The notes under the pieces: generated by a model | Database searches by the model: none | The model's input: the letters and a program-made list of their open reading frames with translations, nothing else | What the model was told of the DNA's origin: nothing | Program-made: the position numbers and the translations under genes | Origin: a virus | Lineage: Duplodnaviria > Heunggongvirae > Uroviricota > Caudoviricetes | Direction: 5' to 3' (one strand) | DNA: 28,804 bases | Virus record (IMG/VR): IMGVR_UViG_3300049444_000130 | In this document: one piece after another, positions 1-28,804 of the stretch | How the letters are laid out: each line of letters starts with the position of its first letter | How positions within the stretch are numbered: the first letter of the stretch is position 1

Positions 1-2
1 TT

Positions 3-1043
3 TTTGAGGAATACCCGCTGGCCCTGATTGAACGGCTGGCGCACGTGCAAGCCGCCCTTGGCCAGCCCTGGACGCTCGAGGGGCTGTACAGCGTGTCCGT
101 CTTGCGGGTGCACATGGAACGCCTGCTCGCCGACTACCTGTCACACCTGGGCTTTCATGCCACGGGCAAGCTCACCGCCCTCATTGGCGAGTACCGCAAG
201 AGCGGCACCACGGACCTGGTGGCCGATGCCCTCATTGACGACTTAGAGAAACCACGCGATCACTTTACCAAGGTCACGAGTAACCTCATTCCGGCCTTTC
301 GTGGGGTGGTGGGGGCGCCCCTGGGGCCGCTGTTCTCGACCCTCCCGGCGGACGTCACCTGGACGCGGATTGTCGAGGAGGAGATGGTGGTCTACGTGGC
401 GCTCGCCTCGATGCTGCTCGGCGATATAGCCAACCGCATTGGTCGCGTCATCCTGCAAGACCTGGTGGGGTATCTCGGGCGGCGGTATGCCTATGACGAC
501 ATGACGACCGCCTCGCCCATCACCGTGCTGATCGATGAGTTTGGCGACGTGGCCTACCCCTTGTTCACCAATGCCCTCAATAAAGGGGGAGGCGCGAATG
601 CCCGCTTCATGCTGGCGCAGCAGTCGCTGGCCGATGCCGAGGCCGCGATGGGGCCGGCGCAGGCACGCCGCGTGCTCGACAACCTCAACACCAAAATCTG
701 GTGTCGCCTGGCGGATGATCGTACGGCCAAGGAAGCGACCGACGGGCTGGGCCTGTGTACCGTCCAGCTTCCTGAAACCAGCGTGGGCCTGTCGTATGGC
801 GGTGTCGGGGGACTCAGTGGCTCCGCGCACCGGCGCCTGGCCCCCAAAGAGGTGCCCCTGATCCGGCCCACCTGGCTCACGGCCCTCCCCCGGGGCGAGG
901 CGTTCGTGCGGATGAAAGGCGAGGTGTGGAAGCTGCGCGTCCCGCTGCTCACGCCCGTCCCCCAGGAGATGCTCGACACCCTCGGGCTGACGGCCCTGTG
1001 GACTGGCCTTGATCCGGCTACCGCCCCAGGTACACCGCCGTAG
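3..1043 (+). CDS. traD: Type IV coupling protein (TraD/VirD4 family), C-terminal part, 5' truncated by window edge
   Basis: Frame is open from base 3. Walker-B-like VLIDEF, then QSLAD and VLDNLNTKIWCRLAD, and the C-terminal LPRGEAFV motif typical of TraG/TraD C-terminal domains. Confidence 0.8.
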   Translation, partial: FEEYPLALIERLAHVQAALGQPWTLEGLYSVSVLRVHMERLLADYLSHLGFHATGKLTALIGEYRKSGTTDLVADALIDDLEKPRDHFTKVTSNLIPAFRGVVGAPLGPLFSTLPADVTWTRIVEEEMVVYVALASMLLGDIANRIGRVILQDLVGYLGRRYAYDDMTTASPITVLIDEFGDVAYPLFTNALNKGGGANARFMLAQQSLADAEAAMGPAQARRVLDNLNTKIWCRLADDRTAKEATDGLGLCTVQLPETSVGLSYGGVGGLSGSAHRRLAPKEVPLIRPTWLTALPRGEAFVRMKGEVWKLRVPLLTPVPQEMLDTLGLTALWTGLDPATAPGTPP

Positions 1044-1124
1044 CGGTTGCCAATGAGCGTATTCGAGCGCATCGCCATCTTGGGCCGTACGAGTACGGGC
1101 ACCAAAACACGGAAAGGACACTCT

Positions 1125-1601
1125 ATGAAAGAAGCAAAGAAGGCGCTGTCGGCACGCCCCATCGCCACGCTCATACTCCTATTCCTCGGCATAGGCTTCG
1201 TAACCTATAGTGCAGTGAAGATGCACGCCACCAGCATCCCAACGGTCCCAATGGAAGCAGCGACACCCCCCAGCATACCTCCCTTCCCCGTCAAGCATAT
1301 CCGTCCCGATATGTCACGGGAGGAGGAAGAAATACGAGTAAGTGTGGACCGTAGAACCTGGGAAACACCTCCCAGCTTTAACCTGACCGATTTTCGCTAT
1401 TTCCGCGTCTACCACCGCGAGCTGGATCAGGAGCTCATCTATTGGGTAGGAGACCTTCGCTGGTGCGATGAGGAACCAGCAAAAGAGCAAAGTTTTTATT
1501 CGTACCTGACTGATGCCTACTGTTACGACAAGGGACATAATCATGCCATTCTCGGTTCAGATATGACATGCGATAACTGTATCCGACCCATACGGCGATG
1601 A
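1125..1601 (+). CDS. Hypothetical protein with N-terminal transmembrane/signal segment
   Basis: AAAGGA RBS upstream of ATG 1125; hydrophobic stretch IATLILLFLGIGFVTYSAV; lower GC than neighbours. Confidence 0.65.
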   Translation: MKEAKKALSARPIATLILLFLGIGFVTYSAVKMHATSIPTVPMEAATPPSIPPFPVKHIRPDMSREEEEIRVSVDRRTWETPPSFNLTDFRYFRVYHRELDQELIYWVGDLRWCDEEPAKEQSFYSYLTDAYCYDKGHNHAILGSDMTCDNCIRPIRR

Positions 1602-2084
1602 GAACACCTCCAGAACAGTCAACGACTGCCGACTAAAGATCGGCAGCTTGTCGCTGACTGACAGTCAGCCCAGGGTAGCCAGACTGACACGCGCGACCTT
1701 GGATCGTGTACCACGGTCCGTGAGGGTGATTGACTGCACCCCGATTGCCTTGATGTCTTTGAAGTAGAAAGTAACTATGGCGACACCTGACCTGAGCCCA
1801 ACCGTTGATCACCGTTGCCGGTGTGCCTTTAGCTCTGGAAGAAATTATAACAGTTTATTTGTAACCTTTACAACAGTTTATGCGGCGCTGCCGCACGAGG
1901 AATTGAGCCGTACTGGCTCAACCTCCTATCCCTCTGCTCCCTAAAGGAAGCAGTATCCCGGAGGTCTTTATGAGTCTCCTGTTGTCAGATTCAAGGCCCT
2001 TTTTCACGAATGAAAGGAGAACGATGATCCAACAATTTTTTGGTACGCTCGAAGTCGATACGGCGCGACGGGCCTTGCCCCCCA

Positions 2085-2957
2085 CTACCGCCCGAGATAC
2101 ACCGCCGTGATCGCCTCACGGTGATGGCCCATTTCCGCGCTGATCATGAGGCGGACATCCTCATCAATCTGTCGCTGCATCGGGGTGAGCTGTCCCCGCG
2201 AGGGGCCTCCTGCCTTGGGCGCCAGAAAGCCGGCCAGCACGGCAAAGCGCTCCTGCGCGTACGCGTGTCGTAAGCCGTGCATCTTGTCGAGGTTGGCGCG
2301 GCGGCAGTGGCCCTCATAACTGTGGAGCTGCTGGGCATACGTCTTATGCTTGGGAATCAAACTGGCGTTGTGGAAGCGCGCCAAGGCCTTGGCGCGGTCG
2401 AGCACCTCGCGCTGGGCCGGGGTCTCCAGCGGAATCGTCCGGGGTTGTCCCCCTTTGCACCAACTGCCCTGTAAGGCCAGCTCCGTCCCGTGGTCCGCCT
2501 CGTGCGGCTTGAGTTTGATCGCTTCCTGGCGCCGCAGCCCAAAGGCCCGTTGGAGTTCGAGACTCATGCGGACGTAGGCATTCTGGACACGCGAGAGGCC
2601 CTCGGGGCTGAGCTGGCGTGCCTTGGAGACCGTGGGAATCGGCTGGCGCTTGGCGATGCCATAGGCGTCATTGGTGGCCTTGAGCATGTCGGCTTTGCCA
2701 ATGTGGGCCGCCCACCAGCGCAGGACACTCATGCGGTTCTTCTGGGTGGACGGGCTCAAGCCATCGCCCTGCCACTGGCGGAGCAGGGCGTGGACATGCC
2801 GGCCCTTGAGATCATAGGCGTGGAGCTGCTGAAACCCTGCCGCGATCAGCTGCTCGCCCATCTGGTGGAGGATGGCTTTACGGTTGGCTTGCGTGGCGTA
2901 ACTGCCTTCGCGGGCACGCTGGGTCAGTTGTTTGAGTTCGTACAGTAAATCGCGCAT
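2085..2957 (-). CDS. Tyrosine recombinase (Phage_int_SAM_2 + Integrase_1-like)
   Basis: N-terminus MRDLLYELKQLTQRAREGSYATQ is typical of this family. Catalytic set GLRRQE (R), HGLRH (HxxR), MGH (H) and AVYLG (Y) is present. Confidence 0.88.
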   Translation of the reverse strand: MRDLLYELKQLTQRAREGSYATQANRKAILHQMGEQLIAAGFQQLHAYDLKGRHVHALLRQWQGDGLSPSTQKNRMSVLRWWAAHIGKADMLKATNDAYGIAKRQPIPTVSKARQLSPEGLSRVQNAYVRMSLELQRAFGLRRQEAIKLKPHEADHGTELALQGSWCKGGQPRTIPLETPAQREVLDRAKALARFHNASLIPKHKTYAQQLHSYEGHCRRANLDKMHGLRHAYAQERFAVLAGFLAPKAGGPSRGQLTPMQRQIDEDVRLMISAEMGHHREAITAVYLGR

Positions 2958-3229
2958 GTGTTCGCCTCGTCACGTGGTCAATGTTAATGGAAACTCACAC
3001 CGTGAGAACGGGGAGTCTGTGGTACCGGCACGAACACCGCCCTCGTGGGTACGAGGGCGTCAGAACCAGGATGGCACGTGAGCAATGACGCGGGGTCTCC
3101 TTCCCCACAACGATGGATGTCGAGCAGACACACGTCTGCCAGTGTCTATGGCACCAACAGCCTTGAACACATGGATACAGGCAGGCTGAAACCTGTATCA
3201 CCTGGAGAGCATGTGTGAGAAGATCAAGA

Positions 3230-3294
3230 CCCCAACAGTGTGGGGAGCAGGACGCGCAACGGTGTGCGCCGCAGGCAGGCTCAACGATGTGAGC
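3230..3294. repeat. Three tandem hairpins with conserved AACRRTGT core and compensating 4-bp stems
   Basis: cccc-aacagtgt-gggg (3230-3245), gcgc-aacggtgt-gcgc (3254-3269), gctc-aacgatgt-gagc (3279-3294); period 24-25 nt. Confidence 0.85.
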
Positions 3295-3370
3295 AGCTGA
3301 TGCTAGGAGCCCGACAACCTAGCTACCGATGGGGCTTTCGTCTACACCGGAGTGCAGACATGAGGGGTAC

Positions 3371-3400
3371 AATATACGACAGGCGAGGCGGGTATGTCAA
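3371..3400 (-). promoter_or_regulatory. Sigma70-type promoter pointing toward the recombinase
   Basis: Minus strand TTGACA (3400-3395), 18 nt spacer, TATATT (3376-3371). Confidence 0.65.
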
Positions 3401-3615
3401 GAGGTCCCTTGTGGCGTGGCACTGTTGGGAAAGGAGGAAAGACGTCGTGCGGAAGTCCTTGATTTTCCAAAGCGTTGCGTTCTTTATAGCGCCGCGTCAC
3501 TACAGCAATGCTCGTAGTGACGCGGCTCACGCCGTGTAGGTGTGGCCGCTCCGCTTTGCTCTGCGACCATGGGGGCTGTGCGCGCTGACGCACGCAGCAC
3601 GCCTGGTGGCATGGT

Positions 3616-3846
3616 ATGCTGGGCGTGGGCCTGTCGTCATTCACCATGTCTGGAGGCATCGTTGTGGGCAGTGGGATTCTCGTCGGCACGCTCCTGGTGC
3701 TGTGCATCAGTTTTGGCCTGTGGCAGCACTCCTACTGGGCCGGGCTCTTTTGCTTTGCGCTCATCGTTGTCTTACTGCATGTCGGGCTGGAGGTGATTCG
3801 CCTGGTGGCCTGGAACTGTGATCCCGACCTGGAAGACGACGTATGA
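3616..3846 (+). CDS. Small membrane protein
   Basis: 76 aa with 2-3 hydrophobic segments and an acidic tail; stop overlaps the next ATG. Confidence 0.5.
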   Translation: MLGVGLSSFTMSGGIVVGSGILVGTLLVLCISFGLWQHSYWAGLFCFALIVVLLHVGLEVIRLVAWNCDPDLEDDV

Positions 3847-4205
3847 GTACCGAGCCGTCTGCATCCCGACTCTCCCTCGCGGACCGCCAGGTGCTCCTCC
3901 ACGCCCTGCAGGACGACCACCAGCGCTTGCCGCGCTGGTGGGACACGACAACCCCCATGCATACCCGCTTGCTGCTCTATGGCTATATTATCGAAGACTT
4001 TTGGACAGACACGGCGACCCAGCACCGGCTGCACCTCGCCCAACAGGCGTGGATTCGTCGGGCACGGCAGGCCCTGCGGCAGGGCGGATGGGAAACAGCC
4101 CTGGCGTATCTGCTCCACGCCCGTCAGGCCCAAGCGGAGGCGCACCGGCGCGGCTGGCGCGTCACGGCGGCGGGGCGTGCGGCGGTGGAGGGCCGGCCCT
4201 CATGA
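3843..4205 (+). CDS. Hypothetical protein
   Basis: 120 aa with 4-nt overlaps to the genes on both sides. Confidence 0.55.
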   Translation: MSTEPSASRLSLADRQVLLHALQDDHQRLPRWWDTTTPMHTRLLLYGYIIEDFWTDTATQHRLHLAQQAWIRRARQALRQGGWETALAYLLHARQAQAEAHRRGWRVTAAGRAAVEGRPS

Positions 4206-4695
4206 CCACGCTCGGACTGTTGGCACTGCTCCTGGTCTTTGATTTTCCCAGGGCGACGTCTCCTCCGCCAGATCACTTTGTCATTACGGCCACACACGAG
4301 GACGGCCAGACCGACACGCTCCACGTCCCCCCCAGTGCCGTCGGCGCGTGTCAGGACGACCACCCCAATACCTACTGTGCGCAGTGTGGCCGGGCTGCCC
4401 TGGGGAGGGCGTGGTCACGCTCACGGTGCAGGCGGTGCGCGGCAGGGACACCAGTGCGATTGAGACGCGGGTGGTGTGCCAGTTCAGTGTGCTGGCGCCC
4501 TGCGTCTGCCTGCCGGTCGAGGGCCAGTCGCGCGCCGGCACCGTGGCGGCCAACGAAGCGGACGGAGCCGTCCCCGAGGCGCCGGCAGGGGTGCCTTCCG
4601 TGGTCCTGCCAGCGGCTCCCGCTCCTGCCACACCAGCCCGGGTCGTGGTGCAGTTGCCCACGTTCCCCGCATTGACGGTCAGGCCCGCAACGTGA
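4202..4695 (+). pseudogene. Exported Cys-containing protein with an apparent frameshift near 4385
   Basis: Signal-like MTTLGLLALLLVF...TYCAQ in one frame continues plausibly as WPGCPGEGVVTLTVQAV in the 4348-4695 frame; junction at gcagtgtggc. Confidence 0.45.
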
Positions 4696-4748
4696 CACTA
4701 GACAGGCTCCAGGCAGGAGCCAAGGAGAGCAAGGTGGAGGCGGAGTGC

Positions 4749-4778
4749 TTGACGTGCCCTCTATCACAGGAATATAGT
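4749..4778 (+). promoter_or_regulatory. Putative sigma70 promoter ahead of the packaging module
   Basis: TTGACG (4749-4754), 18 nt spacer, TATAGT (4773-4778). Confidence 0.5.
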
Positions 4779-4832
4779 ATACAGTCATACGCTGGTGGCT
4801 TTCCCTTTGGATGTCTCGCAATGGAGTCTCCC

Positions 4833-5816
4833 ATGCCGCGTGCGCCTATCCCCGTCCCTCTGTGGAAAAACCGTGTGAAAGAGCTGCGGTATGTCTCGCC
4901 TCGGGATCTAGTCGATCATCCGCTCCAGTGGCGGGAGCACCCCGATTTTCAACGATCCGCCCTGCGCGGCGTGTTGGACGAGGTGGGGATCGCCGGGGCG
5001 CTGCTGGCCTATGTCAGCCCAACGACCGGGCAGCTCACCGCCATCGACGGCCATCTGCGGAAAAGCCTGGGGGACGTGCCCTGGCCGACGCTGATTCTCG
5101 ATCTGACCGATGCCGAAGCGGCCTTGCTCCTGAGTACCCATGATCCCCTGGCGGCCCTGGCGGAGAGCAACCACGACCAACTGGCCACTTTGTTGCAGGC
5201 CGTCCACAGTGATGACCCCGCGGTGCAACAGTTGCTCAATGACTTAGCCGAGGGACAGGGCGGAGGGGCCAGTGGTGGAGGCAACGGCTCCGACACGGCG
5301 CCTACCCCGACCTGGATCATTGGCGATAGCCAGGCCATGGACCTCCTGCCAGTCGCGTCCGACTTTGATTATCTCTTTACCTGTCCACCCTATGCCGACC
5401 TCGAACGTTATAGCGACGATCCCCGTGACCTGTCCACCATGGCCTATCCCGCCTTTCTCGCCGCCTATCGCCAGATTATTGCTGCCAGTCTCGCTCGCCT
5501 CCGAGAGGACCGTTTTGCCTGTATTGTGGTGGGGGATATTCGAGATCCCCACGGGTATTATCGCAATTTTGTCAGTGAGACCATCGCGGCGTTTCAGGAG
5601 GCAGGGGCACGGCTCTACAATGAAGCGATTCTGGTGACCGCGGTAGGATCGTTACCATTACGAGCGGGAATTCCCTTTACGGCCAGTCGCAAGCTCGGCA
5701 AAACGCATCAACAAGTGCTGGTGTTTCTGAAGGGAAACGCGAAGCGGGCCACTGAGGCATGTGGCCCGGTCGAGGTGGCGGAGGAGCCGGTGGGGGTTAC
5801 GCTCGCTGAGGCATAG
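4833..5816 (+). CDS. ParB-like domain fused to a DNA amino-methyltransferase catalytic domain (SAM-binding motif not found)
   Basis: ParB-like IDGHLR motif; MTase motif IV FTCPPY with LERYSDDPRDLS; GGAG RBS before ATG 4833 (alternative ATG 4821). Confidence 0.75.
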   Translation: MPRAPIPVPLWKNRVKELRYVSPRDLVDHPLQWREHPDFQRSALRGVLDEVGIAGALLAYVSPTTGQLTAIDGHLRKSLGDVPWPTLILDLTDAEAALLLSTHDPLAALAESNHDQLATLLQAVHSDDPAVQQLLNDLAEGQGGGASGGGNGSDTAPTPTWIIGDSQAMDLLPVASDFDYLFTCPPYADLERYSDDPRDLSTMAYPAFLAAYRQIIAASLARLREDRFACIVVGDIRDPHGYYRNFVSETIAAFQEAGARLYNEAILVTAVGSLPLRAGIPFTASRKLGKTHQQVLVFLKGNAKRATEACGPVEVAEEPVGVTLAEA

Positions 5817-6048
5817 GCCGGAGGGCGCGATATTCCATGTAGAAGCCGACGGGCCGTTGATACCGAGCCGTACGGGCCGGGGTCACGACCGTCCCCGTAT
5901 AGGGGACATAGATGACTCCCGCATGTTCCAGATTGGGAAGATGCCGGCCCTGTAAGGCCGTCTCGAGCGGAAATGCGGCCACGGCGAGACGGCAGCCCGT
6001 CGCGGTATGACTATAGGTAATGGTCGAAGGAGACGGAAGAAGAGACAT
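5797..6048 (-). CDS. Small hypothetical protein
   Basis: AGGAG RBS upstream of ATG 6048; 83 aa. Confidence 0.45.
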   Translation of the reverse strand: MSLLPSPSTITYSHTATGCRLAVAAFPLETALQGRHLPNLEHAGVIYVPYTGTVVTPARTARYQRPVGFYMEYRALRPMPQRA

Positions 6049-6176
6049 CGCATCACTCCTGGGTTGAAAAGGCACGGGAACATCGCAGGAGTCTACCATT
6101 GTTCTAACGACACTGCCACTGTTTGTTCCAGTTTGGGCTGTCGTTTTTCTGTTTGTCCTTATGCGTAGAGACTAAT

Positions 6177-6788
6177 ATGGCCAGCCGCAACCAAACCGCT
6201 GTCTTGGAACGGCGCCACCACGTCGCCCGGTTGTATTTGCAAGGCGAGCAACAATACGCGATCGGCCGCGCGGTGGGGGTGTCGCAAGCCCAGGTGAGCA
6301 TGGATCTTGCGGCCATTAGGGGCCTATGGCTCGCCTCGTTGGTCCGCGATTTCGATGCCAAAAAAGCGGCGGAATTAGCGCGTATTGATCTCATTGAGAC
6401 GGAAGCCTGGGCGGCCTGGCACCGGTCGCAGCAACCGCGAGAAGTGACCTTCACGGAAGCCACCGAGGGGGGAGAGGTCATCGAGGCGGATGGCACGCGC
6501 CACGCGAAAGCGCCCACGCGCAAGGCCAGCATGCGGCGGGAAGGGCAGGCGGGGGACGCGCGTTTTCTGGAGCGCATCCAGAAATGTATTGATCAGCGCT
6601 GCGAGATTCTGGGGCTCAAAGCGCCCCAGAAAACCGCCGCCACCTTGCCGGATGGCACGGCCCTGCCACCCCCGATCCAAGGGCCAGATGTCACCTTCTT
6701 TACCGAGCTGGCGCTCCTCTTTCAGCAATTAGGACCCACGCATGTCCACGATGCTCGCGCCAGCAGCCTCCCCGTGGTGGACGCCTGA
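6177..6788 (+). CDS. Putative terminase small subunit (N-terminal HTH)
   Basis: HTH-like QYAIGRAVGVSQAQVSMDL; lies directly upstream of and overlaps TerL. Confidence 0.65.
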   Translation: MASRNQTAVLERRHHVARLYLQGEQQYAIGRAVGVSQAQVSMDLAAIRGLWLASLVRDFDAKKAAELARIDLIETEAWAAWHRSQQPREVTFTEATEGGEVIEADGTRHAKAPTRKASMRREGQAGDARFLERIQKCIDQRCEILGLKAPQKTAATLPDGTALPPPIQGPDVTFFTELALLFQQLGPTHVHDARASSLPVVDA

Positions 6789-8974
6789 ACGCCAGGCACA
6801 GACCCTGCAGGCCCTGCGGCTCAACCACTACATCCCCCAGTTTCCCACCGCCAAACAAGCCTATGCCTTGCTGCTGCCCCACCTGGAAGTCTTTTTTGGC
6901 GGGAGTGCTGGACCAGGCAAATCAAGTTGGCTTCTTATGAGTGCCTTGCAATACGTGGACGTGCCCGGGTATGCGGCCATCCTCTTCCGCCGCACGTTTG
7001 CCGAGCTGTCGAAGCCCGATGCGTTGATGGACCGGGCGCATGCGTGGTTGCGGGGCACGGATGCCCACTGGGAAGCGTATCGCCATACCTATGTGTTCCC
7101 GTCCGGGGCACAACTGGTGTTTAGTCATCTCGAAAATGAGATGAGCAAATATGAGCACCAGTCGGCAGCGTACCAGTTTTGTGTTGCCCGAGGCACCCCC
7201 ATCCTTCTGGCGAACGGGCACTATCAGCCTGTGGAAATGCTCAAACCTGGTATGCTGGTAGCGACATTGCAAGGTCCCCGTCCTCTTACGTATTGCGCTC
7301 CCCCACGGGCCGAGTTCTGCTATGCGCTGCATACTGCTGGTACCGTAACGGTCGTGAGCGCCTCGCACCAGATTTTAACGACGCAGGGCTGGCACGCCCC
7401 CCTGGGGGAGATCGCCAGACAATGCCATGCAGGTGACACCACTTCCGCAATGTCCCAGGCGTTATCTGAAGCACCTCACTTGCATATTCATAGCCCACCG
7501 TGGGATCAGCAGCAAGGAGACGTACCTGGATTTCCACCGCGGCAGGCAAGGGGGCTCCTGGGGAACGACGCATGGTTAGCAAATGCGCAAATCGGTTGCG
7601 GAGCGTCTGCTGATGGACACCAAGGAGGGCCGCTGGAGCGTCCCTGGAGTGCTGTACGGACCTGCACTTCATCCAAAGATGCACGGCAATGCTGCTTGGA
7701 ATCGTCGGCATGGAGCACCCCATGCGCATTGCGGGAAGGCAGACAGAGTAAATTTGCATAGCGGTTGTCATGGCGGATATGATTCGCATGATGCACGATT
7801 TCTGCAGGATCTAAGAGACGTCCGAGATAACATTCCATTACAAGGCGGTGTTGCGGCACGTTTCCACCCACTCGTGCATGGGGATGATCCGGAGCATATT
7901 CTGCGATATATCCCCCGACCCTATGAATATTCCCACCCCTACACGAGATTGCCGGTCCAAACGGATACCCCGCTCGTTTCCGCTGATATTGGAATGGTCC
8001 CAGTGGGTGTGCAGGTCGTGTATGATCTAAGAGTGGCAGAAGCCTCACACTATATCTCCTTTGGTGGTATTATATCACAAAACTGTGGTTTTGACGAAAC
8101 GACGTCCTTTACTGAATCCATGTATCGCTTTCTCTTTTCTCGACTCCGACGATTACGTGGGGTGGCTGTCCCCATTCGCATGCGGGCCGCCTCGAATCCT
8201 GGCGGGATTGGGCATGGATGGGTCCGCCAGCGGTTTATGGTCGAGCAGGACCCCCAGCGGGCCTTTGTCCCGGCCCGGCAACTCGACAACCCGCATCTGG
8301 ACGTCGAGGCGTATGAGCAGTCCCTCGCCCAACTCGACCCCATCACGCGCCAACGGCTGCGGGCGGGGGATTGGGACATTACCGAAGAGGGCAAGCTCTT
8401 TAAGCCCCATTGGTTTGCCGTGGTCCCCGACTATCCCCGCGTGGCACGGATGATCCGGTTTTGGGATTTTGCCGGGACAGAAGTCACCTTGACCCGCGGC
8501 GGCGAACTCCGCAACGACCCCGACTGGACGGTGGGCTTGAAACTGGCGGAGTATCGCGGCCAGTATTGGGTGGTCGATGTGCGTCGGGCGCGGCTCTCCC
8601 CCAAAGGCGTGGAAGACCTGGTCAGTCAGACGGCGGCCCTCGACGGGGCACACGTCGATATCTGGCTGGAGCAAGAGCCCGGCTCCTCCGGCAAAGCCGT
8701 CATAGAGGACTATCAGCGGCGGGTGTTAAAAGGCTACGCCGTCTATGCCCAGCGCTCGACGGGCTCAAAGGTGGAGCGGGCGAAGCCGGCGAGTAGTGCG
8801 GCGGAAGCCGGGAACATCGCCGTGATTGCCGGGCCATGGAATGCCACATTTTTGGAAGAATTGAGCCTCTTCCCCCAGCAGGGCGTGCATGACGATCAAG
8901 TGGATACGCTCTCCGGGGGGATCAATGTGCTCCGCGATGCGCCCAAACGGGCCGGGGCGTGGGGGCGCGGGTAG
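6742..8974 (+). CDS. terL: Terminase large subunit containing an intein; frame broken by one indel inside the intein
   Basis: Walker A GGSAGPGKS. Spliced Walker B QF|CGFDE. Coupling motif AASNPGG. Nuclease motifs RFWDFAGT, LEQEPGSSGK and HDDQVD. Split over ORFs 6742-7761 and 7583-8974. Confidence 0.92.
7286..8048 (-). CDS. HNH homing endonuclease with C-terminal HTH-like segments, antisense inside the intein; frameshifted near 7634
   Basis: GYIAEYAPDHPHA...QHRLVME...VHHANHIRHDNRYANL (HNH_3-like) in ORF 7506-8048 continues as AALLGVHQQTLRNRF...YASEVLQITPGTLRKW in ORF 7286-7789. It has its own RBS. Confidence 0.85.
8056..8077 (-). promoter_or_regulatory. Extended -10 promoter and Shine-Dalgarno for the antisense HNH
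   Basis: Minus strand reads TGA-TATAAT-ACCACC-AAAGGAG-ATATAGT-GTG(8048). Confidence 0.8.
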
Positions 8975-9045
8975 GCTTGTGTGCCCAGGGCGTTTGCGGT
9001 ACACTCAGGCACGATACGCGGCCCTCTTTCTCCAGGAGCGATCAG

Positions 9046-9750
9046 GTGACACAGCCCTCTCCCCCCGGGACTATTGGTATAATTAGTTCCGATTTAGCAA
9101 GATATACGTGGTTTCTCCAGCGGATGTTGGCGCTCCAGATTCCTCCAGGGTGGCAGATTCTCTCGTGTGCAGGCCAGTGGATTTCCACCGGGCTGAACCT
9201 GCTCATTGACGGCATGCGCCCAGACGATGCGTATTTTCTCCTGATCCCTGACGACCACCTCTTTGAGCCCGATATCCTCTATCGTCTGCTGGCGCACAAC
9301 TTGGACATCGTGGCACCCCTGTGCTGTCTGCGACGGCTGCCCTATGCCCCGGCGCTCTTTCATACGACGCCAGAAGGCTATCGCGGGATGACCTGGCCAG
9401 AGTTAGAAGGCCACACGGGCCTGTATGCGCCGGACACGATGGGGGGACCATTCGCGCTGATCCATCGTCGCGTGCTCGATGCGCTGGGACCGCCCTGGTT
9501 TCGGTCCCAACCAAACGACCCGAACCCCTGCGAAGATCTCTATTTTTTTCAGCGAGCCCGCCAGCTCGGGTATCAACCCTATTGTGACCTCGACCTGCCC
9601 ATCGGCCATATCCTCCCCGCCGCCGTGTATCCCCAACGCATGCAGAGCGGCGATTATGCTGTACGGGTCTGGTCACATCAGGACTTGGCGCTGTTGCCGC
9701 CGTCGGCCACGCGGGTGCTCGATACGCGGCCCTATCATGCCTATACCTAG
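9046..9750 (+). CDS. GT-A fold (family 2-like) glycosyltransferase
   Basis: AGGAG before GTG 9046; DxD-like IPDDH; GGPFALIHRRV; acceptor-side CEDLYF and LPIGH. Confidence 0.8.
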   Translation: MTQPSPPGTIGIISSDLARYTWFLQRMLALQIPPGWQILSCAGQWISTGLNLLIDGMRPDDAYFLLIPDDHLFEPDILYRLLAHNLDIVAPLCCLRRLPYAPALFHTTPEGYRGMTWPELEGHTGLYAPDTMGGPFALIHRRVLDALGPPWFRSQPNDPNPCEDLYFFQRARQLGYQPYCDLDLPIGHILPAAVYPQRMQSGDYAVRVWSHQDLALLPPSATRVLDTRPYHAYT

Positions 9751-9760
9751 CGAGACATCC

Positions 9761-10297
9761 ATGAGTGAGTATCACGTGACGCTCTATGAGCCCCATACCA
9801 TCCACCACACGGCCCTCCTGGGCGATGGCACGGTGGTCTATGCCTATACCACGATTGGCGAAGGCGTGGAGATCGGGAAAGACTGTCTCATCGGCGCATG
9901 TGTCTTCCTCCCACGCCACTGCCGCATCGGAAACGGCACCCGGATACACCATGGCGCGGCATTGGCGGAAGGCTCGATTGTTGGCAACCAGGTCTACATC
10001 GGTATCCACGTGGTCTTCACCGATGTGAAATATGTCAACCTCCGCCACAAAGGGCAGGAAGACCACCGTCCCCCCGTGGTCGAGGATGACGCGGTGATCG
10101 GCTGTAACGCCGTGCTCCTGCCCGGGGTCGTGGTCCATAGGGGGGCCGTCGTGGGCGCCGGCAGCGTGGTGACACGGGATATTGGGCCGGGCGTCGTCGT
10201 CGCCGGCAACCCGGCCCGGCCCTTGCGCACCAGCACGCGCAAGCTGGTCCTCATGCCCGAGCCCATCGATGCCGACGGCACCAGTGTGGTCCGGTAA
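9761..10297 (+). CDS. Hexapeptide-repeat (left-handed beta-helix) acyltransferase
   Basis: Repeats such as TIGEGVEIGKDCLIG; C-terminal VIGCNAVLLPGVVV..GAVVGAGSVVTRDI..VVAGNPAR. Confidence 0.88.
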   Translation: MSEYHVTLYEPHTIHHTALLGDGTVVYAYTTIGEGVEIGKDCLIGACVFLPRHCRIGNGTRIHHGAALAEGSIVGNQVYIGIHVVFTDVKYVNLRHKGQEDHRPPVVEDDAVIGCNAVLLPGVVVHRGAVVGAGSVVTRDIGPGVVVAGNPARPLRTSTRKLVLMPEPIDADGTSVVR

Positions 10298-10300
10298 GCC

Positions 10301-11233
10301 ATGCCCTTCACCGTCGCTCTCACCTACGCCGCTGCCCCTCCCTTGCGTCTGCACGCCTCGCGGCTGCCCTTGTGGCGACGGTTGCAGGCCGTGGCGGATG
10401 CCGCCGTGTCCCGGATCACCACGCTCTGGGTGGGCCTGGTCACCGACGTGCGGGAGGCCCTCGATCCCCAGGCACTGACCCATACCCTGGACGCCTCGAC
10501 CTGGCTGCCGACGGACTATCAGGTGGGGGCCGTGTGGGAGGAACACGCGGCGGTACCCGCACGCCAGCTCCTGCCCGTGGTGCTTCAGGAGACGGTCACC
10601 GCCGCGGCACAGGAGACCACGCCCGCGCTCACGGCCCAGCTTGGCGTGACGCTCGACTTTCAGCCCGGCACGTCCACGGTGCAACAGGCGATTGATGCGT
10701 ATGTCGGCACACAAATCCGCGCCATCAGTGCGACGACGTTGCAGACGGTACGGGAGGTGTTGCGCACGGGCTGGAATGCGCAGCTGTCCATCCAGAGCCT
10801 GGCCCAGGAGCTGCGGACGGTGATCGGGCTGACGCCACGCCAGCACGGGGCGGTAACGCGGCTCCGGGAGCGGCTGACGGAGGCCGGGCAATCGGCGGCG
10901 CGGGTGCAGCGGGCGGTCGAGCAGGCGGTGCAGGTGGGGATACGCCAGCGCGCCCTGAACATTGCGCGGACGGAATCCATGGATGCCAGCGCCTTGGGGT
11001 CGCACCTGGCCTGGGTTGAATCGGTGCAAGCCGGGTATGTAGACGTGGGCCAGATACGGCGGTATTGGGAGACGGCGGGGGAAAGCGCCTGCCCAGAGTG
11101 CGCCCAGATCCCCGGGATGAATCCCGAGGGCGTGGGGCTGTATGAGCTGTTCCAAACGCCCTACGGCCCGCTGTTGATGCCGACCGCCCACCCGTCCTGT
11201 CGCTGCACCATTACTCATCAGGTGATGGGGTAA
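10301..11233 (+). CDS. Minor head / head morphogenesis protein (Mu gpF / SPP1 gp7 family)
   Basis: RALNIARTE, CPEC and terminal HPSCRCTI motifs. Confidence 0.85.
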   Translation: MPFTVALTYAAAPPLRLHASRLPLWRRLQAVADAAVSRITTLWVGLVTDVREALDPQALTHTLDASTWLPTDYQVGAVWEEHAAVPARQLLPVVLQETVTAAAQETTPALTAQLGVTLDFQPGTSTVQQAIDAYVGTQIRAISATTLQTVREVLRTGWNAQLSIQSLAQELRTVIGLTPRQHGAVTRLRERLTEAGQSAARVQRAVEQAVQVGIRQRALNIARTESMDASALGSHLAWVESVQAGYVDVGQIRRYWETAGESACPECAQIPGMNPEGVGLYELFQTPYGPLLMPTAHPSCRCTITHQVMG

Positions 11234-11245
11234 GGACTCTCATAT

Positions 11246-11449
11246 ATGCCCAAATTCCAGATTGACCTCGATGATCTGACCTATGAGGCCCTCGGGGCCA
11301 TGGCCCTGGAGGAATTGCGGGATCTACCCCGCCAGGCCGCCTGGCTGCTCATGCAGGCGATGCGTACGCGGCAGCAGCACCAGGAGCACAGTCGTGCGGG
11401 CGTGGTGCCCAGTCTCTCCGCAGATGAGGGTGCCAACTATGGTCCCTAA
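11246..11449 (+). CDS. Small putative ribbon-helix-helix DNA-binding protein
   Basis: FQIDLDD strand followed by two amphipathic helices; AAGGA RBS. Confidence 0.5.
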   Translation: MPKFQIDLDDLTYEALGAMALEELRDLPRQAAWLLMQAMRTRQQHQEHSRAGVVPSLSADEGANYGP

Positions 11450-11479
11450 CCGGCCACCACCCGAGGAGACTTCTCCCTG

Positions 11480-11695
11480 ATGGCTCTCAACCCTGGCTAT
11501 CTGGTGGCGCTCGAAGCGCATGGCCTGACGAATGCGGACCTCGCCCTGCTGGTAGCATTGCTGGAGAGCAAGTACAACGGCTCGATTGCCTGGCACTGTG
11601 CGCAAGGGGTGCTGTGTAAGTATGAGTTTGTGGTGTTTGGCAAGACGGGCGATGCCGACACGCATCACCTGGCGACCCTGTTGCAACGGCGGTGA
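11480..11695 (+). CDS. Small hypothetical protein
   Basis: 71 aa; GAGGAG upstream. Confidence 0.5.
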   Translation: MALNPGYLVALEAHGLTNADLALLVALLESKYNGSIAWHCAQGVLCKYEFVVFGKTGDADTHHLATLLQRR

Positions 11696-11696
11696 A

Positions 11697-11795
11697 ATGC
11701 AAGAAAAAGGCACGCTTTTCCTCACAGTTTTCTACATCATAGTGATGCTCATTGGGGTCGTTATCGCCGTGAAAGTGATGTTGACCTCCAAGTGA
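11697..11795 (+). CDS. 32-aa single-TM peptide
   Basis: ATG 1 nt after the previous stop; LFLTVFYIIVMLIGVVIAV hydrophobic core. Confidence 0.4.
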   Translation: MQEKGTLFLTVFYIIVMLIGVVIAVKVMLTSK

Positions 11796-11809
11796 GGAGC
11801 CACAAGGTC

Positions 11810-11953
11810 ATGCTTTCCGCGCTCGTCCGCGTGTACAATCTGCTGTGGTATCGCAAATGGACCGCCTGTCAGCACAGTTGGAGCCTTGCCCTCCACGGGC
11901 AAGGCGACCTCCACTGGTATTGCCGGCAGTGCCACACCTGGTGGCGGGCCTAG
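11810..11953 (+). CDS. 47-aa peptide with CxH...CxxC putative Zn site
   Basis: AGGAG upstream; translated by hand as MLSALVRVYNLLWYRKWTACQHSW...WYCRQCHTWWRA. Confidence 0.4.
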   Translation: MLSALVRVYNLLWYRKWTACQHSWSLALHGQGDLHWYCRQCHTWWRA

Positions 11954-12052
11954 GAGACGGTCCACCCCGTCAGAAAAAAACCCCTGACTTTTTTCTGCAT
12001 GGGTGCCAGTGCTGGCGCCAGGCTTAGGAGGCCCGCCCCACAACAATTCTTC

Positions 12053-12080
12053 TTGACAAATCTGTCAACCTTTCTACACT
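12053..12080 (+). promoter_or_regulatory. Promoter with a palindromic operator over the -35
   Basis: TTGACA-N16-TACACT; TTGACA-AATC-TGTCAA is a perfect inverted repeat (12053-12068). Confidence 0.65.
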
Positions 12081-12236
12081 TGTGGCGCATAGTAGGCAGC
12101 TCGCTCGCTCATGACGGTCCACAGTGGCGGAAGGGATACCTGATCCTTTCTGGTCCGCGCACGTCGGACGCCGTCATATCGTTGACACACAACGCCTCTC
12201 CCTGGGGAGAGATGCGCGGTCACCAGCACACCCTGT

Positions 12237-12281
12237 ACCGCTGTCTGTCAGAGCACTCTGAGGGACAGCGGTCTTTTTTTT
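12237..12281 (+). terminator. Intrinsic terminator just upstream of the portal gene
   Basis: accgctgtc...gacagcggt stem with inner tcaga/tctga pairing, followed by C and eight T. Confidence 0.75.
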
Positions 12282-12303
12282 GCCTGCATGGGGAATGGAC
12301 CTC

Positions 12304-13644
12304 ATGGCCGCCACCAATGGGCACACCACGAGCCTCACTGCCAAAGCGCTTCAGACGTTCAACGCCTGGACGGCCCGGGTCGGCCTGACGCAGCAGCTTG
12401 GCTGGCTCTTTGATGGCCGGCGCAAGATGCACGAGGTGTTCGGCTACAAGCCCGCCCTGCGCTATCAGGACTATAAGGCGCAGTATCTGCGGGGCCACCT
12501 CGCCCATCGCCTCATCAAAGCCTATCCCGAGGCCACCTGGAGTCAGCCGCCGAGCGTCACGGAAGATAATCAGGAAGACACGGAGACGGCGTTTGAAGCC
12601 GCCTGGGACACCCTGCAACAACGCCTCGACGTGTATGGCGTGCTGGAACGCACCGATGTCCTCGCCAACCTAGGGCAATATGCCGTGGTGGTGCTCGGGC
12701 TCAAAGGCCAAACGGATTTGACGCAACCGGCGACCCCCGTGCGCGGGCCAGACGATCTCGACTACCTCACGCCGTATAGTGAAGAATTTGCCACGGTGAA
12801 GGTCATTGAACAGAATCCGGCCCTCCCCACCTTTGGCCAGCCGCAAACCTACGTCATCAATTTTGACCGCCAGCGCTCCGCCCTGCGGACGGGCCTGGTC
12901 CATGCCAGTCGGATCGTCCATGTGGCCGAGGATCTCCTGGACGATGCGCTGTACGGCATCCCGCGCCTGGAGCCGATCTACAACACGCTCGATGACCTGA
13001 TGAAAATCACCGGGGGTGCCGCGGAAATGTTTTACCGCGATGCGAAGCGCCGAATTGCGCTGGAAGTCCGCGACGACTACCGGCTGGAGCCCGAAGATGA
13101 AACCGCCCTCAGCGACGAAATTGCCGAGTACATGCACGATTTGAAAGACTTCATCCGCGTCAAAGGCGTCGATGTCAAAGACCTGAGCGGCCATACCGTG
13201 ACCAGCCCCAAAGAGCACGCCGCGGTGTTGCTCGATCTCATTGCGGCGACCACCGGGATTCCCAAGCGCATTCTCTTCGGGAATGAGGCCGGTCAGCTCG
13301 CCAGTACGCAGGACGAGGACGCCTGGCTTCAACGCGTGAAGCGGCGCCAGGTGCAGTTTGCGGAAGGGCGGATGCTGCGGCCACTCGTGGATCGGTGCAT
13401 CACGCTCGGGGTGCTGCCAGCGCCTGCACAGCCGTATACGATCCTGTGGTCCAATCTGACGAGTCTGTCGGAGGAACAACGGGCCGTGGTGGCGAAAGAC
13501 GTGGGTACGGCCCTGAACCAATATGCGCCCGGCATGGCCAGTACCGTAGTGCCGCCCAGTGAATTTCGCGAGGTATATCTGGGGCTCAAGCCCGTCCCGG
13601 ATGACGTGCCCGAGCTGGTGCTGCCCGGGCCAGAGGAGCTGTAA
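12304..13644 (+). CDS. Portal protein (DUF1073-like family)
   Basis: About 446 aa; YLRGHLAHRLIKAYPEATW, HASRIVHVAE, YGIPRLEPIYN and TGIPKRILFG motifs; position before protease and capsid. Confidence 0.85.
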   Translation: MAATNGHTTSLTAKALQTFNAWTARVGLTQQLGWLFDGRRKMHEVFGYKPALRYQDYKAQYLRGHLAHRLIKAYPEATWSQPPSVTEDNQEDTETAFEAAWDTLQQRLDVYGVLERTDVLANLGQYAVVVLGLKGQTDLTQPATPVRGPDDLDYLTPYSEEFATVKVIEQNPALPTFGQPQTYVINFDRQRSALRTGLVHASRIVHVAEDLLDDALYGIPRLEPIYNTLDDLMKITGGAAEMFYRDAKRRIALEVRDDYRLEPEDETALSDEIAEYMHDLKDFIRVKGVDVKDLSGHTVTSPKEHAAVLLDLIAATTGIPKRILFGNEAGQLASTQDEDAWLQRVKRRQVQFAEGRMLRPLVDRCITLGVLPAPAQPYTILWSNLTSLSEEQRAVVAKDVGTALNQYAPGMASTVVPPSEFREVYLGLKPVPDDVPELVLPGPEEL

Positions 13645-13646
13645 CG

Positions 13647-13847
13647 ATGGCGGAGCGCTTTGTCTATGACACGGGCATACGTTCACAGGCCCAGCCCGAC
13701 GGCAGTGTCCGCATGGTGCATCTAGCCTGGTGCGCCTGTCCCACACCCAAGGGGCCGCCGGGCGGGGTGTGCGGGATCTGCGGCGGGGCGATCTATCAGC
13801 CGCCAGCGGGCGAGCGGGCCGTCGAGCCGGCAAAGGATGAGGCATGA
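13647..13847 (+). CDS. Small Cys-rich hypothetical protein
   Basis: Starts 2 nt after the portal stop; CAC...CGIC. Confidence 0.45.
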   Translation: MAERFVYDTGIRSQAQPDGSVRMVHLAWCACPTPKGPPGGVCGICGGAIYQPPAGERAVEPAKDEA

Positions 13848-13862
13848 CCACGGGACAACGCT

Positions 13863-14501
13863 TCATGATGAGGAATGCCGTGTCTTTTTACATGGTGCAA
13901 GCGTTAAGAGTAATGGTTGCACAGGGACAAGCGGTGGGCGTGGTCCTTTACGGCTATTGCAGGGCTTACAGGAGGGTACCACATTCCAGAGAGTATTCGA
14001 ACCGTTCTGAACGTATGGTGTCACATGATCTTGTGTTAGGGCATGTTTTTTCTGCCGACAGCGCCAACAAGTGGAGGGACAGTAGGCGCAACGATACTGA
14101 AACACAGCAAGAATTTCCTCCCATTGCATCTGGCTCAGATCATCTTTCTCTGCGTGATTTTTGTGGGCGCGCCTTGTTTGTTTTGCAAGGCGTTCTTTTT
14201 CAGGAAAAAGTTTTCGGCGTTCACAAGCACGGAACCGAATTGTTTCGCCATTACTGTCCCGGCGTTGTTGCTCAGCAGCAATTAATTCTTCTTGGTGATC
14301 TTGATAATACGTTTGGTTATAAACACGTTTTTTTGCTTTGCCTTCAGGAGATTCATTACGCTTGCGAAGCTGCGCACGTTTTACTCCAATATGGGCTTGA
14401 TAATAGGCACGTTCCCGTGCCCGAAATTGCTCTAGATTTGCAGCCCGCTTGACACGGACAGCTTCACGATATTTCGCTAATTGTTCTGGGGTACGTGACA
14501 A
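13863..14501 (-). CDS. Free-standing HNH endonuclease (HNH-1)
   Basis: CAYC...QDHVTP...GSNTLWNVVPSCKPCNSRK; AGGAGG before TTG; AT-richer than flanks. Confidence 0.88.
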   Translation of the reverse strand: MSRTPEQLAKYREAVRVKRAANLEQFRARERAYYQAHIGVKRAQLRKRNESPEGKAKKRVYNQTYYQDHQEELIAAEQQRRDSNGETIRFRACERRKLFPEKERLAKQTRRAHKNHAEKDDLSQMQWEEILAVFQYRCAYCPSTCWRCRQKKHALTQDHVTPYVQNGSNTLWNVVPSCKPCNSRKGPRPPLVPVQPLLLTLAPCKKTRHSSS

Positions 14502-14510
14502 GATGATCGC

Positions 14511-14613
14511 CCTCCTAACCGAGGTGATTGATAGGAACCTGGCTCCCTAACGGGTTAGCGTCAAGAACTTACGAGCGGGGATCAGCCGCTACCAGGCAAG
14601 AGAGAATATAGCA
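14511..14613 (-). promoter_or_regulatory. Extended -10 and multi-stem 5' leader of HNH-1
   Basis: TGcTATATT (14613-14605); cctgg/ccagg stem (14538-14596) enclosing agcgg/ccgct and ctaac/gttag hairpins. Confidence 0.5.
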
Positions 14614-14620
14614 TACTTAT

Positions 14621-16207
14621 ATGACAACTACAACTAAGGAATCTCGTAGACAACTTACGACTCATTTCGCATCAACGATTCCTCCCACACGTCTCATGCT
14701 CAATAACATCGAGTATCTTGTTGCTCCGGCTGTTCTTATAGTTGAGGGTGTTCTCAACAATGCGTATGTGCCTGGCGAGGAACTCGTGGCAGAAGCGTGG
14801 AACGGCGTGCCCGTCGTCGTGCGGCACCCCCAGGATGCGACCGGCACCCCCATCAGTGCCCGCAGTCCCGAGGTCCTCGCCACGCAAGGCGTCGGCACCC
14901 TGTATCGCTGTCAGCTCAGTACGGGCCGGCGCCAGAACCAAGTGGTACAAAGTTTGCGGGCGGAAATCTGGGTGAATATCGCCCAGGCCCAGGCGTTGGG
15001 CGGGGAAGCCGTGCAAGCCCTGGAGATGATCGAAACACAGCAACGCTTGGAAGTGTCCACGGGCTTTTATAGTCAGGCCACACCCCAGGCCGGGACCGCC
15101 TACGGCACGCCCTACACCGAAATCCTGACGGCATTCCAACCGGACCATCTTGCCCTCTTGCCCAATGGCATTGGCGCGTGCTCCTGGGACATCGGCGGGT
15201 GTGGCGTCCCGCGCTTGCAACAAGCCGCCTGTGCCTGTCCGACATCGGCCTGTACCTGCAAAGCACTCATCACCGAGGAGACCGCCATGGCCCTGCCCCC
15301 TCCCACCGACACCCCGCATGGCTGGCGCGGGTTTCTGCACCTGTTTCGCTGGTTTCTGGAGCGGGAAGCGGCCCAAGACCCCGCCCCGTTGCAGGTGGAA
15401 GAGACGGATGTGGATCTGCGTGATGCCCTCTATGCAGCGCTGGCCCGCGAGAACGCCACCGACTACACACCCCTGTTTATCGATTCCCTCGACATGGTGG
15501 CGCAGACGTTTGTCTACCGGCGCGGGGAACGGCTCTTGCAACGGGCGTGGACCACGGATGACACGGGCGTGGTGCAACTGGCCGCCGAGGTTCAGGATGT
15601 ACAGCGCAGTACCACCCATCTGCCCGTGGGGGAGCCCCACCCCGTCGAGCCCCTGACCCCGACGTACATGCATGAAACCCCACACACTGAGGAGGAGGAG
15701 CCTATGCCCCCGACTGCCGTGCTGAAGCGGCGTATCGATGCGCTTATTGCCAACCAGAATACCCGGTGGACCGAACTCGACCGGGAGCGCCTGGAAGCCC
15801 TGGACGAAGCGTTTTTGATTCGCCTCGAACAACAGCCCGTGGATCAGCCCACCGACGTCACACCGCCGCAAACGGTGCAGGAAGCGATTGCCACCCTGCC
15901 GGCGCATCTGCATGAGCCCATGGCCGCGATGGCGCAGGAATACGAGGTGCGCAAACACGCAGCGCTGGCCAAGCTCATTGCCAATGCCTCGTGCCCGTTC
16001 TCCCAGGATGAACTGCAAGCTATGACGGCCCAACGGCTGGAGCAGCTCGTCGCGATGGCGACCCCCACGATGGACCCGGCCAGCTCCTATCTCGGAATGG
16101 GCTTGCCGCATCTCCGGGCGATCCCGGAAGAAGAACGGCCCCCCGAGCCGCCCAACACGTTCGCCAAGGTGGTCGAACTGCAACGGACCCGCGGGGTGTT
16201 GCATTAA
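14621..16207 (+). CDS. Prohead protease/scaffold (DUF2213-like)
   Basis: PAVLIVEGVLN, WNGVPVVVRHP, EVSTG and DHLALLPNGIGACS motifs, then a helical scaffold-like C-terminus. Confidence 0.82.
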   Translation: MTTTTKESRRQLTTHFASTIPPTRLMLNNIEYLVAPAVLIVEGVLNNAYVPGEELVAEAWNGVPVVVRHPQDATGTPISARSPEVLATQGVGTLYRCQLSTGRRQNQVVQSLRAEIWVNIAQAQALGGEAVQALEMIETQQRLEVSTGFYSQATPQAGTAYGTPYTEILTAFQPDHLALLPNGIGACSWDIGGCGVPRLQQAACACPTSACTCKALITEETAMALPPPTDTPHGWRGFLHLFRWFLEREAAQDPAPLQVEETDVDLRDALYAALARENATDYTPLFIDSLDMVAQTFVYRRGERLLQRAWTTDDTGVVQLAAEVQDVQRSTTHLPVGEPHPVEPLTPTYMHETPHTEEEEPMPPTAVLKRRIDALIANQNTRWTELDRERLEALDEAFLIRLEQQPVDQPTDVTPPQTVQEAIATLPAHLHEPMAAMAQEYEVRKHAALAKLIANASCPFSQDELQAMTAQRLEQLVAMATPTMDPASSYLGMGLPHLRAIPEEERPPEPPNTFAKVVELQRTRGVLH

Positions 16208-16899
16208 GCGGCCGGCTTTCGTGTCTTTCGTGCGGGGGCAATGGTCAGAAGGAGCGGTTGGATAGGACACAAAGGCGGACCAGTATGTTTGCGGCTATTA
16301 CACGACTTACAGGCAGGAACAATGTTGCTCATCGTATGGTTGCCACCTTGCGATACTGGGGTAATGTGGTCTTGCGTCAACTTGCCTTTGCGCCGTTTCC
16401 CACAATAGACACAGCGATGATCATAAGCGGCCTGGATTTCTACCCATTGCGCCGGCGTCAAGTCACGCACCACTGCTCCGCGTATGGTGGCTCTGCGCGT
16501 CTTGGCTTTCTCGCACATCAACTCAGGATGCGCTTTCGCATAGGCAGCGTCAGACGCCCGGGACTTTTCTGGGTGTCGCAAACGCCAGGCCAGGGAATAC
16601 TCTGCGGCTTTCTCTGGGTGCTCAGCATGCCAGCGTTGGTAATTGGCCTGATCCCGGTCGGGATTGGCTTCCACCCACGCACGTCTTTTTGCACGGACCT
16701 GCTCAGGATGCGCAGCAGCATACGCGCGGCGTCTCGCACGAGTTTCCTCGGGATGCGCGGCACGATGGAGCAACACTTGCGCGTTTTCTTCGACGCGGTG
16801 GGTTGCATAATAGGCACGACGTTGTGCGTTGCGTTTTTCACGATTCTTGGCACGGTAGGCAAGGTCGTAGAGACGTTTTTGCTCGCGGTCCCATGGCAT
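16204..16899 (-). CDS. Free-standing HNH endonuclease (HNH-2), paralogue of HNH-1
   Basis: CVYC...QDHITP...GGNHTMSNIVPACKSCNSRK; C-tail PIQPLLLTIAP matches HNH-1 PVQPLLLTLAP; AGGAGG RBS. Confidence 0.9.
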   Translation of the reverse strand: MPWDREQKRLYDLAYRAKNREKRNAQRRAYYATHRVEENAQVLLHRAAHPEETRARRRAYAAAHPEQVRAKRRAWVEANPDRDQANYQRWHAEHPEKAAEYSLAWRLRHPEKSRASDAAYAKAHPELMCEKAKTRRATIRGAVVRDLTPAQWVEIQAAYDHRCVYCGKRRKGKLTQDHITPVSQGGNHTMSNIVPACKSCNSRKHTGPPLCPIQPLLLTIAPARKTRKPAA

Positions 16900-17040
16900 A
16901 TGAGCCTCCTAGCCGAGGGAGGAAAAAGCGTCAGGCTCCATAATGGGCTAGCACTACAGACTTGCGCGCAATGCCTTGCGACCTGACGACAAGAGTATAG
17001 TATGTTCTTGTTGTTTTTGCACTAGAAAGGATGGTTCTTT

Positions 17041-17526
17041 ATGGCCCAAACAGTCATGCTCGCCGGTCAATACAACTATCCCCCAGAGAAGGTGTCCTCG
17101 GAGGCCATCACGCCTGGGCACCTCGTGGAAATTGCCTCCGGTCTCCTTCGCAAGCACGCCACTGCCGGCGGCGATGCCATGGCGATGTTCGCCGTCGAGA
17201 GCCTGATTCCCAGCCTCGCAAACTCGCAGACGCTCCCGATTGATCTGGCCTATGCCAGTGCGGATAGCGTGCGCTACGTCATTGGCGAAACGGGCACGGA
17301 GGTGTACGCCTGGGTGCCAGCCAGCGCCGCCGCGATTGTCGAGGGCGATCAACTCGTCTCGAATGGGGACGGGACGCTCAAGAAGTATACGGCCCAAGCG
17401 ACGGATCAAGCCGGCTCGGGCACCTATACCATACAAGTCGCGGGCGTGGTGGCGCGCGCGGCAGAAGCCGTGAATAATTCCGCCAATTCCGTTACCGCCG
17501 TGCGCATTCGCGTGCGGTGCGTCTAA
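17041..17526 (+). CDS. Capsid decoration/cement protein
   Basis: EAITPGHLVE and GDQLVSNGDGTLKK motifs; sits between protease and capsid; AAAGGA RBS. Confidence 0.7.
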   Translation: MAQTVMLAGQYNYPPEKVSSEAITPGHLVEIASGLLRKHATAGGDAMAMFAVESLIPSLANSQTLPIDLAYASADSVRYVIGETGTEVYAWVPASAAAIVEGDQLVSNGDGTLKKYTAQATDQAGSGTYTIQVAGVVARAAEAVNNSANSVTAVRIRVRCV

Positions 17527-17562
17527 CCGAGCGCCCTCGCGCTCTGCAGAAGGGAACTGCCC

Positions 17563-18549
17563 ATGGCACTCCAGGCGGGCCAGCTCACCGTAATGGATCT
17601 GGCCGATTTTGCGAACATGGCCCCCATGGGGCGCTTTTTCAAATCCAATTTTAATGTGAATGCCCTGCGCACCAATACGCTGCTCCTGAAAGACGACTGG
17701 ACGATGCTCGATGAGCGCATTGTAGCGGTGTCGAGCACCATCCTCAACGGGGTCGCCGACCTCGAAGCCGCCGGCCTGAGTTTTGGCAATGGCGGTCTCG
17801 GGACGATGATCTCGCAGTACCACAAGGGCAGCGCTATGCGGGCCGCCACGATTACGATGGACCCGCGCGTGGATGCCGAGCGCGACCGGCGCAACTTCCC
17901 GTTGGTGTCCGTCCCGGTACCGATTATCATGACGCCCTTCGAGCTGAACATCCGCGAAATTGCCGCCTCCCGGCAACATGGGCATCAGCTCGACGTCACC
18001 CATATTGACGATGCCACGCGGTCGGTCAGTGAAGGGATCGAGATCCTGCTCTTTCTCGGGGGCGCCCTGGTCATTCAAGGGGCCAACATTTACGGCTATA
18101 CCACCCACCCCGACCGGAACACCGGCAACGGCTCCTCGTGGGCGACGGCGACGAACATCTACCCCAACGTGCTGACCATGCTCTCCGGCCTGAAAGGGGA
18201 CGGCTATACCGGACCATACCGGCTCTATCTGCACCCGACGCAGTATCAGCAGACGCTGGCCCTGAATGCCAATACCTCGACCACGATTCTCAGTACCATC
18301 CAGTCGATTCCCGGGTTTGGGCCGGGGGCCGTGAAGGAATGCGGCACGCTCACGGCGGGGCAAGCGGTCATGGTGAACATGACGCGCAACTGTGTCGATC
18401 TCTCCGTCGGCCAGACGACAACCGTGGTGGAATGGTCCGAAAAGGGAGGGATGGCAGCAGAATATATCGTTATGGCCTGTCTTACGCCTCGGGTGAAGTC
18501 CACCGCCGATGGGAAAAGTGGTATTTTCCATATGTCTAATTTAACTTAG
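17563..18549 (+). CDS. Major capsid protein (HK97 fold, encapsulin/linocin-like subgroup)
   Basis: 328 aa; LLKDDWTMLDERIV...GVADL, VPVPII, FELNIREIAASR and GYTTHPDR; canonical position. Confidence 0.85.
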   Translation: MALQAGQLTVMDLADFANMAPMGRFFKSNFNVNALRTNTLLLKDDWTMLDERIVAVSSTILNGVADLEAAGLSFGNGGLGTMISQYHKGSAMRAATITMDPRVDAERDRRNFPLVSVPVPIIMTPFELNIREIAASRQHGHQLDVTHIDDATRSVSEGIEILLFLGGALVIQGANIYGYTTHPDRNTGNGSSWATATNIYPNVLTMLSGLKGDGYTGPYRLYLHPTQYQQTLALNANTSTTILSTIQSIPGFGPGAVKECGTLTAGQAVMVNMTRNCVDLSVGQTTTVVEWSEKGGMAAEYIVMACLTPRVKSTADGKSGIFHMSNLT

Positions 18550-18611
18550 ACTATGAGTAAGGGCTGTACTGGTTTCGGAAGTGGCCGAGATTCGTGTGCA
18601 AAGGAGTCAGC

Positions 18612-19136
18612 ATGGCAGTGTATCGGGTGATCAACAAACATCACTTTCGCGCGGCGACGCAACAAGTGTCCGCCGTCGATGTGCGGGGCAACCAATTTTT
18701 CAATATCAGCATGGCGCCGCCGGTGCGCTTCGAGGTCGGGGCGCTGATCCTCGATATCACGGCGGCAGAACTCGAAGCCTTTCCTGACCGGTTTGAACTG
18801 GTCCCGGAAGAGACCGTCGCGGTGTTACGGGCCGTCGAAGCCCGGCGCACACAGGTCGCGCAGGTCCAGGCAGAAGCCGAAACCGAAGAACAGCGCATCC
18901 TCGCGGAAGCGAATCGGGTGAAAGCCCTCCGCATGGCGCAGGCGGAAGCCGAGGCGGAAGTGGAACGCCAAGCCACGCTGACCAAGGCGGCAGTGGCCAG
19001 AGAGCAGGCCATCGAGACGGCGAGTACGGCGCCTGTGGTGCCCCCTGAGAAGCCCGAGGAGCCCGACATGAGCCCGGCGGCACTACGGCAACGAACCGCC
19101 GCGCCCCCCAGGGCGACGACACCGCCCAAGGAGTAA
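18612..19136 (+). CDS. Hypothetical post-capsid protein with coiled-coil
   Basis: AAGGAG RBS; A/E/Q-rich helical middle; Pro-rich tail. Confidence 0.65.
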   Translation: MAVYRVINKHHFRAATQQVSAVDVRGNQFFNISMAPPVRFEVGALILDITAAELEAFPDRFELVPEETVAVLRAVEARRTQVAQVQAEAETEEQRILAEANRVKALRMAQAEAEAEVERQATLTKAAVAREQAIETASTAPVVPPEKPEEPDMSPAALRQRTAAPPRATTPPKE

Positions 19137-19139
19137 CGC

Positions 19140-19493
19140 ATGGCCAATGCCGTGCTGGATAGCGACGTCAAAGCCATCCTGGACACGACGATTGACACCA
19201 ATCCGTTCATTATGGCTGCCTCGTTGCTGGTCACGCAGTATCTGGGGAGCGCGGGCTTATCAGAAAATCTGTTGTTTGAATTGACCCGCTGGCTGGCGGC
19301 CCATCTGGCGTGTATCCGAGACCCCCGTTTTCTCCAGGTCAAAACCGATACGATGGGCCTGACGTATCAGCAGGCGAAGCCCGGCACGGGGTTACACGCC
19401 ACTTCGTATGGAGCGCAATGCGCCTTGTTAGATCCTACAGGCATACTGGAAGTCGCTATGTCTACGAAGCGAGCCAGTATCCATTTCGACTAG
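19140..19493 (+). CDS. Head-tail adaptor (DUF4054-like)
   Basis: WLAAHL and GLHATSYGAQ motifs; position after capsid. Confidence 0.7.
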   Translation: MANAVLDSDVKAILDTTIDTNPFIMAASLLVTQYLGSAGLSENLLFELTRWLAAHLACIRDPRFLQVKTDTMGLTYQQAKPGTGLHATSYGAQCALLDPTGILEVAMSTKRASIHFD

Positions 19494-19502
19494 GAGCCAC
19501 GC

Positions 19503-19871
19503 ATGCCCGACATCGCCCAGCTCGACCGCGCCGCCACGGGCATTATGCGTATGTTCGGGGACACCACGGAGCTGGTCACGTATTGCGCGCGCGCCACGGT
19601 GTCCGCCACGCCCGTGGACCATGCCGCGCTTGAGGCGCACGTCGAACAGTACAGCGACCACGCCGTCGCCATGGCCGGGCTGACCGCTGATGGCCGGCCC
19701 ACGGTGCTGCGGGAGGATCGTCAGTTACGCATCCGTACTGCGCTCGTGACGTGGACCCCCACGCTCGCTGATGAGGTGGTGCGCAGCGATGGAAGTCACT
19801 GGCGGGTGATGAGTATTCGCGGTGGACCCGGGAATCCCTTTTATCTCCTCCAAGGCCGCAAGATCAGTTAG
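19503..19871 (+). CDS. Head closure / head-tail joining protein
   Basis: 122 aa; PTLADEVV..DGSHWRVMSI pattern and gene order. Confidence 0.6.
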   Translation: MPDIAQLDRAATGIMRMFGDTTELVTYCARATVSATPVDHAALEAHVEQYSDHAVAMAGLTADGRPTVLREDRQLRIRTALVTWTPTLADEVVRSDGSHWRVMSIRGGPGNPFYLLQGRKIS

Positions 19872-19884
19872 AAGGAGCACCCGT

Positions 19885-20499
19885 ATGCCCTGGGAACTCA
19901 CCACGACTGGCCTCACCGGGCTCCAGCAGCGCTATGCCCTCGCGGCCCAGACGACGGGCCAGACCATCGCCCGGGTGATGACGCGGCGCCTGGCCGAGGC
20001 GGTTACCGAGGCACGCCAAACGTACCGCAGTGTCAGTGCGACCACGTCAACCGCCACGGCGGTACGGACAGGAGCCTTGCGGGCCGCGTTGGGGCAAGAG
20101 GTACGGGTCGAGGGGAATACGGTGCGGGGACTGTTTGGGTACCTGCGGGGGAATGTGGCGACATACGCAGCGGTCCATGAACGTCTCGACGGCACCGCAG
20201 GGACCACAATCAGGCCGAAAACGGCGCAATTTCTCACGATTCCGTTGGCAGCCGCCAAAACTGCCGCAGGGGTGGCCCGTGGAACAGCCCGAGACTTTCC
20301 GAACACCTTCATTGCTCGCTCAAAAAAAGGCTCACTGCTTATTTTCCAGCGGCAGGGGAAGACAATAGTTCCTTTATTCTTGCTACTGAAAGAGGTCTAT
20401 GTCCCCGCGCGGCCCGCTTTGTTGCCTACGATGCAACGGACCATTCCGCTCATTGTCAGTGATTTGACGCAAACAGTTGGCGATGCCTTGAAAGGCTAA
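19885..20499 (+). CDS. Neck / tail-completion protein (HK97 gp10-like position)
   Basis: GAAGGAG RBS; RTGALRAAL, YAAVHE and IRPKTAQFLTIPL motifs. Confidence 0.65.
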   Translation: MPWELTTTGLTGLQQRYALAAQTTGQTIARVMTRRLAEAVTEARQTYRSVSATTSTATAVRTGALRAALGQEVRVEGNTVRGLFGYLRGNVATYAAVHERLDGTAGTTIRPKTAQFLTIPLAAAKTAAGVARGTARDFPNTFIARSKKGSLLIFQRQGKTIVPLFLLLKEVYVPARPALLPTMQRTIPLIVSDLTQTVGDALKG

Positions 20500-21224
20500 C
20501 GCAGATGTTTCCACGTTTCATAACGCCAAATACGACCTATCGTTTGCTGCGAAACGTGAAACAGTCTAGCAACTACTTGTTGGCATTCATGGTCTTTGAG
20601 TGCTCGAATAGCCAAAACTTCTGGATTTTTCAATTTTGCAACATTATGCGTTTCTCCATGAGAATGGCGTCTTTTCTTTACTGCATCAGCAACATTGTCT
20701 GGTTTGTCTCCAGAAAACAAATGCTCAGGGCGACAACATGCCCTATTGTCGCAATGGTGACATGCACAAATTCCTGGCTCCAGGGGGCCATGAAACAACT
20801 CAAAAATGAAACGATGAGTAAAGAAGTGTTTATTCTTGATAGACATCCGACCATACCCTTGTGTATGCAAATCTCCTTTCCATGGCCAGCAATGTCCAAT
20901 GCCTTTGAGGCAGCCGCAAATGTTACCAAGACAGGCGTTCTGGTCAACGTTTCTCCAGAATCTTTCTTCTGTAGTACCTCGTGCATTTTCCCGGCATTGG
21001 CGAGAGCAATAAGTTACATTGCGGTTTGCTTTGTCACTTTGGCATACATAAAACGGTTGCGTACAATACAGGCAAATCATATTCGGCAAAGGTTTTTTTG
21101 CCAGTTTTCGACACTCCAAAGAACAAAACTTTCCGCCGCCGCGTTTGACGGCGCTAGGCCAAGCAACAAAGAGTTTCCCACAGTATTGACAGGGCATATT
21201 GGGCGTAGTTGGTATGCAAGACAT
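20496..21224 (-). CDS. Free-standing HNH endonuclease (HNH-3) with N-terminal zinc-finger repeats
   Basis: CQYCGKLF...FCSLEC; CWPWKG...GYG; CHHCDNRACCRPEHLF...DN; GGAGG before ATG 21224. Confidence 0.9.
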   Translation of the reverse strand: MSCIPTTPNMPCQYCGKLFVAWPSAVKRGGGKFCSLECRKLAKKPLPNMICLYCTQPFYVCQSDKANRNVTYCSRQCRENARGTTEERFWRNVDQNACLGNICGCLKGIGHCWPWKGDLHTQGYGRMSIKNKHFFTHRFIFELFHGPLEPGICACHHCDNRACCRPEHLFSGDKPDNVADAVKKRRHSHGETHNVAKLKNPEVLAIRALKDHECQQVVARLFHVSQQTIGRIWRYETWKHLR

Positions 21225-21339
21225 CGTGACACCCTCCACAGCGGGTTACAGGACCACAGAGACAGAACCTGCGGCGCCTCGCGTCTGTGGGCGCGAGCAC
21301 TGGAACGGATCAGGCCCCAATGTGCCGCATTAGGTACTC

Positions 21340-21368
21340 ATTATATATCATTTAGCCCTTTAATGCAA
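21340..21368 (-). promoter_or_regulatory. Sigma70 promoter of HNH-3
   Basis: TTGCAT (21368-21363), 17 nt spacer, TATAAT (21345-21340). Confidence 0.75.
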
Positions 21369-21379
21369 GGCTAAGACGC

Positions 21380-21841
21380 ATGGCCGCACCGGCGTTGTCG
21401 ATCCGTGAACGCATCTTCCAGCACCTGGCCACCACCCTCGCCAGCATCACCACAGGCGCGGGCTACGCTACGACTATCGGCACCGTGGTGCGCGGGCATC
21501 TGTCGCCCCTGGAGACCTTCGGCTTGCCGAGCGCCAGCATTATCCCAGTAGATGATCCCGAGGACTGGACGCCCCAGAGTGCCCAGCACGCCTTGCACTG
21601 CATGATCCGCGCGTGGGTGGACGATACCCCGGCCCAGGCGCCCAGCACCTTAGAGGCGCTCCTGGCCGATATCGCCGTGGCGCTCCAGGTCGATACGACG
21701 CGGGGGGGCGTGGCGGAGTATACCATTGCGGAGAGCACGAGTTATATCTACGAGGTGTCCACGGAGCGCTTATGCGGCGGCGAGCTGCTCATCCGCATTG
21801 ACTTTGCGACGGCGATCAGTTCGCCTCGGGTAGGTGCGTAG
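21380..21841 (+). CDS. Tail terminator protein
   Basis: IRERIFQHLATTLASI...GY; LEALLADIAVAL..DTTRGG; position after the neck genes. Confidence 0.7.
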   Translation: MAAPALSIRERIFQHLATTLASITTGAGYATTIGTVVRGHLSPLETFGLPSASIIPVDDPEDWTPQSAQHALHCMIRAWVDDTPAQAPSTLEALLADIAVALQVDTTRGGVAEYTIAESTSYIYEVSTERLCGGELLIRIDFATAISSPRVGA

Positions 21842-21842
21842 T

Positions 21843-22364
21843 ATGACCGATGCCGCCCAACCCTTGCGTACCTACTGGCAGATGATTGCCGCGACCCGCG
21901 TCCACCTGCAACGGCGGTTACAGCGCCGCTACCCAGATGCCACCTGGGCCGATTGTGAGGATGCCGTCAGTGAGGCGAGTCTGCGGGCCGTGCCGTATGT
22001 CCCGCTCGCTGATCCAGCGACCTGGCTCTTGCTCGTCAGCGGGCGGTGCCTCAAAACCCGGTGGAAGCGCCGCCGCCGCTTGAACGATCTGGAAGCGGTC
22101 ATCCGACAGGACTGGCATGGCAGCGCACCCCACGTCGAGCGGCGCATCGAAGCCGCACACGATGGCGCGTATTACCTCTCCTGTTTGCGCGTGAAAGCGC
22201 GGACGCGGCTGCTGGACACCCTCCTCGATGCCTACGACACCGTGGCGCAGCGCCGGGGGGAAACGGTCGACGGGCTCGCAGAAAATACCCGGCGGGCGCG
22301 GGGGGTGTTGCGCCAGGTCCGCCAACAGGAGGAGGCCCGCTGGGCTTCGCGGGCGGGCGCGTGA
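21843..22364 (+). CDS. ECF sigma-factor-like protein
   Basis: Region-2-like DCEDAVSEASLRA...PATWLL; region-4-like AQRRGETVDGLAENTRRARGVLR; 173 aa. Confidence 0.6.
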   Translation: MTDAAQPLRTYWQMIAATRVHLQRRLQRRYPDATWADCEDAVSEASLRAVPYVPLADPATWLLLVSGRCLKTRWKRRRRLNDLEAVIRQDWHGSAPHVERRIEAAHDGAYYLSCLRVKARTRLLDTLLDAYDTVAQRRGETVDGLAENTRRARGVLRQVRQQEEARWASRAGA

Positions 22365-22391
22365 CGCTGGAGGCAAGGAGGGACACCACCA

Positions 22392-22706
22392 ATGGCCACC
22401 AATCTGTACCGTATTCGCACCGGCGCGACGGCGACCCCCTCGGGCCGTGAGCTGTTGGACACGATGGAAACGATAGCCGAGGCGTATGGGCGACTCATCC
22501 GCATTTTCGCGGCGATGGGTCAGCAGAAGGACGGGGCCGCGGGGAATGCCACGGATTTTGTGACACCGGCGGCGGTCTTTGGGTTTGTCGATAGTGCCGA
22601 TGTGCTGTCCAGTGCCACGGCCCTCGCGGCCTATAACGAGATCAACTCGTTTATTGGCAATGGGGGGCCGTCGCTCACCCAATGTTGTGCAAAATTGAAA
22701 CAGTGA
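22392..22706 (+). CDS. Hypothetical protein
   Basis: AAGGAGG RBS; 104 aa. Confidence 0.7.
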   Translation: MATNLYRIRTGATATPSGRELLDTMETIAEAYGRLIRIFAAMGQQKDGAAGNATDFVTPAAVFGFVDSADVLSSATALAAYNEINSFIGNGGPSLTQCCAKLKQ

Positions 22707-22716
22707 TGATAATACT

Positions 22717-23025
22717 ATGATTAAACATCCTCTACTGTCTCTCCATATACCGCTGCCCCCTGTACGCCAGACGCTGCTGGCCCTGCGCGGCGCTCCAGGC
22801 CACAGTGCGCCACGCCGGCTGCAACCGGGCGCGTACCTGGTCCGCATGCGCTATGACGGGCTCGTGACGGCCACGGTCGAACGGCAGGTACGGGGGCGGT
22901 GGACGGCAGGCGAGGCGTGTACACACACGGAATGGGCACAGACCGTGACCGTGTCGGCGCCCCAGACCGTGCGGCTGGTCGTGACAGGGACGGCCACAGG
23001 GCGGTGTGAAATAGTGCGGGGCTAG
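22717..23025 (+). CDS. Hypothetical protein
   Basis: 102 aa filling the gap between co-oriented genes. Confidence 0.5.
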   Translation: MIKHPLLSLHIPLPPVRQTLLALRGAPGHSAPRRLQPGAYLVRMRYDGLVTATVERQVRGRWTAGEACTHTEWAQTVTVSAPQTVRLVVTGTATGRCEIVRG

Positions 23026-23028
23026 CCG

Positions 23029-23745
23029 ATGGCGATTGCGGTGGATGCGTCGAGCCCGATTCGCTGGAATGGGCTGCCGGGACGGACACAGGCGATCACC
23101 TCCGCCAGCTTTACGGCCCCGGCGAATGCGTTCCTGGTGGTCTGTAGTAGCCATGATGGGGATGCCACCGCCGGCACGATAACCGTGACGGATTCCGGGG
23201 GCCTGGCCTGGACCGAGCGCGTGTCGCGGACGTGGGCCGAGACGACAGGAGGGGCGGCCAGCTTTCTCGTGACAGCCCGGACGACGAGTAGCGTGTCGCG
23301 CACCGTGACGATTACCCGGGGGAATAATGGGGAAAATACCACCCGGCGCGCCTCGGCGAAACTCTATGTGCTGACGGGGGTCGATGTCGATGGCACGCCG
23401 TTTGATACGGTGGGGGCGAATAATGAGGGCGGGAGCGCCACCAATGATCTGACGACCACGAGTCTCACCCCCGGGGCGACGGGCCTCCTCCTCTGTTGCG
23501 ATAGTGATTGGACGGCAGGCGGCGTGTTTACCTCCAGCGACCTGACCGTTGATACCGCCACGTATGCCGGGGAATGCAGCGTCTGTAGCGGGTATAAAGC
23601 GTGTACGAGTGGCGTGGGGGTCACGGGGAATCTGAATACCGGGGGGACCGCCGCCGCGCAACATAAGTGGTGTCAACTGATTGTCCGCGAAGCGGCAGGC
23701 GCCGGAGCCGCTATTCTGCCGCAGATGCTCCAACATACGGGGTAA
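23029..23745 (+). CDS. Putative virion beta-sandwich protein
   Basis: T/S/G/A-rich, beta-strand pattern (ITSASFTAPANAFLVV). Confidence 0.6.
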   Translation: MAIAVDASSPIRWNGLPGRTQAITSASFTAPANAFLVVCSSHDGDATAGTITVTDSGGLAWTERVSRTWAETTGGAASFLVTARTTSSVSRTVTITRGNNGENTTRRASAKLYVLTGVDVDGTPFDTVGANNEGGSATNDLTTTSLTPGATGLLLCCDSDWTAGGVFTSSDLTVDTATYAGECSVCSGYKACTSGVGVTGNLNTGGTAAAQHKWCQLIVREAAGAGAAILPQMLQHTG

Positions 23746-23756
23746 GGTAGGGACCG

Positions 23757-25517
23757 ATGTTCAATTATGTCTGGAAAGCCGGCGTGACCAGCAAGAGTGT
23801 GGTGCTGCGGATCATCGATGCCACGGATGGCACCCCGGAAACCGGCGTCGTCTTCAACACGGCCGGCATCGATCTCCAGTATCGGCGGGAAGGCGCGGCC
23901 AGTACGGCCATTACCGAAGCCACCCTGGCGGCCCTCACCACGGCCTGGTCGAGCGGCGGGTTTCTGCATATTGGCAACGGCTACTATCGATGCGATGTCC
24001 CGGATGCGGCCCTGGCGACGGGAGCGGATGGGGTGCTCATCCATGGCATCGTCACAGGCATGGTCGTGATTGGGGCCTACGTGCAGCTCGTAGCGTATGA
24101 TCCCTTTGACACGGTACGCCTGGGGCTGACGGCGCTCCCCAATGCGGCAGCGGAAGCGGCAGGGGGGCTCTATACCCGGGGGACGGGGGCCGGACAGCTC
24201 AACCAACCGGCCAATGGGCGCGTGGATGCGAATGCCATTGCCATGAGCGGGACCACCCTCACGGCCCGGGATATTGGCGCCAGCGTGCTCCTCTCGACCG
24301 GCACGGGCACGGGCCAGCTCGACTTTACCGCGGGCGTGGTCAAGGCGAGCCTGGTCCAGATTCTCGGCACGGCCATTGCCGGCACGGCGGCCCAGATTGC
24401 CGCCGCGTTTACCAAATTCTTCGACAAGGCGACTCCCACCGGCACCATCAATAGTCTCCCGGATGCCGTGGCAGGGGCCACCGGAGGCGTGTTTATCGCC
24501 GGGACCAACGCCGCCACGACCGTCACGACCGCCCTCACGACGACGTTTACGGGCAACCTGACCGGCTCGGTGGGCTCCGTGACGGGTGCGGTCGGGAGTG
24601 TCACCGGCGCGGTGGGCAGTGTCGCCTCGGGGGGGATCACCGCCGCCTCGATTGCCGCCGATGCGATTGGCGCCAGTGAGCTGGCCGCCGATGCCCTGAC
24701 CGAGATTCGCTCCCTGGCCAGTGGGACGTGTGATAGTGGGACCACGACCACGATGGTCGATGCGGCCCGCACGGAAGCGGATACGGATTACTGGGTGGGG
24801 CAACTCCTCGTGCCCACCTCGGGCAATATTACCGGCCAGGCGCGGCTCATCACCGGCTTCAATGCGGCCACAGATACGATCACCTTTACGCCGGCCACCA
24901 CCCAAGCCTGGAGCACCCAGACCTATGAAATCTGGCCGTGCATGGAAGCCCTCCGCCCAACCGTCCCGGGACGCTCGTTGGATGTGAGTGCCACGGGCGA
25001 GGCAGGGGTGGATTGGGCCAATGTGGGCAGCCCGACGACCACGCTAGCCCTCACGGGCACGACGATTTCGACGGCCCAGGTGGCCGCCAGCGTGACGGGC
25101 AACGTCAGCGGCAATGTGACCGGCTCGGTCGGCAGTGTCGTGGGCGCGGTGGGCAGTGTCACCGGGGCCGTGGGGTCGGTGACCGGGGCCGTGGGCAGTG
25201 TCACCGGGAATGTGAGCGGCAACGTCACGGGCTCGGTGGGCAGCTTGGCGGCGCAAGCCAAGGCGGATGTCAAGACCGAGGTGGTCAATGCGTTGACGGT
25301 GGATACCTACACCGAACCAGGGCAGGGGGCGCCGGGGGTCAATGTGTCCCTGAAAGACAAGATTGGCTTTCTGTACAAATTTCTGCGGAACAAAGTCACG
25401 CAGACGAGTACGACGCTGTCAGTCTTTGCCGATGATACCGTAACTGTAGACCAAAAAGCTCCCGTTTCAGATGACGGTACAACGTATACTAGGAGTGAGA
25501 TCACCACCGGCCCCTAG
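23757..25517 (+). CDS. Large T/G/A/V-rich putative virion (fibre-like) protein with repeats
   Basis: 586 aa; two tracts of VTGAVGS / GNVSGNVT repeats. Confidence 0.7.
   Translation: MFNYVWKAGVTSKSVVLRIIDATDGTPETGVVFNTAGIDLQYRREGAASTAITEATLAALTTAWSSGGFLHIGNGYYRCDVPDAALATGADGVLIHGIVTGMVVIGAYVQLVAYDPFDTVRLGLTALPNAAAEAAGGLYTRGTGAGQLNQPANGRVDANAIAMSGTTLTARDIGASVLLSTGTGTGQLDFTAGVVKASLVQILGTAIAGTAAQIAAAFTKFFDKATPTGTINSLPDAVAGATGGVFIAGTNAATTVTTALTTTFTGNLTGSVGSVTGAVGSVTGAVGSVASGGITAASIAADAIGASELAADALTEIRSLASGTCDSGTTTTMVDAARTEADTDYWVGQLLVPTSGNITGQARLITGFNAATDTITFTPATTQAWSTQTYEIWPCMEALRPTVPGRSLDVSATGEAGVDWANVGSPTTTLALTGTTISTAQVAASVTGNVSGNVTGSVGSVVGAVGSVTGAVGSVTGAVGSVTGNVSGNVTGSVGSLAAQAKADVKTEVVNALTVDTYTEPGQGAPGVNVSLKDKIGFLYKFLRNKVTQTSTTLSVFADDTVTVDQKAPVSDDGTTYTRSEITTGP
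24552..24623 (+). repeat. Coding heptad repeat tract 1 (VTGAVGS-like)
   Basis: GNLTGSVGSVTGAVGSVTGAVGSV. Confidence 0.8.
25092..25244 (+). repeat. Coding heptad repeat tract 2
   Basis: VTGNVSGNVTGSVGSVVGAVGSVTGAVGSVTGAVGSVTGNVSGNVTGSVGS. Confidence 0.85.
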
Positions 25518-25534
25518 TAAAACAAGGTGGAGCC

Positions 25535-25729
25535 ATGGCGCTTGACACCGCCCTGAAACGGGCCAGCAGTACCCAGATGCTCCTCTTTTTTCTGGAGCAA
25601 CCGCCCTTGCCGAGTGGGAGCATCACGGTCTTCGTGCGGCAAGCGCTGGCGCATACCTACGCCGGCATTCAGGCGGTCTTCACCGGCACGGGCCGTCTGT
25701 TACTGATGCTCCTGCACCATGAAGGCTAG
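25535..25729 (+). CDS. Small putative virion protein (paralogue A)
   Basis: MALDTALKRAS...RQALAHTYAGI; GGAG RBS. Confidence 0.6.
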   Translation: MALDTALKRASSTQMLLFFLEQPPLPSGSITVFVRQALAHTYAGIQAVFTGTGRLLLMLLHHEG

Positions 25730-25878
25730 GAGGGCCGGGGGGGATGCTGCCGGGACAGGGACCAGAGATGGATGGCGCGATACGCCAGCACCAGCCCGCA
25801 GGCCATGCCGGCGACAAAGGCCAACGCATAGGGCAGGGCGGTGCGCAGCAGATCAACAGACAGGGTCGCTATGGTCAT
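25726..25878 (-). CDS. 50-aa single-TM peptide
   Basis: MTIATLSVDLLRTALPYALAFVAGMACGLVLAY...; AGGAG RBS lies within the inverted repeat caggag-t-ctcctg (25879-25891). Confidence 0.5.
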   Translation of the reverse strand: MTIATLSVDLLRTALPYALAFVAGMACGLVLAYRAIHLWSLSRQHPPRPS

Positions 25879-26041
25879 CAGGAGTCTCCTGCGGGCGTGC
25901 GAGCCCAGCGGTCTCGGCCATCTGGCGCAAGGCGACTTCGAGAACGGCTGTTTGCGAAATGCCCAGGTGCTGCGCGAGACGCCGGCGCAACCGCTGGGCC
26001 GTGGCACTGAGACGCATACTGGTTGGATGTGACCGTTTCAT
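25853..26041 (-). CDS. Ribbon-helix-helix (CopG-like) DNA-binding protein
   Basis: TSMRLSATAQRLRRRLAQHLGISQTAVLEVALRQMA. Confidence 0.7.
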   Translation of the reverse strand: MKRSHPTSMRLSATAQRLRRRLAQHLGISQTAVLEVALRQMAETAGLARPQETPDDHSDPVC

Positions 26042-26048
26042 AGACACG

Positions 26049-26077
26049 AGTGTAGCGCATCATGCGCTACACGTCCA
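26049..26077 (-). promoter_or_regulatory. Promoter overlapped by a perfect 23-bp palindromic operator
   Basis: GTGTAGCGCAT-C-ATGCGCTACAC (26050-26072); TGGACG-N17-TACACT, with ATG 26041 7 nt past the -10. Confidence 0.7.
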
Positions 26078-26091
26078 GGGAAAGGGCACGC

Positions 26092-26391
26092 ATGGCCCTC
26101 GACACTCCCAGTAAACGCCGCTCCTCGGTGGGGCTCCTGCAAGCATGGCAGGCGAATGCCCCCAGTCCCACGGACTCCCCCGGGGTGATTGACCGGGCGG
26201 ATCGGGAGCAGATTGCGTGGACGTACAGCGGCATCCTGGCGGCCCATCCCGTCCCGGTGCCGCACGGCATGCATGCGGTGGGGGATACCCTCACCCAGGG
26301 ACACGCAGGGCAGGATCGGCTGTGGTGGGGGCTGACCAAGGGGTACCGCCTGCGCACGGGGCGCAGTGGGCAGCATCGCCTGGTCGCATGA
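26092..26391 (+). CDS. Small putative virion protein (paralogue B)
   Basis: MALDTPSKRRS...REQIAWTYSGI, similar to 25535-25729. Confidence 0.65.
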   Translation: MALDTPSKRRSSVGLLQAWQANAPSPTDSPGVIDRADREQIAWTYSGILAAHPVPVPHGMHAVGDTLTQGHAGQDRLWWGLTKGYRLRTGRSGQHRLVA

Positions 26392-26401
26392 GGGCACGCA
26401 C

Positions 26402-26794
26402 ATGGCATCGACGGTCATGTTGACACAGGCCCTGCTCGCCGGCACGACGGGCTTTTACAGCTTTGTGCTGACCGATACGAACGATGTGCCCATTGATGCG
26501 AGCCAGACCGAGACGCTGACCCTCACCGTGATTGACCTCGCGACGGGGACGGTCGTCAATGCCCGTGAGGCGCAAGACGTACTGAATACCCACGATGTCA
26601 CGCTGCTCACCAGCACCGGCCCGACGGTCACGACGGTGACCTGGGCCATGCAGCCCGAGGATACCGTGCAGGTCGGAACGCGGCGCGAGGTCGAGCCCCA
26701 TCTGGCGATTTTTGAATGGAGTTGGGACAGCGGGGCGCAACGCCAAGCCCATAAGGTGCAGTTTGGGGTCGAGGCGTTACGTCCCCCCACCTAG
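26402..26794 (+). CDS. Putative virion beta-sandwich protein
   Basis: FVLTDTNDVPID..TLTLTVID; VTWAMQPEDT; alternating beta pattern. Confidence 0.6.
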   Translation: MASTVMLTQALLAGTTGFYSFVLTDTNDVPIDASQTETLTLTVIDLATGTVVNAREAQDVLNTHDVTLLTSTGPTVTTVTWAMQPEDTVQVGTRREVEPHLAIFEWSWDSGAQRQAHKVQFGVEALRPPT

Positions 26795-26804
26795 GAGCAA
26801 CCGG

Positions 26805-27188
26805 ATGCCACGGCGGAGACGGAAGAGACGAGCACGGCGGTGGGGCCTGGGGCTCCTGGTGGGCATGCTCTGGGCAGGGCTGGCCGGCGCAGAATATCGC
26901 CTGGACTGGGACTTTACCCAGGGCAGCACGGCGGTCATCAGCTTTCGTGTCTATCGCCAGGCGAATTGCGCGGGGGATTTTGTGCCCATCGTCGACGTAC
27001 TGGCGGTCGATCAGCCGTCCCGCACCTATTCGTATGTGGACGATGCCATTGTCCCCGACTGGGAATATTGTTGGAAGGTGACGGCGGTCGACGGCCTGGG
27101 GCAGGAAAGCCCGGCGACCAATGTCGTGCGGTTTACGGGCATCGCACCCGTGCCGCAACCGACGAATCTGCGGGGGGCGATGGAGTAA
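26805..27188 (+). CDS. Signal-peptide protein with a fibronectin type III-like domain
   Basis: Basic n-region plus hydrophobic core ending AGA; LDWD...FRVYR...YSYVD...YCWKVTAVD..GQES. Confidence 0.65.
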   Translation: MPRRRRKRRARRWGLGLLVGMLWAGLAGAEYRLDWDFTQGSTAVISFRVYRQANCAGDFVPIVDVLAVDQPSRTYSYVDDAIVPDWEYCWKVTAVDGLGQESPATNVVRFTGIAPVPQPTNLRGAME

Positions 27189-27359
27189 GCAGGACTCCGC
27201 CTGCCACAGGCGGATCGCAGGTCTGAACACACAATCACATATCGGCGTCTTCCTCACCGGCCAGTGAGGCGTGACGTAGCCAGACGGCACAAGGTTGCAA
27301 CCTTCCTTGTGCCGTTTTTTTATGTCCAAGACGCCGATTGCCTCACCAGGGAGCAGGCC

Positions 27360-27545
27360 ATGCCCGATATCCACGTGATTATCAGCGCCGGCGAAGAAGC
27401 CGCGAGCGGCCTGGAGGATAACGAAGTCGTCTACCCCGACGCCACCGCGGAGGAAGGGGACGCGGCCTTGCTCCTCGTGAGCCAAGGCGACCATATCCTG
27501 TCGGAATTTCCCGCAGGACGCTATGTGAGCTGGAGCAGCGTGTAA
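27360..27545 (+). CDS. Small acidic hypothetical protein
   Basis: GGAG RBS; 61 aa. Confidence 0.5.
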   Translation: MPDIHVIISAGEEAASGLEDNEVVYPDATAEEGDAALLLVSQGDHILSEFPAGRYVSWSSV

Positions 27546-27616
27546 CGCATGGCGTCGTGCCATGACCGGGAAGGGAGGTCCGTACGCCACCACAAAAAGT
27601 ATTTCTAAGGCGAGTA

Positions 27617-28672
27617 ATGATGTCTGTCGGTGACGCGGAGGCCACCTATGGCGCCGGCCCTGCGCTCTGGACCTTTCCTGCAACCTCATCGTTTACGCAG
27701 TACGACGAAGCGAGCATCCAGCAGTGGGATGACATGATCGCCGACGATGCCGACCTCATTACGGGGTTTGAAGGCATCACCCAGCAAGAGATCGCCCGGC
27801 AGTCCGTCCGGTTTACCTATACCGAGACGCGCACCAAACCCCATACGCTGGCGTCGATGCTCGGGCTCACGCTTGGGACGATTGTCGGCACGCAAGACGG
27901 CGCCCTCGCGGCCTACCGCCAGAAAGCCACGCCCGGCTCCTCCCTGGCCTTGCCCAGTATTGGGGTGCAAGCCCTGCATGATGGCGGGGTCCAATATAAG
28001 TATACGGGGGTGAAGGCGGACAGTTGCGAGCTGTCGATGACCCAGGCCGAGCCCTATCTGCGCTCCTCGACCGTCCTCATTGGCTCGGGCAGCCGGGTGA
28101 TCGCCGCCGATGCCTTTCCGGTGTCCGTGACCGAGAACTGGCTGCGCATGGGGAATGCCAAGCTGTACCTCAAAGACACCGCTGGCACGCCCATCACCAT
28201 TCCGCCCACGCCTTCGCAGACCGTCGCGAACCTGGGCGGCAGTGAAGTGGATATTTCCTCCCGCGTGCTCGGGTGGACGCTGCGCTGGCAGAACAACCTG
28301 GTCCCGGACTTTGGCTACCGGCCTGGTGGCGGCGACGTCCGTACCAGTCTGCATCCCACGCGGCGCAGTGCCACGATCTCGATCCGGCTCCAGGTCGATT
28401 CGACCGATGAGGCGACGTACCTGGCGTACTACACCGCGCAAAATCGATTAGCCCTCGAACTCAATCTCAAGATGACGACGCTCCTGGCGGTCGGGGGGGC
28501 CATGTTCCCAGGGCTCATTGTGCTGATCCCCCGGGTGCAGTTTCGCCCGTTTACGCGCGCCCAAACGAATCAATTGGAAGACCTCCAGCTGGAAGCCACG
28601 GTGTTTGACGATAAGACGAATCCGATGATGGCCGCGTTCATCTATGGCACGCAAGCGGTCTATTTGGCGTAG
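27617..28672 (+). CDS. Major tail tube protein (true start may be ACG at 27584)
   Basis: 351 aa; SIGVQA...YTGVKADSCELS and RRSATISIRL patterns typical of tail tubes; followed by a chaperone-like gene. Confidence 0.72.
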   Translation: MMSVGDAEATYGAGPALWTFPATSSFTQYDEASIQQWDDMIADDADLITGFEGITQQEIARQSVRFTYTETRTKPHTLASMLGLTLGTIVGTQDGALAAYRQKATPGSSLALPSIGVQALHDGGVQYKYTGVKADSCELSMTQAEPYLRSSTVLIGSGSRVIAADAFPVSVTENWLRMGNAKLYLKDTAGTPITIPPTPSQTVANLGGSEVDISSRVLGWTLRWQNNLVPDFGYRPGGGDVRTSLHPTRRSATISIRLQVDSTDEATYLAYYTAQNRLALELNLKMTTLLAVGGAMFPGLIVLIPRVQFRPFTRAQTNQLEDLQLEATVFDDKTNPMMAAFIYGTQAVYLA

Positions 28673-28680
28673 GAGGCCAT

Positions 28681-28804
28681 GTGGCAAGTACGCTTGACGA
28701 GTTTTTCCAGTACCTGCATACCGAACTGACCCTGCCCGTGTCTCGCCTGACTGTCGTCATACGAAAACCGGATCTCATGAGTCTCGTTGGCTTGGGTGAG
28801 TTGC
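28681..28804 (+). CDS. Putative tail assembly chaperone, 3' truncated
   Basis: TAGGAGG then GTG; MASTLDEFFQYLHTELTLPVSRLTVVIRKPDLMSLVGLGEL; position after the tube. Confidence 0.5.
   Translation, partial: MASTLDEFFQYLHTELTLPVSRLTVVIRKPDLMSLVGLGEL

Follow-up and report, generated by a model that had tools for sequence, protein, structure and literature searches.

A conserved hairpin and a structured non-coding region upstream of an MpsA-like recombinase gene: candidate parts of a MOB_M mobilisation module

The stretch of DNA analysed here (hereafter the window, 28,804 nt) comes from IMG/VR virus record IMGVR_UViG_3300049444_000130, assigned to Caudoviricetes, and carries a gene for an MpsA-like protein with the tyrosine-recombinase fold (Table 1). 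The protein matched two Pfam families, PF12834 in its N-terminal part (E = 1.3e-15) and PF12835 in its catalytic domain (E = 1.5e-11), and six residues that make up the R-K-HxxRH-Y set of tyrosine recombinases (R143, K168, H227, R230, H231 and Y287) were invariant in 22 homologues. Some 660 nt without a convincing gene lie 5' of the recombinase ATG (2957), as far as a divergent 76-aa ORF at 3616. An MpsB-like gene directly after the recombinase gene was not found; about 480 nt of non-coding DNA lie beyond the stop at 2085, and the window protein has the N-terminal PF12834 domain in place of an MpsB gene.

Table 1 Coordinates of genes and non-coding features in the window
Feature	Position	Strand	Basis or remark
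TraD-type type IV coupling protein (T4CP) gene, 3' part	3..1043	plus	PF12696, PF10412
MpsA-like tyrosine-recombinase-fold protein, 290 aa	2085..2957	minus	PF12834 + PF12835
Terminal box AACATTGACC (consensus AACAYTNACC)	2976..2985	minus	18 nt before ATG
Last hairpin before box, CCGT-TCTC-ACGG or CTCAC-GGT-GTGAG then TTTCC, terminator-like	2994..3011	minus	
Perfect hairpin CGCCCTCGT/ACGAGGGCG, 9 bp, 4-nt loop	3038-3046/3051-3059	minus	
Hairpins GCAGAC/GTCTGC (3124-3129/3134-3139) and GATACAGG/CCTGTATC (3174-3181/3192-3199)	3124..3199	minus	
Three tandem 5-bp hairpins, 24-25 nt apart	3230..3297	minus	MFE structure
Start-proximal domain	3302..3359	minus	alignment A5 (window, L087, L099, L101)
Sigma-70-type promoter TTGACA (3400-3395) - N18 - TATATT (3376-3371)	3371..3400	minus	11/12 consensus matches
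Family-wide hairpin GCCGC-GTCACTAC...GTAGTGAC-GCGGC (stem 3491-3526)	3484..3533	minus	candidate oriT core / protein-binding site
Hint-like domain (weak)	6742-7761		phage-like part of window
Large terminase	7583-8974		phage-like part of window
DUF2213	14621-16207		phage-like part of window
HNH endonuclease	16204-16899		phage-like part of window
Tail tube	27617-28672		phage-like part of window

The recombinase gene is convergent, tail to tail, with a TraD gene, which matched TIGR03743 (SXT_TraD) at 1.8e-43 and is present in complete form on contig L081. Similar neighbourhoods recur among homologous loci, with a T4CP gene adjoining the recombinase gene in four of them (L087, L099, L101 and L103) and lying 3-4 kb downstream of it in nine marine loci. 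On a Pleionea plasmid, the homologue (51% identical) ends 2 nt before the T4CP gene, the place expected for a relaxase gene; MOB-suite typed this plasmid as 'non-mobilizable'. A DNA search of PLSDB with the window gene and its upstream non-coding region (2085-3615) gave no match, and a metagenome scan yielded one fragment. The closest protein match (80%, L090) was set aside because its scaffold is a chimera that contains Ns and a P450 fusion; its 375-aa 'P450 + integrase' protein (P0009) is an assembly chimera across the Ns and no real fusion protein.

The 3' end of the recombinase gene is marked by a 22/24-nt direct repeat (1018-1041 and 2085-2108), which equals the final eight codons of the gene. 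At 1018-1041, the repeat overlaps the T4CP stop in just the way that the true gene end does in L101, and because of this mimicry the stretch 1042-2084 looks like an insertion into an overlap of the recombinase gene (int) and the T4CP gene. The stretch is lower in GC (53% in the 1001-2000 composition window) and holds a 158-aa ORF on the plus strand (1125-1601), a promoter-like site with 14-nt direct repeats on the minus strand (1873-1844) and, also on the minus strand, a weak partial match (E = 0.16; 1333-1412) to the majority-class RNA module described below. By gene content, positions 6742-28804 look phage-like; the conjugation/relaxase module meets this phage-type module right past the hairpin.

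Comparing the upstream regions of about 100 homologous loci, we found that the most conserved single element is a hairpin (stem 3491-3526) located about 100 nt upstream of the promoter. An earlier note on this DNA, which covered the span 2958-3400, had missed it; it lies just beyond that span. The hairpin consists of an invariant GTCACT/AGTGAC inner stem and an outer stem of 5-7 bp, has 13-bp perfect arms in the window and, in almost all loci, stands 350-870 nt ahead of the homologous gene. Its paired GTCACTR/YAGTGAC motif occurs in 47 of 86 loci, and a covariance model (R1) recovered the hairpin, farther upstream, in 30 of the 38 further loci searched. In the window, R1 scored 44.4 bits (E = 1.5e-8) on the sole copy in 28.8 kb. 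Across an alignment of 41 loci (A2), 92.7% of cells were paired and four outer pairs fully covaried, exchanging CG, GC and UA, with a covariation score that none of 500 shuffles matched. The loop, and with it the spacing of the arms, ranged from 5 to >20 nt, and G.U pairs outnumbered A.C pairs by 28 to 4. The promoter scan revealed no consensus promoter upstream of the hairpin, which is why the hairpin probably lies outside the RNA. A full-text literature search for the motif returned unrelated papers only.

Just 5' of the hairpin, L099 (3005-3165) and L101 (523-674) carry five to six degenerate direct repeats of 25-26 nt with the iteron-like consensus GCnGCCACArCCCnnCTGGCnGCG; in the window, no more than a single copy is seen (near 3558-3583).

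The earlier note had proposed that a near-consensus minus-strand promoter drives a structured non-coding leader of about 400 nt into the recombinase gene. This promoter is present as a sequence match, and a four-sequence comparison places it at a conserved position: L087, L099 and L101 have TTGACA or TTGACG, then TAnAnT 17-18 nt on, at the same place, and the flanking sequence is otherwise unalignable among the four. The scan gave two promoter-like sites in 1500-4500, compared with 0.6 ± 0.9 in shuffles. The proposed length also holds, since the coordinates give about 407 nt between the predicted start near 3364 and the ATG. Minus-strand ORFs inside the leader measure 68, 49 and 36 aa, and a 121-aa ORF that spans the promoter had no Pfam match. 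We found no conserved small ORF in the leaders of relatives, in line with the earlier statement that the region lacks a convincing ORF. Stop-free stretches share just 21-23-aa matches, and as these fall in several frames and on both strands, the leader is conserved at the nucleotide level rather than as coding sequence. Proteins encoded upstream in L084 and L087 left no remnant in the window leader.

The sense strand of the leader folds better than its shuffles (z = -2.16; 1 of 100 shuffles equally good), and the antisense strand folds no better than shuffles (z = -0.48). When compared with 80 homologous loci and close relatives by blastn and nhmmer, the leader gave nothing beyond the coding region; its conservation is detectable solely through motif and structure analysis, not through plain nucleotide search. 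The match in Rfam that the earlier note suggested seeking did not appear: at gathering and permissive thresholds, the window and 11 related loci returned noise only (HIV-1 SL4, E = 1.1). EFASI (RF02957) and STAXI (RF01728) had no match in the same 12 sequences (E up to 0.5 for seven) and, by these searches, the window element is therefore a class separate from both and uncatalogued in Rfam. Tandem hairpins are also the description given for STAXI, and three occur in tandem in the window; a full-text literature search on STAXI brought up unrelated papers only.

Closest to the window is a clade formed by the window itself, L084/L086, L087-L089, L091-L093, L099/L100 and L101, whose recombinase proteins are 62-73% identical to the window protein and which is more diverged at the RNA level. 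The transcript would begin with a covarying stem-loop (3340-3359), directly after the predicted start, whose stem sequence differs in each clade relative. Next in the start-proximal domain is a pseudoknot in which AGCCC (3332-3336) pairs with GGGCT (3308-3312) in the loop of a hairpin at 3302-3323; in L099 the AGCCC/GGGCU pairing is replaced by AACCC/GGGUU. In alignment A5 (four sequences), 94.6% of cells were paired, compared with 31-49% in slid controls, and 8 of 19 pairs were changed on both sides. A hairpin with the loop UUGUCGGGCU is common to the clade, which also keeps the family-wide hairpin, including a compensatory A-U to C-G change within its 'invariant' stem.

All of the perfect hairpins named in the earlier note are present, and its 'triple repeat' corresponds to the three tandem hairpins, which have similar loops (CATCGT, CACCGT and CACTGT, or CAYYGT) on different stems and were not seen in L087 or L099. 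Most of the hairpins listed there fall in the middle 200 nt of the leader, which varies in length and sequence within the clade, and those at 3124-3199 in this variable part were not conserved in relatives. At the place equivalent to 3038-3059, L084, L092 and L099 have hairpins with changed stems, in an alignment judged by eye. The final 90 nt of the leader, consisting of a hairpin and then the box, are common to the clade. The position of that hairpin (2994-3011) is occupied by one with another stem sequence in L099 and L101 and by the identical sequence in L084, L087 and L092. Two hairpins in the leader are terminator-like (3245-3230 and 3006-2994). Taken together, the comparison with relatives places the region beyond what chance would give.

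In 74 of 86 loci, the AACAYTNACC box falls within the 120 nt that precede the gene, and in most of them 15-60 nt ahead of the ATG. The majority class, represented by an alignment of 32 loci, has a 3' module in the final 130 nt before the box, made up of an H-type pseudoknot, a GGGAGUGGUGUCCC hairpin and a three-way junction in which GCAA, GAAA or UUCG caps one of the arms. Of the cells in this alignment, 86.6% were paired (28-52% in slid controls), and 23 of 36 pairs were changed on both sides. The module contained 98 G.U and 37 A.C pairs, and this excess of G.U over A.C marks the int-sense strand, as read from the alignments, as the strand selected to fold, with the excess coming from a few lineages and thus counting few independent events. 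A model of the module (R2) matched L101 (E = 0.004) and a Pseudomonas/Achromobacter group (E = 6e-5 to 0.02), with no match on the window leader even with filters off. The middle and 3' parts of the window leader are too diverged for R2, and the window leader is assigned to the family from four to six close relatives and the shared end motifs.

The arrangement of the gene relative to its upstream region differs within the clade. In the window and L101, the T4CP gene is followed by the recombinase gene, box, leader and hairpin, in this order and all in the opposite orientation to the T4CP gene. In L087-L089 and L099/L100, the recombinase gene points the same way as the T4CP gene and is followed by the box, leader and hairpin, which are aimed back at its 3' end (loci compared: L087 5001-6704; L099 1500-3003; L101 698-2593). 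The protein tree places L099 and the non-inverted L101 as sisters (95/95) with L087 elsewhere, from which it follows that the recombinase ORF alone was flipped at least two times. No inverted repeats were found at the borders of the flipped ORF. Elements with the flipped ORF retain the hairpin, promoter, start-proximal domain and box, which speaks for an independent function of the non-coding unit, beyond that of a 5' UTR. The description of the region as a leader transcribed into the gene was right in that it is non-coding and promoter-led, but it is not merely a leader, given the inverted ORF in L087-L089 and L099/L100.

The best precedent for such an arrangement comes from Salmonella Genomic Island 1 (SGI1), whose MpsA is an atypical relaxase of the MOB_M type. 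We queried PLSDB with oriT_SGI1, as printed in the supplement of Kiss et al. 2019 (PMC6414798), which identified one Salmonella record; the same query was absent from complete E. coli genomes. A 321-aa gene 304 nt from oriT in this SGI1-type record is MpsA and matched PF12835 at 4e-11. By BLASTP, the window protein and this MpsA were 29% identical over 245 aa (E = 6e-18), with HG-RH-YAQ and the terminal YLG of the window protein aligned with MpsA. PF12835 is the MpsA-type relaxase signature in a 2023 classification of genomic islands (PMC10484663), and MpsA, the only characterised member of its Pfam family, acts in mobilisation (PMC6414798). MOB_M relaxases are very common in chromosomes, with about half in MPF_G conjugative elements (2026 preprint, bioRxiv 10.64898/2026.01.13.699239). 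Some 300 nt separate oriT of SGI1, with its essential GC-rich inverted repeat, from mpsA downstream, and the DNA between the two encodes the sgm-sRNA, which mobilisation requires (PMC6414798, PMC9299015). This sRNA is cut from a 650-700-nt transcript of a strong promoter and ends at a hairpin by the start codon (PMC6414798, PMC9299015); it acts in trans and is dispensable for MpsAB expression (Nagy et al. 2021, PMC9299015).

The mobSGI1 module (oriT_SGI1, sgm-sRNA, mpsA and mpsB) and the window have homologous enzymes, both with PF12835. The same kinds of part occur in both, with promoter and inverted repeat in opposite order: a GC-rich inverted repeat several hundred nucleotides ahead of the enzyme gene, a distant strong sigma-70 promoter and a long structured non-coding stretch that extends to a start-codon hairpin. 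SGI1 has an 8-nt CACTTACC box 58 nt before the mpsA ATG, which resembles the window box. Homology of the cis-elements was not detectable, with R1 and R2 giving E values of 0.3 or worse on the SGI1 module (L104), and oriT_SGI1 has no GTCACT/AGTGAC hairpin. The two modules differ in further respects: the promoter is upstream of oriT in SGI1 but between hairpin and gene in the window, which probably leaves the window hairpin outside the RNA; mpsB is present in SGI1 and not in the window; and PF12834 was scored in the window protein but not in the MpsA copy. In addition, the window element carries its own coupling protein, whereas SGI1 borrows one from an IncC helper.

Folded single strands serve as substrates of tyrosine recombinases in the integron attC/IntI system and at the CTX-phage hairpin used by XerCD. 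Like the window hairpin, the attC and CTX hairpins have a conserved inner sequence, variable length and a covarying stem, and one strand is used. IntI and XerCD, however, perform full strand exchange with a partner site, and neither a partner site nor a cassette array was seen at the window locus. The IS110 bridge RNA, to which the earlier note had compared the leader, is also a non-coding RNA encoded directly ahead of a recombinase gene and conserved together with that gene. That analogy fails for the enzyme, which is a tyrosine recombinase homologous to MpsA and not an IS110-type transposase of the DEDD/RuvC-like class, and in the window family the RNA is retained in loci with an inverted gene. 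The window leader also showed no loops of a guide-like kind that match element ends. SGI1 oriT together with the sgm-sRNA is a closer precedent than the IS110 bridge RNA (PMC6414798, PMC9299015). The more general suggestion of an RNA or ssDNA partner of the recombinase family came close to the mark, in that the element travels with the family. Two other tyrosine-recombinase-like relaxases of the MOB_M type, MobK (pIGRK) and TcpM (pCW3), resemble the proposed window module by description: each has an integrase fold and requires its catalytic tyrosine, and its oriT is rich in inverted and direct repeats and placed immediately 5' of its own gene (PMC8152469). MobK and TcpM reportedly differ in having no N-terminal DNA-binding domains and little sequence in common with MpsA, and an RNA partner is not described for them (PMC8152469).

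On balance, we favour, with somewhat better than even confidence, the interpretation that the upstream region belongs to a MOB_M mobilisation module and comprises its oriT-like hairpin and an RNA like the sgm-sRNA; it is because the SGI1 arrangement is the best precedent that we assign the hairpin as oriT core and the structured region as the sgm-like RNA. Positions 2958-3533 (minus strand) would then be the non-coding half of the module and the MpsA-like enzyme encoded at 2085-2957 its protein half. The hairpin at 3491-3526 would be a DNA site bound, and probably nicked, by the enzyme, that is, an oriT core that folds on the int-sense strand. From the promoter (3400-3371), a structured RNA of about 400 nt would be produced, starting with a protective stem-loop and the small pseudoknot domain and ending at the hairpin and AACAYTNACC box just before the start codon. 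In the window arrangement, read-through of the leader would also yield the recombinase mRNA. By analogy with the SGI1 sgm-sRNA, the RNA would be expected to be required for the transfer process proper, whether as cofactor of the relaxosome or as regulator, beyond any tuning of translation. Nicking, the role in transfer and production of the RNA are what we infer here from the conserved elements and the precedent. A bolder version, which we consider doubtful, is that MpsA-family relaxases across Proteobacteria are ribonucleoproteins in which a trans-acting RNA assembles or targets the enzyme on the folded GTCACT hairpin. If true, this would explain why RNA, hairpin and gene stay together despite a flipped gene, and the SGI1 sgm-sRNA would be one diverged example of a general RNA-dependent relaxosome.

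Several observations could also fit an ordinary site-specific recombinase acting in multimer resolution, integration or inversion, with the hairpin as its recombination site and the RNA as a cis-acting 5' UTR that sets its level. The enzyme has the complete R-K-H-R-H-Y set and the N-terminal core-binding-type PF12834, a palindromic hairpin resembles two inverted binding arms, and small plasmids have the gene beside rep, which is also a seat of resolution systems. Recombination does occur around the gene, as the ORF inversions in close relatives and the 1-kb insert in the 24-nt duplicated site at its 3' end indicate, and with its full catalytic residue set the enzyme could still carry out true recombination at the hairpin. 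We nevertheless regard this account as unlikely. Classical core sites have a fixed crossover of 6-8 bp, unlike the variable arm spacing of the hairpin; the G.U over A.C bias and the freely covarying outer stem point to single-strand folding; and the window has one hairpin copy only. Moreover, the leader persists where it is unable to be the 5' UTR of the gene, and the role of MpsA, the sole characterised family member, is in mobilisation (PMC6414798). The retained elements also bear on a purely cis-regulatory leader, which would control the recombinase gene at the level of transcription or translation, as an attenuator, a thermosensor or a 5' UTR bound by protein, and have no independent role. 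A promoter followed by some 400 nt of structure, the two terminator-like hairpins and the position of the box close to the start codon in most loci are what such a leader would show, but in L087-L089 and L099/L100 it faces the 3' end of the inverted gene with all elements retained, and the SGI1 counterpart RNA is trans-acting, with MpsAB expressed independently of it (PMC9299015). On this evidence, a leader confined to cis regulation is quite unlikely.

The strand bias, a sign that single-strand folding matters, could also fit a leading-region ssDNA signal, either a promoter of the Frpo/ssi type or a priming site, acting on the transferred strand in the recipient. It lies beside conjugation genes, and in L084 after an ssb gene, and many family hairpins are capped by GCGAAGC-type mini-hairpins. 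Such mini-hairpins are very stable in ssDNA. There is, however, no long hairpin with -35 and -10 boxes in its stem: a Frpo-like hairpin around the promoter was tried and rejected, as flank-to-flank duplex energies were not above those of shuffles in four relatives (z = -0.6 to -1.9). It is the sense strand of the recombinase gene that folds, not its template, and GNRA/UUCG caps and pseudoknots are typical of RNA, all of which makes an ssDNA signal very unlikely compared with the mobilisation module that we favour.

A MOB_M module with an oriT and an RNA would be of a known kind, described from one experimental system (SGI1). What is new here is a precise family-wide hairpin consensus with a strand bias, a set of uncatalogued RNA modules, a promoter and start-site stem-loop conserved in the window clade and the recurrent flipping of the enzyme gene. 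MOB_M has been reported as the commonest relaxase type in bacterial chromosomes (2026 preprint, bioRxiv 10.64898/2026.01.13.699239); these relaxases were overlooked until recently, and SGI1 is the one system in which oriT has been mapped and a need for the RNA demonstrated. The hairpin consensus could offer a route to oriT prediction for many 'non-mobilizable' plasmids and islands, and this broad class of loci supplies a comparative data set on what the RNA does, in which the gene-inversion variants represent a natural separation of RNA from mRNA.

Individual homologous loci showed additional features. On the Pleionea plasmid NZ_CP133550.1 (L103), a single block (3346-6680) holds the hairpin and the 3' RNA module together with the PF12835 and T4CP genes. 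The genes of a 4.4-kb Gallibacterium plasmid (L102) are limited to rep, the PF12835 gene and two further small ones, and 1.6 kb of DNA upstream is unannotated. One locus (L069) contains two family hairpins in inverted orientation, about 3 kb apart (98-150, minus; 3176-3227, plus). Finally, tRNA-like sequences lie about 1.4-1.5 kb downstream of the recombinase gene in L001 (6266-6338), L006 (6312-6378; scoring under the Rfam gathering cut-off) and L029 (6240-6313), as expected of islands integrated at tRNA genes.

Follow-up and report, generated by a model that had tools for sequence, protein, structure and literature searches.

Recent papers on homing-endonuclease genes that are nested in, or antisense to, another coding sequence leave open how such genes are expressed. 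The question is raised by the terL gene of a member of the Caudoviricetes, known from a 28,804-nucleotide stretch of DNA (the window), in which an intein carries, on its opposite strand, a gene for an HNH nuclease. We think it probable, on the sequence comparisons set out below, that bases 8046-8086, at the C-terminal end of the intein, are the expression signals of this backward gene. The elements of the locus are as follows.

6742..7179, plus strand: N-extein of terL, 146 codons with Walker A and C-terminal ...AAYQF, which aligns with intein-free and intein-bearing TerL
7180..8083, plus strand: class-1 intein, 305 aa when intact, with Cys1 at 7180-7182, block B SASH at 7357-7368, and block F/G ...VVYDLRVAEASHYISFGGIISQN
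8081..8086, plus strand: splice junction, Asn AAC at 8081-8083 and extein Cys+1 TGT at 8084-8086
8084..8974, plus strand: C-extein of terL, with Walker B GFDE and the nuclease domain Terminase_6C
7286..8048, minus strand: antisense HNH homing-endonuclease gene, 257 aa in intact relatives, with an N-terminal HPLG motif, an HNH_3 core at about 7850..7731, and two helix-turn-helix modules
7633..7634, no strand: 11-nt deletion (TGCTTCACGGG missing), private to this contig, which frameshifts the HNH gene and the terL-intein frame

The intervening sequence has the class-1 hallmarks, namely Cys at position 1, a T/S-x-x-H block B, the block F Asp, and a C-terminal Asn followed by Cys+1; no variation is seen at C1, H63, D286, or N305 among 18 relatives. 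Sequence profiles are borderline (Vint, E 0.007-0.015; intein_Cterm, 14.2 bits versus a cut-off of 15.6), and a sequence search of the PDB with the intein found no match, whereas a Foldseek search of the PDB returned an intein as every top match (gp41-1, MchDnaB-1, PI-SceI, and Mtu RecA). In the AlphaFold2 model of the intact intein, pLDDT is ~90 at residues 1-80 and 245-305 and below 50 at 83-152 and 166-242; as modelled, the intein has a Hint fold. Across the antisense gene the intein frame contains 0 stops versus 3.5-8 expected when codons are shuffled synonymously (P(0) ≤ 0.011 at every one of the 7 loci).

In the window itself the two exteins are not joined in one frame. The shift at 7633/7634 leads to a terL-intein stop at 7761, leaving two overlapping ORFs, 6742..7761 and 7583..8974, the second of which has an ATG at 7613 with GGAG 9 nt upstream; the HNH gene is shortened to a 180-aa ORF (8048..7506, minus strand). 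This allele is a singleton. Five contigs, all of them from other samples, match the window at 100% identity over 3-5 kb except that they carry the 11 nt, and in these, as in the 18 relatives, a single continuous frame runs through both exteins. Intact 747-aa TerL was found on 6 contigs and the broken N-terminal part on one 92.8-kb contig; IMG/VR was searched for both junctions, deleted and intact, and yielded neither. The prevalent allele is one contiguous frame, and on this ground a split intein proper, or fractured gene, was rejected as the primary interpretation. Since the deletion truncates the nuclease and breaks terL in the window, the working element is the intact allele of the other samples.

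The Pfam model HNH_3 (PF13392) matches the ORF 7506..8048 (minus strand) with E 1.6e-8 (34.5 bits versus a cut-off of 24.8), HTH_28 is a second Pfam domain in the nuclease, and tblastn of the HNH gene runs in frame -3 and then in frame -1, as the frameshift in the window implies. At every locus the intein encloses the HNH ORF, and QHRLV...VHH.N...DN..NL...H is invariant in an alignment of 17 members. Identity in the HNH frame exceeds that in the intein frame in all 136 of 136 pairs, and the HNH frame keeps its HPLG motif also at loci with a different intein peptide. By these comparisons the antisense HNH gene is real. To judge from the layout, its product presumably cuts intein-free alleles of terL, into which the intein would then be copied.

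The neighbouring packaging and head genes that were checked (terS at 6177-6788, terL, and 9124-11233) are all on the plus strand. With these neighbours on the other strand, the antisense gene needs signals of its own. The initial annotation had read such signals on the minus strand from 8077 to 8046, as TGATATAAT, 6 nt, AAAGGAG, 7 nt, and GTG, in an AT-rich patch of a GC-rich gene, and both readings hold.

8092..8097, minus strand: weak -35-like TCGTCA (4/6, 17-nt spacer), on Asp-Glu codons of TerL Walker B, in the extein
8069..8077, minus strand: predicted extended -10 TGATATAAT, on codons Ile(ATT)-Ile(ATA)-Ser(TCA), with a predicted transcription start at ~8062
8056..8062, minus strand: Shine-Dalgarno AAAGGAG, 7 nt before GTG, on codons Ile-Ser-Phe, of which Ser-Phe are variable block G positions
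8046..8048, minus strand: GTG start of the HNH gene, overlapping intein codons Ser (TCA) and His (CAC)
7985..8155, no strand: patch that is AT-rich at synonymous sites (GC3 0.38-0.39), comprising the 5' end of the HNH gene, its signals, and 72 nt of extein upstream

In minus-strand order the letters are TGATATAAT (8077..8069), ACCACC, AAAGGAG (8062..8056), ATATAGT, and GTG (8048..8046). The plus strand at 8045-8086 reads TCA CAC TAT ATC TCC TTT GGT GGT ATT ATA TCA CAA AAC TGT, or S-H-Y-I-S-F-G-G-I-I-S-Q-N-C, and the antisense signals thus overlie the last 13 intein codons, which hold blocks F/G with the catalytic Asn at the end.

The start codon is forced at GTG 8048, because it is the sole ATG, GTG, or TTG between an in-frame TAA (8072..8070) and the conserved HPLG motif. 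The 7 nt between AAGGAG and this GTG lie within the 5-10 nt sought for a Shine-Dalgarno sequence before the start of a conserved ORF. In the predicted fold of the mRNA 5' end, which shows no special structure (z = 0.14), the Shine-Dalgarno sequence is unpaired. TATAGT (8055..8050), which occupies the slot used by most relatives, was rejected as the -10 element of the window, since a transcript starting 7 nt downstream of it would not contain GTG 8048, and no in-frame start codon follows. With the start forced and the spacing ideal, the case for the translation signals is stronger than that for the promoter.

For the promoter, TGATATAAT conforms to TGnTATAAT, the sigma70-type extended -10, a consensus that may not apply in the host. 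The -35-like TCGTCA is probably dispensable with an extended -10, and the TGGTATAAT site at 9075 likewise has no -35. TGNTATAAT occurs in 3 copies in 28.8 kb, counting both strands, versus 0.15 expected (20-fold), and 0 of 100 shuffles reach 3. The site at the intein end outranks every other promoter-like site on both strands of 6000-10000, a region in which no minus-strand promoter-like site was found outside the intein-end patch (within 2 kb). Together these observations partly support a promoter at TGATATAAT.

We propose that the primary-sigma RNA polymerase of the host would recognise TGATATAAT (8077..8069) and start at ~8062, so that a short leader would begin with AAAGGAG, and that ribosomes would begin at GTG 8048 to make the HNH and double helix-turn-helix nuclease. 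The signals would have been fitted into the choice of codons (ATT-ATA-TCA, ATC-TCC-TTT, and TCA-CAC) and into two variable residues of the splice peptide.

That the motif is instead a by-product of the splice-block peptide, rich in Ile, Tyr, His, Ser, and Phe, in an AT-rich, horizontally acquired element, with the nuclease transcribed from elsewhere or hardly at all, is unlikely, although the peptide does lend itself to such sites. H-Y-I and I-I-S easily yield TATAAT-like antisense hexamers; H-Y-I written as CAT-TAT-ATN gives an antisense TATAAT in 25-33% of recodings. Intein GC is also below that of the host gene in every relative. Against this, among synonymous recodings of the splice peptide an in-frame start, a Shine-Dalgarno sequence, and a -10 occur together in just 0.09% (codon usage of the window) to 0.5% (uniform usage), falling to 0.005% and 0.05%, respectively, when a perfect extended -10 is required. 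Two of the codons used are rare in the genes of the window phage (ATA, 7% of Ile codons; TCA, 6% of Ser codons). The other two copies of TGNTATAAT in the window are intergenic, the one at 9075 facing the next gene at 9124, and nothing promoter-like on the minus strand nearby offers the nuclease an alternative.

Related inteins bear on the same choice. In 15 of 18, the antisense sigma70-like site that scores best over the entire terL (~2.2 kb) falls within the last 15 intein codons, where ~0.5 would be expected by length, a count over members that are not phylogenetically independent. Four loci (L006, L095, L100, and L109) have TTGACA, 16-18 nt, and TGnTATAAT in their intein-end codons, whereas L003, L007, and L101 have no intein-end site that qualifies as a -10, and members with F-I-S have TATAAA or TACAAA, without the conserved final T. 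Across the family the -10 is found at either of two positions, which are separated by 20 nt, and the majority of members have no Shine-Dalgarno sequence. Its presence is predicted by the gap from -10 to start, which counts against a by-product: with a gap of 6-9 nt it is missing in 10 of 11 loci, and with a gap of at least 20 nt it is present in 5 of 6 (the loci again not being independent by descent). The recoding null is beaten at p < 0.05 by 9 of 20 loci; the per-locus p-values are modest, just 0.001-0.04 even where the promoter is perfect, and this, like the differences in exact bases between subgroups, favours a by-product.

The initial annotation had held that some 35 bp are triply constrained, by splicing, transcription, and translation. 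Equivalent signals are present in the relatives, which supports the idea by comparison only, but as aligned here the family does not conserve the bases themselves. The synonymous-site conservation that it had proposed to look for is a weak signal, with 29 of 42 codons identical in the last 13 versus 92 of 195 in the N-terminal splicing domain, and within subgroups only. Near copies of the window (six) are all identical in the patch and the next relative has 53% HNH identity; blastn against a phage collection found no match. The phages and prophages that carry members of the terminase intein family span many phyla.

A second alternative grants the Shine-Dalgarno sequence and the GTG and places transcription elsewhere, at a minus-strand promoter farther upstream, within the extein or past it, or in antisense read-through, with TGATATAAT incidental. 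The stronger support for the translation signals suits this account. So does the leader, since a start at 8062 would put the Shine-Dalgarno sequence at the very 5' end of a leader of 14 nt, which is unusually short, and so does the reach of the AT-rich patch, 72 nt into the extein. We nevertheless regard it as quite improbable: a scan of 8100-10000 finds no other minus-strand promoter-like site, the checked genes in 8084-11233 are on the plus strand, and the consensus promoters of the relatives lie inside the intein.

The AT-rich patch has a GC content of 0.38-0.43 over 8030-8150 versus ~0.6-0.7 around it. GC3, which is 0.71-0.77 in the remaining terL, is 0.39 over the 33 codons that close the intein and 0.38 over the 24 that open the C-extein. 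The extein part was considered as a general property of terL, which was rejected, 66 intein-free alleles having no dip after the insertion site (+0.005 ± 0.09); among intein-bearing loci it is lineage-specific. That the signals are relics of a decaying element, the motif being a fossil and the extein tract the co-conversion footprint of a low-GC donor, is very improbable: the 11-nt deletion that frameshifts both genes and the absence of the tract from intein-free alleles speak for it, but five otherwise identical contigs are intact and the deletion is private to one contig, so that the element as a population is not decaying, and a search for a donor among the relatives found none with raised identity in the tract.

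Antisense nucleases in inteins have already been published, including a LAGLIDADG enzyme in Synechocystis DnaX (Gorbalenya 1998; Gogarten 2002) and VSR-like or LAGLIDADG enzymes in inteins of actinobacteriophages (Gosselin, Arsenault & Gogarten, bioRxiv 10.1101/2025.01.02.630785). As in those inteins, a complete opposite-strand nuclease ORF lies here between the splicing blocks of a contiguous intein whose frame is open, and the terminase large subunit is among their host genes as well. They differ in the enzyme, which here combines HNH_3 with two helix-turn-helix modules, neither LAGLIDADG nor VSR-like, and so is a nuclease type not previously recorded for this layout in the literature searched; the HNH_3 and helix-turn-helix type is given there solely as in-frame, and promoters are never mentioned in that 2025 survey of antisense-nuclease inteins (bioRxiv 10.1101/2025.01.02.630785). 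In fractured genes a free-standing endonuclease gene lies between the halves of a split intein (Dassa et al. 2009, PMC2677866). The locus resembles these in having a nuclease gene between intein halves, and the deletion allele of the window is formally two ORFs, but their nuclease is VSR-like and not HNH, and the prevalent allele here encodes one contiguous 747-aa precursor. The ShiLan domain, an HNH concealed out of frame within the methylase gene of a phage (Arsenault et al. 2025, PMC11855218), is likewise an HNH homing endonuclease nested in a stop-free host ORF, with its expression route an open question; it shares the strand of that ORF but not the frame, and has neither intein nor proposed promoter, in contrast to the opposite-strand gene in a bona fide intein described here. 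Phage homing endonuclease genes with promoters of their own, free-standing or intron-borne, are known from T4 seg/mob and I-TevI (PMC2988022). These too are selfish nuclease genes with their own expression signals in the mobile unit, but there the signals lie in non-coding or intron DNA, whereas here they overlie, on the other strand, the codons of catalytic protein splicing.

If the signals at 8046-8086 work, they would be a compact solution, with promoter and start written in catalytic splice-motif codons, and a clean natural case of ~35 bp serving protein chemistry, transcription, and translation together. Being in those codons, they could be lost only at the cost of killing the intein and would always move with it. 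The initial annotation had placed the whole promoter inside the homing unit. This holds for the -10, the Shine-Dalgarno sequence, and the start; the -35-like TCGTCA is in the extein, and so only those three travel strictly inside the intein.

A broader reading, to which we give an even chance on the sequences compared, is that throughout the family the C-terminal splicing block, the best conserved one, co-evolved into the promoter of its own antisense HNH gene, and in some members also into a ribosome-binding site or leaderless start, so that residue departures from the usual motif would be shaped by the opposite-strand DNA signal and the three-way code obligatory. If so, the homing unit would be transcriptionally self-sufficient. 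The clearest such departure would be H-Y-I where other inteins have H-N-F, as in the sequences of Npu DnaE and Ssp DnaB.

The ending of the intein in Gln-Asn and not His-Asn, also remarked in the initial annotation, is borne out by the codons CAA AAC. A penultimate His is common in inteins but not obligatory. Throughout this family the position is S, Q, R, K, or A and never His, and its codon lies upstream of the -10; for these reasons the Gln-Asn ending, as read from the alignment, is unrelated to the promoter. The final Asn that follows it is invariant in the 18 relatives.

Re-reading 8046-8086 showed that the initial annotation had described the sequence of both strands exactly. In the terL (large terminase subunit) frame, the plus strand reads TCA CAC TAT ATC TCC TTT GGT GGT ATT ATA TCA CAA AAC TGT (S-H-Y-I-S-F-G-G-I-I-S-Q-N-C), and the minus strand carries the putative signals for the HNH gene, the homing-endonuclease gene nested antisense in the intein:

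6742 (+), terL start; the intein is inserted after ...AAYQF
7180-8083 (+), intein, with Cys1 at 7180 and block B SASH at 7357-7368
(+), intein block F/G, reading VVYDLRVAEASHYISFGGIISQN, then Cys+1 and Walker B GFDE
8077..8069 (-), promoter-like -10, TGATATAAT, 6 nt from the SD
8062..8056 (-), SD, AAAGGAG, 7 nt from the GTG
8048..8046 (-), GTG, putative start codon of the HNH gene

The AT-rich patch was likewise borne out (local GC 0.38-0.43 versus ~0.6-0.7 around it), and GC3 drops from 0.71-0.77 in the rest of terL to 0.39 over the final 33 codons of the intein and 0.38 over the 24 extein codons that follow. The extein part of this tract is lineage-specific and not present in 66 intein-free terL alleles; it might serve as an upstream promoter element or be left over from co-conversion, for which a search among relatives found no donor.

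GTG 8048 is very probably the start of the HNH gene, judging from its sequence context. It is the sole ATG, GTG or TTG between an in-frame TAA (8072..8070), which falls inside the -10 box, and a conserved L-P-x-H-P-L-G motif, and an AAGGAG that is unpaired in the predicted fold lies 7 nt upstream. L-P-x-H-P-L-G is kept in the HNH frame despite a differing intein peptide on the opposite strand (VGVQV in the window, AGEAE in most relatives), and the mirrored intein residues are not kept in members with an HNH start further downstream. Because the motif is kept independently of the intein peptide, selection acts on it as nuclease sequence, which requires translation to start further upstream. The ORF 8048..7506 (-) matches Pfam HNH_3, and the full 257-aa form in relatives has two further helix-turn-helix modules.

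With a relative's HNH protein as query, the tblastn match to the window changes at 7632/7633 from frame -3 to frame -1, and the terL-intein reading leaves the 6742 frame, which has its stop at 7761, and continues in the 7583 frame; the source is 11 nt (TGCTTCACGGG) missing after 7633. Five contigs from other samples (L005, L118-L121) match the window at 100% identity over 3-5 kb except that 5/5 contain these 11 nt; the window therefore has either a rare deletion allele or an error of assembly. An intact 747-aa TerL occurs on six contigs and the broken N-terminal ORF on one 92.8-kb contig, to which the deletion is private. The intact form is the functional element; in the window as given, terL and the nuclease are both frameshifted and the nuclease has lost its DNA-binding modules. 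The deletion leaves two overlapping ORFs (6742..7761 and 7583..8974), an arrangement with a formal likeness to split-intein fractured genes, and the ATG at 7613 in this allele is preceded by GGAG at a distance of 9 nt.

Profile matches to intein models were borderline only. AlphaFold2 modeling of the intact intein allele, with the family alignment of 18 sequences as input, gave pLDDT values of ~90 at residues 1–80 and 245–305 and <50 at residues 83–152 and 166–242, and the top PDB matches of the model were inteins without exception. A real gene (HNH) lies antisense to the disordered middle, and conservation within this middle is borrowed from the opposite strand. In the family alignments an invariant intein-frame motif, H-P-Y-T (window 7925-7950), mirrors the invariant HNH-frame S-C/Y-R/K-G-G. 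The Gln-Asn end of the intein is present as annotated, but is unrelated to the promoter, since the penultimate codon lies upstream of the -10; across the family this residue is S, Q, R, K or A, and never His.

Protein and pattern searches identified 18 loci with the matching layout, from viral contigs and MAGs labelled Dehalococcoidia, Chlamydiae, Smithella, Verrucomicrobiota and Acidimicrobiales, each with a stop-free 297–325-codon intein at the shared terL site and an antisense HNH gene within. Over the shared DNA, the HNH frame is conserved better than the intein frame in 136/136 pairs (identity 0.415 versus 0.255). Synonymous shuffles of the HNH gene give an expectation of 3.5–8 intein-frame stops, versus none observed at every locus (P(0) ≤ 0.011 in each of seven loci). 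HNH-frame conservation and the stop-free intein frame together therefore imply selection on both strands. The unit is found in MAGs L105, L106, L109, L111 and L115 (Dehalococcoidia, Chlamydiae, Smithella, Acidimicrobiales, Verrucomicrobiota), labels that imply a very wide host range. At three loci (L006, L010 and L098) the HNH ORF extends to 8–11 codons from the intein Cys1, such that the nuclease C-terminal tail overlaps nearly all of the N-terminal splicing domain.

The signals themselves point, with rather better than even probability, to TGATATAAT acting as a promoter; it fits the sigma70 consensus, which may not apply in the host of this phage. It is the top promoter-like site of both strands in 6000-10000, where minus-strand candidates are confined to the AT-rich patch and the neighboring genes checked (terS 6177-6788, terL, 9124-11233) are on the plus strand. 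The phage seldom uses ATA (7% of Ile codons) or TCA (6% of Ser codons), and only 0.09–0.5% of synonymous recodings of the peptide yield an in-frame start, SD and -10. The window contains three copies of TGNTATAAT, versus 0.15 expected, the two other copies being intergenic. At 9075-9083 (+), TGGTATAAT lies in the gap past the terL stop, facing the next gene (ATG 9124) from 41 nt away; this site and the intein site alike are without a good -35, and extended -10 promoters are suggested to be the norm in this phage. At 1844-1852 (-), TGTTATAAT, with TTGTAA 18 nt upstream, lies inside an AT-rich gap (1601-2085), on the downstream side of a tyrosine-recombinase-like ORF (2085..2957, -); as the minus strand has no convincing ORF after this site, it may drive a small RNA.

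Among relatives, whose counts do not represent independent samples, the top sigma70-like antisense site of the whole ~2.2-kb terL is inside the last 15 intein codons in 15/18, four loci (L006, L095, L100, L109) have TTGACA, 16–18 nt and TGnTATAAT there, and 9/20 loci score above the recoding null for their own peptide (p < 0.05). The peptide itself favors the motif, as CAT-TAT-ATN gives TATAAT on the opposite strand, so that recoding p values are only 0.001–0.04 even for perfect promoters. The spacing of these signals is coherent: where the -10 ends 6–9 nt from the start codon, an SD is not present in 10/11 loci, giving a leaderless look; with a gap of at least 20 nt, an SD is present in 5/6 loci (window, L091, L095, L100, L109). 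The signals vary with the host: low-GC members have consensus sigma70 promoters, and high-GC ones leaderless-like starts.

Two alternative slots, separated by 20 nt, accommodate the -10: I-[IV]-[SA] in the window, L091, L097 and L104, and H-Y-I in most other members. The bases of the -10 are not conserved from one subgroup to another; F-I-S members have TATAAA or TACAAA, and an acceptable -10 was not found at three loci. A TSS at 8062, as initially predicted, would give a 14-nt leader with the SD at its 5′ end. The proposed synonymous-site conservation gave only a modest signal (29/42 identical codons in the last 13 intein codons versus 92/195 in the N-terminal splicing domain), within subgroups only. 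The annotation also placed the promoter inside the homing unit, but a -35-like hexamer is sited in the extein; this hexamer is probably dispensable given the extended -10, so the proposal holds for the -10, SD and start.

An antisense LAGLIDADG nuclease within a contiguous intein has been published (Gorbalenya, 1998), and actinobacteriophage inteins, including those of terminase, carry antisense LAGLIDADG and VSR-like nucleases (Gosselin et al., 2025; bioRxiv 10.1101/2025.01.02.630785). We found no literature on a promoter or start site overlying an intein splice block. The 8046-8086 region is a neat, testable three-code overlap and does not define a new class of element. A 1241-nt contig (L004, Logan SRR32481288) carries an intact family HNH gene with a TTG start and GAGAGGAG 7 nt upstream, between remnants of intein blocks B and F, with intein-frame stops and without terL exteins; this copy may have been relocated or may be a relic. 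In a related phage contig (L003), a portal/MuF fusion gene (1-2150, -; 981 aa) has a weak Intein_splicing match, which suggests a second intein in that phage.
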